64,000 bases of DNA from Selaginella moellendorffii (Eukaryota; Plantae; Lycopodiophyta): assembly GCF_000143415.4 (NCBI RefSeq), contig NW_003314314.1, positions 749,771-813,770 on the forward strand. The letters run 5' to 3'. Shown here in pieces: positions 1-64,000 of the stretch (position 1 is its first letter; every line of letters starts with the position of its first letter). Below the pieces are notes generated by a model. That model did no database searches, was not told where the DNA came from, and saw only the letters and a program-made list of their open reading frames with translations. A program made the position numbers and the translations under genes.

Positions 1-28
1 GTCATATAAGATCTTACAGAAACGTCAC

Positions 29-1407
29 CTTTCTTTGACGAAACATCGAGAACGAGAAAGAGAGAATCACCGAACCAAGAAATCCCATGAGCAAGTCACC
101 GGCACCAGGATCCCTAGGATTCTTTGTCAAATAAGCTCCTGACAAAGAGGAATTTGACAAAACACGAATAAGTTGCAAAACAGGTTGCACAGGAAGTGTA
201 CCTAGTATTGATTCGAATCCTCTTTGCGTGAAAAGGCCGAGCAAGAACGCGGCCAGGTCTGCAGCTATAGCACAGCACACAATCGGATGGAGCACCTTCT
301 TAAGATCCGCTGGGAAGCTACAGCAGACAATGAAACAAAAAGTCGGTTAGAACTAAAGTTGGACGAGCAAACCTTGAGCCCAGCATATATCCGAGAACAG
401 TTGCTGCAAGTAGAAAAGGCAGCGCTGTTGCTGGAAATGATCCAAGAGCCCCGGGAGACAAAACCGCTAGACCAAACGACAATACAAACACGATGGACCA
501 GGTTGTTATCTCTTTCGCTGTGAATGGAGCAGGCTTTGGAGTCGGCTCCGTGGGCTCTAGCTTGGTTCGAACGATTCCCCTGACAGCCACCGCAGTGTAT
601 CCCGCCACAGCCAAAGTTGCAGCCCATCCAAAAACTGCCAAGGAACAAACCATATCAGTAATGCCAAAACTTGAAACAGTTCTTTTATCTTACCGAGAAT
701 GGCACCAATCTTTGCACCAGCGGACGCAGGAATACCTTTGGTTGCAAGTGGAATGACGACCAAGGAAGGCACATAAAAAAGTGGCAGCCATCTTTGTATG
801 AACGTGATCGCTGGAGAAAAAAAGGAGACCACCGACGCAGCCGAGTCGGGTGATGCCGCGTCCAAAACGTTGAGGATGACGAAGATGCAAAACATCCCAA
901 ACAACGCACTTGGAAACTTTATCGACGCTGAAACGAAGAGTTTCTTGAGTAGCTTATCCAGTCCCAGGAAAATTCCCAGTGACACTCCCAGATGAGCCAC
1001 CTACATTCGCAAGAAAACTTCAGTACTTCGAAAACTTGGCCGATAGAAAAAAGAAAACGAAAACGAAAAACTGGATCTACCTAGGACAAAAACTCAAAAG
1101 ATCTTACTCAGATCTCTCAACATAGAAGAAAGATTACTTGCGTGAGTGCCAGAGAAGAAGCTCTCCCTTCTCCACTGTTGTGTCCTTCGGTGCTCGAGGA
1201 TCTTCGCACGAGAACGAGACGACGATTTCTTCCCGAGAGCGCAAGTAAGTTACTCTGGATGTCCATTCCTCCACCACCACCAAGTCTCGAGAGAAGAACA
1301 CGACCAGTGCCACTTCGATTTCCAGGCTCGCAGGTATTTCTCTTCCATTTCTCCGGAGGATGGCAGCTCGGGCGAGGAGATCTGAGACTTAAACTCAGCA
1401 ATGCCAT
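29..1407 (-). CDS. PLGG1: Plastidic glycolate/glycerate translocator (LrgB family), multi-exon; 3' end runs off the window
   Basis: Transit-peptide-like first exon (1407-1138), then exons reading SIKFPSALFGMFCIF...FIQRWLPLFYVPSLVV, VAGYTAVAVR, LPFLLAATVLGYMLGS, HPIVCCA, DPGAGDLLMGFLGSVILSFSFSMFRQRK, matching PLGG1/LrgB as recalled; GT-AG introns. Confidence 0.93.
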
Positions 1408-1641
1408 CGAATCTACGTACCAATCGGCTACCAGGGATCCACTGTTCTTCCCGTCTCTTATCTCGTGAAGCCCAGACCTGTGGAAGAAAAAAATTCTTCT
1501 ATCTTAAAAAACCACCCAATAAAACCATGCCACTTCTTTTGTCGGGACCACGACACATACCTTTAAGTGTAACCGAAGGAAAAAAAGAGAAACCCTTGCT
1601 CCTCCTCTGCGATCGATCGGTCGCTCCAGCTCCATCGATTG

Positions 1642-2788
1642 ATGCGAATGGCGCTGGCGGGGATCGCCGCGGCGGGAGCTATGGCAGCCGGGGGAGTGGC
1701 GCTGTGGAAATTCCGGCCCAAGGATCCCATCTTCGAGGTAACCTCGATCGAATTCAAGGGATTCCAGATGCGCTTCTGCACGGATTCGCCGATGCTCATG
1801 GCGGTGATCGATGTGGAGCTGGTGCTGAGCATCAGCGTCACCAATCCCAACGTCGCGCCGATTGAGTACACGAGCACTACCATGGACATCTTCTACCACG
1901 ACACACTTCTAGGGCAAGCCAAGGTGAGTTCTACTATACTTTCTATAGCTTTCTTCGTTCTTCCAAAAGAATGTCAAGGCGTGCTAGATCTTTTTTTTTT
2001 TCTTTGTCTTGATCAAATCAATGCTTTGAGATGGCAGCCAGCATTTTTTCGTTAGATCATCCATCACTCCTGTCAAGAACTGTTCTAGATTGAGAACACT
2101 GTAGAAACAAGTTATTCACAAGGAAAAACTATGAAAAACAATCGTGACCAATCAAGATCTCGATTGTTCACGATTGCTCATAGTTTTTCCTCGTGAATAT
2201 CTTGTTTCTTCGATTAAGGAATTGCTACATTGTTTTCCTCGTGAATTGCCTGTTTCTTTGATCAAGTAATTGCTACATTGTCTTGGTTCGCATGAATAGC
2301 ACTCCAATCTCTTCTTCTTCAAATTTGAGCTAGAAATCTAAACTTCCGTAGAAATCGAGAGCTTGGAAGTTCTTCCAGAGCTCGAGAGCGTGCATTCACG
2401 TCTAAACAACCAAAAAAAAAAAAAAACTTTATTTTTTTTCTTCCAGGTTGACGAAGGCAGCCAGGAGGCCGATTCCACCAAAATCCTGCGCGTCCCCGCC
2501 AAGCTCGATGGCCTCCAAGTCACGAACCACGTCAAGGATCTCATCAAAGACGTGTATAATCGCGAGATGCTGCTCCACTCCACCGTCACGATCTGCGGCG
2601 CCGCCAGAGTCTGGAAATGGCGCCACAAATTCGAGGTTTGTCGGCTCAATTCATCGCGCTCAAATCTCCCAATCGCGCTGGTCTTCCAGGTTCACGTCGA
2701 CAGCGACATCAAGGTCGATCCAATCTACCTCGACGTGATCGAGCAGGAGAATCGCGTCCATATGGAAATGCCGCTGGTGGCGGGATGA
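1642..2788 (+). CDS. LEA_2 (LEA14-like)-domain membrane-anchored protein; exons 1642-1923, 2447-2635, 2690-2788
   Basis: N-terminal hydrophobic anchor then RPKDPIFEV, NPNVAPIEY (LEA_2 NPN motif), LLGQAKV; phase-0 GT-AG junctions join in frame. Confidence 0.85.
2103..2280. repeat. Long imperfect inverted repeat (2103-2209) overlapping a 48-bp tandem duplication (2185-2232/2233-2280) in LEA_2 intron 1
   Basis: Arm agaaacaagttattcacaaggaaaaactatga...caatcaaga is the near reverse complement of tctcgattgttcacgattgctcatagtttttcctcgtgaatatcttgtttct, centred on AGATCT at 2155-2160. Confidence 0.9.
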
Positions 2789-3570
2789 GAAGCTCTGTTT
2801 TTAGGGTTCTTGATAAATGTCACTCTGTTCTTAGGGATTTTGGTCCCCTGTTTCTAGGGCTATTGCGAGTTTCGCCGATCCAAGCGCGATTTCCACGAAT
2901 TATTTTAGTGGGCTCGCAGCTGCCGGACAGCTGCGCGGACCCAATTGCCTGATTCCGCGCGCAACAGAGCAAAACAGGGCAGAATCTCGCAAGCCCAGGT
3001 GAGTGCAACGAAATGATTCACGGACGAACAACAACAGCAACCATAAGAACAAGGAAAAAGATGATGGAATTGTCGACGATCCATTCCATCGATGAGAGGA
3101 TCGAGGCATTAAAAAAGCCTCTGGGGAATTTCGAGGGGCTGGTTTCTCGTTCGCGCTCTTGCCTGCCTCATATCTCATCTCGTTTGATCTGTCTTGCGTG
3201 TACTTTGGCCAAAGAACATGTCCAAAAGAAACAAAGGTATTTATATATATTGTGTTGGTTGACCACTCTCCCCCTGTGTAGTCATGGTCCATGTCTCTCA
3301 CTCAACACACTCAAAGAATATCTCTCTTATCTCACATATCACACACACAACACTCAAATCCTCACTCTGGGATCCAAATCTCGGCTTTCCGATCGCTTGG
3401 GCAGCCGCAGCGCGCGATTTCCTTGGATGGGCAGCCGCGAATCGGGAGAATTCATCCCGAATTGCAGTAGAATCGCAGCATCGGACCAGCGATGAACCAG
3501 AGCACTCGGGATTGTGCTTGATTCGTCCATCCATTCCCGTCGATCGATCGATTGGAGGTGGCGAGAGGTC

Positions 3571-5022
3571 TCACATCACAGCGACGGTGCGATCTGGCTT
3601 GCCCGGCCCGTGCGAATGCGAGGGAGGCGGATTGGAAGAGGACGAGGACGAGGACGAGAAGAGCTTCCGCAAGCCATGAACCCTAACGCTCCGGAGCGAC
3701 GGCCCAATGCACGCCGGGACGTGAAGAACGGGCGTCACTCGCACGCTCGAGGAGGAAGGCTTGTGATCCGATGGCCGCCTCCAGTTGCTCTCGCTGTGGG
3801 GCCGCGAATTCCCGATCAGGACGTGGTCCTGGAGCTGCATCTTGGCCGATAGCGTGGAAGAATTCGCCTTGCGATTGCTCCCACTTCTCTGGAGATTGCT
3901 GCCGCTGTTCTTCCCTGCCGACGAGTTCTGGAGCTGCCCATGGAGCCTGGCGTTAGAGATTCCAGCCGATGATCGCCGCCCCCTGCTGCTAGCCCGGCCT
4001 CTGTTCGAATCGGGCTTGCTCCTGCTCGAATTTCTGCCCGGGGCGATGGCGATCTCGTCTGGGAAATCCGCGGAGGAGGAGGAAGAGGAATTAGCCGACG
4101 ACGCTGTCCAATTCGAGGAGGAATTGGAGGAAGTAGACGAGACCGACGAGGAGTGGAGCGCCAGGATCTCGGGATCGCAGGAATTAGAGGAGGAATCCTT
4201 GAGCAGCGGCACCAGAGAAATGTCATGGACAATCTCTGCCGGATCATCCGGAGGAGAGATCTCTGGTGCATTGGAGCTGCTGGAATTGGAGCTGCTACTC
4301 CGGTTAAAGATCATCTTGAGAAGCTTGGCTGGAACACCTTGCTTGGAAGAACTCGATGCTTTTGGGGAAGAAATGGATTTTCTTTGAAATCCGAAGAGAT
4401 CTCTCCAGCGGCTGGAAGAAGAACACTTGCCAGATTTTGGGGGTGAGGAGGGGCGCGAGGTGTAGCCCGGCGGGGGATAGGAAGAGGATTTGAGCGTGGA
4501 CGCCACCACCAATGGGCGAGCGGGAGATCTCAGCGAGCGCTCGCGGCGCATTAGGGCAACCGGTGGCGATCTTGCCACGATCGATCCTTGCTGCTGCTTC
4601 ATCTGGGCGATGGGCTGGTTCTTCCCAGGCGGCGCTGGATCCATCCGGAGCTCGGACAAGTCCTGGACCATTTGGATTCGCGGAGGGAGATGGAGTGGCA
4701 GGAGCTTGCCCTTGTAGAAGAGCTCGTCGGCGGAGAGCATTGGGGGGTTCTTGGGCGGCGCCGCGCGATCGCTAGCGGCGGTGGCGCTGGCCGTGAATTC
4801 AAACTCGCCAGACGAGGAGGAGGGGCGGTGGCGTGGCGATAGCGAAGCGCCCACATTGCTGCCGGGATGATCTAGATCGCCCAGTTGGGCGAAATCGTTG
4901 GAGAACGAGATCCGTGGGCTGTGCCAAGATCTACCGCTGCTGCTCCTGCTGCTACTGCCGCCGCCGCCGCTGCCCAGATCATCCGAGAGCTCCACCGATT
5001 CCAAGAAGCTCTTGCCCGCCAT
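3571..5022 (-). CDS. Intronless Ser-rich, probably disordered plant protein; MAKR/BKI1-like
   Basis: 483-aa ORF with conserved islands SPRISFSNDF, EFEF, MLSADELFYKGKLLPLHLPPRIQMV, RWRDLFG, VRVTPVLHVP. Confidence 0.75.
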   Translation of the reverse strand: MAGKSFLESVELSDDLGSGGGGSSSRSSSGRSWHSPRISFSNDFAQLGDLDHPGSNVGASLSPRHRPSSSSGEFEFTASATAASDRAAPPKNPPMLSADELFYKGKLLPLHLPPRIQMVQDLSELRMDPAPPGKNQPIAQMKQQQGSIVARSPPVALMRRERSLRSPARPLVVASTLKSSSYPPPGYTSRPSSPPKSGKCSSSSRWRDLFGFQRKSISSPKASSSSKQGVPAKLLKMIFNRSSSSNSSSSNAPEISPPDDPAEIVHDISLVPLLKDSSSNSCDPEILALHSSSVSSTSSNSSSNWTASSANSSSSSSADFPDEIAIAPGRNSSRSKPDSNRGRASSRGRRSSAGISNARLHGQLQNSSAGKNSGSNLQRSGSNRKANSSTLSAKMQLQDHVLIGNSRPHSESNWRRPSDHKPSSSSVRVTPVLHVPACIGPSLRSVRVHGLRKLFSSSSSSSSNPPPSHSHGPGKPDRTVAVM

Positions 5023-5320
5023 AGCTATGGCCTTCCTCTTCCCGGCCTGTGATCGAGGCAGCGCGGCCTCTGGAAACCATGAGTCATCCGAGGCGATTCC
5101 ACTCCACTTCCTCTCGCCACTAGCATTTCTCGCGATCAGCGATGGATCGATCGATCCAGGAGGGGGAGAGCTACGAAAGATCCAATTGCTGGCCGGAAAG
5201 GAATCGCCAGGCGATGCCCTGTACTTTCTGGGCTAAATAGCAAGGAAAAGAGGATGGGTCATGGCTTTGCTTGTAGCAAGCACAACAGTGCAGCCATAGA
5301 CAGGCGGGCAAAACTCCCCC

Positions 5321-5504
5321 ACACGTGCCACGTGGACACGTCGTGCCAATCGGACGGACGCGATCGTCCTATACACCGAGACCGGATTAGTTATGATACG
5401 GCTTAACCCACGGCATAAACCCCTGTGGTTTAGACCATGATTAGTACGGACATACTGCCAGGGTGGGCCACATGGGGTTTAAATCCAGTACGGCCCACGT
5501 GGCC
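5321..5504. promoter_or_regulatory. G-box/ABRE cluster upstream of the MAKR-like gene
   Basis: CACGTG at 5322 and 5329, ACACGTC at 5336, GGCCCACGTGGCC near 5492, TCP site-II-like GTGGGCC near 5463. Confidence 0.5.
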
Positions 5505-5808
5505 AGAACAATATTTGTCTTTCCCGGTTATGTTAATCGTAGCCCCTAAAGTAGAAGCGTATGGAATCTCGCAGGAATCTTCCGTTCCATGGTAGCTGGA
5601 TAGAGAGGAATTTTCACCTAAGTGACAAGCGCTTGTACTTTACCTTGCAGCGGAATAAAGCTGCGCAGCAAAAAGAAGATCTCTACCAAATACGAGCCGT
5701 CCATTCCAGGATCTATCCAACGGCTGCAATTTAAAATTTTAAAATCTGGCGCGGGCAAGAAAAGAATATCCCCATAAAAGCGAAGGAATAAAAAAATTCA
5801 CGAACTAG

Positions 5809-8352
5809 CTAGAGCTGGCCGCTAGACGAAGAATTGCTCGAGCTTCTCAGCTCCTGCTGCTTCTTCCTCCTCCTCTCGCTGCGATTCAACACCGCGACAG
5901 CGCTCTCCAATCGGCTCACAATCTCGCCCATGCTCGGCCGCTCCTTCCCCTCGAGCCGGACGCACTCCTCCGCGAGCTCCGCCACGATCAACACCGCCTC
6001 CATCTCGTCCGCCTCCTCGGGAACTCCAATCCTCGGATCCAGGATTGAGATCACTTGCCCCGCCAGGATGAATGGCACCGCGAAATCCACCACATTGACA
6101 GGCAGCTGTGGATTCTGGCGGAGCTTGAGCCGGTTCTCCACGATGATCGCGCGCTTGCCGGTGAGGATCTCGAGCAGCACCACGCCGAAGCTGTAGACGT
6201 CGCTCTTGGTGGTGAGCTGCTGGAGCCTGTAGTACTCGGGATCCATGTAGCCCACGGTGCCGGCGGCGGTGAGAGAGAGATGGGACTCGCCATCGCTCGG
6301 ACCCATGAGCGAGAGGCCAAAGTCCGAGACCCTGGCCGAGCACTCGGCGTCGATGAGGATGTTGCTCGACTTGATGTCCCTGTGGATGATCGGAGGAACC
6401 GCGTACGTGTGGAGGTACTCGATCCCCCTGGCGGCCTGGAGGGCGATCCCGATTCGCATTTGCCACGAGTTTAGATTGATCGCGAAGATCCTCTCTTGCT
6501 GCTGTGGGACGATCTCTCCACCCTCTTGCCGTTCCTGGTGTTCTTCCTCCTTTCGCCCGTGGAGGTGATCGTGGACGGTTCCATTCGGCATGAAATCGTA
6601 GACGAGCAATCGCTCGTCGTCCTCGGCACAGAATCCCACCAGCGTCACCAGGTGCCGGTGGTGGAGCCTGGTGAGGAACTCGAGCTCGCTCTGGAAAGCC
6701 GATTCCTTGTCCTGGAACTTCTTCTTGGCGATGGCGTCCATGCCCGACGATCCAACCCCGCCGCGCTTGATCGCCACCTCGCGCCCGTCCGGAAGAACAC
6801 CCCGGTAGACGGTGCCAAAGCTGCCAGTGCCGATGCGATTGTCATCGCTGAAGTTGTCGGTGGCGGCCGCGAGCTCTTCCAGCGTGAATGTTTCAGCTCG
6901 GCCCAGGCTCCTCCGGCTCCCGGTCACGTACGATGCTCCACTGCGCTGCCGTCGCAATTGCTGCTGCTGGGAGATCGTCACCGATCCATTGTTGGCATTC
7001 ACGGAGTGATGGATCCTTCCGGACTCCGAGCGCTTGCGGAGCCTCGACCAAGAACAGAACGCGATCGCAACGAGGCCGAGTAGCATCCCTGTCGATCCCA
7101 GCACCACGCTCACGATCTCCACGTTCGATAGCCTCCGCCGCCGAGATCTTCCAGGAGGAGGAGGTGGAGGAGCTAGCGGTGGAGGTGGCGGTGATAAGCT
7201 GCATTGCCTGTCCCCGCCAGTGATCCCGCAAGGGACCTCCTCGATTGCCCCTTCCGGGCATCTGGTGCACGACACGCAGACGTGATTGAATCCACCGCAG
7301 ACGCTGGAATTCCCTGTGACATTCACCAGCGCGTACGATTCCGCCGCGCATTGCCCACTGCTACACGATCCTGGCAGCGATTGGCTCAACCCGATCGAGA
7401 CGCTGCCCCAGCAAGTTACCCCAAGATCGCCGCTCCTCACGCCGCAAGTGTAGAAATCCCCCGCGGCGATGGAATCAAACCTCACTCCTGCTGGCGCCGC
7501 GAGCTGCGAGGTGGAATTGTCGCCCCAGCAGAGCGCCTGGCGCGTCGATCGATCCAACCCGCAAGAATGCCTCTGCCCTAACGCAAACGCGAAGAACTCC
7601 ACACTGGGAGGGAAATCCAGCTGCCCGTACGTGTTATCGCCCCAGCAGTACGACACGGTCCCAAAGGACGAGTATAGGCCACAGGCGTGTTGGCCGCCCG
7701 CCTGTACGGACGAGAATGAGCCCTGCGATGGCTGGAAGCGCCGTTGGATCGATTCGTCGCCCCAACACACGACGCTCCCGTTTGACGCGACGATGCCACA
7801 GCTGAAATTCGAGCCGCTGGTGATGCTGGTGAGATTTGCTAGATTAGTCGGTGCCGCCATGCCGATCCCTCGCCAGCAATCCACGCCGCCATCGATCGAT
7901 CGAATGCCGCAGACGTGGGAATCGCCCACCGCGATCTGGGAGTAGCTCGCGCTCGAGAGGCGGCTGCGCGAGCTGAAATTCATGGAATCCCAGCAAAAGG
8001 GCTGCCGCGTCCACTCCCTGAGCGCGCAGAAGAATCCATTCCCGCCCGAGATACCAACGAAGGAAGCGTCGCCATAGCTGAGTGGGGGGCTGGCGCTGTT
8101 ATTGCTGCCCGCGCAGCTGATGATCGATCCAGCCAATCCGGGGACAATCCCGCAAATCCGAGCTTCTGGGTACGTGGGAGCGATCCCCGACATTGAACCC
8201 AATGAGCGCGCGGCAGGGATTAGCAGCGAGACGACGAGAAATCGACATACCAGACCCCATTTCTTCGCTAAAGCTCTGTTCTTGCGACCCGAATTCCTAC
8301 CCAAGGAGACCGAATTCTCAAGAATTGCCTGAAACCCACTACACCTGTCCAT
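5809..8352 (-). CDS. CRINKLY4-family receptor-like kinase (CCR3-like), intronless
   Basis: Crinkly/RCC1-like repeats (GxxHxCGI...CWG), Cys-rich stretch, TM helix, kinase with GTGSFG, VAIKR, KKFQDKESAF, HRDIKSSN, DFG, AAGTVGYMDPEYY. Confidence 0.9.
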   Translation of the reverse strand: MDRCSGFQAILENSVSLGRNSGRKNRALAKKWGLVCRFLVVSLLIPAARSLGSMSGIAPTYPEARICGIVPGLAGSIISCAGSNNSASPPLSYGDASFVGISGGNGFFCALREWTRQPFCWDSMNFSSRSRLSSASYSQIAVGDSHVCGIRSIDGGVDCWRGIGMAAPTNLANLTSITSGSNFSCGIVASNGSVVCWGDESIQRRFQPSQGSFSSVQAGGQHACGLYSSFGTVSYCWGDNTYGQLDFPPSVEFFAFALGQRHSCGLDRSTRQALCWGDNSTSQLAAPAGVRFDSIAAGDFYTCGVRSGDLGVTCWGSVSIGLSQSLPGSCSSGQCAAESYALVNVTGNSSVCGGFNHVCVSCTRCPEGAIEEVPCGITGGDRQCSLSPPPPPLAPPPPPPGRSRRRRLSNVEIVSVVLGSTGMLLGLVAIAFCSWSRLRKRSESGRIHHSVNANNGSVTISQQQQLRRQRSGASYVTGSRRSLGRAETFTLEELAAATDNFSDDNRIGTGSFGTVYRGVLPDGREVAIKRGGVGSSGMDAIAKKKFQDKESAFQSELEFLTRLHHRHLVTLVGFCAEDDERLLVYDFMPNGTVHDHLHGRKEEEHQERQEGGEIVPQQQERIFAINLNSWQMRIGIALQAARGIEYLHTYAVPPIIHRDIKSSNILIDAECSARVSDFGLSLMGPSDGESHLSLTAAGTVGYMDPEYYRLQQLTTKSDVYSFGVVLLEILTGKRAIIVENRLKLRQNPQLPVNVVDFAVPFILAGQVISILDPRIGVPEEADEMEAVLIVAELAEECVRLEGKERPSMGEIVSRLESAVAVLNRSERRRKKQQELRSSSNSSSSGQL

Positions 8353-10101
8353 GAAGCAAGCTGATCAAGCTTGGATCGTCCCCAATTGCAGCACATTTTT
8401 CGTTCCCGGGTCGTGCAATTCCGGCCGGTCTCGGGTTTCGATCGGTAAGGAGGAAGCGAACGCCTATTGATGAACGACCGCGATTTTCTGCCGCGCTGCT
8501 GGTACCTAGAGTCGTCGTCCAAAGTCCTCCACGGAGCGCGAGCTATAAATCCCAAAGCGGGCTTTTCTCGCAGCTCTCGATCGTTTCAAACCGGCGGCTC
8601 ATTGACCATTCCAGCACAGTGGAAATTAGCACCAAATTTTTGTGCGTGCGCGGTCTAGTAAATCTAATCGTTGTTTTCTTCTTCTACGTGGTCTTGGGGG
8701 AGCTTCCGCGATCCAGTTTTGTCAATTCAGCGCGCAGCGCGTGAAAAAGAGCCATGTCCGATTTAACCAAGGGCCGTAGGATCCCGGTCAAGCCCAGCTC
8801 TGACGTTGATTTGACAGGAATATTCTACCGATTTGAATTTAAAAGTTTTGCCGCGTGGCACCGCCCACCCAGCTAACCTGTGGACGAACTGTCGAACTCC
8901 GTTGAAAACTTGCGCTGGGGCGGAGGGGGGGATCGTTCTCGACATTTTTTGCATCTGAGCGAGTTATTTCTCGTCAATCAGGAGCTCTGGAATGCTACAA
9001 GGACGCCCAGAAAGCAAACGAAAAGAGATGGAGGGGATCCGTGGACGTCCTTGTCGGATCCACAAACACCCAAAAACCTTTGCTCTAATCTTTTCAATAA
9101 ATTCGCGAACCTTGACGCTGCTGACATTTGGCTGGTTTCTAGAATCATTTAAGCTGCCCTGGCCTTAAACCTGCGAAAAATAATCACAGTAAGTTCACGA
9201 CGAGAAAGTTGCAGAGTGTTTCTTCTACCTGTACTTCGGTTTGACGTTTACCAGGAAAGCAGCGCCAAGAAAACAAAGGTTTTGAGGCATTCAAAGCGAT
9301 TTTTACAGAGATTGGTACCTCTGAATTGAGTCCATGGTTTGTGTACAAGACCCTGGCCAAGTCCAGCCATGGAGATCCCTCTCAAAATACAGCGATGACT
9401 CCGCTGCTCTGAGAAGTCTTGACGGAATCTCGCGCCCTGAGACAAAAAAGAGAATAAAAAGTATGTAATAAGAGAAACTGAAGTTAACAACTTACCTCTC
9501 CAAACCTTTGATGCGATGCCGACTCGGTCAGCAAAAGCCCCAGTTGCCACCTCAAAAGATCGCTCGCTGTCGATGACTCTTGACTCTCCTCGGTCTCCTC
9601 CTTTAATTTGATTTTCGTTTCCTTCACACCTTAATCGTGGAAAGCGCGTTTCCCCATCGAAAGCCCCATTTCGCACGACTAAAGTGTTGTGTAAGACGAG
9701 GAAGAAGCACGGGGAGCGATGAATGCGAGCACCGGAGCTGGCCCTCTCTGTCTTCTCTGCCTGTAAAAACTATGAGAAACTCCAAAGCATTGTTTCTAGT
9801 GCTGCCAGTAAGTAATCCCACTGTGACTTAAAAAATCTCGTAGCTTACTTGGTTCGAGGAGGAAGGGGAACCGACGAAGTTTTCTAGTGCTTTCAACACC
9901 TCCAAAACTTGTGAGGGACAGGTAGATCGATCAGTGTATGCGCTGCATGATCCACACTCGTTTTGCTTTGCTGTCTAGATCAAATTCAATCACCAAGTAC
10001 TTAGACAACGAAGTAGGAAGAAAAAAAAATTCGTTTCCTTGAAAGCATTGAAAAGGTTATACCAAAGTTTCCGGACTGTTAGAACACATGTCGCTCCACT
10101 A

Positions 10102-10489
10102 CTAAAAAACGATCCCCTTCTTCTCAAGAAAATCTTTTGCCTCGATGATATCCTGACAGACAATGAAGCGAAAAAGATCAATCTCTTTTTTCCCGAGAGA
10201 ATTTGATCGAGAAAAGTAAACCTGTTGTAGTAGAATCGCCTCCTTGGGACACGATGGAAAAACCAGGAGTCCATAAGCAACCATCACGACGCCATAGCAA
10301 CCCAAAGCAAAAATCGCGAGAATTGGGAGCTACAAAGTCAAATATTTAGCGAAGAAAAGATAGAAGTGCAATACTCACGTAAGGAACGAATTTTGCTACG
10401 GGATCCGGTAGATCAGATCGAAGGAGTAGACTGAGCCACAGCGCGGTGACGAGAACAGCGATGGCGCCTAGCTTGATCACTTGCTTCAT
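10102..10489 (-). CDS. DPM3: Dolichol-phosphate mannosyltransferase subunit 3; exons 10489-10379, 10329-10222, 10152-10102 (89 aa)
   Basis: Spliced product MKQVIKLGAIAVLVTALWLSLL...LPILAIFALGCYGVVMVAYGLLVFPSCPKEAILLQQDIIEAKDFLEKKGIVF; two TM helices plus the DPM3 FPxCPxEA..LQxDIxEA motif; phase-0 introns. Confidence 0.92.
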
Positions 10490-10576
10490 GGCGCTCGTCG
10501 CGCGAGCCCAAGAACCCTAGATCGAATTTTGGCGCTCACATTTTTAGGGCTCTTAGTGGGTTTTGGGGTTTGCGAG

Positions 10577-12475
10577 ATGGGGGGAGAAGACGCCGAGTCG
10601 CTGCGCGCGGAGATCTCTCGTCTCCAGCAGCGCGTGGAGATGCTAGAGCAGAAGCTGGCTGATCGAGATCGCGTGCCTGTGAGGAGCGCGGCGGCGGAGG
10701 ATTTGCGGTCGGCTTACACGACTCATGGATTGGATTCGTATCAGGTCTGTCGATATAGCAGGCAGCTCCTCGTTCCGGCCTTTGGCATCGCAGGTGTGTA
10801 TTACGAATAGTTTCTCTTCTGGAACTTCCTTTTTCTTCTTCGAGGCTAACGAGCTAGTATCAGGCCAAGAGAAGTTGCTAAGTTCTTCCATTTTGGTTAT
10901 TGGCTGTGGAGGCTTAGGCTCTTCTGCCGCATTATATCTTGCCGCCGCTGGTGTTGGTATACTTCGTCGAATTCTAGTGCGTGAATCATTTTTTCTGCGG
11001 CAGGTGTTCTTGGGCTTGTGGACCGTGATACTGTGGAGCTAAACAATCTCCATCGCCAGGTACTTCGTTTCGTTCTTCGCATTTCAGACATTTTTTTCTT
11101 CGTTCTTTTCAGATCATCCACTCCGAGGAAGCCATCGGTACGTCAAAAGTGAGGTCCGCTGCTACGTCTTGCAGGAGGTATGGTGTTTCTATGCGTCAGC
11201 AATGGTTTCTAGTTCTTTCTTCCTGTCGTTCCTCAGGATTAATAGCTCTCTATCCATTTTGGAGTTTCCAAATGGATTTTCCGCTGACAATGCATTGGAG
11301 ATTGTGAGAAAGTATGCCATTCAATCGTCCTTTCGCCTGAATTCTTCGCATTCTTCAACAGGTTCGATGTGGTCGTCGATGCTACGGACAATCTCCCGAG
11401 TCGCTACCTCATCAGTGACGCCTGCGTTGTTGCAAGGAAGGTACATATCCATCAATTCGGATGTATAGAACGGATAAAAGAACACTCGTAATTCGCGTTT
11501 CCAGCCATTGGTATCCGGCGCAGCACTCGGTCTAGATGGCCAGGTAAGACTTTCATCAGCTTGATGTGATTTAATCCAACATTCTTTTATGCAGCTAACT
11601 GTTTACAATCACAAGAATGGACCATGCTATCGTTGCTTATTTCCTCTCCCACCTCCTCAAAGCGCTTGCCAAAGATGTTCTGATAGCGGAGTACTTGGTG
11701 TTGGTACGTGAAGCTTTACAGCCTCGAAGATCTGAATCCTTTATTCTTGTTCTTGCAGTGCCAGGAATAATTGGCTCCCTTGAAGCTCTAGAGGCAATCA
11801 AGCTTGCAAGTGGTATCGGGGAGCCACTTAGCAGCAGAATGCTAATCTTTGATGCGACCTTGGGAAGGTTTCAAAATGTAAGGCACGCTGTTCCTTTTGA
11901 GCTGAGCAAGTCATCTAGACTTTGTCTTTTATCAGATCAAACTGAGAGCAAAGAATCCAAGCTGTGTGGCGTGTGGAGACAATCCGGAAATCACTGAAGC
12001 GAATTTTCACAACATGAATTACGAGGAGTTTACCGGAGTTGCCATGACAGATGAGGTAAGTAGGACCAACACGCTTTCAAATCTTCGATAATCTTTCTCT
12101 ATCATTTCGTAGGCTCCAGTTCGAAAGCAAGTGGTCTCTCTTTCCAATTCCCTGAGCTGCTTAGAGCTGAGAAAACGCATCGAAGAAAAAGTCCCTCACG
12201 TCCTGTTAGACGTCCGTGACGAGCACCAGTACGCCATCAGCGCGCTGCCACAGTCGACAAACATTCCTCTCTCGCAACTCCAGAAGAACAGCCAAGAGCT
12301 CCGCGATATCATACTCGACGACGAGAAGATGCCAGTCTTTGTTATCTGCCGGAGGGGGAATAGCTCTCAGGAAGCTGTGGAGCTGCTCAGAAACTCTGGA
12401 GTTAACGCCTTGGATGTCACGGGAGGACTTGAGGCGTGGTCCAGAGAGGTAGACTCCAAGTTTCCTTTGTACTAA
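10577..12475 (+). CDS. CNX5: Molybdopterin-synthase adenylyltransferase/sulfurtransferase (ThiF + rhodanese), multi-exon
   Basis: [55 protein letters not shown]-terminal rhodanese domain (DVR...ICRRGNSS...[17 protein letters not shown]); MOCS3/UBA4 orthologue. Confidence 0.93.
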
Positions 12476-12771
12476 ATCGTTTTTTCTCTACAGGAAAGCT
12501 CAAAGGTCTTGGTTTTCTTAGAAACAAAGCACTTTTTCTTTCGAGAATCATCAAAAGTTTCGCGGAATAATCTCGTTTCGAAGCAAAGGTAAAGAGTTTT
12601 GCTTGAGAAAGACTACAATGGAAGAAAAGTCCAAGCCAACCAAAGTTTTGGTTCTAGCCAATCAAAGTATTGGAAGCTACAACCTTTCCCACAGAGAGTT
12701 TGATCTATCAAAAACACCATGGCGGTTGTATATAATTCTAGAACTTGGGAGCTACATCGTCGTCTTGGGCG

Positions 12772-13230
12772 CTAGAAGCAAGCGTCTAGCAAACAACAGC
12801 AACACAAGGCCGCCAAACTGGAAGAAAAGAAAAGGATCAAACAAACAACAAATGCAAAAAAAAAAGGGAAGAGCTTCGAGCGAAGCGAGGCTCCAGAGAT
12901 TTTAGAACTATAAATTTTACCATCCCTCGATGAACGATGGGCCTTTGTTGTTTTGATGATACTGCTCCTGGTTATATCCCGGCTGTTGGACTGGATAGCC
13001 CGCTGGAGGATAGCCTTGCTGAGGATATCCCTGTGGAGGATAGCCTTGCGGAGGATAGCCCTGGGCGGGATACGCTTCATACCCTGCCAAAACACACCAG
13101 ATCTCTCAGATATCTTCGCGATCAGGGTAAAATCGTCGCAAAGATCTCGCGATTTCTCGCGGCGCTTACCTTGAGCATAGCCTTGCGGCGGCGGCGCTTG
13201 CACTGGCGGCTTCTGATCGTAGTAGCTCAT
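12772..13230 (-). CDS. CYSTM cysteine-rich tail-anchored peptide, 3 exons
   Basis: MSYYDQKPPVQAPPPQGY, GYPPQ tandem repeats, terminal CLAALCCCCLLDACF. Confidence 0.9.
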   Translation of the reverse strand: MSYYDQKPPVQAPPPQGYAQGKRREKSRDLCDDFTLIAKISERSGVFWQGMKRIPPRAILRKAILHRDILSKAILQRAIQSNSRDITRSSIIKTTKAHRSSRDGKIYSSKISGASLRSKLFPFFFAFVVCLILFFSSSLAALCCCCLLDACF

Positions 13231-13556
13231 CCTCTCCTCCGCCAAGAAATCGAATCGATCGAAAGCAAAACGAACGAGTAAGTGGTGCGCGTACCCGTTA
13301 TAAAGGGGGCCAAAAACGCGGAATGGCTATTCCTAGGCTTGACGGACGGTCGAGATTCGCGGAGGCCACTAATCGACGGCTTCCCGGAAGCTGGCCTTCT
13401 AAAGACTGGGTTTATGGGGTTTAGGGCTGACGATGCCCCCTGTTTTTTAGGGTTCTTGAGGATGAGGAAGCTCTGGCGATGGCGACGCGCCAGCTTGCGC
13501 CAGGTTCGTGCTGGATTTGTCGCGGATTTTGATTGATTCTCGTGTTTTCAGGGAGA

Positions 13557-16281
13557 ATGCCGTGGCGCGGGTTGTTTGTTTCGAGCATATCGACGCAATG
13601 CGGGTCTTCCAGTGATTTGTTCGATGTCTCGGCATTGCTGCGGCTAGGAGGAGCAAAGGCGGCGCTGGATTATCTCGATTCCAGGCAAGGTCGAGATGGT
13701 TTCTTGGATTCTTCCACGCTCGCGAGGTTGCTGCTGGATTGTGGAAGATCCAGCGCTCTCGCGGAGGGCCGGCGCGTCCACGAGTACGTTGTGAGATCCA
13801 GGTTTGTCCGCGACGCGTTCCTTGGCAATCACCTCGTCCATATGTATCTCAAATGCCAGAGCTTCGACGAGGCCGAGAGGGTTTTCCAGAGCGCTGCTTG
13901 TGAGAGCTTTGATGTTGCAACGTGGACGGCAGTGATCGTCGCTAGAGCGGGGCTTGGGAAATGGAAGTTGGTGTTTGGTCAGCTGGATGAGATGGATCGG
14001 AGAGGGATTCCACCGGACAGGGTCATGATCAAGACGTTGCTCACTGCTTGTACCAAGCTCGGTGCTCTGGAAGAAGGGAAACTTATCCAGGATCGTCTAG
14101 CAGGAACCCAGCTCGAGCTCGATATTGGTGTGCTCAACCTCACGATTAACATGTACGTGAAGTGTGGTTGCCTAGATGGAGCAGTGCAAACTTTCGCGAG
14201 GATGAAGCGACGGGATGTGGTCTCCTGGACTGTGATGATCGGAGCTTACTCACAGGATGGAAAGTTCAGCCTCTCGCTCCAGCTCTTCCGGGAAATGCTG
14301 CTCGAAGGGACTACTCCAAACAGTGTCACCTTTGTCAGTATTTTGAGCGGCTGCGAAGCACCATCTTCACTCGAGCAAGGGAGGCAGATTCACGCTCTAG
14401 TGGTGGAGAGCAGTCTCGAGTCACACGTCGTTGTAGCGAATTCTCTGCTGGGGATGTATAGCAGATGCCGCAGCTGGGAGGATTCGAGAAGTTTGTTCGA
14501 CAGAATGAGCGTCCGAGACTCGGTTTCATGGTCGACGATCATCATGGCCTGCTCTCGGGAGGAATCCCACTGCAGGGATGCTCTCCCGCTTTACCGCTCC
14601 ATGCTCCACGAAGGTGTGATGCCGAAGACGTTAGCTTTGTCGATGGTGCTCGAAGCTTGCGGCAGCTTGGCGGAACTTAAGGGTGGCAAGCTCGTCCATG
14701 CACACGTTATAGAGAGCGGCTTAGAAGGCGACCTTGTGGGGATATCACTCGTCAACATGTACGCGAAGTGCGGTACCGTGGGGGAAGCTCGCAAAGTTTT
14801 TGAAAGGATCAACAACCGGAGCCGGATTCTCTGGAACTCGATGATCACAGCATACCAAGAAAGGGATCCTCACGAAGCTCTCCATCTCTTCCGAGAAATG
14901 CAGCCGGAAGGCGTCAGTCCGGACAGGATCACCTTCATGACGGTGCTCAACGCGTGCGTCAACGCGGCGGATTTGGAGAACGGGAGGACGATCCACAGAA
15001 GGATAGTCGACAGTGGATTCGCAGCGGACGTTCGCGTTGCGACGGCTCTCTTCAACATGTATGCAAAGTGTGGAAGCTTGGGAGAAGCTCGAGGGGTTTT
15101 CGACAGCATGGTATTTCGGGACGTCGTGTCGTGGAACAACATGATTGCTGCCTACGTCCAGGGCCGCGATGGAGAGGGCGCGATCTCACTCTGCTGGGCA
15201 ATGCAGCTCGAAGGTATGAGACCAGACAAAGCAACTTTTGCTAGCCTGCTCAACGCCTGTTCGGATCCTAATCGTCTCGTTGATGGCCGACAGATTCATT
15301 CGTGGATCGCGGAGAGCCGGCTGGAGAATGATATAGTCATGGTGACGGGACTCATCACCATGTACGCCAACTGTGGGAGCCTGAACAACGCGAGAGAAAT
15401 CTTTGACAACATCTTCTCCAACAGTCAGCAGCACCACCGGGACTTATTCCTCTGGACGTCGATGATTACTGCCTACGAGCAGCACGGCGAGTATAGGAAA
15501 GCTCTTGAGCTCTACGAGCAGATGCACTCTAGACAGGTCGAAGCGGACAGGGTGACTTTCATCTCGGTTCTCAACGCCTGTGCGCATCTCTCCGACTTAC
15601 GCCAAGGCCAGGCCATCCACGCTCGTGTCATGCGAAGAGGGCTCGCGACAGACGTAGCAGTGGCGAATTCCATCGTCTTCATGTATGGGAAGTGTGGGAG
15701 CTTCGACGAGGCCAGCATAGTCTTCGAGAAGACGAAGCACAAGGACATCTCCTTGTGGACTGCCTTGATAGCGTCCTACGCTCGTCACGGTCACGGTGAA
15801 CAGGCTCTCTGGATCTTTCGAAGGTTGAGGCAGGATGGCATCGAGCTCAGCAACTTAACGTTCGTCGCCATGCTTTCCGCGTGTAGTCACGTCGGTCTCA
15901 TCGAGGAAGGCTGCGAGTTCTTCGCCTCCATGGCCGAGCTCGGGATTGAGCCGAATATGGAGCACTACAGCTGCTTGGTGGACTTGCTCGCAAGAGCCGG
16001 GCATCTACACACCGCGGAGGAGTTCCTCTCGAGAATGCCGGTGGCAGCCAACACCATAGTTCTCACAGCCTTGCTCGCTGCTTGCCGAGTTCACGGTGAC
16101 GTCGAGAGAGCTCGTCGTGTTGCGGAAAAGCTCGAGGCCTTGGACCCGGAGAGTGAAGCACCATACGTGACTCTCTCGAACATTGAGATGGTACTTAGAT
16201 TTTTTTTCTTGGCTTGTCCTTACTTTCTTTGTTCCTTCCTTTGTTTTTTTGCAGGGTGATCATTCCATCTGCTACCTTTGA
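13557..16281 (+). CDS. PLS-class PPR protein with truncated E domain; probable tiny last exon 16255-16281
   Basis: About 20 P-L-S motifs (MYAKCGSLxEARxVFDxM..DVVSWN), EHYSCLVDLLARAG, E motif ending YVTLSNI; GT-AG intron 16191-16254. Confidence 0.9.
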
Positions 16282-16539
16282 GTGACTTACACCTGACAAT
16301 GAGCGTTGGATAAGATGCCTTTTCTATCTTAAGAGGACTAAATCTGTGTCCTTGCGTTAAGGGTAAGTAGCTGTTTAAATAGATTCTAAGCCTTGTAGTT
16401 CCGTCGTGATTCTTCTTCTCTTTCGTCAACATAGTTCCTTGTCGGTATCGATTATTCAGCCTGACCCTCAACATTTTTTTCTCATGTTGTGAAGTATCTT
16501 GGCAACTAAAAGTCTCGAGAGAAAGAGGGGCAGCGCGCC

Positions 16540-18008
16540 ATGGAGGTCGATGGCGGAGCTTCCAAAGAGCGGCGATGGCTTCCAAATTCATACGTTATGA
16601 AGCTCACGCTGGCGGCCGGATTGGGTGGGCTTCTTTTTGGCTATGACACTGGTAAGCGAGCCTTCCTGATCCCTTTTCTCCTTCTTCTCTAATGGAATTG
16701 AGCTGCAGGAGTCATTTCTGGAGCGCTTCTATACATCCGTGATGACTTCCCGGAGGTGGACCGAAGCACGGTCCTTCAGGTGATGCAAAGAACGAACATT
16801 GAATTGGTTTCTCACTCGATGGACACCAGGAAACGATTGTTAGCACGGCCATTGCTGGAGCGATCCTGGGAGCTGCCATTGGTGGAAAGATGAGCGATCG
16901 TTTTGGAAGGCGGCCCGTGCTGATTGTGGCGGATGCTTTGTTCGTAGTTGGGGCGGTGCTCATGGCAGCAGCAACAAGTGCCACGTTATTGATCGTGGGT
17001 CGAGTCTTCGTTGGACTTGGAGTTGGAGTTGCGTCTATGACAGCTCCTCTCTATATCGCCGAGGCTTCTCCCGCGAGTAAGCGCGGGGGACTCGTGAGCT
17101 TGAACGTTCTCATGATCACCGGAGGACAGTTCATATCTTACGTTATAAATTTTGCTTTCAGCAAGGTACTTCCTTCTCTCTCCTATATTCGATGTACTGA
17201 GCTGATGCTATTTTGGATACAGCTGCCTGGAACTTGGCGATGGATGTTGGGAGTAGCGTGCGTGCCTGCCCTTCTCCAGGCGTTTCTCATGTTCTTTCTT
17301 CCGGAGTCTCCTCGGTGGCTCTTCAGACAGGTAAAAAAACTCTTGAAAATGTTTTTTAACTCACGCGAATGACCAGGGACGAGTCGACGAGGCTGTTGTC
17401 GTGCTGACCAATATCTACCCCGGGGATCAACTGAAAAAAGAAATGGGCGAGCTTCAGGCTTCCGTGGATGCCGAGAAAGAAAACAAGGCTTCGATAAAAG
17501 AACTTATTAAATCCAGAGAAATCAGGCTTGCTCTACGAGCTGGCGTTGGTCTCCAGGTACTCTAGAAACTTTTTCCTGAAACTTTGGTGATATATCTTTT
17601 CCCACAGATTTTCCAGCAGTTCGTGGGGATCAACACGGTCATGTACTACAGCCCCTCCATCGTGGAGCAAGCCGGCTTCGCGTCACACCAGACCGCGCTG
17701 CTACTCTCCATGATCGTTGCCGGCATGAACGCTCTGGGAACAATCGCAGGGATAGTCCTCATCGACAAGTTTGGCAGGCGTCGCTTGTCCATGAGCAGCC
17801 TCGTCGGCGTCATCCTCGCTCTGGGACTCCTCACGGCCGCGTTCCAGATCACAGCCAGCGACGCTCCAGCGGTGGACATCACCTCCTCGTTCGCCTCTCC
17901 ATACACTTGCCCGGACTTCTCCAGGAACTCCGCTCGCTGGGACTGCATGTCGTGCTTAAAGCACGACTGTGGTTTCTGTGGAGCCGAATCCAATCAGGCA
18001 AGCATAAG

Positions 18009-18049
<41 letters not shown>

Positions 18050-18568
18050 GAGTCTCTCAGCTTCTAAAACTTGTTCTTCTCCTCATAGATGTTTGCCGGG
18101 AGCTGTTTCATCTCGAACAGAACCGTGGGTGACTTTTGTGGCGACAACCATCGACCGTGGTTCACGAAAGGCTGTCCAAGTCACTACGGGTGGCTGGCTC
18201 TCATCGGCCTGGGAGCTTACATCGCAGCGTTCTCTCCAGGTATGGGGCCGGTGCCTTGGGCCGTCAACTCGGAGATCTATCCTCTCAAGTACCGGGGGGT
18301 CTGTGGGGGGATCGCAGCCACCGCAAACTGGGTGTCCAACCTCATCGTCGCGCAGAGCTTCCTCTCGCTCACCAAGGCCATTGGAACGTCGTGGACGTTT
18401 CTACTGTTTGGAGGGATCTCGGTGGCGGCGCTGCTCTTCGTCTTCTTTTGGGTTCCTGAGACCAAGGGCCTGTCGTTTGAGGAGATCGAGAGGCTGTGGC
18501 AGGGGGAGAATCGGCAGCAGCAGCCGCGGGGCATCGAATCCAAAGAAGCCGCCGTTGAGAATGCGTGA
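16540..18568 (+). CDS. Inositol transporter (MFS sugar porter, INT2/INT4-like with Cys-rich PSI loop), multi-exon
   Basis: [90 protein letters not shown]. Confidence 0.92.
18013..18048. repeat. (CT)18 microsatellite in the last INT intron
   Basis: Read directly from the sequence. Confidence 0.95.
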
Positions 18569-20524
18569 GACAGAGAGATCAAAATGGTTTGTGACAAGTT
18601 CGAACTCTTTCATGCTGTGATTGATCAAGAAAGTGTATATGTTTTTCTAGTGTATGAGAGATGTGTGTATGTTGTGACCCATGGGGTGTTTGTTGGTCAT
18701 CAAATTCTTGCTGCACCAACTTTCCAAAGTTGGTGAATGTGTGTGAATTGAATGCTTAGGATGCTTTCATATATATGTCTTTCTGCTCTATTTCTAGAGC
18801 TTGGACCACAGAGCAAACACCAACTATGACCAACACCCCCATCAAGTCAGCAATCATGTGAATTTTGTGTTTCTCGCTTTTTATTCTTTTTATTTTTTTA
18901 TTTTTATTTTTCTCTTTTTTTTTGCTTTTCAGTGATGCAAGCCCTTCACCAACACACAAGGATCAGTGCTGCCAGGACAAAATTTCAAGGAAATCAGGGA
19001 GAGTTTGATGAACAAGCAATGCCAACCAGTCGCCAGGAACCAAGTGTTGCCAGGTTTTGTCCATATGATGTAAGTTGGAACAAGAAAAAACAGCAAGAGG
19101 GCAAGAAAGGTGGCAGGCAGTTTGTGATAAAAGAGAATCTGATGATCTCCATTTTGATGATGATGATGATATATGATCTTCATTTTGTAGAACAAAATGG
19201 ACGAAAAGGATGACTCCTGGGAAGAAATGTTATGATCCATCCAATCAATCCAGCAATCCAATCCCTTTCAACCTGTGGCTATGGTGACAAACAACAATCT
19301 CACCAGAGAATCCATAACGGATTCTTCTCTGCAGACTGCTCCCGTCCTCGCACTGTCTCGCTGCACAGCAATTAAATTCCAAAAACCATGACAGGGATTC
19401 TTCTTGGGGGTAAAACAAACTCTTTGTATTTTTCCCGTCTTTTTTTTTTTTTTTTTCCTGAGTTGTTCTTCCTTCTATCGATCATGTGTTTCTTGCTTGC
19501 GATGTCCTCCCATTTTTCGTAATTTTTTTTGACTCCAGAAGATGGAACTTTGGATGGAATTTCTTTGGTGGGTTTGCCAGAGATCCGCAAAAGGACGCCC
19601 CAGTTGCTCGTCAACAGGCTTTCAGGCGGCAGCCAGGAGCAACGTGTCTGCGTGAAAGCTGAAAGCTACCAACACCAAGGCGTGCGGTGACTCACTCACT
19701 CACTCTACACTGTGAGAAGAAAAGAAAATCTTTCACTTCCTCGGCATTCGCGCATAGGAAACTCACCACTAGATTCCCATTCTTGCTTATCTTATGGCTG
19801 TAGATCGAAGAAAACAACCCCATGATCGATCGATCCATCGCCAAGCTAGCTAGGAAGGACGAAAGCTCCTAAGAAAATGAAAGCTTTGGTAGAGATGGCG
19901 GCACGGGTTATTGTGAGTACGAGCGAGCGAGCAAGAAAAAAGGAGAGGGATCAAAGAAACAAGCAGTGAAAAGCGAGAGATTCGCTGGCATGCCCTGTCC
20001 GTTATCGCGGAGCGGAGGTTTTTCTTCTCTTTCTTTTTTTCTCCCTTTTTTTCTTCGTCTCAGTTCTCGCTTAGCCGAACTATAGAACTATAGCCTTAGA
20101 AAAATCTCGCACGGCGATCAAAGAAGTGCGTCGAAAGGATCGATTAAAATGGTTTTCTTCTTCTTTGGTCTTGTTCTTCCTCGGCAACCTCACCGACCCT
20201 CTGAGAGGAGGAGCGATCCTAGCTAGGATCGCAGCATTTGGGCTCGCGGATCGAGCCAGGAAACGATCTGGGTCGTGGTCATTCCACCCCGCCAGCGCCG
20301 AATCCCAGATGGGTCTCCTGGCACTGCTCCTGTGCTGCGAGAGGAAGCTCATCTTCTTCCACAGATCTTCATCGCGGGGCTCCAGGCGATTCCGGTGGGA
20401 GGAGGCCAATTCGTGGTGGATCTCGGGATGGATCGCGCCTCAGGTATGGTGGTAGCATTTGCTCGTGTGGGGAGTAGGATCATAGATTATACAGCATAGA
20501 TGATAGATCTCCCACTTTAAATCA

Positions 20525-22486
20525 ATGGGCTCCAAGAAGGAAGGAAGCTTTGCGGGATGGCTCCAGAGAGTCCGCAAGACGGGCGAGCACAGCGATCTCA
20601 CTGTCAAGATCCAAGACCAGGAATTCAAGCTCCATATGCTCCCGCTTGTCAACGAATCCACTTACTTCCAATCCATCAACTCCGCCACCTCCAATTCCAA
20701 TCCGGATTCTTCCACCACCGCCACCACCTCCAGCTCCAGCTCTTCCGGCGGAGAGGCATCCACCGCCAAGCTCGATCCTCAAGATAAAAGAAAACACCAC
20801 CGCCACCATCGCCACCACCACCACCACCAACAGATCAAAGAGGTGGCCATCGACGAGCTCCCTGGCGGCGGCGCCGCCTTCTCCATCGCCGCCGACTTCT
20901 GCTACATCATCCGGCCCAGCTTCACCACCGCCAACGTTGCCGCCGTGCGCGCCGCCGCCGAGTTCCTGGGCATGGCCGATCTCATCGACAGCACCAAGAA
21001 GTTCCTCTACTCCAACGTCTTCTTGAGCTGGAAGTCGTGCGTCACCTTTCTCCGCGAGTACCAACCGATCTATTCCTCCACCGACGAGTATATCGAATCG
21101 CGAGCTCTCAAGGTGGTGACCGCGGCATGCACGAAGGCGTTCCTCGACACCAAGCACGTCTCAGTGCCGATCTCCTCGCTCGCCATCGCCGCCAGCGCCA
21201 GCGCCTCCACCACCTGGCACAGCTCCCCCAGCGCCAACCTCAAGGACGTTTTGATCGCGGTGGCGCAGCTCCCCGATCGCTACTCCATGCAGCTCCTCGA
21301 TCAGCTCGTCGCCTCGGATACCAACTTGAACATCAAGTGCCGCCAGTCGAGGAGCGTCCGGGAGTGGATCGACTATCTCCTCCGGAGCGAGTGCAAGCGG
21401 ATCAAGCCCCGGATCTGGATCGTGCTATGCCTGGCCAGGATGCTGCTCAAGAACGCTCCCAGGAAGCGGCCATGGCTGGAGCTCTCGTCGCAGTATTGGT
21501 GTAGCTTGCTGGAGCACGCGGCGGGATTGATGGCGCAGACGGACGATCCGGCGGCGAGGGCGAGCTTGGCGGCGGTGAAGGCGTCGCTCCAGCGGCGGAT
21601 TGGAGCGAGCTTGCACGAGCTCGACGATTACATCCAGGCGTACAGCTTCGAGCCGGAGACACTGCTGGCGCTGGTGAGGCACTTCATGGCCGGGAGGAGG
21701 AGGAGGAGGAGAGGTAGAATTAGCTCGTCGAGCCATGCAGCGCTGGAGGACGAGGAGATGGAGGACCTGGACGACAATCCGGAGGAGGAGGAAGAGGTTG
21801 ATCGTGAAGAAGTTGATGTGGAGCAAGGGGAGGGCGAGATCGAGGCGGTGGCGAGCGAGGTTGACGGGTGCTTGTGGGGATACGCCGAGAGCGGCGTGAT
21901 CTCGTGCGAGACTTTTGTGGCGCTGGAGCGGGCATTTCCTCCGGGATCGCGCGGGAACCACGACATGCTCTACTCGGCGGTGGAGAAGATGATCGCCAAG
22001 AACAGGCTCGGTGGCGACGAGATCCACAAGCTGTGGAGCTTCGTGGATTGCTCCAAGCTCAGCTCGGGTGTGTATGACAAGGCGATGAGGAACGCCTCGT
22101 ATCTCTGCCAGCCCCATGTCCTCGAGTGTGTGCTGCGAAGGCACAGCGAGGAGCTCGATGGCGATCACGGCGGCCACCATGCTTCGTCCATCGACTTTCG
22201 GGATGTCATGCACAAGGTGATCAAGGCGAGCCTGAAGCTGCTCGAGGAGAACTCGCGGAGGTCGAAAGAGATCAAGGAGCTGCAAAAGCAGTACGCGGGG
22301 CTCGTGAGCTCCGGGTTCAAGGTTTATCCGGCTGGGGAGGACGATGGTGGTGATGGTGGCCATCGCCGGGGCGAGGATGATAGTGTTGACGATAGTAACA
22401 GCACTGGGGATGATGATAACTACGTTGTTATTCCTCCGGTTCCACCTCGCAGTGAGATCACAGAGATCAAAGCTGAGAGAACTTAG
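20525..22486 (+). CDS. BTB/POZ protein, divergent NPH3/RPT2-like (NRL) family, intronless
   Basis: SDLTVKIQDQEFKLHMLPL, LPGGGAAFSIAADFCY, NVAAVRAAAEFLGM, LSWKSCV; NPH3-like FVALERAFP..HDMLYSAVE..VDCSKLS; C-terminal coiled coil. Confidence 0.8.
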   Translation: MGSKKEGSFAGWLQRVRKTGEHSDLTVKIQDQEFKLHMLPLVNESTYFQSINSATSNSNPDSSTTATTSSSSSSGGEASTAKLDPQDKRKHHRHHRHHHHHQQIKEVAIDELPGGGAAFSIAADFCYIIRPSFTTANVAAVRAAAEFLGMADLIDSTKKFLYSNVFLSWKSCVTFLREYQPIYSSTDEYIESRALKVVTAACTKAFLDTKHVSVPISSLAIAASASASTTWHSSPSANLKDVLIAVAQLPDRYSMQLLDQLVASDTNLNIKCRQSRSVREWIDYLLRSECKRIKPRIWIVLCLARMLLKNAPRKRPWLELSSQYWCSLLEHAAGLMAQTDDPAARASLAAVKASLQRRIGASLHELDDYIQAYSFEPETLLALVRHFMAGRRRRRRGRISSSSHAALEDEEMEDLDDNPEEEEEVDREEVDVEQGEGEIEAVASEVDGCLWGYAESGVISCETFVALERAFPPGSRGNHDMLYSAVEKMIAKNRLGGDEIHKLWSFVDCSKLSSGVYDKAMRNASYLCQPHVLECVLRRHSEELDGDHGGHHASSIDFRDVMHKVIKASLKLLEENSRRSKEIKELQKQYAGLVSSGFKVYPAGEDDGGDGGHRRGEDDSVDDSNSTGDDDNYVVIPPVPPRSEITEIKAERT

Positions 22487-24413
22487 ATGGTTTGGGTGGC
22501 GGCATTTTTTGTGTAGATACTAGAAAGGTTAAAAGACAGATTCTTCAAAACTTTCTGTTCTCCAGATACTGGACTCTGCTGCCGTTGCCCTGTATGGGCA
22601 AATGCAGAAGTTGAGGTTCGTGACACTCTTTAAGTACCACATTTTGGCGAGGTGAGATGCAACTCAATGGTGCTTAAATATATGTGTTTTTCACTGTTTT
22701 TACTTTGCTAGATACCGCATTTTCATGGTTTTGGCATTTTGTTTCTTGGAGTTCTACCTTTTTATGTGTAAGAGGGATTGCATAGAGCTCCTCTTGTCTT
22801 TGCTTGTATGTATGCATGTATAAAAGCTTTTGAATTTGCACATGCCCACCACAGATCATAGGAGAAACTGATCCCTTGAGAGGATCACTGTTGAAGAGAG
22901 AGTCTCTACTTATAAGTGGGGATTATCAATGTAAGGCAGTGTGTCATGTAACCCAGCAGCAAAGCACATGGCTACAATGCCCTGGGATTCTTAATTCCTC
23001 TCGGAGTCACTTTCACAACAGCACACAATGCTACTACTTGAGGAGGAGAAAAGGGAAAAAAGAAGAAAAAACCATGCACTCACAAACAACAAGAAGGAAT
23101 GAATTTCTAGACAGCTCTTCCCGTAAACTCTATGGTTTCCTTCTCTTTTTCTGAAGGGGAAGGAGGCTTGGCTGCTTCTCCCAATCCAGTTGTCAATTAT
23201 TGTTTCCTGTTTGTCCATCCTTTCACTTTCATTTGCTATGCTGCTATCTGCAGCTGGGTGAAGAGCACTTGGCATGCACGCAGCAGAGCAATGCTACAAT
23301 GCAGTCATGCAGCAACATCACTGCAACAGTTGAACATCAACACACAACAAACGAATACCCACCACCAACCCTCTCCAACTTGAGGCTCCAACACACCCTC
23401 CCAGAAAAAAAAGAAAAAAAAAGAGAGACATAATGTTCAGAAGGAAGAGAGGCCCCTTTTCTTGAAGACAAGGACCCAAGAATTCATAGTTTTCTCACCT
23501 TGAAACCTGTGAATTCCTGCCTCATACCATGAAGCATAAGAAATGTTGCTGCAAACCGCATTAAATGGGAAGGTGAGACAAACCAAACTACCAGATGATG
23601 GAGAAAGTGAAATCTCCACACCATCTTCTGATCCCTCTCAGCCAGCCAAAGGGCCAAGCAAGGCAAGCCAGCTACAATCCAAGACAGACAACAGGATAGA
23701 CATGTACATCTTGCAGGCGGCCTCATTAACAAATACAAGAGAAGAAATTGTGGCCTCTTTGCTGGACTTGGTCCCCATGCAGACGCTCTAAACAACTTTC
23801 CTGGCCCTGAAATCACTCATCTAGTCTCTAAAATCACACTTATCTTAGAAAAGATGGTGGTTTTTATATGAACAAGTTGATTATACAAGGGTGGCAGGGA
23901 GAAAGGAGGTTATATAGTATAGATATATGTATATATGTATAAAAGTATATGGCATAACAAGCCAATCCAGCTTTTTATTGGCAAAGCTCACTCAAACACA
24001 GCAGCTGCTGGAGGAAGAAAAAAAATTTTAAAAGCACACAAAAACAAGACCACACTGAGATGGAAATAAGAAAGACTCCAAATGCACAGAGACCCTTGCG
24101 GGATTCTTCAAAAGCTTGCACACCAACATCAAGAAGAAAGAGAGAAAGAGATCAGAAAGTCCACGGGGGAGTTCGTGACAAGCTCACGAAGATCAAACGG
24201 AAGAACTCTCACAGAAGAACTCTCAGAAGCAAAGAATATAAAAACCAAAGAACGAAAATGGGGAAAAAAGGGGGAGAAAAAAAAAACAGTGGGATCAAAG
24301 TTTTTTTTTCTTCTTTTTTTCTTCCTTTTTTTTTTCTTCTCTATGCCTGAGCCTTGTCCCGTGGAGCTGCAGGCCACACACAAAACCATCCGTCAGCTTC
24401 GCTGTGTATAACA

Positions 24414-26377
24414 TCAACCCGAAAAACCACTCCTCTCGATCTCTCTCGCTACAAGCAAAGAAATCCACACACAAGAGTTTCTTTCTTTTGATCTTGGCAA
24501 GATCATGAGAATCCCAGGAAGAGGGCCAGAAGGATTGAGCGTGCCTTCTCAGCGGCAGAGTTCTTCCCCAAGTCCTCTGCCTTTCTCTCTATGTAAAAGT
24601 ATAATGCAGTGTGTGACTGTGACTGTCTGTGTGGTATCATCTCTGGGTGTGTGCTTCTCAAGGGGGAAGATGGTTTCTATCACTTACCAAGGCCAATCGC
24701 CTCGGAGCCTTTCATGATACGAAGCCTCTTCACAGTTCCAGTGAACATCCTGAAAGATCCAAGAGGAAGAGCTTTCGGTAAGCACGGAGAAGAAGAAACA
24801 AGTGTAAGCACACTTACCCCCAAGGAACATCACCGACGAGCATCAGATCCCCGTCTTTGTCCTCGTAAGTCAGCACAAAGTCGGAGCTCTGGAGAAAGTT
24901 GAGCTTCTTCTCGCCGGGATCGCGGATAGACGAGACCTCTGGAGTGCCATTCTGACCTGTTTAGATACCAAAGGCCCCAGCTCAGCTCAGGAATCTCACA
25001 AGCAAACCAAAAGATGCAAACTTACCAGTGATGAATCGGAGAAACATATCCTCGAGAACGGTAGACAGCTTGTCGTAGCTGTTGTTGGCCTTGAGATCCA
25101 CCTTCCGGCCGATGGGAACGCCATCCATGTAAACTTTGACAAACAAGGGACTGGCAGTAGCAGCGTTCGCAGCAGCAGGAGCCGGAGCTGGAGCAGAAGT
25201 GTTGCTGCTAACACCATTCTTGGTGGTGGTCTCTGTAGATTTGTGCTGTGGAGGTGGAGGATGAGCCACCAAGTTCTTCCTGAAAGACTGCACTGGGGGC
25301 CAGCCCACAACCGGTGGACTGCAAAGACGAAAACACCGAGCATGAGAAAACAAGCTAAGAACTTGAGGCTAAACAAACAAAGAGGAAAAGAACACACCTT
25401 GCCGAAGGAACAGCCTCCTCTGTAGCGTCTTCCTTGTTGTGCGAAGTGAGGCCCGAGCTATTTGGACTCCCGCTGTTGCTATTGTTGTTGTCGACATCGC
25501 CCATCTTGGGTGCCATGCGAGAAGACGAAGGGAAGGGGCCAAACGAGCTCTTGGACTGCTCCAGACCCATCCTCCACGCCGCTGGAAGCTGCTTGGAGCT
25601 GTTCCATGGGTACATGGAAGACGGCATGAGCGGCGGAGCAGTGGCGCTAGCCTTGCCATTGCTGGGCTGCGATGGCGCTGGAGCCACTGGAACTCCAGGA
25701 TTCGAGGAAGAAGCTCCGCCATTGCCAGTGCCCGGGTTGCTGGGAGAGCCCGCCACCACAATGCCGGGGGGATTGGGCATCACGGACCGCCCCTCCACGA
25801 ACTGCCCATTGCTGCCAATCGCCTCGGAGAAGACCCTCTTGTTCTTGTTGGCAGCCATGGCCGCGGTGGATGCCACATTGCAGTAGGCGGCATGGCTCAT
25901 CTCCTGGTGCGCCGCTGGCGATGGCGCCTGGACCTCCTGCGGGATCATCCGCGCTGCTGCCTGCCAGAAAACGTTGCCCCCGGACAGATCTGGCTCGTTG
26001 CTCTTCTCGCTCTTGGGCTGCTCGACCTTCTCGTGCTGCCATTTGGGGGCTTCGCCGGCCGCGACATTGTTCTTGGCTGGCTCCTTGCTCTTGGGAGGGC
26101 CGAGGCGGAGCTCGGTCTCTCCCAGGTTTAGATCCGGCAGCGGCTTGCTGCCGCTATCCGGCTTGAGAGGCATCGATGTTACCTCCGATAGGCCGATGTA
26201 GTCGTGCGCCTTGAGCGTGCTGCCGCTGTCGCCGCTGCTCTCCTGGACTATGCACGATGCTTCATCCCTCACCACCGCTCCTCCTCCTGGCGCGATTCCT
26301 CCTCCTCCCGCACCCGCTGCCGCTCCTCCTGCCGCCTCCGCGAATCCTTTCCCTGCCGGCTGCTCCACAAACGACAT
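24414..26377 (-). CDS. Aux/IAA auxin-response repressor, multi-exon; last exon 24448-24414 is inferred
   Basis: HDYIGLSE, domain [11 protein letters not shown] motif, degron [15 protein letters not shown]1 [17 protein letters not shown] and [32 protein letters not shown]. Confidence 0.95.
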
Positions 26378-27179
26378 TGACAAGATCAGCGCTCGCTCCA
26401 ACACCCGATATTTCGACGCGCGCTCCTCGTCCTGACCCTATCAGCGCTCGAGAATCACTGCCGCCACTCCCAGGCCCCCAGGCGAATGCAGATTATCGCG
26501 AGCTCCGGGCCACATCGCTTGCCGCGCCTCCTCTCTCGATCGATTCTAGCTATGGAAACCGCAATCCCTTCCCGTGCCTTGTGAAGCTCTAGCTATGGCG
26601 CCCGAGAAGCAAGAACAACAAGTTTAGAGCTCTAGGCTAGAAGGAATGGCCCCCGCCCACATTCATATGCTGCCCAAGGACACCCGGCCTTTACACACAA
26701 CCCCCTAAGGACAGTGAGCCGGATTGGAATCCGCGTCTGGCGTCCGCGAGGCTTGCGGTAAATCGCATTGAGTCCCTCGTGCTCAGGTCCGCCGGCCGAC
26801 CGGCAGCCACTTCCGTCGCCGGGAATGGTATCCGGTCGGCCGTCAGGCCGATACGCCTCTTTTAATACAATTTTGCCACCCTCTTTTTACCATTTGTGTA
26901 GATTTGCTCCTTTTATCCCCCCGTTTTACCTTTACGAAGAAATTCTCCTCTCCCGTTAGTCTGCGGCACCTTGATGTTTGGGGACGTACATAAAATCGGC
27001 GATGAATGCCCTATAAATTTCGTGGGTGGTGGTCATTGTAGTGTAATATAATCCGATTCTCTCCATAAAGTTTAGGGCTCTTGAGATCTCTCTCTCTCTC
27101 GTTGGTTGGTTTGGGGGTGTTTTCAAACCACAATGCGTTCCCAACCTACGGAAATTAGGGCATCTCTGCAGCTGGCAAT

Positions 27180-28160
27180 TCGTAACAGCGACAGACAACG
27201 CGGAGGAAGTGTGAGGGCTTTGCAATCCAAGCTACCAACCTGTGGCATTTTTTTAAAAGCCCTAGCCGAATATTCTACTCGCTCGCGCGAACATGCTCGG
27301 TTGGCGCTGTGGTGAGTTGCCTGGGGACATCACCCACAAAACAATGCAAATGATTTGGAGATTAGGGAAGTTGGTTGGGCTATGAAATCTCGAGACAATG
27401 GCAAGGAGGGTTATTCCATTTTTCTAAGCTTTGGGCGCATAGATTTTGACTTTGCGAGGTACGCTTTGCCTTGGTTGATGCCATTATTGATGCCCCCAAT
27501 CCAGCTTTTTAACACTAGTTTTTGGGGAACCACAAGTTGCCCCCACAAGCACAAGGGGCGCAAGCGCATAATCTAATCAGGAACTTGTGCCAGTTTCCAT
27601 GATTATGCCCGGGAGAACATGGATCCACTGTAGCTGTGAAACAACCCAGGGTGGGGTGACAGGTTTTTTAAGGGATTTCACAAGGTGGCGGCCACAAGCG
27701 AGGTGAAATTCTTGTCTTTTGTACCTTATAACAATCCCAATCCCCGACAATTGTCGCTGGCAATCAGTTGGGCGATAGAGTTTTAAAGCCTATTACGAAA
27801 ATGGTGCTGCTTGATGATGATCATGCTTTCTCGCCCTCGCCGCCAAAATCCCGCCCCCCATAAAACTGGCTGCAATTTCGCCACGAAGTTGACCCACCGG
27901 TGGACATGTTTGCGCTTTGCTCGATTCACAGTGAATGGATGGATGGAGTGGATTGGGGTGGATGGATTCATCTTTAAAAAGATGAATAGGGCCTTGTCAT
28001 GTCAAGCAAAAGCCAAATTCTCCGGAAAAAGAAAGCGATGGGAGCCCTAGCTATCAGAGTCGTAGCATGGGAAAAAGATCAACACAAACGGAAAAGGAAA
28101 AAAAAAAAAAAAAGGTGGCGGAAACCCGTTGAAGAACATTCTAAACAAATTTTGTCTCGC
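27180..28160. promoter_or_regulatory. Putative auxin-response element cluster upstream of the Aux/IAA gene
   Basis: CCGACA-AT-TGTCGC pair (27744-27757), GAGACA at 27392, GCGACAGACA near 27188, GGGACA near 27324, TGTCTC near 28153. Confidence 0.4.
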
Positions 28161-30305
28161 AAATGCCCTCACCCCTTTTCCGAAAGTGGGGTCGTAGAAT
28201 CGATGCGATCAAAAGATACATAGTAAACTAACAATACGGACATCTGTACGAAATGGCGTAAGTAGTGGCCCACCCACCGGGTCAAAGCCGTCGGCCCCGC
28301 ATCCGGAGATCGGTCGGTCGTCGCGCGGTTTGAACGGTCAGATCTTAATTAGGGTTCTTGCGGTCGCCCAACAACCCAACCCATTCTCGTGCGCTCCCAT
28401 GTGTTACCCATAACCACAAAAATTCTTCTCGCCCTCGCAATTGGGTGTTTGATCGAATCGCATACACTTGCAGTAGTGTTTCTCATTCTCCCTTTTTCTT
28501 TTTCTTTGACTGAGTATATGGGTGAAATGTAAGATCATCAAATTTATACCAGGTTGTGTGAGAGCTCGCCACCGCCCTATTCTCTTCATCATCATCCCGC
28601 TCGTCATGATCAAAGTTGTTTTGCTCCTCTTCTTTTCTGGAACCGAGAGCTCGTTGGCCTCTCCACTTTGGAGACCAAAGATTTGAGTAAAGTGCGTAGG
28701 CACTTTAGAAAGCACGCGGCTCTGCGAGTTTGTCCTGATCCAAAGGCTCGATCTATCCATGCATTAGCCCTAAAAACACGATTCAAGCGCTGGTTTGACA
28801 AACACACTTTGGAGGGGGAGAGAGAAGATGGCAGTGCGCCACCAAAGCAGCAAAACATTGACGTTCTTTTTCCTCTCCAAATGTCATAAGAGGGACACTG
28901 GCAAAGTCCCCATCACCTTTGCATGGCCAGCCACAGGGCCCTGTTCCCGGTCTTAAGGACAATGCGACACTGGCCCTCCAAAGAGGGGGGGCCATGCCTC
29001 GGTTGCTTTCCCCGCTATTACTCCCTCTTATCGCCATCGCCACCTCATTCATTCCAAGGAGAGAGAAAAGGTGGCGGTGGGTTTAGTTCAAGATTCCACG
29101 TAAAATCATGCATGAAAAGTTGGTGCCAGGAAGACTACAGAAGGGCTGGATCGATATGGGCAAGCGAGCGGTGATCTAACCAAATGGCAACCACACGAGG
29201 CCTTGTAATAATCGGGCGACAGGCCCAGCTCAACCAACATCGGCCCGCCTTAAGTTTTCGGAATCCAACAAGCAACCAAACCTTGTCTGCCTGATCGATC
29301 GCCTCTCTTCTTTGAAAAGCTGGTCTAAGCGAGAAAACATCCACATCTCGCTACGTGGGGGCAAAATTGATGGAATCGCAAAAGCTGGCAAGGGAACAAC
29401 AAAGCATGGATTGCTTGATTCATCCCGTGGGCTTTGATTTTGGTCGAATGATCGATTGGATAGATTGAGTTGGGGGCGACGAGGAGCGACGTCGGCCACT
29501 CGATCCGTGTGGATGGATCTGAATCTCTCAAGTGCAATGGACCAGTCATACACACATAGCTTTTGTTTTGCCAAAAGTTTGGGGCATAAGAATTGGGCGC
29601 TGACACACACAACTATTCGCAACACGAGCTCTCCAGATGGATCAGAGAGACAACATCAATCAATTCATACGATAGCTCATTTCAGTGAGAAATCAATAAA
29701 AAAGACTACACTGTTCCGCTGATTTTCGCATGGTTGGTGTTGAGGTTTCTATATCGGTTGCAGTGCTGAATTCCTGCGCCAAGCACATATTCGGATATGG
29801 AAGGGTTTGGTTGGCGCGAAGAGATTTCAGAACGAGTGTGGCAAAACACATGGCGCGCAGAGCGGGGGTGACGTGGCCGATCTGCCACGCTGGAACCTTT
29901 AAATTTTTAAAAACTGGCAGAATATGCGCCGGGAACGGCGCGAATATTCTCGGAGTTATGGGAACCACGCGGGCTTTGTCACCCATCGCCTGGACAATGC
30001 AAAGGCTCGGCACTTGCTCGTGTCGAGAGTTTCCACCACTCGGAACTTCTCTCTCGTTTTTTTGGTGTTTTCTTTTCTACTCTTGAGAGCTTCTCTCTCG
30101 TTGTGTGTGTGTTTTTTTTTCTGCTCTTGATCGTGAAGCTCGAGGAAGCTCGTAAGACGCGATTCTCGTGAAGATTTGGTGTGTTTGTATGTTGTTTGCA
30201 GCATTATCTCTGGCAGCGACATGTCGGGCTTACGACTTACGCAAGAACAGACGCGGGGCGAGCTTGCAACTTGTTCATCTCTAGCTCGCGGAATTTGACT
30301 GGAAA

Positions 30306-30306
<1 letters not shown>

Positions 30307-30332
<26 letters not shown>
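30307..30332. repeat. (GA)13 microsatellite
   Basis: Read directly from the sequence. Confidence 0.95.
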
Positions 30333-30336
<4 letters not shown>

Positions 30337-30621
30337 TTTGAGTTTAGTCCGCAACATCGACGTGAGAGCTTGAGTGACAGACAGGAGGAGAGAGCGAGTT
30401 ACCCGGGTGTTAAGCACACTGTTCCTGTGGATGAGTTTTTTAAGTACCTGTTAGATTTCTTTTGGCTTTTTTTTTTTTTTTTTTGGCTTCCAGGAATCGC
30501 GTCGCGTCCTCTTCACTGGAAAGCAAGAGCCTCGATCAGCGGCACAATGACTATTTCTCCGAAAAGAATATCACGTACCCGGGGAATTTTGGCAGTGGAA
30601 CACGGCGAGAATCAGTGCACT

Positions 30622-31635
30622 TTAGCTCGGGGAATTCTGGAGGGGAGAGACTTGGCGTCGACTTGTTTGGCTCTTCAGATGCGCGGTAACAATCTCCAGG
30701 TACTTATCAATGCCATCCTCGTATTTGTCATAGATGAGGGGTAGCGTGTGAGCGAGTACCACCACTGGGAAATACAAAAGGAGAGACAAAGCACGTTTTT
30801 TAGCTTTGCAACTTTCGTGCACAGCGCAAGGATTTGCGTACGAAAAAAGCTGGAAGGAAAAGGAGAGGAATGGAATACATTACCAAAATAAAGGAGCGTC
30901 AGGAAGTGGCACCAGCCACCGACAAGAGAGAAGATCCACAGGCCCGCTATAACCTGTAGACAGTGGATTGAGATTTGGAGCGCAACTTGATCCAAAAAGA
31001 GAGAAAGCGAAAATACTATAGTATATGGAAGAAGAAGAAAGAGAAAGAGAAAAAAAAAAGGGAGAGAGAGAAGGATTTACCTCGACACAGAGCATGAAAT
31101 CTTTTCCCAGGGCGATCATATGAATTATTCCAAGTGCTCGGTTTAATTCCAGACGAAGAGTCTGAGCGATGTTCTCGACCATCTCCTCCGAGAGTTGTAT
31201 CTCTGGAATCGGTGGTGGCGGCCTGGAAGAACGAAAGAATGAAGAGCACAGTGAAAGGAAAAGACTCACTTGTCGAGCAAGGCCGCGAGATTCGACCAAG
31301 TAAACAAGATCAAGACGAGGAAGAGGAGCGCATTTGAAGCGATGGAGAGAAGTGTGTAGCCGCACCACTCAAACAGGACGTAAGAAACGGTGGCTCCAAG
31401 CAAAATCCCGCCAGTGACATGCTTCTTCTTCCACATGAGAACATCGGCGTCTGAAACAACACATATAACAGGGGGGGAAAAGAAACATTCACTCACATTT
31501 GCCACCTCCAAGAATCTCGTGAACGCTCCTTTGCGTTCCCAAGGAGTGGGATGAGGAGGGAGGCACTGCCGCCGCTACCAATGCTGGAGGCGCTGGCGAT
31601 GGAGGTTGATGCTCCCCTGCTGGATGCTCGGCCAT
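30622..31635 (-). CDS. Reticulon-like protein B (RTNLB), 5 exons; C-terminus apparently frameshifted
   Basis: RSVHEILGGGKYADVLMWKKK, LFEWCGYTLLS, WSNLAALLDKPPPPIPEIQLSEE, VIAGLWIFSLVGGWCHFLTLLY, HTLPLIYDKYEDGID. Confidence 0.92.
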
Positions 31636-31699
31636 GGCATCTTTAGGTCAAGAAAGCAAAAGAGGCGCCAAATTCCAAGCGGTTGTAAACTCGTTTGTA

Positions 31700-32480
31700 A
31701 TCAATAGAAAGTTCTTAAATTCCATTTAAATTGAATGGAAGTTGAAAAAGGCACATTGCTACAAAGTAGGGATCTTAAACAGGACTTCGTGATAAAATGC
31801 TTTATTGTTTTTCAATAAATATTTTATTTATAAATATTAATACTAAATCATTCAAATAATAAACTGATTTTTTATTATTTAGTAAAAGTTTGGCAATCTC
31901 AAATTAGTATTTTAAATATATAAATTTAAAATTTTTTGCATAAAAGAGTATTAAAAAATATAAATGCCTGCTATCTAAATTTGGTTGAAATAAAAGTTTA
32001 ATAATTCAAGTGCTCTCAAAATAAATAAAGGTTAATCTTTTAAATTTAAATTTGATGGGATTTTATAGATTTAGCCTTATCTACTTCAGATTTGGAACAA
32101 TTAAAATATAAATATAACCTTTTTTAATAATGAAATTAAGTTAAATAAATCTTTAATAGTTTATACAATTTAGAGATTGAAAGCTATTATTATTATTATA
32201 GTTTGATACTGAACTAGACTTCAGAATACAATATATTCTAAATTCAAAACTCAAATATTATTTTGAATTTATATAAGATCCTTTTGCAAGAGCTCTACAA
32301 AAGAGGATCCAATATTGCAAAAAAAAACCAAAAATAAATGAAATACCTTAAATAATGGTTATTTTTGTGAACAAGTTAAATTAAACCATTATAAATCATT
32401 CTTCAACTAAAATTAAATTCATAATATTTTTTAGAATGTGAGAGAGCATTTTAGGAAGTGTTTGAAAGAAGTTCATCGAG
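31700..32480. other. Very AT-rich non-coding island, possibly a non-autonomous TE remnant
   Basis: Abrupt shift in base composition relative to GC-rich flanks; no ORF in the track; small hairpin GATCCTTTTG...CAAAAGAGGATC near 32277-32309. Confidence 0.4.
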
Positions 32481-32581
32481 GATTAATGGAGAACTCATCC
32501 ATTCAGTGCACTGCTCTAACAAAATCTACTGTTTGACGATGTACATGGATGTTTCAAAAATATTTTTATCGCCTAAGCTCT

Positions 32582-35500
32582 TTACCAAAATTCTCCACAG
32601 GAGCACGCTCCATCTCTAAACACATGAAACCGACTCGAGTCTCTACACACGATGGTCCGTCGCTCCAGCTTGGAGATCACAGCCGTCGCCCTGTGACAAT
32701 CCTCGCAAACCCGGAGATTCTTAGAGATCCTTATGTCCGTCCCGGCCACCGAGTTGACAAGCGCGCAAGCTATGGCGAGCCTCTCGCTGTGTCCACACAA
32801 TGCCGACTCTTTCTCCTCCTCGGATATGTCGTGCACGACGCTCTTCGTGTCTGGAACGTATCCCCCCTCCTCCTTCATCCTCAAAGTCACTGCTTTGAGC
32901 CTCGCGGAGATCTCTTCCGCCTGAGGATGGCTCGAGTCTCCCGCCGAGAACCTGTGCACTGTCCCAGCTCCATCGATCCACCAGCTTTGCCCCGGCTTCT
33001 TCCAAGCTCGAGCAGCCCTTCTCAAGCTCCGGATCTCGCCACTCTCCTCCCACATCCCCGCGCTCGCGTAGATGCTTGCCATGAGCGAGTAGGCTCCAGC
33101 GTCTTTGTCGTCCAGGCTCACCACCGAGTCGAAAGCAAGCCTCCCAACTCTCACGTTGCTCCACTTCCGGCTCGCGGCGAGCACGGACATCCACACCGTC
33201 GTGTCCGGCTTGAAAGGCATCGTCTCCAGCATCTCCACGGCCTTCTCCAGCTGATTGGCTCGACCCAGGAGATCCACCATGCAGGTGTAGTGTTCCAGCA
33301 GCGGAGCTATCGAGAACTCCCGGCTCATCATCTCAAAGTAGAGCTTGCCTTCGTCGACCAGGCCGGCATGGCTGCAGAGTGATAGGAGGTGGACGAAAGT
33401 GATCGTGTCCGGCCTCACGTTTTCCCTTCGCATCCTCTCGAACAGCTCAAAAGCCTGCTTTGCGTCGCATTGGTGGCTGTATCCGGCCATGAGAGTGCTC
33501 CAAGTTACCAAGTCTCTTGCCGTGGAAGCGTCGAAAACTTGCTGTGCTTCCACCATGCTTCCACACCTCCCGTAGAAAGCCACGAGAGAATTCACCACGA
33601 GCCGATCGTTCTCGAGGCCGGCCTTGCGAATCTCGTCGTGGACGTTCTTCCCGGCCTCCAAGTCGGGCAATCTTCCACAGGCCTTGAGCGCTGCTACGAA
33701 GATTGGAGGCGTAACTGGAACCAGCTTCTCCTCTCGGATGCGAGCGTAGTACTGGAGAGCCAAGTCGGCCTCTCCACTCTGAGCACACCCCCAAATCATC
33801 GTCGTCCACGAAACAACGTCTCGGAGCTTCATCCTCTCAAACAGCTGCCGAGCATCGGGCACGCTTCCGCACTTCACGTACATGTCGAGAAGATTGTTGG
33901 CGACGATCATGTCGGATTCATAGCCAGCTTTGCGAAGTTGGGTGTGGATCTCCAGTCCCTTCTTCAAACTCTCAGCTTTTACTATTCTTCCGTCAACCTG
34001 CTTGCCAGTTTCCTTGGCCGCTAGACTCGTGCAAGCGTTCACTGCCGTGACGTAAGTTCTCCCGTCGGGAACAAAGCCTTCCTCTTGCATTCGAGCAAAC
34101 GAGGAGAGAGCAAAGTCGCCATCTCCACTCTCAGCATGCCCCCAGATCATTGCTGTCCAGGAAACTAAGTCGTGTCGAGGCATCCTGTTGAAAACCTTGC
34201 CCGCATCTTCCATGCTTCGACACTTCGCATACATGTCGACGAGGCTGCTCGCGACGAACATATCCAGTTCGCAGCTGCTCTTCGAAACCTGCGAGTGGAT
34301 TCTCCGGGCTCTTTCTAAACTCTCTGCCTTGACATGCCTTCCTCCCACTTCCGTGGCATCTTCTCTGGCTGCTATAGCCGTGCAAGCGTTGATGGCAGCT
34401 ACAAAAGTTCTTGAGTCGGGCACCAGTCCTGCTTGGTCTTGCATCCTAGTGAAGAGCCGGAGAGCAGTCTCTCCATCTCCACAAGCTGCGTATCCCATGA
34501 TAATCGAGTTCCAAGTCACCAAGTCCCGCTTTTCCATGCAGTCGAATACTCTCCTTGCCTCACGAACGCTGCCACACTTGGCATACATGTCCAGCAGCGT
34601 GTTGGCGACAAAGATGTCATGCTCGTATCCGCTACTCGAGAGCTGAGCGTGGATGGCTCGGCCTCTCTCCAGGCAAATCTCTCGTAGCTTTGTTCTCGGA
34701 TCCGCCGCTGCTAAGGTCGAGCATGCGTTGAGCGCAGCGACAAAAGTTCTCGCGTCGGGCTGGAAGCCTCTTTCCTGCATGGCAGAGAAGAGATTAAAAG
34801 CCTCATTGGCATCTCCAGATTGTGCGTACCCGGTGATGATCGCGTTCCATGACACAACGTCGTGCCTTTGCATTCGATCGAAGACCCTCTTCGTCTGGAC
34901 CATGCTGCCACACTTGGAGTACATGTCCACCAGTGTGCTTGAAACGTAGATGTTGGTTTCGTGGCCTCGGCTGGCGAGCTCGGAGTGTAAAGCCGCTCCT
35001 CTCTTCAAACTTTCCACCTTGACGAGATTTCCATCCACCTGCTTGGCTTGCTCCTTGAGAGCCAGGCTTGTGCAGGCTTTCAAAGCCGCAACGAACGTCC
35101 GAGGGTCCGGAACGAAGCCTTTCTCTTGCATCTCGGCGAAGAACTCGAGAGCCAACTCCCCTTGATCGGCCTGGACAAATCCCATAATCATCGTGTTCCA
35201 CGACGAGACTGTGCGATTCGGCATCTTCTCGAAGAACTCACGAGCGCGATCCAGACTACCGCACTTGGCGAACATGTCTAGCACCGTGTTGGCCACAAAG
35301 ATGTGCAAGCCTTTCTTCTCTTCTCCATTCCCATCGCTGCCGTGCTCTTCCAGAATCTCGCCCAAGATCCTGATCCCTGTGGCCAAATCCCTGGCGCTGG
35401 TACACGCCTTCAACGCCGCAAGAATCACGGCATTGCTGGGCATGATTCCATCCCCGCGGAGCTGATCGTAGACCCCGATCGGGTCCTGCTGCCCTGACGC

Positions 35501-35605
35501 ACCCTGATTGCGCCGCCCAGCGGCATTCTTCCTCCTCACACCTCCTACCTCGCGCAAGCTGGGAATCGTCCTGTATCGCCTGAGAAGAGCGCGCCGCAAG
35601 AGCAT
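32582..35605 (-). CDS. PLS-class PPR-DYW C-to-U RNA-editing factor (WW-type PG box; ends in EFW)
   Basis: PLS array, E1/E2, KKPGQSWW, HSERLA (HxE), CEDCH (CxxC), RFHVFRDGACSCGEFW. Confidence 0.95.
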   Translation of the reverse strand: MLLRRALLRRYRTIPSLREVGGVRRKNAAGRRNQGASGQQDPIGVYDQLRGDGIMPSNAVILAALKACTSARDLATGIRILGEILEEHGSDGNGEEKKGLHIFVANTVLDMFAKCGSLDRAREFFEKMPNRTVSSWNTMIMGFVQADQGELALEFFAEMQEKGFVPDPRTFVAALKACTSLALKEQAKQVDGNLVKVESLKRGAALHSELASRGHETNIYVSSTLVDMYSKCGSMVQTKRVFDRMQRHDVVSWNAIITGYAQSGDANEAFNLFSAMQERGFQPDARTFVAALNACSTLAAADPRTKLREICLERGRAIHAQLSSSGYEHDIFVANTLLDMYAKCGSVREARRVFDCMEKRDLVTWNSIIMGYAACGDGETALRLFTRMQDQAGLVPDSRTFVAAINACTAIAAREDATEVGGRHVKAESLERARRIHSQVSKSSCELDMFVASSLVDMYAKCRSMEDAGKVFNRMPRHDLVSWTAMIWGHAESGDGDFALSSFARMQEEGFVPDGRTYVTAVNACTSLAAKETGKQVDGRIVKAESLKKGLEIHTQLRKAGYESDMIVANNLLDMYVKCGSVPDARQLFERMKLRDVVSWTTMIWGCAQSGEADLALQYYARIREEKLVPVTPPIFVAALKACGRLPDLEAGKNVHDEIRKAGLENDRLVVNSLVAFYGRCGSMVEAQQVFDASTARDLVTWSTLMAGYSHQCDAKQAFELFERMRRENVRPDTITFVHLLSLCSHAGLVDEGKLYFEMMSREFSIAPLLEHYTCMVDLLGRANQLEKAVEMLETMPFKPDTTVWMSVLAASRKWSNVRVGRLAFDSVVSLDDKDAGAYSLMASIYASAGMWEESGEIRSLRRAARAWKKPGQSWWIDGAGTVHRFSAGDSSHPQAEEISARLKAVTLRMKEEGGYVPDTKSVVHDISEEEKESALCGHSERLAIACALVNSVAGTDIRISKNLRVCEDCHRATAVISKLERRTIVCRDSSRFHVFRDGACSCGEFW

Positions 35606-35947
35606 GGAGCCAGGCGCCCCTCGCACCAAGCTCCAAGAACCCTAAAACCAAGTAACCCTAAAATCCACAAAGTTAAAATTTGGCGCGCAAAAGTGTTTTA
35701 ATTTTAGGGTTCTTGGGCGCGCGCTAAACATTCCCTTCCTTTATAAAACTGCTATAACTAATCCGGCGAGGCGGCGCATCTTGCTTTCACAATCTCCCCA
35801 CTGTGGCGAGCGTTTCGTTACCGTTTAACACCCTCCCATGCTCTCCATGCAACGGAAATTCCGGCTGGCCACCATTTAAATCCAGCGCGATGGCATCTCA
35901 GCCCAGATCGATCGCTAACATACCACTATCCATCAATCTCTCCTTCC

Positions 35948-36778
35948 ATGGCGCTAGAGCTCCACTCGCTCATCCTTTTCTTCTTCATGGCTTTGCTATG
36001 CTGCTACGCTCTGGAATCTCGAGGTAAGCAGCAGCTCCCTCCACTCTCGATCGCCCAGTATCGATCTTAACTTTCGTTGGTTTTTTCGTTGCCAGATCCA
36101 GGAACTTCGCGTAAACTTCTTCTCCGCGATCGCGAGGAACAGCCGGAGAGGCTCATTCCTTCCGGCCCCTCGGATCCAAAGCAGTACCAAAACTCGATCA
36201 GTCAGGCGGCTTGCCGCAAAGAATTCGGCGTCGGGATCCCTGCGCCACCCTCCGGCAATCACCACCTCGAGCGAGAAGTTCCCACTGGACCGGAAGATCC
36301 ATTCCAGCGCCTCAAGGACTTCGTTGCGTGCTGGAACTCGGCCGTCGGCAAGCCTCACCACGATGTCTTGACGCATCGATCTCAATCCATCCCAGTAACT
36401 TCATCTTCTTCCAAGGACTCCATCCCATTTCCACCAGCAGCTTCTTCTTCCAAGAATTCTATCCCAGTTCCAGGAGCAGCTTCTTTTTCCAAGGATCCTA
36501 TCCCAGTTCCAGCAGCAGCTTTTTCGTCCAAGGATTCTATCCCAGTTCCTTCTTCTTCTTCCAAGGATTCTATCTCAGTTCCAGCAGCAACTTCTTCCAA
36601 GGATTCTTCTCAATCTGGTCCAGCAACTTCTTCCATAAATGCTATCCCAGCAGCTCGTTCTATCCCACCTCGAACTTTCAAGGACGATCCTTCCAGCAAG
36701 CAGCTCAATGCCATCCAACCCGAGAGGCAAGTTCCCTCTGGAGCCGATCCGATCCATCACAAATCCCTGGAACCCTGA
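35948..36778 (+). CDS. Secreted CLE (CLAVATA3/ESR) peptide precursor with extra CLE-like motifs; exons 35948-36023 and 36096-36778
   Basis: Signal peptide MALELHSLILFFFMALLCCYALES; phase-1 GT-AG intron; C-terminal CLE dodecamer RQVPSGADPIHH (36725-36760). Confidence 0.85.
36383..36660 (+). repeat. Coding tandem repeat, roughly 33-39-bp units (KDSIPVPAAASSS-like), about 6-7 copies
   Basis: Recurrent ccaaggattctatcccagttccagcagcagcttcttctt-like units. Confidence 0.85.
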
Positions 36779-36994
36779 TACTCTAGCTGACACTTTTTTC
36801 TATCGTATCCCTTTGTTTTCCTGTCGCCGAGCCAAAGTTTTGCTAGAGAGACTAGCTTGGCCTGTAAAATTTTCTCTAACCATTAGAGAAGGAAAAGAAT
36901 ACGAGAAAGTATCTTGTAGACAACGTACCTCGTCAATCTCAAACCGAGGACATGCATCTGTTGGAGAAATATAAATTTCGCCTCCATTGGATAG

Positions 36995-39318
36995 TTAGCT
37001 CCTAAGAGGTGAGCTACTGTAGCCCGGATGTTGCTGCGAGCGTAGAATCATTCCAGTCATGGAAGGCGTCTGATAGTCTCGATTGTATGAGTATCCTCTC
37101 GTCGTGGCTCGCTGTGAGAAATGCGAGCTTTGAGCCGAGAGAATGTATGCTCGACCACTTCTCTCGTAGAGCTGCCTGTTTCCAATCCTCTCCTGGATTT
37201 CTCCAAGCTCGGACTCAAGCGCCTTGGAGAGTTTGTCACCACCTTGCAACGAAAGCGAGGCTTGGATTAGCTGCTGAGTTGCTCGAAGACACGTCTGAGC
37301 TGCCTCGATGTCACCGGAATCTGCCAAAAAACCAGCCTCGGAGATCGTCTTTGCTGCCAGCAGCCGGTTCCTTTGTCGATCAACTTCCACGCTAACATGT
37401 TGCCGGTTGGCGCTCACGAAATCCGGACGAGCGATCGAGAGCTTCCGGGACGCAGTGTGAAGCTTCTCTCCACGCACTGGATCGGTGAAAGAGCACCTAG
37501 CTTCGAGGATAAACTGTTCCTTGAGGCTGAAGTTGAGTGCCGGGAGCCTAATCTCCAGAAGAACGTCTCGTTCCTCGTCGGCATAGAGATCCCCCAGCTT
37601 CACGGTTGCTCGTGACGAATCCTCCACGACCGAGCTCCTGTAGCTGCCAGCATGAACGCTCGTTATCCGAGACCCTCCGGCTTCACATCCTCCAACGTTC
37701 GTGGAGACTACCAGCTGAACGTCCTGGACGACAACGCTTAGAAGTCCCCCGACGCACTGAGCAAAAGCGTCCTGGACGCCACCTTCTGCCTGGATAAACG
37801 AGAAGGTTCCTCCCGAGACTTGAGAAATGGAGTGCATGGTCGCAGCGTCGTGATCAGCTCCGAATCCGAAAGTGTGGACTGGAATGCGTGGCGATATCTG
37901 TCCGGTGTTGCTCAATCGTCGTGACAGTAGCTTGTGACGGTGGAAGCTGGAGCTTGGAGAGGAGTTGAAAACCTGGCCCCGAGTTCCCAGCGAGTAAGTG
38001 TCATGTCCGTCGGAGAGCAGCATTATACTCGCGACTGGATTCTTGTGCTGCCTCTCTTCCAAAACTTTCGATCCTTTGCGCAGCCCCTCGGCAATGTTCG
38101 TTCCTCCGGTGCAAACCAACGTCTCCACTGCTCGCAGCGCGAACTGCCGGCCTTCCTCCACCATAGTCTTGAGCGGGAAGAGCCTCTTTGCCGACGAGGA
38201 AAACACCACCACCGAGAGACGGTCCCGGGAGCTTAAGTTGCGGATCACAAACGCCATTGCTCGCTTGAGGAGCAAGAGCTTTGTCCCTGCCATGCTTCCG
38301 CTCACGTCCAGGACTGTCACTAGATCGATCGGCGCTCGATCCAAGACTGCTGGTTCTGTCCCGGAATCGAGAAGCTCCGGAGCTTTGACGTGAACCAGGA
38401 CGTTGAAACTGTTCCGCTGCTCCGAGAATGACACGCTGCCAACTTCTGCGTAAGCGCTGAGCTCGAGCTTGGATCTTTGCTCGGACGAAGTCACATTTTC
38501 TGGAAACTCATCGTCGCAAGAGCCTTGGTTGGCGAGAGCTTCGTCATCGTCGTAAACGAGAGGTTCTATGACTTGATGCTGCTGCTGCTGTTGCCTCGAG
38601 GGTGGCGACGCTCGACTGATTTCTTGAGTGGCATTGGCGTTTGCGATCGACTCGTCAATGATTCGTATGACGGGGTCCTGTTCCTCGTGTTGTTGTTGTT
38701 GTTCTTGGCGGAGAAGCTCGTTGAAACTTGGCAGCGGCGATGGTGGTGGGATGATGAGTGGCGGCGGCGGGGTCGAGGATCTCTTGGGCTTGTTCGTGTC
38801 TGGAAGAGGGCCGTGCCATGGAACTTCCTTCCACCGGGATCGACACACGGGACACACCATGTTGCCGTGCTTCACGTTGGACGCAATGCACGAGAAGTGG
38901 AAGGTGTGCGAGCACTCGGCTGTGAAGAGTGCCTGTCCAACCCCGGTTTTGATAGCTTCCAGGCAGATCGGGCAAGAACTCTGCAAGGAATCACACAAAG
39001 AACGATCAAAGATCGCGAAAAAAGAGAAGAGAGAGAGACAACTAAGAACGCTACCCACAGCTCGACTCGACTAGAAAGAAGAAAACTATGATAAATATCT
39101 TCTCGATCGAAAAGGAGGAATGCTTCTAATCCAGAGGAGAGCTTTGGATCTAGCTCTAAGAAGCATACCTTGATGGATGATCGTGCCGGCGTTGCCGGCC
39201 GGCCTTGGAAATCCCATTCTTCGTCGGATGGAAAGCCCTCGGAATCGGCCGGGAATGTCCAAGAACACATTCGCAATCCAAGAACGCTCCTGGCGACGCT
39301 CCAGACCTTCTTCCCCAT
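36995..39318 (-). CDS. RING-H2 + von Willebrand A E3 ubiquitin ligase (WAV3/EDA40-like); exons 39318-39169 and 38980-36995
   Basis: CPIC...ECSHTFHFSC...CPVC; RAPIDLVTVLDVSGSMAGTKL; LLSDG; FGFGADHD; ELYADEER-like motif; QRATTRG. Confidence 0.9.
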
Positions 39319-40462
39319 TTTGCTTTCCCTGCTCGAGCCGCTCTCCCAACCGATGCTCCTAGCCTATCACTCGTCAGGAGAAATCCCCGGCATTGCCGCT
39401 GGAAGATCACAGGAAGCGATCAAGAAGAAGGAGAGGAGGCGATCGATCCATGACGCGCAAGAATGCCGGAATGTCAAAGCTGGATACTCGGGCCGCGCAG
39501 TGCGCCCTGGTCGTGCGTAGATAGCTGAGACACGATCGAAAGAGCGAACAGTAGCTCTCTCCCTCTCGCCTCTCTTTGGTCAAACCTAGGCCCCAGAGCC
39601 AGAGAGATCATACGTGGCACTACACGCAGAGTAAAGATATCTACGTGTCTGCTATCGTGGCAAGTGGTATATTCTAAGCTGACTTAGGGCAAAATCTTAC
39701 GTTACACTAAATAGTTTTAAAAAGAGATACTTATTTACTCCGACGTAGGGCAGGTTTTTGAGAGCGTGGCTCCATGTCACGACCAATTGTTCTTCTTCCA
39801 TCTTCGCCCTCTCCAACACCGGATGTTTCAAGCCACGATATCGTGCTTGGTCATGGCGATTCACCCTCGCGAGGTCCCTGTCTTGGATCAAACAAGTCGC
39901 TACTGGGGCGAGAAGGTGAGACAAATGTAGTCGCTCTAGGATTCTAACGATTGTCTTGGCTTGGTTGATCAACACACACGATCGTGATCTTCTAGGCTAT
40001 ATACTTTAAAGTGTTCATCTTTCTGATCGTAGATAGAACTAGAAAGAGGAAAATTGCCTTTAAGAAATTCCATAGAACGTTTTCTAAAAAATTTAAGTTG
40101 TATTATATATGGGAGAACTCGATAATGCTAATAAGAAGTTTATTTCTCGTCTATTCTCAAATCAGCAGCTTTGAAGCTAAAATCCCCTCAAATATATGGC
40201 TAAGATGAAATACTTTATGCCTTGTGTCTTAAACTATTATAATGCCAAATACAATGGAAATGTAAATGAGGAGAGTCAAAGATTTGAAGACAAAAGAAGA
40301 TTTTAGAAAGAACAGTTTGTGACAGGTATTGTTGGTTACAAAGTTCTCGTTGTCACAGATCAGACAATTTATGTAATTTTAGATGGGAACACTGTTGAGT
40401 TTTTTTTTTGGAGTTTTTCTTGTTATATTTTATTTACTTATAAATACAATTAGCAACAATTC

Positions 40463-42232
<1,770 letters not shown>

Positions 42233-42336
42233 CTAACATTGTTTGTCCCCTTTATAGTCCTCAGCCTATTTTTCCTTTTCGTGAGACCTTTTCTAAAGGG
42301 CGATTGAAAAATGTTACCATCTTTTAAAACCATGTA

Positions 42337-45234
42337 TCAAGAAGCTTGAGTCTGTGTGTAGATGTTGGACAAAACAACGTAAGCAGCCGGGATGGATGGA
42401 TCCAGCAGCGTGATCCGACGAGCAGCACGCTTCCCCCTCTCCGGATTCCCATGCATCCGGCACGCTGCAAGCAAAGTCATCCAGACTTTGCTATCCGATC
42501 GAGACGGGAGACGATCCACGAGCTTCTCGGCGAGATCCAAATGCCCAGCTCGTCCCAGCACGTCGATGATGCAGTTGTAGTGCTCCAGCCGGGGACTGAT
42601 GCCATAGTCATCGATCATGGAGACGAAGTACTTGCACCCCTCCTCGAGGAGGCCCGAGTGGTCGCAGCCCGAGAGGATGCTCAAGAACACAACGTCGTCG
42701 ACTTTCACTCCCTCCTGTTCCATGATCTTCACCAGCTTGAGCGCCTGCTCGATCTCGCTGTGCTGCGCGTAGGCCACGATCAAGCTCGTCCAAGTCACCA
42801 CGTCCCTGTGAAGCATCCCGTCGAAGATCTTCCGCGCTTCTTGGAGGCTGCCACACTTTCCATACATGTTGACGAGCGCCGTGGCTGCTACCGTGTCGAG
42901 CCGGTTGGAGAAGCCGTGATCGAGCATGTAGCCGTGGATGAGTTTGCCGTGAGCGAGGCCTCCCGCGAGGCCAGAGCACGCGTCTAGAGCAGCAACGTAC
43001 GTGACTTTGTCTCGAGCCACGTCCATCTTCCAAAACATCTCCACCGCGTCCCGGTTGAGGCCCTTCTCAACGTAAGCCGCGAGGATGGTGTTCCAGGAGA
43101 CGGTGTTCCTCTCGGCCATGGCATCGAAGACGTTTCTCGCTGCTTCGTGATCGCCAAGCTTCGCGTACATGAAGATGAGCGCGTTTGCAACGCCGGTCCT
43201 CTTGTCGAAGCCGCTCTCCACGACCATCTGGTGGATGCTGCTCCCTTCTTTGGCATTTGCTTGCTTCGTGCAAGCGTCGAGCATGCTGATGCACGTAACT
43301 TCGTCTGGTCTCGAGCCTTCCAGCTTCATCCTCTGAAAAAACTTGTGAGCGTCGGCATGGCAGCCGTGCTGAATCGCGGCCGACATCAGTGAGTTCCACG
43401 ACACGCTGTTCCGTGACGGCATCTCCTCGAACATCTTTCGTGCGGCGTCCAGGGAGCCACACTTTGCGTACATCGCTGTGAGAGAGTTGTGGACGATGAT
43501 GGACTCGAATCCAAGCTGGGAGATCCAGTCGTGCAGCAGGATCCCCTGAGCCAAGTGTGCTGGACTGCTGCAAGTCCCAAGCATGAGAACGAACGTTACC
43601 GCGTCTGCCTTGACGCCTTCGAGCTGCATCTGCTGGAAGCTCCGCAAAGCCTGGAAGTGATCGCTGTACCGAGCATAGGCTCCGATTATTGTGTTCCAGG
43701 CGATGGTGTTCCTCTCGTGAACTTCACAGGAACTTCGCTTCACGTCTTCAAGGCTGCCACACTTTCCATACATCCCCAGCAGGAAACTCTTGACAACCTC
43801 GTCCCGGTCGAGTCCCATGTCGACAACGCTGCGATGGATAGACTTGCCTTCGCCCAAGTCTTCTTCGCTCGAGCACGCGTTGAGCAACGTAGCGTAAGTC
43901 ACCTTGGTTGGCGAAAGCCCATCTTGCTGCATTCGCCAAAGGCATCTCAGTCCTTCCTTGCAGTCTCCACTCTGAGCATACCCCGATATCATAATGTTCC
44001 AGGAAATCACGTCCCGCTTGGGCATCTCACGGAGCACTACATCGGCTTCGTCAACACCCCCGGTCTTGCAGTACATGTCCACGAGAGCATTTCCCAGCGA
44101 GGTATCCAAACTCATTCCAGCTTCCAAAACATATCCATGGACCTGTCTCCCATCTGTTAAGTTGCAAGCTCTCAGCACGGCCACCATGGTGATCAAGTTC
44201 GGACGGATCCCTTCGAGCTCCATCTTCCGGAACAGTAACACGGATTCTCTTCCCAGGTGACCATACTGCGCAAAGTTCCCGATGACGGACGTCCAGGAAA
44301 CCACGTTTGGACTCTCCATCCTGCTGAAGAGCTGGAAGGCGTCTTCGGGGCTTCTACACTTTCCATACATGTTGATGAGAGCATTTGCCGCATAAATGTC
44401 GGTCTCCAGCCCCAACTCGCGTATATGAGCGTGAACTTTTCTGCCATCTCCCAAGGCTCCCTCGACAGTGCAGGCTTTGAGACAGGTGACAAACGTAACG
44501 CTGTCCGGACGAACACCTTCCAGCTGCATTCTCTTGTAGAGTTCCAAAGCCTGCACAGCGTCGTTTTCAGAGTTAGCATAAGCTCCAAGCAACGCAGACC
44601 AGGCCGCTACATGCAAAGGATCGAGCTTACCAAAGACTTCTGAGGCAGCGTCCAAGTCCCCGCATTTTCCATACATGTTTACGAGCGCACTGCCCACCCT
44701 GCCGTTCCTTTCCAGTCCATACTCCACCAAGTTAGCGTGGATTTGCTTCCCATCTACGAGAGATCCGCAAGTAGTGCACGAACCGAGAGCTGTGACGAAG
44801 GCCACCCTGTCGACTTGGAAACCACGTAGCTGCATCTCTCTGAGTAACCGGATAGCTTCCTTGCAGTAACCATGCTGTGAGAAAGCTGCCATGTTCACGG
44901 TCCAAGTTACTACTGTCTGCCCTTGCATACTGTAGAGTGTTCGTCGAGCATCAGCTACAGAACCACACTTGAGATACATCTCAATGAGCCTGTTGCCTAG
45001 AAATGTGCCTCCGTCCAATCCTTGCCGCGATATATGTGCGTGAACCAGCTTTCCCTGTTGAAGGGCTCTGTGTTGGCCACATTCGCATATGATATCGGCA
45101 AGAGTGGCTGGAGAACCATTGTCAAGGCGCGCAAGCAGCTTACACTGCCACTCAGAGCGAGAGGAACTTCCATGACAGCGTAGAAAGATTCCTGGTTTTT
45201 GGAAAGCAATGTGCTTGCCCCTCAGCGGTCTCAT
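42337..45234 (-). CDS. PLS-class PPR protein with truncated E domain, intronless
   Basis: Transit-like N-terminus, more than 20 P-L-S motifs, EHYNCIIDVLGRAG, ends YVVLSNIYTQTQAS with no PG box or DYW. Confidence 0.92.
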   Translation of the reverse strand: MRPLRGKHIAFQKPGIFLRCHGSSSRSEWQCKLLARLDNGSPATLADIICECGQHRALQQGKLVHAHISRQGLDGGTFLGNRLIEMYLKCGSVADARRTLYSMQGQTVVTWTVNMAAFSQHGYCKEAIRLLREMQLRGFQVDRVAFVTALGSCTTCGSLVDGKQIHANLVEYGLERNGRVGSALVNMYGKCGDLDAASEVFGKLDPLHVAAWSALLGAYANSENDAVQALELYKRMQLEGVRPDSVTFVTCLKACTVEGALGDGRKVHAHIRELGLETDIYAANALINMYGKCRSPEDAFQLFSRMESPNVVSWTSVIGNFAQYGHLGRESVLLFRKMELEGIRPNLITMVAVLRACNLTDGRQVHGYVLEAGMSLDTSLGNALVDMYCKTGGVDEADVVLREMPKRDVISWNIMISGYAQSGDCKEGLRCLWRMQQDGLSPTKVTYATLLNACSSEEDLGEGKSIHRSVVDMGLDRDEVVKSFLLGMYGKCGSLEDVKRSSCEVHERNTIAWNTIIGAYARYSDHFQALRSFQQMQLEGVKADAVTFVLMLGTCSSPAHLAQGILLHDWISQLGFESIIVHNSLTAMYAKCGSLDAARKMFEEMPSRNSVSWNSLMSAAIQHGCHADAHKFFQRMKLEGSRPDEVTCISMLDACTKQANAKEGSSIHQMVVESGFDKRTGVANALIFMYAKLGDHEAARNVFDAMAERNTVSWNTILAAYVEKGLNRDAVEMFWKMDVARDKVTYVAALDACSGLAGGLAHGKLIHGYMLDHGFSNRLDTVAATALVNMYGKCGSLQEARKIFDGMLHRDVVTWTSLIVAYAQHSEIEQALKLVKIMEQEGVKVDDVVFLSILSGCDHSGLLEEGCKYFVSMIDDYGISPRLEHYNCIIDVLGRAGHLDLAEKLVDRLPSRSDSKVWMTLLAACRMHGNPERGKRAARRITLLDPSIPAAYVVLSNIYTQTQAS

Positions 45235-45290
45235 ATAAACAAGAATCACTAGCCGGGAAGCATCTCAGCGTCCCAGAATCAATGCAAACA

Positions 45291-46220
45291 CTAGTCAATA
45301 AATTCTTCCAAGAGACCCTGCAGAATAAAAAATCTATTGAGGATCAAAGAATCTAAAGGCATAAGAGTCTTACCTGCGAAATCAATGGTTCTGCTTCTGA
45401 TCGTTTAATCAAATGTATCGAGTTCCGAAGCAGCGACGTTGACTGATCGTCTAAGTACACATTTCCGACGTTCTCCAAAACTTTCACTTGAATGTAAGGA
45501 TCTTTTGGTGGTGACAAATCCTGCATACGATAAATGAAATAGTAAGAAAAAGGCTTCCAGATAAACATGAAAAAACATACCACTGAAAGATCAAGATCAA
45601 TGCTCGACATATAAACCCCCAGAGAATCTGAATACTGCTTGAAATAATTATTTTCCGAGTAGCTCAGCTTGCTCTGGATATCATCTGGAAGCACAGCACC
45701 AAGTTGCCATCGTAGTCTCTGAACCGTTTGAGCTCGATGGTAGCTGGAAAGAATAAAATGGAAGACAATTTAGGACTCAAGAACGAAAAAGAAACCAAGA
45801 AAAAAGAAAAAAGAACGGAGAGAGAAGCACAAACATGTAAGCTAGAAGGCATCGCTTATTACGAAGAATGCTCGTGTGATGCGTTAATCCTCCATAAAAG
45901 TCCGCATTCTTGGTGGTTTGAGCGTCCAATCCTTCTTCATGCATTTTCCTGTCTAAATTCTCACAGATCAGACAATAGAGGAATCGAGAGGCAAACGCGA
46001 AATGCCAGAAAATCGCCTCACTTACGTCAATCTGGCCTCGAGCTGCTCGAAATGCTCGCTCGTCTCGTTCAAAACCTGCTCGAAGAGATCATTCTACAAG
46101 AATGCCGGTATAAGCAGAGCAAATCTAGGCCATCTAGAAGCTCACATTGAACCGCGACAGCTGATCTTCCTCCGTGTGCAAGAGCTCGACGCACAGCTGT
46201 GCTCCTTTCCTCCCAAACAT
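45291..46220 (-). CDS. PSF1: GINS complex subunit 1, multi-exon
   Basis: MFGRKGAQL, HHTSILRNKRCLLAY, LRWQLGAVLP, YFKQYS, PPKDPYIQVKVL, RSEAEPLISQGLLEEF. Confidence 0.92.
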
Positions 46221-46473
46221 TCCCTTGGAAATAGGAGCCCTAATTGTGCCCTAAACCGGTAAAAAGGGTAATGTCCCAATAATTGTAAGAGGAACAAAAA
46301 GTTTGCAATGTTTTGGCGGATTCAGAGTCCAGTGTTCATATTGTGAATGTATAGAATATAGAAAAGGAATACATAAATATGCATATTCAATTAGCCCAAA
46401 AAGAGTTTTAACTGTTTTAGAACATTGTGCTAAATCAAATTGAAAGCTGAATAGTATGGAAAAGTATAAGACT

Positions 46474-48252
46474 TTATGAATGCAATGCAATTGAGCCTCT
46501 GCCTCCCTCCACGCTCCAGTTACTCCCCAGGTACTCAGCTCGCTCAATCCCTCGCTCAAGTCGCTCAAGCTTGAAGAGTTTCAAGTCTCGGAAGATGCGG
46601 GACGTTCCTGTCAGCATAGGAAAAAGATTCCAGGTTCCACGCTCCCAAGACTTGGTGTCATGTCGAGACGACATGTTAATACGGCTCTTGAGTTCGAGTG
46701 CCAAATCCGCACCAAAGTGCACAGCCAGTCTGCCCCGATCGAGTTTCACGACAGCCCATCTGACAAGGGGAAGCGTCAAGTTGCATGTCACTCCTTTTTG
46801 GACGGTCAACTATCGAAGTGTATGCATAGAGAACCACCAGCGTTGACGATGACGTCCCGGGGTGACAAATCACAACCTTGTCAAACCGTCGAGGATACTT
46901 TCTACAAAACATATGTACACTTTTGGAGAAATTAAAAACCACCAAAAACGTTTTCTCGGAAACTATTTTAGAAAAGAATATCTGTGTGTCGCCCAACACT
47001 ATCTACGATCCGACTGGGACCTCCGCATCCCAGCCAATACTGACTTTGAGTGACCATGTAGAACTCAACACTGTCAGCTCCAAACTTCTGCATCACTTTG
47101 AGTTGGACGAGATGGAAAACCTGTAAAACTGCCACCACCTTTCGTTCTGTGTACATGCTGTCAATGGGATTCTCTAGCGCATCGTATCTGGAATTCTTCA
47201 ACTTCGCCAGGTTGAGCAAGGCATGGTATCTGGACGACCTGAAAGTGGATCAAATGCCGGACACAACCTTTCTTCACAAGCTGAGCCACCCTTGCCCGCA
47301 AACACCTCACAAATCTTGATCTTTCGACGACGGGTCCTATGTCGACCGCCTGAAATGCTCGCTCACCACTCCAGCCTTCAGATCTTCAAAGTCATGTCTC
47401 TGGCACATAATGAAACCTTGGAGCAACTGATGCCCATGCAGTTTTGTGAAGATCAGCCGCCTCTGGCCGTCTTGTAACTGGAGACACTGATGTACTGGAG
47501 GCACTCGTGTAAAACATCCTGTATAGTAGCTCCTCAGTATCACGTCTCCCACCCAATTGGTGATGGACTCCAAGGTTCCAGCGACGGAAGACTTCTCTCG
47601 GATTGCCCGTCTTGAGGCCTCCAGATCTTTGTCAGGGAGGACTTCTTTCTGGAGAGGGCTCAGCTCATTGCTCGACCATACGGAGAGATAGAAAGTCCTG
47701 CGTTTCGTGTCCTTTTGGTAGTCCTTGTAGTTTTCTCTCGTTGGGCTGCTTACCAAGAGTGCCTTGCTGATGAAAAGAGGGATGTTTTTCAGCTCCATGT
47801 CCACCAAGAAACATATATCCGAATCTACCTCAAGTTCCACTTCCACATACGTCCTGATAGTCTTGCAAGACTCGGTATCTTCCATTACCATCCGGCAGGA
47901 AGTAATAGAGAGATCCCCCTCTGGCCAGCAGCAGTACCTTCTGCTTTTCCTTGAGCAGCAGCGCCAGAACGTAGAGGAGGAAACCAGGTTCCCAAGCACC
48001 AAAGCAGCCTGTCTTCCCTCACACTGGAAAAGGCTCCACCTTGAGCTTCCACACGTCCCTGAAGCATTCTTGCTCGATGATCTTTGAGTCTTCCGAATCC
48101 CAAATGGACTCAGTCGTTGGATTGTCATCCAAGTCAAGCATCGGCAGTACCTTGGAGTCCCACGCGTTCAACAAGATGCAGCACAATTGATCATCCGTTT
48201 CTTTCTGCGGAAGTGGAGATCGAACTCTGGGGTTAGAAGGAGACGACCACAA
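46474..48252 (-). pseudogene. Frameshifted Crinkler/RHS-like P-loop NTPase with possible restriction-endonuclease-fold C-terminus
   Basis: Across frames: IIEQECFRDVWKL; AALVLGN/PG-[xGKS missing]-FLLYVLALLLKEKQKVLL; ICFLVD; LLVSSPTRENYKDYQK; FYLSVWSSNEL; later NPIDSMY...LVQLKV. Motif order matches CRN/RHS NTPases as recalled. Confidence 0.55.
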
Positions 48253-48393
48253 TTCCTAACATGAAGGTTTACATAAACTGAAGGTTTCATATTCAAATAT
48301 GGTTGAATTCTTTTTATTTGCAAAATAAATATAAAAAATAAATGAAAAATTATAATAGCTTAGGAATAACAAAACATTTTTGTTTTGGTAATT

Positions 48394-49350
48394 TTATAAC
48401 ACTCTTTTCATCTGCTCTATGAATTCTTTAGCAATGAGAGTGTATGTGTGCTCTGTGGGATGTATCATATCCCAAAAGACATAATCACTTGGATTCTTGC
48501 ACAGACCGCTCAATGTATTTTCATGTGAGAGGCAATTAGGGCAACAACCTCCTGCGTTCTTGAATCCAAATTGGATTGGGTTCTCCACAAAAGATTTAAT
48601 TGGTGAGTAACCATCTATGAATGCACTTCTCATCCCTGGTAATCTTTCTGCTGCCCTTAGAACAATCCCCCGAGCCTGTGTGTTGAATTGCTCTACCAAA
48701 TTATTGATTTCACTCACGCAATTTCCTCCTGAAGTAACAATAGGTGAGCATCCTAGCGGCCCAACGCTTGAATAGATGATCTTCCTAAAACCATACTCGT
48801 AAAGTTGTTGCAAACCTTTCTCTAATGACATTAACATCCCTTCCAAGTCCACATCCATAATGTTTTGAAGATTTGCTGCGATATCATTTCCACCAGAAGA
48901 GATCACAACAACAAAGTCATTGAGATTCTTCTTGGAGATCTTCATGGAGAATTCCCTGAGTTGTTTTAGCTGCTCACTAAATGGCACGACACCCCAGTCC
49001 GAATAAGTCGAGTCGAGTAATCCACTACCATCAGATGTAAAGTTGATACTAGGAAAAACTTGGCTCTCAGCTTTCAAACCCAGGAATGGCCTGGAAAAGG
49101 GCAAACCCAGGGCCTTGTTTATCAGATCTGGGATGATGAATCCATCACTACACCTCCCAGATGGTTTGGCATACTGTGTTTCCCCATATGGAACAAAGTC
49201 ACAACGCGAAACTGAGTTTTTCACGTATTTGTTAGTTCCTACATCAAAGATTGAATCTCCCATATAAATGGTCCTAAGCTGAGGAATTGACCTTCCAAAC
49301 ACACACGCGCAGAGAGCCAAGATTGCAAGCACGAACACTAAAATCCTCAT
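48394..49350 (-). CDS. Secreted GDSL esterase/lipase, intronless
   Basis: Signal peptide; GDSIFDVGTN (block I), PSGRCSDG, GGND (block III), FWDMIHPTE (block V); TATA-like element near 49376-49382. Confidence 0.9.
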   Translation of the reverse strand: MRILVFVLAILALCACVFGRSIPQLRTIYMGDSIFDVGTNKYVKNSVSRCDFVPYGETQYAKPSGRCSDGFIIPDLINKALGLPFSRPFLGLKAESQVFPSINFTSDGSGLLDSTYSDWGVVPFSEQLKQLREFSMKISKKNLNDFVVVISSGGNDIAANLQNIMDVDLEGMLMSLEKGLQQLYEYGFRKIIYSSVGPLGCSPIVTSGGNCVSEINNLVEQFNTQARGIVLRAAERLPGMRSAFIDGYSPIKSFVENPIQFGFKNAGGCCPNCLSHENTLSGLCKNPSDYVFWDMIHPTEHTYTLIAKEFIEQMKRVL

Positions 49351-49542
49351 CTCCCCAAAAACCTTTGTTGCAAGTTTATATAGAAGAGGCAAAAGGAAAA
49401 GGTTACTGCTAACTAAACTCGAAAACCTAAATTTTAAATGGTAAAGATAAAGATTCTATCTTTTTTTTTTTATCTAATTGAGCTCCAGAAGGATGTTAAT
49501 GATGATCATTTGAACTCCACAAAGGTCCATTCTTAGGAATTG

Positions 49543-51854
49543 TTACGCTGTAGTTTCTCTTAATCTCGCGGCACACCTCATTTCGAGTTCCTTCATCATC
49601 TCCCATCTCTCCCTCGTCAAGCTTCGTTCGCCATAGCTCAAGGATAACAGGCGAGCCATTGTTAACCATCTACGCACAAAGAGAAACAAGGATTTTGTTA
49701 CTCTCGACTCGGAGTAAGGAGAGCTATACCTGTGAAACGTTTCAGATCCTACAGTTCTATCCTTCTGGCGTGCGGCCACAAGATCTTCCTCCAGAATCTG
49801 GCAGCCAACAGTTAGAACTCGGGAAGGAGAAAGACACTGGAGAAAAGAATACCTTCTGCATTGAAGGCTCGATAACGTGGTCGGCCTCCCGCGCACTGCT
49901 CAAATAAATACGCCATTTCGACAAGTCCGATGCTTCTGCATGGATACGTGCCGCTTCCGCGCTGCACCTTAAAGGTACGAGCGCATCAGCTGGTAAAATC
50001 CTCGATTTGCCGCAAGAAACCACCAACACGGGCAAATCTGTCGGCATTTCCATCTGATAATACTGGAAATCGTAGTCGACCTTTTGAAACGAACGAAAAC
50101 ATCAGCATACCACGTAAGAGATGAGCAAGACAAGACTTACTTTCTGAGACTCCATGACGCTCTTCAAGCTCTGCAAATTCTTGACACCGGTTTCGTTCAG
50201 CCTTCCTGTGTTCAAAGCAGTCTCGTCTAACGTAAGATGCGTGCCGCTTGCTAGTTGTAAACCACCGGTAACCAATCTATACATGAAACTATAGCAAGTG
50301 AGACCGGAATGAAAAGAGAAAACAAAAGAAGCGTACCGATTGGTGGCATAATCTTTTCGTGGAGCGATCAGACAGGAGTTCAAGTCCTGGAGTGACAGCG
50401 GCACCACTTGTGAACAGGGACGAAGTACTGATATCGCGTGCCCGACTGCAGAGGTAACGAGTGATACGGAACCATCGGCACCAGCTTGACACCCGCTAAA
50501 GTTGAGAGAAAACTTCCCAACAGCCAAGGGCTCTACACGGCTATAAACCTGAGCATCACAGTCAGAATAACACCAAGAAAAACACCTTAAATTGTGCATA
50601 CCTTTGACAGAAGATGCAAGAGTAAATATTCTGCGGCGAGTCTGTCCTCACCGAGAACAGATTGTAATTTACAAAGAAGAGATTCCCTCACGGAGCATAT
50701 ATCCGCCAAAGCACCCGGCTGACTAGGAATACTGTAAGCTGAAAGTTTTCTCATGGTAATACAGTGAAGTCGAGGAACCTTGAGATATCAAAGTCAGAGA
50801 GGTAATGGAAATGAGCTTCTTACCGTGCTGGACGGTAACTGCAAGGAGGTGTCATCTTTCATCAAGGATTCAGCAAAAGCTGATGAATCAGAAGTCGAGC
50901 TAGAAACCAGTTCCGATTCTTTCCATACGATACCAACAAACTCTGCGATGTCATTCAACTTCAAGTCCCCATCATTTCCATCGTAAATCTGGCAGAAAAA
51001 AGGCAGTGGTTAAGTCTCAGAAAAAAGAAAACGGAATTCTCGACCTTGACGAGGCACGAGTTCTGCTCTTTCGTTGGAGAGTCACAGTCCATGCTCTGCA
51101 AAAAGAAAAATATGATAAGAATATCCATTTAAACGCATAAAAAACTTTCTCACGTTTGCGCTTCAAGCTCTGGCTAGTTGCATCCGGTTGTACAGCATTT
51201 GAATGCCATCTATTTTTCATCCATTGATTTTCACCAGGGATCTACAAACACTCAAAGAAAAGTTGAAAGCCCTGAGAAAGTGAAAACTTACTGGAACGCA
51301 ATAAACAGCCGTCGATCCCAGATTTGCTGCTCGGTATCTTGCGGAACTGGGCTGTCGGTGTACTTGTTTGTTTGCCAAGTATTGCAATCCTGTAACATAA
51401 ATCACGATAGAGGACCTTGAAAAATAAAAAACTCAAGAGAAAGAGCATTACCTTGTAAGCGCCAACATAGTATTCCACATCGAACATATCTTGGATCTGT
51501 AAGAAACATAGATAAAAAGTTTGCAAACAATTTTTTTCGGAAAAATGTACCATTCCCCGGAAGCGAACCAGCGAGCCAGAAGGAATAGAATCACGAGCCA
51601 AATCGCCAATGTGAGGAACCTAGCAGCGGCATTCAATTCCAGCCCGGCTAAGAAGTAAAAAGAAGAAAGCAAACCTGAGCAATGGCGCCTTCTTCGTACA
51701 AGAACTTGTCGAAGACTCCCTTGACGCCCCAGTCGCCCCCCGAGAGCTCCAAAGTTGCGGCTGGAGCAGGAGAAGCGGCCATGGCTGCAATGGAGAAGAC
51801 GCCTCGCACGGCGCCCAGTGGATTCCGCAGCAAATCCACCGCCGGCGCGACCAT
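49543..51854 (-). CDS. ETG1: Mini-chromosome maintenance complex-binding protein (MCM-BP), multi-exon
   Basis: DLLRNPLGAVR, GSLVRFRGM-IQDM..EYYVGAY, AAEYLLLHLLS, PRKDYATNRLVTGGLQLASGTHLTLDET, DLPVLVVSCGKSRILPAD, WLTMARLLSLSYGE. Confidence 0.92.
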
Positions 51855-51878
51855 CGCTCCCGCCCTTAGGTTAAGAAA

Positions 51879-51887
51879 TTTCCCGCC
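51879..51887. promoter_or_regulatory. E2F binding site just upstream of the MCM-BP start codon
   Basis: TTTCCCGCC 24 nt upstream of the ATG; ETG1 is a known E2F target in Arabidopsis. Confidence 0.65.
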
Positions 51888-52245
51888 ATAGGTTATGAAA
51901 TGAATATGAGTAGAATATACCAAAAGACTTTTAGGTGCCACGTTGTAGCGGTCAAACAGTCCATTCATGGACACTAGCAAAGAAACCAGAGAAACCAAGA
52001 GAGATCCACCTCTGAACTACTAGAACACACAACAGAACACCCCGTGCGCTCACCTCCAGCGCCCACACTTCTCTCTTTCCATCCTGCCTCTCGAACCAAG
52101 AACCCTCGCTCGCCCACTTGCCACGTCAGCACTCGGTTAGGGCTCGACCAAACTAGACACCGTTATCACCAGTGTCACCTTAGCCCGTTACAACGTCAAT
52201 GCATATTCTACCATTTTATATACGAATAAAGATCAAATTGCTACG

Positions 52246-53792
52246 CTATTCAGTCAACTGGAGAGTGGTGTACGCACTTTCGTGGAGCCTGGGAGTGATC
52301 CTGGCTTTGAGAGTGTGTGCCATGAAGTTTACAATACCCATAGCTTCACCCATGGGCTGATCTTTCGGACTGCCAGGAAACTCCCACTCGAATCCATGAA
52401 GAAGATTGGAAAGAACAAGCTGGACGTTCCTAAGACCCAGAGCAAGCCCTGGGCAAGACCGCTTTCCAGATCCGAATGGAAGTAGCTCAAAGTCTTGGCC
52501 GCTGACACCGATGTTGCTGCCAATGAATCTCTGAGGTTGGAACTCCAGAGGATCACTCCAGACTTGAGGGTCTCTTCCAATTGCGTAGACGTTCACAAGC
52601 AGCGTTGCGTTCTTGGGGATGTCATATCCAGCAACTTTCTGGGCCTCAATGGATGCGTGTGGTACGAGCAAAGCAATGGGAGGGTGGAGACGAAAGCTTT
52701 CCTTGATGATGGCATTCAAAACCTCGAGCTTGGATATGTCTCCCTCTTCGACCATGCGTGTGCGTCCAACAACACTCTCAATCTCTTGCTGAGCTTTGAC
52801 CATCCAATCTGGGTGGTGAAGAAGTTCTGCCAGAGCCCACTCTGTCACGGTGGATGATGTTTCAGATCCACCAAGCAGTAGATCCTATCAAGATCACAGA
52901 ACAATCAAGTAAGTTCCACACAGAAAATCATGGATTCGTAAATTACCATGAGTAGAGCTCTGAGATTGCCTGCATCGTTTCCAATGTGAGACCTTGTGAT
53001 CTCCACGAAATCGGGAACCTCACCAGGGCGCTGCTCGTCCAAAACCTTTTGCAAGAAGCCATTCATCTTATCCCCGGCCACCTTTGCACGGCGGGCAACC
53101 AAGTCGAGCCAGCTCAAGTAGGGGAAATAGTCAGTGATCGAGAAAGCCGCTCCCACCTCGAGGATCTCATCAATCATCGCTATGAAATTCGAGGCCTCCT
53201 TCGCAATAGCGGGATCGCCTGAGGCCTTGGATCCAAAGTACGTCTTCTTCATCAGAATGCGAGTCATGACGTTGAAGCTGAGCGCCCTCAAGTGTGGTCT
53301 CACTCCCACAACTTGGCCAGCCTTAGAAGCTCTCAAGAGCTCACCACTGAGCTCCCACAGCTCGTCCCGGATGATCTGCGTGTTCATACTCACCCTCTTG
53401 GCCGTGAATATCTCCGTGGCACAGAGCTTCCTCAGCTTCTTCCAGTAGTCTCCATATGGCGAGAAAGACATGCTCCGGCAATCCATGACTATGGAGACCG
53501 CGTTGTTCCGAGGCCTATAGGCGAATTCCGTGTCGTGGTTCTTGAGAAACTCCTTGGCCATTTCTGGACTGGAGACCACGAACACAGGGACTGATCCCAG
53601 GCGCAAGTGAAAGAGGGGTCCATATCTCTTGGAGAGCTGCTGGAGTGAGATGTGTGGGAGCCTGCCCAGGAGATGGAAGTGGCCGATGAGTGGCAATCCT
53701 CTTGGGCCTGGCGGAAGATTGAAAGATTTGCTGGAGAGCCAGTGCTTGAGAATGAAAGCTGTGATGAGGAAGAGCGCGACTGCCCAAAGCAT
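52246..53792 (-). CDS. Cytochrome P450, CYP71 clan (A-type); exons 53792-52947 and 52884-52246
   Basis: PPGPRGLPLIGH hinge, WKKLRK, the single conserved phase-0 intron at LLM|DLL, I-helix GGSETS, ESFR (ExxR), PQRF, heme motif FGSGKRSCPG. Confidence 0.93.
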
Positions 53793-53959
53793 TGTTACTT
53801 TCTGCTCCTCAATTGTTGAAGCCCTGCTGTTGTATACCGCCAGCAAGGAATCTTTGTAAATTTCTTTTCCAATGTTAAATAGCGAGTAGCGACAATGTAA
53901 GAGTCAAAATTCGTATAGAAAACGTGATCGAATCTTTGACTTTTTAAACCACTCGTAAA

Positions 53960-54897
53960 TTGCGACTATTCGGCTTTGACCATGTTCAGCTCATCTGATC
54001 CGCAGCAAAGCCTTTGGGGAATTTCCAGCCTTTGTCCCCGCTGCTGCTTGGTCTTGCTTCCAGCGTCACCTTCGTCCTTCAGAATCGCCAGTGGTGAGAA
54101 GTCTTCGAGCTCCGCAGCCTTTTGCTTGGCAAGTGTGACGACACATTCTGGAAATCGAGCAAATTCTGTAACATGTATGCCGAAGCTCTGGTCGAAAGGG
54201 CCATCTTCAACTTGGGAAAGAACTCATGGACCAGATCTCGAATTAGAAAGGAAGAAACACAAGTACCTTGTAAACCATTGTGACCTTTTGGGAACTAGGA
54301 TCTATGTGTGCGCTCAAATGAAAGTTGGAGATTCCTATAGGAGGACCTTTGCTGCGACCATGAGCTAATGGACCTTGACGATGAGAAATGGACAGAGCTT
54401 GTGGAAGTGCATTGCAAATAGAGTTGGTGCTCTAGTCACATCCACTATGTACTCACAGATAGCCCAAGCCAGACCTGCCATTGTTTAAAGAGCGTTACAG
54501 AGCACTAGAAAACCTTGCAGTTAGCAAATGCGAACCAAATCCATTATAAGTCAAGGGTTTACCTGGCAGTCACCTGCTCCAACCCAGGTGAAGATGCTGA
54601 GCCAATTGAGCCATCAAGATATTCACACCAATCTAAATAAAATAAACTATATCAGAGTAAGAAGCAAGAAACACTCAATCTCACCTGATGGATATATGTT
54701 GATTTGCCTCCCATATTTAGCCTAGTGATGATTTGAATCCAGCTCCCTTGAATCTGCATTATAAAGAAATAATTAGAACATATAGACATGGAGGAGGTCT
54801 AAGCATAAATACCAGATGACAATCATTTGGAATGAACTTCATGTCATCTTGAGCTTCTATGCAAGGATGCCTACTTCCCTCTAAGATAATTTTGCCC
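53960..54897 (-). pseudogene. MSH2: MSH2 pseudogene, 3' (ATPase-domain) fragment with introns
   Basis: [23 protein letters not shown]; WIQIITRLNMGGKSTYIHQ (TGPNMGGKS degenerate); SIFTWVGAGDCQ; GLAWAICEYIV..APTLFAMHFHKL; [34 protein letters not shown]; the Walker B segment is missing. Confidence 0.88.
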
Positions 54898-54967
54898 TTT
54901 AAAAGATGTTTTTAGCCTCTTTCTCTATCCCGACAAGAAGTTTCAGAAAGTTAGCTCTCACTATTCT

Positions 54968-55128
54968 TATAACACATTTTATCTTTATTCCCTTAAGTTA
55001 ATTGGAAAAGGGCAATTATTTGATGAAAGAGCTTTTAATGGTTATTTTATTCTTATTTATCTCCTAAGGTTCCAAAGATCTATGGTGATAGTATATCTAA
55101 ATATCATCCTATGATCACATGTACTACA
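54968..55128 (-). mobile_element. Degenerate copy of the 162-bp LTR, inverted relative to 60926-61087
   Basis: Aligns along its length to the reverse complement of 60926-61087, mostly with transitions; purine-rich tract TTGGATGGAAT precedes it on the minus strand. Confidence 0.75.
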
Positions 55129-55129
55129 A

Positions 55130-57612
55130 TTCCATCCAATTAATCAAAACTTTTTTTTTAGTTACTTTATAGTTATATATTTTATAACTTATAGCTGATG
55201 CTTCCACACCTCCATCATTATTTGGACAAAACACACAAATTTTATACCTTCCAACTTAAGTTATGTTAATTCCATTTCATTTGGTGAAAGGTTCTAATAA
55301 ATAAGCTAATTTAACCTCAAGGCATCTTCCTTTGAGATATTTAATGTGTCTACACCATTAGTTTTATAAGCTTGCTTTTACAATATATTTCACTTGTATT
55401 TATGTCTTTTATCAAGATTATATTTATCATTTCTTATATTAATTATTAGTTGATACTTCACCATCATTTTTACACGTATCTCTTCACAAAAGTTATTCTC
55501 TTTTGTAAACACTTTTTCATGACTTTAATATAGCACCTTTTGCTATCAATACAATACTCACTGATCTCATACTTAAATTTTATATTCCTCCCAATGCATG
55601 ATTGTGCATAATACACTTCACTCTCAATATGTTTCTTTCAAGCCTTTAGAGTTATCCCTTGACTTCACTAAGCCATTTAACTTTTGGATTGTGCAAGTGT
55701 GATGACTTATAAGATTTTAGTCTTATGGTTACCTTGAGGTGCCACTATACTTGAATGCAACATTTTGTATTATATTCTATTTAGAAAGACCATTCTTGCA
55801 AGTGTTACTCTGTTAATTATCCTTTATTCCATATGGACTACCTTTGCTCTTTAAAACTATCTTTCCATGTCATGAAAATGTTAACTCATCCTTTAAGTAC
55901 ACCTCAATCTTTGTATTGTTCCAGCATTTATTAAAGGTAGCTCTAGCTACCATTTCAAGAATATATATCTTTGTCCATATTTAACTTTCCATGGACATTA
56001 ACTTTAATTTCAAACTATTGAGCACCATCCTTAACTATATAAGGATAATTTTATAATTCCTTCATTGTCTAGGAATTTTTATCATTCTCATGATCCCAAT
56101 TGTAGTTTACCACAACCACATCAATCAATTTCCTAAGTTAAATGCTTATATAGATCACATCATTAACTTTCTAAGAAAAACTTTTTACTATTTGTAAGAT
56201 CTTAAAGTCATTCCCTTATAAGCCCTTTCTTTATCCACAACATTGCTTACATGTTCACATATGAATTAAAATTGAGAACTATGCCCTCTTAATATATTAC
56301 TCTTTGAGGATAGACCCACTCTTAGGACCTTCTGATATCAATATCAAATGGTGATATATTTGACCACTAATAAAAGTTAGCTCTAATACCAAGTTATAAA
56401 CAATAAATTTTTTTATTTTACTTTAGTCTTAATCATACCATCACTAGCGTGTAGTAGAGAGGATACATGATGCTACTTTGTGACGAACTAATTGTGCTAC
56501 GACAATGCTGCTACGAGCTCTGGGAATGCAGTGGTGGAAGTGGCTTGCACTGCTGTACAGCCAAGGCTGAGAGGAGGTATTGTCCATAGCAGTTGAGTGG
56601 CCTGTAGTAGTGACAAGACTAGTAGAGAGCTCCCACTTCTGGGAGTGTCAAGAAGGGCGAGGAAGAGCCATGTAGATCATGAAAGTGGCTAAGAGCAGAA
56701 GAACCATTATTGCCATTGCCCTTAACCACTTAGAAGAGTGTCACTCACAATTTTTATAAGTTTTCATTTGCCTTTGGGTATTTGTTATCCTTTAGATGTG
56801 ATCTCAAAATTACATCAACTTTGCATTTAATCAAAATGCTTTACATGCCTAATCCCACTTCAAACACCTAAATGTATCATTAACATCTCTATTTATTATA
56901 CTAATGATATTTTTATTTTTGTCTTTGTCTCCTTAGTATTCCAAGACCACTTGCAGTATGGTCTCATCTCTCCAAGATTAGGTTATCTGTCTATGAGTGG
57001 TCATCCTATACCTATACCTTAACATTCTTAAGATGTCCCAAGATATAAAAAACACCATTCCTCAATATCCCTTTTTCAATCCCCACAAAGTTTTTCTTTG
57101 TCTATAATAATACTTATCAACACCATTATTGGCCTAAGGTCCAAAGGCCCATCTATTAAATTTCATTAATCTTTAGGACTTCTTCACTATGTAACTATAC
57201 CTTTGGTCACTAAGAGGACCATTTTTTTTTTCTTTTTAGGATTTTGAAATAACATTTCAATACACTATAGCTTAATGTGAGCATTATAGATACTCCCTCC
57301 ATTTTTTACCACTAGAGTGCCCTAACCACGTGGCTAGAACAAGGTTTTGATAAGCCACACAAAGTATTCAAGTAGATAGTGCCACCCATACTTAAATAGA
57401 AAGTATTAGCCATTTGATCTTTTGGGAGAGCTAGAGCTAGCTCTTTAACACTTCATTAAATTTACAGATGGACTTTATTATGTCCATCTGTGTTCATGTA
57501 AGCAATAAAAGAGAATAACTTAAGAAACAATCCATAAATGTTCAAATATAGAAGAAAAGATATATATAATACCAATATATCTAAATCTTATCCTATGATC
57601 ATAGGCACTATA
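55130..57612 (-). mobile_element. Decayed LTR-retroelement sequence; degenerate tRNA-Met PBS at 56380-56391 and partial LTR near 57575-57612
   Basis: Minus-strand TGGTATTAGAGC; atatatctaaatcttatcctatgatcataggcactata matches the LTR end, with a PPT-like GAAGGGGAGATGAG beside it; no ORFs; AT-rich. Confidence 0.55.
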
Positions 57613-57773
57613 CTCATCTCCCCTTCAAAGATGTTAATGTCTTCATTGAATTTTGACATAGTCTCAAGGTGAATACCTTTATCTGTGGATATTTGTAAAA
57701 AACTAACTCCCCGAGGTGTTGTAGGCTAAAGGATCCTGAAAATCACGACCAAAATTATAAAGAGTTCATTAAA

Positions 57774-57918
57774 TGAGATTGACTCTGAGATTGACTTTAA
57801 GACCAACTTTGAGACCAAGTTAAAGACTGAGTTTAAAGCTGAGTTCAAGATCTGAGATTGGGTCCAAGACTAAGTCTAAGACCAAGTCCAAGGTCAAGTC
57901 TAAGACTAAATCTAAATA
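57774..57918. repeat. Degenerate tandem repeat of about 12 bp (gagaccaagtcc-like)
   Basis: gagattgactct/aagaccaacttt/gagaccaagtta/aagactgagttt/aagactaagtct/aagaccaagtcc and similar units. Confidence 0.7.
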
Positions 57919-58299
57919 TTAATACAGGTTGTGGGGTGAAAACCCCAAGTGAACATCTCCTAGGGTGGGGGGTTGTAAAAGGTTCTAAAAGTATAGTATA
58001 GTAAAAATAATGAAGTTCAAGACCTAGTTTTGAAGGAACTCTCTAATGGTGCTTCTAAATTGAGTTAAAGCTAAATGAATTGGTTTAATTGGTTTATGGT
58101 CGCATTACATGAATAAAGTAGGAACTTGGTGGTATTGATGAATACCCAAGGAGAATGATTTAGGGTGGAGGCCTAAAATCTAAAAATAAGGCAATGTAAG
58201 GCTAAAGACTTTTGTTTGAACTTAGTGTCCACAAAAGAATAACTTACTAATGGAATTAAGTTAGTATTTTGTGTTTACTCTTAGTGGGGAGTGACAAAA

Positions 58300-60790
58300 A
58301 GACAGGAACAAAGGAAGTACCTTTAGTGATCCAACATGTGTTAAACCAATTTTAAAATACTATGCTAGTGGAATTACCAACAGGGTCCCCTGCCCGACCG
58401 ATAAAACATAAGACTAAGCTAGTTGAGGATGTCCTCTCTATTAATTAAATGAAAAAGAATTTGAAGAGCTTAAGTGCTAACTTGAGGAGTTTATTGATAA
58501 AAGGTATGTTAAGTTGAGCAAGTCACCATAAGGGGTGTTAGTATTATTTGTGAAAAAGAAAGATATCTCTATATGTATGTGCATAGACTACCAGTTGCTT
58601 AATAAATATACAAAGAAGAATAAGTACCCTTTACCAATGATTGAGGACATATTTGATAGGTTGAGAAAGGTGAAATACTTTTTAAGAATTGACCTAAGGT
58701 TTGAATACTACCAAATCAAGGTAATAGAGGAAGATGTCAAGAAGATAATCTATTGAACAAGATATAGAAGTTTTGAGTCTTTAGTGATGTCTTTTGGGTT
58801 GTGTAATATGCCAGTAACATCCTTGGCACTAATAAACCATATTTTTATACCCTATCTAAATCACTTTGTCATTGTTTATATTGACGACATCCTGATCTAT
58901 AACAAGATGCTAAATAAGCATGATAAAGGTGTTTGAGAAATTAAAGGAACATCAATTATATGCTAAAGAGAGCAAATGTGACTTTACTCAACAAAAAGTA
59001 AAGTTTCTCGAATATGTAATGAGCAAAAACAGGCTCAAAGTGAACCCTAAGAATGTCCAAATGATCCAAGAATGAGAATGACTATCAAATGTACATAGTT
59101 AAGGGCATTTTAAGAGCTATGCAACTACTATTAAAAGTCAAGAATAACCCTACCTTTAATAGACCAAATGGGAAAAAGGAAAATGATATAGATAATGGAA
59201 TGTGAGGTGGCATTTATTCATTTCAAAGGGAAATTAAGGAAGGCTCATGTATTAGCATTACAAAACTTTGGTAAAGACTTTGAGGTAGAAACAAATGCTT
59301 CAAACTTTGCATTATGTGTAGTTTTGAAGCAAAATAACCACCCAATGACATTCTTCTTGAAAAAGTTGAACACGGCTCAACAAAAGTAACTTGCTTACAA
59401 AAAGGAATTGTTTGTGGTGGTTAAAGCACTCAATGAGTGGCAACACTACCTTGGGAGGCACTTTAAAGTATACATGAATAATATGGCAACAAAATATCTC
59501 TCGTCATAGTATGACATTCAAGGAAAATAAGGTTGGTTGGCCAATGTTTTGGTAGAATTTGATTGCAAAATTGTGTATACCCTAAGAAAAGCAATATCGT
59601 GGTAGATAGATATCCAGTGCAATAGTAACCTTTTGGGATGATGTGCAGACAGCATATGAGGACAATAGTTTAGCATAAGAAGTGTTACTAAAGAACCAAG
59701 AGGCATAGGATGCTCACCAAAGAAGCAAACCACCTAGGGAAGAGAAAATGGGTTATGTGAAATGCAATTAACTCATTTATTATAAGCAAACGAGGGTGTA
59801 TATTTCACAAAGGGAACTAAGGAAGGTAACTTTAGAAGAGTATTGTGATGGACCTTTTGCAGGACACGGCAGAGTGCCCAAGACAATGGGTTTACTCAAG
59901 AGAAAGTATCATTGGCCAGATATAGTTAAGGATGTTCAAGTCTATATAAAGACATGCTTAACATATCAATAGGTAAAGGCTATGACAAAGGCTAGTAGGG
60001 GCTTGTTGCAAAGCTTCCCAATTCCCAATCGTTTGTAAAAATATCTTATGATGCACTTCATCATGAAACTCCCCTCAAGTGAAAGGTTTGATATGATATT
60101 CGTGGTGGTGGATTAATTTTCTAAAATTGCATATTTCATACCCATAATAACGGAAGTGGATGCAAAAGGTGTGGCAAAGCTGTTTTTAAAACAAGTGGTT
60201 CAAGTGTAGGAAAGGCTAGAAAAAATTATGATAAGATTTTCACTAATAAGTTTTGGAAAATTCTCTTGGAGCAATATCACAGCAAGCTGAAATTCAGCAT
60301 AACCTATCACCTATAGACAAGTATTGAGTATTTTGAGTCAAGTATAATGGCAATAACACTTCTTAACAAATGGAAAAATAAAAAAGGTGAATAGGTGGCT
60401 AGAGGACTATTTGGGATGATATGTTTCTAGAGACCAAGCTAATTAAGTCATCTAGGACTTATGGAAATGTGTTATAACAACTCACCATAATTGAGTATCA
60501 AGGTGAGTTTATGAAAAGTCATCAATGGATGAGCTATTAAAGGCCTTATAACACTCGGCATGGCTAAGTATCATAAAGTGGAGGCGTTCATAATAGAAAG
60601 ATTTAACATTTGGAATCTAATAAGGGATTTCTTAGAACATACTCAACAAAGGCAAACTGAGACATAAAGTTTCAACTTGCGGAGAAAGTGCAGTTAAACA
60701 CCAAAAATCTAAAGTTTTGTTTCCATGAATTGATTTTAAGTTTCTTAAAAAGGTTTATAAAGCCTTATAAGATTGAGAATCGAATTGATA
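58300..60790 (+). mobile_element. Degenerate Ty3/gypsy pol (RT-RNaseH-integrase)
   Basis: LFVKKKD..MCIDY..LNK.T.KNKYPLP; YIDDILIY at 58877; RNase H VETNASNFAL; integrase GH..YHWP..C; RT-RH-INT order; many stops and frameshifts. Confidence 0.9.
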
Positions 60791-60925
60791 CTATGTGGCT
60801 AATTGGTCTTTACTCCTTTTTAAAGGCTTGGGCCTTTCTTTTGGTACGGAAGTGGGGGAGTAGGGGTATTTATACCGAGCCATTAAGCTACAGTGTTTCC
60901 CCTCTAGGATCCCAAAGTTAGATAT

Positions 60926-61101
60926 TGTAGCGCATGTGATCATGGGATAAGATTTGGATATATTATCATTATAGATCCTTGGAACCTTGGGGGATAAATG
61001 GGGATAAAATAACCACTAAAGGCTCTCTTATCAAGCAATTACCCCTTTTTTAATTGGTTTAAAGGGAGAGAGATAGGGTGCGCTACATGTGGTATCAGAG
61101 C
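60926..61101 (+). mobile_element. 162-bp LTR (60926-61087) followed by a tRNA-Met primer-binding site (61090-61101)
   Basis: Ends TGTAGCGCA...TGCGCTACA (perfect 9-bp inverted ends, TG..CA); TGGTATCAGAGC begins 2 nt downstream. Confidence 0.85.
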
Positions 61102-63435
61102 AAATGGCACAAGTTCAATTCCCATTGATTAGTGGCTACTTAAAATATAATATACCCTTGAGCAAGGTATATTTCTACCCCGAAATTTAAAATCATATGT
61201 ATTAAGCATCCATACATACATCCTTCCTCTTGTGGAGCATCCTAGATGAAGGTATCCACCGTAGGACTACAGTGCAGGTGAATGACTAATTACTCTCACA
61301 TGGAATAGTTGGTTTACACAATGGAAGGATTGGTAAATTTAATATGGAAATGAAGGTGTTGGTTCCCCTTGGCTTAGTATGGATTGTTAGCAATTGTTCC
61401 TTTTCCAGTTGGTTTAAAGTATCAGAGCATATGGAATGTAGCACATATGGTTTTCACCCTTTATCTTATGGTACTTTACCATATAATAACCATATTTTCA
61501 CCTTTTATCCTATGGTGATTTACCATATAATAACCATGAAGTGGAACCTAAATCCTCCATGTGTCATGTGTCATATGTTACATGCCACATGCCACATATG
61601 TTAAGCGCCAGCTTTGACCACATGGTCAACATCGGTCAAAGGGAGGCTCAAGGGTATATTAAGGCATATTAGGGTAAAGGACTTAACCTACCCTAAGGCT
61701 CATAGTGGAGCGGTGGCACAATAGAGCTTTTGAGGTAACTCGGGGGTGGTTGGGTGGTGAAGAACCTCAAGAGGTGGTGTAACATAGTTTAGGGTGGCTA
61801 GATTTTTGTCTTTTTGTGCTAGATCATAACAACATATCCATAGGACAATAGTGCATAACCCAAGTTTCAAGGCCTTGGGCCACTAAACAAAGGAATGGAG
61901 CTAAACTCCCAAGCATGGAGCCAAGGAGCAAAGGAACCGAAGTACAAAACGACTCTCGAGCGTACAATCCAAGAAGCAAAAGGACAGGAGCATGAAGTGA
62001 CTTGGAACAGTCCTAGAGCATCCACCATCCCAATGCTAAAACTAACACGTAAAATAGAGCCAAACAGAGTTTGGCACTATTTCAGCATACTAATGGCCTA
62101 ACGTAAGGATATAAATACTCCACCAACTAGCATGGTATAGAATTTAGGCTTAGACCCAAGCCAGACGCAAAACAAAGACAAGCACACAAGTGGGAGCTAA
62201 ATTATGTTTCAAATTGGTCTGCCATGCCCAATCTACCCACTATCCCTACTATACATTTGGAACCCCTTATAGCTCGCCAATCGATGTCACAATCACATTC
62301 CATATCAACAAGAGATGGTAGAACATCAAGAATAGGACAAATTGTATAATCATATCCCATAGAAGTTGAAAATAGCAACACACCAAAGATGGGTGCAACA
62401 CTAATATGATCACACTCTATACCACCAAAAGTTCAATTCAATAGAGTAGCATTAACAGCCTTAAGTGATATACTCCTTGATCGATGACAACATGATATGG
62501 TAGAAGAAGAGAATGCCATGAAAATTAAAAAAATAAGTAAATCTAAACACAATGATAGCTAGAATTCTAGATCTTGAAAAATTTAATACAGATCTAGATC
62601 TAAAAGAAAATGAAGAAATAAGAACAAAAAACACAATCCCAAACACTAGAATAGAGCATTATGCCTTTTAGGGATAAATTGCAATATTGTTCATCTCCAC
62701 TAATATAAGTGCTCAAGATATAAAAAATAATATATTAATTAGAGCATACACATATACAAGAACAATTCTAAATGGATGGTCCATATGTTATAATATTATA
62801 ATGGGTATTACCTAGCTCTCAACAAAACCCTGTGATGCAGGATCCAACCTCATCACCACCAATTCATCTTGTCTTGATCTTTCAAACTTGTAGATCACCC
62901 GAGAGTAGAATGTCTGAGACATCCTCTCGAGTTTCCTGGCACAGGCATCTGTCTACTATGATTCTAATCGCTAGGTCGCATAGAACACGCACCTCTTCTT
63001 AGCAATATAAAGCTCTGACGACGTTCTTGGACTGCCCTGAGGCACTGCTTTCGGTCAGCTTGTCGTCCATAAACTTGATATCAATACTAGCAGCGATCCA
63101 TTCTTGAAGTTGTTTGGCCATTGTCATCTCATCCTGCTAGAAAACTCGTGAGATTCCAAAACTAGACAAATAATTCTCCAACCTTGAAGCTCGGCCCTGG
63201 TGGAAATCCTTGCTGGTCGCAGCCAACAAAATGTGAGATCAGTAAACAAAGAAATGAACCAGACCAGAACTAAGAAAAAACCTCTCACCTTTGAGCTCGA
63301 CCAAAGCTCTGTGAAGTGTTCTGTACAGTGTATTAGAGAACGTAGTACTCCGCCTCTAGATAAACTGGTGGAGGAACGAAGAATTCTAGCAGCCGGGACG
63401 AAATCCAGAAAAAGCGCAAGCTCCTACGACAATCG

Positions 63436-64000
63436 TGGGATGCAGAGGTCCCAGTCGGATCATAGATAGCGTTGGTCGACACACAGATATTCTTTTCTAA
63501 AATAGTCTTTCCGAGAAAACCTGCAATTTATCGAGCTCACTTTCCCGTGTCCAAAAAAGTTTAAACGCACACGCACACACACAAAGAGATAAAACCGAAG
63601 TTCCACGAAAAAATCTTTGGAGAAATTAAAAAAACACCAAAAACGGCCAATACTGACTTGGAGTGACCATGTAGAACTCAACACTGTCAGCTCCAAACTT
63701 CTGCATCACTTTGAGTTGGACGAGATGGAAAACCTACCTTTCATTCTGTGTACATCCAGTGTCAATGGGATTCTCTAGCGCATGGTATCCAGAATTCTTC
63801 GACTTCGCCAGGTTGAGCAAGGCATGGTATCTGGACGACCTGAAAGTGGATCAAATGCCGGACACAACCTTTCTTCACAAGCTGAGCCACCCTTGCCTGC
63901 AAACACCTCACGAATCTTGATCTTCCGATGACAGGTCCTATGTCTGCCTGAAATGTTCTCTCACCACTCCAGTCTTCAGATCTTCAAAGCCGTGTCTCTG
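63436..64000 (-). pseudogene. Second, paralogous copy of the Crinkler/RHS-like sequence (runs off the window)
   Basis: 63616-64000 is a high-identity direct copy of about 46922-47402; 63436-63520 is an inverted copy of 46950-47032. Confidence 0.8.

What the first reader, a model, noticed from the sequence alone, without database searches (positions are those of the whole stretch)
35948..36778. Multi-motif peptide-hormone precursor: one CLE, two 13-residue CLE variants and an IDA-like motif
Seen: signal peptide, then RLIPSGPSDPKQY (36149) and REVPTGPEDPFQR (36272), each preceded by Glu like the terminal canonical CLE (QPE-R, HLE-R, QPE-R). Both carry a one-residue insertion before DP and lack the terminal HH/HN. 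Between them lies FGVGIPAPPSGNHH; the protein ends RQVPSGADPIHH-KSLEP. Known: CLE consensus is RxVPSGPDPLHH, the IDA EPIP motif is FGYLPKGVPIPPSAPSKRHN, PIP peptides have an SGPS core, and all are read by related LRR-RKs. Inference: one precursor may release several ligands of different specificity, or preserve a CLE/IDA/PIP intermediate in an early vascular plant.
Basis: partly seen in the sequence, partly recalled or inferred. Interest (0 to 1): 0.8.

Follow-up and report, generated by a model that had tools for sequence, protein, structure and literature searches.

The report
Known spikemoss CLE gene, conserved extra motifs
This is the already catalogued Selaginella moellendorffii peptide-hormone gene SmCLE7, but in front of its normal CLE hormone it carries two conserved 13-residue CLE-derived motifs that also exist as a separate small secreted protein elsewhere in the genome, pointing to an undescribed offshoot of the CLE family.

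Summary
A two-exon gene (35948..36023, 36096..36778) encodes a 252-residue secreted precursor with RLIPSGPSDPKQY, FGVGIPAPPSGNHH, REVPTGPEDPFQR and a terminal RQVPSGADPIHH-KSLEP. The gene is known: GenBank BAH56538.1, SmCLE7. Published CLE lists give only its terminal dodecamer.

New here: the N-terminal half has one relative among 1.84 billion proteins. It is a 113-residue S. moellendorffii protein, LOC112346529, with the same two 13-residue motifs, the same two Cys and a KPH end, but no canonical CLE. It lies just downstream of SmCLE5. Motif columns are 63% identical and the linker between them 13% (p about 1e-4). Of 33 conserved residues, 19 use different codons. So the duplication is old and the motifs have been under selection.

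The IDA-like stretch is not conserved in that paralogue, and the PIP-like SGPS is not either.

Caveat: stranded RNA reads over the locus are all antisense. They belong to the long 3'UTR of the convergent RING-VWA gene, and the predicted intron is never seen spliced. Sense expression is therefore unproven, and peptide release and activity are untested.

The scan noted the same architecture before, on the other haplotype (s1-408353) and at the paralogue loci (s1-392261, s1-346898).

The parts
35948..36023 (+). Exon 1 (76 nt, ends in phase 1): MALELHSLILFFFMALLCCYALESR, the signal peptide. The deposited SmCLE7 model starts at the second Met (35987).
   Evidence: hydropathy. P0003 begins MALLCCYALESRDPG; significant similarity to the SmCLE5 N-terminus, 0 of 2000 shuffles.
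36024..36095 (+). Predicted intron, 72 nt, GTAAGC..TTGCCAG, phase 1. It contains an in-frame stop if retained.
   Evidence: Same position and phase as the intron of the paralogue and intron 1 of SmCLE5. Not seen spliced in RNA: depth about 32 across it and no joint.
36096..36778 (+). Exon 2, one continuous ORF from the N-terminal module to the terminal CLE and the stop (TGA 36776..36778).
   Evidence: Intact in the second haplotype, which differs only by in-frame indels.
36107..36118 (+). SRKL motif just after the signal peptide. It is shared with the paralogue (SRKL) and with SmCLE5 (ARKL).
36149..36187 (+). 13-residue CLE-derived motif 1, RLIPSGPSDPKQY (residues 44-56), preceded by QPE.
   Evidence: 9 of 13 identical to REAPSGPDDPEQY of LOC112346529.
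36212..36214 (+). Conserved Cys (residue 65), nine residues after motif 1.
   Evidence: Invariant column in alignment A2.
36224..36265 (+). The 'IDA-like' stretch FGVGIPAPPSGNHH (residues 69-82). Most likely a linker or a degenerate CLE copy.
   Evidence: Not conserved in the paralogue. V to I between haplotypes at 36230. An A to P variant at 36242 appears in 3 of 25 RNA reads.
36272..36310 (+). 13-residue CLE-derived motif 2, REVPTGPEDPFQR (residues 85-97), preceded by LE.
   Evidence: 8 of 13 identical to RDVPNGPEDPYSS of LOC112346529.
36329..36361 (+). Conserved end of the module: CW....KPHH (Cys104, Trp105, Lys-Pro-His 111-113).
   Evidence: C, W, K, P and H are invariant in A2. The paralogue ends CWKPHAR-stop.
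36404..36597 (+). Tandem repeat, period 39 nt, 5.1 copies (SSSKDSIPVPAAA-like). This is the Ser/Pro-rich variable spacer, and it differs in length between haplotypes.
   Evidence: Indels of 6 and 9 nt between haplotypes. It is the likely cause of the NCBI name 'flocculation protein FLO11' for the other allele.
36725..36760 (+). Canonical CLE dodecamer RQVPSGADPIHH (residues 236-247), preceded by QPE.
   Evidence: Listed as SmCLE7 in Whitewoods et al. 2018, supplementary file 2.
36761..36775 (+). C-terminal extension KSLEP. SmCLE5 has RSTPPSMLIPDLN at the same place.
35749..36860 (-). Terminal 3'UTR exon of the convergent RING-VWA (WAV3-like) gene. It is antisense to the whole of SmCLE7. Its intron lies at about 36861..36927 and its CDS at 36995..39058 on the minus strand.
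   Evidence: all 178 stranded reads have the orientation of minus-strand RNA. The joint 36860>36928 has CT..AC ends, which is GT..AG on the minus strand. A 3441-nt contig runs from 35749 through that joint and about 2.25 kb further.

Best explanation
The locus is SmCLE7 of Selaginella moellendorffii, a catalogued CLE peptide-hormone gene. Its 252-residue precursor is composite.

Shown:
- A signal peptide and a canonical C-terminal CLE dodecamer, RQVPSGADPIHH, which is the only part used in published CLE lists.
- Upstream of it, a conserved 'twin module'. This is two units, each made of P-[ED]|R-x-[VIA]-P-[STN]-G-P-x-D-P-x-x-x (13 residues: a CLE domain with one extra residue before DP and no H-H/N end), then 7-9 residues, then one Cys. 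The module ends in CW..KPH.
- The module is a separable unit under purifying selection. It exists on its own in the 113-residue secreted protein LOC112346529, which sits next to SmCLE5.

Inferred:
- The module arose by duplication of a CLE domain inside a CLE gene, followed by divergence.
- After secretion, the same protease that frees the terminal CLE cuts before each Arg in the shared P-[ED]|R context.
- The terminal dodecamer then acts as an ordinary R-type CLE ligand on CLV1/BAM-type receptors.
- The module fragments lack the H-H/N anchor that subfamily-XI LRR receptors grip. They would therefore not act as classical CLE agonists. They would work either as a distinct secreted signal, possibly held together by a disulfide, or as a pro-domain or modulator.

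My odds:
- The module has a sequence-specific function: about 0.75.
- It is released as separate bioactive peptide(s): about 0.35.

The 'IDA-like' and 'PIP-like' resemblances are chance or degenerate linker.
For: Identity:
- The exon-2 ORF falls in one 90% cluster with BAH56538.1, 'CLAVATA3/endosperm surrounding region 7 [S. moellendorffii]', and with the other allele XP_024527273.1.
- SmCLE7 = RQVPSGADPIHH and SmCLE5 = RYVPGGPDPLHH in Whitewoods 2018, supplementary file 2.

Module homology:
- Exhaustive phmmer of residues 26-127 against 1.84e9 representatives gives only the query itself and P0004 (E = 1.2e-4 library-wide; pairwise BLASTP 2e-13, 37% identity).
- P0004 is LOC112346529. Its allele is P0005.

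Conservation:
- 17/27 motif columns are identical, against 4/31 in the linker between the motifs (p = 9e-5) and 17/79 over all non-motif columns (p = 1.2e-4).
- 19 of 33 conserved residues with degenerate codons use different codons.

Unit structure:
- Unit A against unit B is significant within each protein (0/2000 shuffles).
- Matching units in the two proteins score higher (72, 81) than mismatched units (56, 57). The unit duplication therefore predates the gene duplication.

Shared gene structure:
- A phase-1 intron lies one residue before P..SRKL in both genes.

Link to canonical CLE:
- The P-[ED]|R context is the same before all five 13-mer and CLE motifs and before the SmCLE5 dodecamer.
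- The SmCLE7 terminal CLE with its flank aligns to unit A as QPERQVPSG-ADP against QPERLIPSGPSDP (1/2000).
- The stand-alone module gene lies about 1.5 kb downstream of SmCLE5 on the same strand.
- The SmCLE7 signal peptide and the start of exon 2 resemble those of SmCLE5 (0/2000).

Other:
- AlphaFold2 gives a disordered model for P0004 beyond the signal-peptide helix and one short helix at 52-58 (mean pLDDT 54). This fits a pro-peptide rather than a folded domain.
- The role of the HN/HH anchor is taken from Furumizu et al. 2021 (PMC8462819).
Against: - No sense-strand transcript was seen. In a stranded RNA-seq run, all 178 reads over 35700-37000 come from the minus strand. The predicted intron is fully covered and never spliced. 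Contigs from three other studies also retain it.
- Differences between the haplotypes inside the CDS are 5 non-synonymous and 2 synonymous, plus two in-frame indels. Present-day relaxation of selection cannot be excluded.
- Conservation is shown against one paralogue only. No orthologue from another species was found.
- Nothing shows cleavage, modification, secretion or receptor binding.
- The 13-mers lack the C-terminal H-H/N and break the 12-residue register, both of which matter for canonical CLE perception.
Confidence: 0.75

Rival explanations
1. One precursor releases several active ligands of different classes (CLE, 13-residue CLE variants, IDA-like, PIP-like), or it preserves an ancestral CLE/IDA/PIP intermediate.
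For: - The multi-motif layout is real.
- The 13-mers are conserved in a paralogue.
- PAPPSG..HH loosely recalls PIPPSA..HN of IDA, and IDA and CLE share PSGP and HN features (Furumizu 2021).
- Earlier notes of this scan report other SmCLE genes with IDA-like modules (s1-366136). I did not test that.
Against: - The IDA-like stretch is not conserved in the paralogue and is polymorphic.
- It does not fit PIPxSxPSKRHN, and it is internal rather than C-terminal.
- SGPS becomes SGPD in the paralogue, and there is no GxGH end.
- The module was found only in S. moellendorffii. That argues for a derived feature rather than an ancestral one.
Confidence: 0.1
2. The internal motifs are decaying relics of an older multi-CLE precursor with no present function. 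Only the terminal dodecamer matters and the rest is variable pro-domain.
For: - Multi-CLE precursors are known in rice, wheat, Medicago, Lotus and nematodes.
- The 13-mers have lost the HH/HN end and the 12-residue register.
- The published lists treat SmCLE7 as a single-domain gene.
Against: - Conservation is specific to the motifs (63% against 13%) although synonymous sites have diverged.
- The Cys, Trp and KPH positions are conserved.
- A stand-alone gene keeps only the module and no canonical CLE. That is hard to explain if the module were useless.
Confidence: 0.12
3. SmCLE7 is today a silent or pseudogenising locus. The RNA over it is only the antisense 3'UTR of the neighbouring RING-VWA gene, and the ORF survives by recency.
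For: - 0 of 178 stranded reads are sense, and the intron is never spliced in four studies.
- 5 non-synonymous against 2 synonymous allelic differences.
- A related follow-up in this scan called another CLE copy silent (s1-346877). I did not test that.
Against: - The ORF, both splice sites and all three R-motifs are intact and identical in the two haplotypes.
- Allelic divergence is about 0.9% in the CDS against about 2.9% in the flanking DNA.
- CLE genes are typically expressed in few cells, only 12% of one run of unknown tissue was read, and contigs drop rare forms.
Confidence: 0.15

Closest known systems
Canonical single-domain CLE prepropeptides (CLV3/ESR-related; here SmCLE1-15 of Miwa et al. 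2009 as listed by Whitewoods et al. 2018)
   Same: Signal peptide, variable region, and a C-terminal R-x-V-P-S-G-x-D-P-I-H-H dodecamer with a short extension. The gene is catalogued as SmCLE7. Its N-terminus and CLE flank resemble those of SmCLE5.
   Different: - 252 residues instead of about 80-120.
- Ala instead of Pro at position 7. 'GADP' occurs only once in that data set, although rice has A/S7 CLEs.
- It carries an extra conserved two-motif, two-Cys module and a 13-residue tandem repeat.
Multi-CLE-domain precursors (rice CLE75/76, wheat CLE30/31, Medicago MtCLE14/22/26/27, Lotus LjCLE32/33/46/47, Globodera CLEs)
   Same: Several CLE-type motifs in one exon and one ORF, each with a conserved N-terminal flank. 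Release of several peptides has been hypothesised for them.
   Different: In those proteins the motifs are near-identical canonical 12-mers ending in HN/HH, set in regular 24-36-residue repeats. Here the internal motifs are 13-mers with an inserted residue and no HH/HN. Each is followed by a Cys, the spacing is irregular, and they also exist without any canonical CLE.
LOC112346529 / LOC112342690 of S. moellendorffii (XP_024531451.1, XP_024520632.1; 'uncharacterized protein')
   Same: The only detectable homologue of the N-terminal half. It has the same intron position and phase, SRKL, two P-[ED]|R 13-mers, two Cys and a CW..KPH end.
   Different: It ends right after KPHAR, with no Ser/Pro repeat and no canonical CLE. 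Its signal peptide is not significantly similar to that of SmCLE7 (94 of 2000 shuffles score as high). It sits next to SmCLE5.
IDA/IDL peptides (PIPPSAPSKRHN; MpIDA1 EVPPQGPSPIHN)
   Same: A Pro-rich stretch ending in HH, with P-x-P-P-S in common with IPAPPSGNHH.
   Different: The stretch is two to three residues shorter, has no central SxPS or K/R-H-N, is internal in the precursor, and is not conserved in the paralogue.
PIP/PIPL peptides (TOLS2/PIPL3 ASGPSRRGAGH)
   Same: The four residues SGPS occur in motif 1.
   Different: There is no GxGH end, and SGPS is not conserved (SGPD in the paralogue). The context is plainly CLE-type, R-x-I-P-S-G-P.

Membership tests
CLE (whole gene, through the terminal dodecamer) | N-terminal secretion signal | tested here: met
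   Hydrophobic core at residues 5-22 and homology to the SmCLE5 N-terminus. No SignalP-type predictor was available.
CLE (whole gene, through the terminal dodecamer) | 12-residue domain R/H-x-V-P-x-G-P-[DN]-P-x-H-[HN] at or near the C-terminus | tested here: met
   RQVPSGADPIHH followed by a 5-residue extension. It matches 11 of 12 positions, with Ala at position 7. It is listed as SmCLE7. A/S at position 7 occurs in rice CLEs.
CLE (whole gene, through the terminal dodecamer) | Expressed and processed to a mature peptide | tested here: inconclusive
   Only antisense RNA was seen. Processing is not testable with these tools.
CLE domain (internal 13-mers taken as CLE domains) | R1, P4, G6, P7 and the D/N-P core | tested here: met
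   R-x-[IV]-P-[ST]-G-P-x-D-P is present in both 13-mers and in both 13-mers of the paralogue.
CLE domain (internal 13-mers taken as CLE domains) | 12-residue register and C-terminal H-[HN] anchor | tested here: not met
   There is one extra residue between P7 and D. The ends are KQY, FQR, EQY and YSS.
Multi-CLE-domain precursors | Two or more canonical CLE domains in regular repeats within one ORF | tested here: not met
   There is only one canonical domain. The internal copies are diverged and irregularly spaced (motif starts at residues 44, 85 and 236).
IDA/IDL | C-terminal PIPxSxPSKRHN-type 12-mer with a central Pro and R/K-H-N | tested here: not met
   IPAPPSGNHH is shorter, is internal, and lacks SxPS-K/R. 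It is not conserved in the paralogue.
PIP/PIPL | SGPS core plus a C-terminal GxGH | tested here: not met
   SGPS occurs in motif 1 only and reads SGPD in the paralogue. No GxGH is present.
Any Pfam family | Match to a curated profile | tested here: not met
   No Pfam hits at E <= 10 for exon 2, P0003, P0004 or SmCLE5 exon 3.

The most novel reading that the evidence does not exclude
The twin 13-residue module (R-x-V-P-x-G-P-x-D-P, then a Cys, twice, ending CW..KPH) defines a new lycophyte family of secreted signals derived from CLE. Under this reading it is released from SmCLE7 alongside the canonical CLE peptide and is made on its own by LOC112346529. It would have a receptor specificity different from CLE, or act as a natural antagonist or modulator, perhaps as a disulfide-linked two-chain peptide. 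The SmCLE5 + LOC112346529 tandem pair would then be a CLE7-like ancestor split into its two signals by duplication and complementary loss.
Probability: 0.25. Interest if true: 0.75.

Novelty: new variant of a known kind. Interest (0 to 1): 0.5.

Why it matters
CLE peptides are the best-studied plant peptide hormones, and how new peptide families arise from old ones is an open question. This locus shows a CLE domain that was duplicated inside its own precursor. The copy gained one residue, lost the His-His/Asn receptor anchor and gained a Cys, and was then kept under selection long enough for synonymous sites to diverge. It is even kept as a gene of its own. If the module is released and active, it would be a natural example of a peptide ligand leaving its family's receptor-binding rules, and it would offer a handle on ligand-receptor co-evolution in a lycophyte. 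If it is only a pro-domain, it would still be one of the few conserved non-ligand elements in CLE precursors. In practice, the published SmCLE7 entry understates what the gene encodes. NCBI names the other allele 'flocculation protein FLO11', which appears to be a misnomer caused by the Ser-rich repeat.

Tried and rejected
Searches that found nothing further:
- Pfam on exon 2, the deposited SmCLE7, the paralogue and SmCLE5: no family.
- Word-index search with exon 2 and with the module profile A2: only the query's own clusters. No orthologue in another species.
- Exhaustive phmmer: one paralogue only.
- The search of earlier findings by sequence: blank.
- Full-text search for SmCLE7 and for the strings PSGPSDP, PTGPEDP, PSGPDDP, PNGPEDP, SGPEDP and TGPDDP: no paper.
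- Miwa et al. 2009 (PMC2688290) is not held. I could not check whether SmCLE7 was cloned from cDNA.
- The supplements of Furumizu 2021 are not held. SmIDA1-3 could not be compared with the IDA-like stretch.

Analyses without a usable result:
- Comparison of the two haplotypes: 7 SNPs and 2 indels in the CDS, none inside the three R-motifs. About 1.4 would be expected there by chance, so this has no power.
- AlphaFold2 of the paralogue: low confidence and disordered. No fold search was attempted.
- A relic of the module in SmCLE5 exon 2 (PRNVPNF against PDRDVPNG): not significant, 177 of 2000 shuffles. Rejected.
- The 13-residue Ser/Pro tandem repeat as further degenerate peptide modules: no convincing alignment. 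Treated as a spacer.

Procedure:
- The joined exon-1 + exon-2 protein was used only inside local scripts, for coordinates and pairwise alignments. It was never sent to a search tool. Searches used exon 2 by reference (window:36095-36775 or window:36095-36400) or database proteins.
Full report
**What is in the sequence**

The stretch 35948..36778 holds a two-exon gene on the + strand.
- Exon 1 (35948..36023, 76 nt) encodes MALELHSLILFFFMALLCCYALESR plus the first base of an Asp codon.
- A 72-nt GT..AG intron (36024..36095) follows.
- Exon 2 (36096..36778) is one open frame to a TGA.

The 252-residue product has a hydrophobic N-terminal core (Kyte-Doolittle means of about 2.2 to 3.1 for windows starting at residues 5-12). 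After that come, in order:
- SRKL;
- EEQPE|RLIPSGPSDPKQY (R at 36149);
- a Cys (36212);
- FGVGIPAPPSGNHH (36224..36265);
- LE|REVPTGPEDPFQR (R at 36272);
- ..ACW....KPHH (36329..36361);
- a Ser/Pro-rich spacer containing a 39-nt tandem repeat of 5.1 copies (36404..36597);
- IQPE|RQVPSGADPIHH (36725..36760) and KSLEP.

The loose pattern R..P.G[PA].{0,1}[DN]P hits three times in the six-frame translation of the whole 64-kb window. All three hits are in this frame, against 0.045 expected from shuffled translations.

**The gene is already known**

The exon-2 ORF belongs to one 90%-identity cluster with two other entries.
- BAH56538.1 is named 'CLAVATA3/endosperm surrounding region 7 [Selaginella moellendorffii]'. 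It starts at the second Met and uses the same splice.
- XP_024527273.1 is the allele on the other haplotype, named 'flocculation protein FLO11, partial'.

The CLE motif list in Whitewoods et al. 2018 (PMC6089843, supplementary file 2) gives SmCLE7 = RQVPSGADPIHH. So the literature treats this as a single-domain CLE gene. I found no paper mentioning the internal motifs. Miwa et al. 2009, which named the gene, is not held.

The neighbours are an intronless PPR-DYW gene (32582..35629, minus strand) and a RING + VWA + Vwaint gene, WAV3-like (36995..39058, minus strand). The same neighbours flank the other allele.

**The internal motifs belong to a conserved, separable module**

An exhaustive phmmer search used residues 26-127 (window:36095-36400) against 1.84 billion representative proteins. 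It returned only the query's own cluster and one other protein, P0004 (E = 1.2e-4 for the whole library; pairwise BLASTP 2e-13, 37% identity).

P0004 is S. moellendorffii 'uncharacterized protein LOC112346529', and its allele is LOC112342690. It is 113 residues long. It consists of a signal peptide, SRKL, NPE|REAPSGPDDPEQY, a Cys, KPD|RDVPNGPEDPYSS and ..SCWKPHAR-stop. It has no canonical CLE. Only about 150 nt separate its stop from a convergent ABC-transporter gene.

Its single intron is phase 1 and lies one residue before P..SRKL, exactly as in SmCLE7.

Conservation in the alignment (A2) is concentrated in the motifs.
- Columns of the two 13-mers are 17/27 identical.
- The linker between them is 4/31 identical (Fisher p = 9e-5).
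- All non-motif columns together are 17/79 identical (p = 1.2e-4).
- Outside the motifs the invariant positions are P..SRK, the two Cys, Trp and KPH.

Of 33 conserved residues with degenerate codons, 19 use different codons in the two genes. The duplication is therefore old, and the motif identity reflects selection on the protein in this frame.

The unit structure is also significant.
- Within each protein the two units (13-mer, then 7-9 residues, then a Cys) are significantly alike (0/2000 shuffles).
- Matching units in the two proteins score higher (72, 81) than mismatched units (56, 57). The unit was therefore doubled before the genes separated.

**The module derives from CLE domains**

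- All five 13-mer and CLE motifs in the two genes, and the SmCLE5 dodecamer, are preceded by [PL]-[ED]: QPE, HLE and QPE in SmCLE7, NPE and KPD in the paralogue, HPD in SmCLE5.
- The SmCLE7 terminal CLE with its flank aligns to unit A as QPERQVPSG-ADP against QPERLIPSGPSDP (1/2000).
- The stand-alone module gene lies about 1.5 kb downstream of, and on the same strand as, a three-exon canonical CLE gene. That gene's dodecamer, RYVPGGPDPLHH, identifies it as SmCLE5.
- The SmCLE7 signal peptide and the start of its exon 2 (HS.L..MA..CC.., phase-1 intron, split Asp codon, S.RKLL) are significantly similar to those of SmCLE5 (0/2000). The two CLE flanks and extensions are similar too (1/2000).

SmCLE7 thus shares its ends with SmCLE5 and its middle with the gene next to SmCLE5. 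One reading, which is inference only, is that a CLE7-like ancestor was duplicated and that the tandem pair then divided the two parts between them.

**What is not supported**

FGVGIPAPPSGNHH corresponds to FQTAPSSNDPPAVVAKP in the paralogue and so is not conserved. It is V to I polymorphic between haplotypes. An A to P variant at 36242 appears in 3 of 25 RNA reads. It does not fit the IDA pattern PIPxSxPSKRHN used by Furumizu et al. 2021, it is shorter than an IDA peptide, and it is internal in the precursor.

The SGPS of motif 1 is SGPD in the paralogue, and no GxGH end exists. The PIP link therefore falls as well.

The module was found in no other species. That gives no support to the idea of a preserved ancestral CLE/IDA/PIP intermediate. 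The databases may hold few lycophyte proteomes, though, so this absence is weak evidence.

**Transcription**

Reads of one stranded RNA-seq run (about 12% of it read) and contigs of three other studies were laid on 35700..37000.
- All 178 reads have the first mate on the + strand.
- The only splice joint is 36860>36928, with CT..AC ends. That is a GT..AG intron on the minus strand.
- A 3441-nt contig runs from 35749 through that joint and about 2.25 kb further into the RING-VWA gene.
- The predicted SmCLE7 intron is covered at full depth (about 32) and is retained in every contig.

The RNA seen is therefore the long 3'UTR of the convergent RING-VWA gene, antisense to the whole of SmCLE7. No sense mRNA was detected. 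This does not show that the gene is silent. The tissue is unknown, CLE genes are often expressed in very few cells, and contigs drop rare forms. It does leave the gene model resting on the deposited protein, on the conserved intron position, and on coding-frame conservation.

Differences between the haplotypes in the CDS are 5 non-synonymous and 2 synonymous, plus two in-frame indels in the repeat. None falls in the three R-motifs, but the numbers are too small to test anything. The CDS is about three times less diverged between haplotypes than its flanks.

**Mechanism**

Shown:
- a secreted-type precursor;
- a canonical terminal CLE;
- a selected twin module that can stand alone;
- a shared P-[ED]|R context;
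- predicted disorder of the paralogue beyond the signal-peptide helix and one short helix at 52-58 (AlphaFold2, mean pLDDT 54, shallow alignment).

Inferred, from established knowledge of CLE maturation (my own knowledge, not tested here): subtilase-type cleavage occurs before Arg1, carboxypeptidase trims the C-terminal extension, and Pro is hydroxylated and arabinosylated. On that basis, the precursor is cut before each Arg. The terminal dodecamer acts as an R-type CLE on CLV1/BAM-type receptors.

The module fragments lack the HN/HH end that contacts the paired Arg of subfamily-XI receptors (Furumizu 2021), and they carry an extra residue. They are therefore unlikely to be classical CLE agonists. 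They may form a distinct signal, possibly disulfide-linked through the two conserved Cys, or they may serve as a pro-domain or modulator.

I put about 0.75 on the module having a sequence-specific function and about 0.35 on release as separate bioactive peptide(s).

**Comparison and verdict**

The gene is a member of the CLE family through its terminal dodecamer. The internal 13-mers meet the N-terminal half of the CLE definition and fail the 12-residue register and the H-[HN] end. They should therefore be called CLE-derived, not CLE.

Known multi-CLE precursors in rice, wheat, legumes and nematodes carry near-identical canonical 12-mers in regular repeats. This gene does not.

The finding is a new variant of a known kind. 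The gene is known, while the module, its conservation and its stand-alone paralogue appear to be undescribed.

Earlier notes of this scan had flagged the same architecture on the other haplotype (s1-408353) and the stand-alone gene (s1-392261, s1-346898). They also mention further 13-residue or elongated CLE variants in this genome (s1-363866, s1-351364), which I could not reach with the tools.

Interest 0.5. It is a real and testable lead on how a peptide family diverges, tempered by the lack of sense expression, of processing data and of cross-species evidence.

Noticed in passing
window 35749-37000 (minus strand): The convergent RING-VWA (WAV3-like) gene (CDS 36995..39058) has a spliced 3'UTR. 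A 67-nt intron lies at about 36861..36927, followed by a terminal exon of about 1.1 kb that is antisense to the entire SmCLE7 gene. All stranded RNA reads over SmCLE7 belong to it. Read depth is about 2-3 times higher over 35964-36535 than over 36712-36843, which I cannot explain.
   Followed up: partly
L002:2855-5440 (GL377580.1, S. moellendorffii): SmCLE5 is a three-exon gene (2855..2933, 2989..3107, 3173..3451). The stand-alone twin-module gene LOC112346529 (5001..5088, 5187..5440) follows it in tandem on the same strand. SmCLE7 shares its N-terminus and CLE flank with the first and its module with the second.
   Followed up: partly
L001:3001-5972 (GL377572.1, other haplotype): NCBI models the allele of SmCLE7 as 'flocculation protein FLO11, partial', with a first exon placed far upstream inside the PPR gene region. 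The name and the model look like artefacts of the Ser-rich repeat and of antisense RNA coverage.
   Followed up: partly
window 36242: A G>C variant (Ala to Pro inside FGVGIPAPPSGNHH) appears in 3 of 25 RNA reads. It is in neither assembled haplotype. It could be an error, a third allele or a paralogue.
   Followed up: no
window 32582-35629 (minus strand): An intronless 1015-residue PPR protein with E, E+ and DYW deaminase domains lies directly upstream. It is typical of the large family of organellar RNA-editing factors in Selaginella.
   Followed up: no
window 36404-36597: The tandem repeat has a 13-residue unit (SSSKDSIPVPAAA), the same length as the CLE-derived 13-mers. I found no convincing homology between them. 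Repeat length differs between haplotypes by 6 and 9 nt.
   Followed up: partly
window 46474-48252: Another first-stage note on this window (s1-420877) reports a Crinkler/RHS-type NTPase relic present twice. I did not look at it.
   Followed up: no
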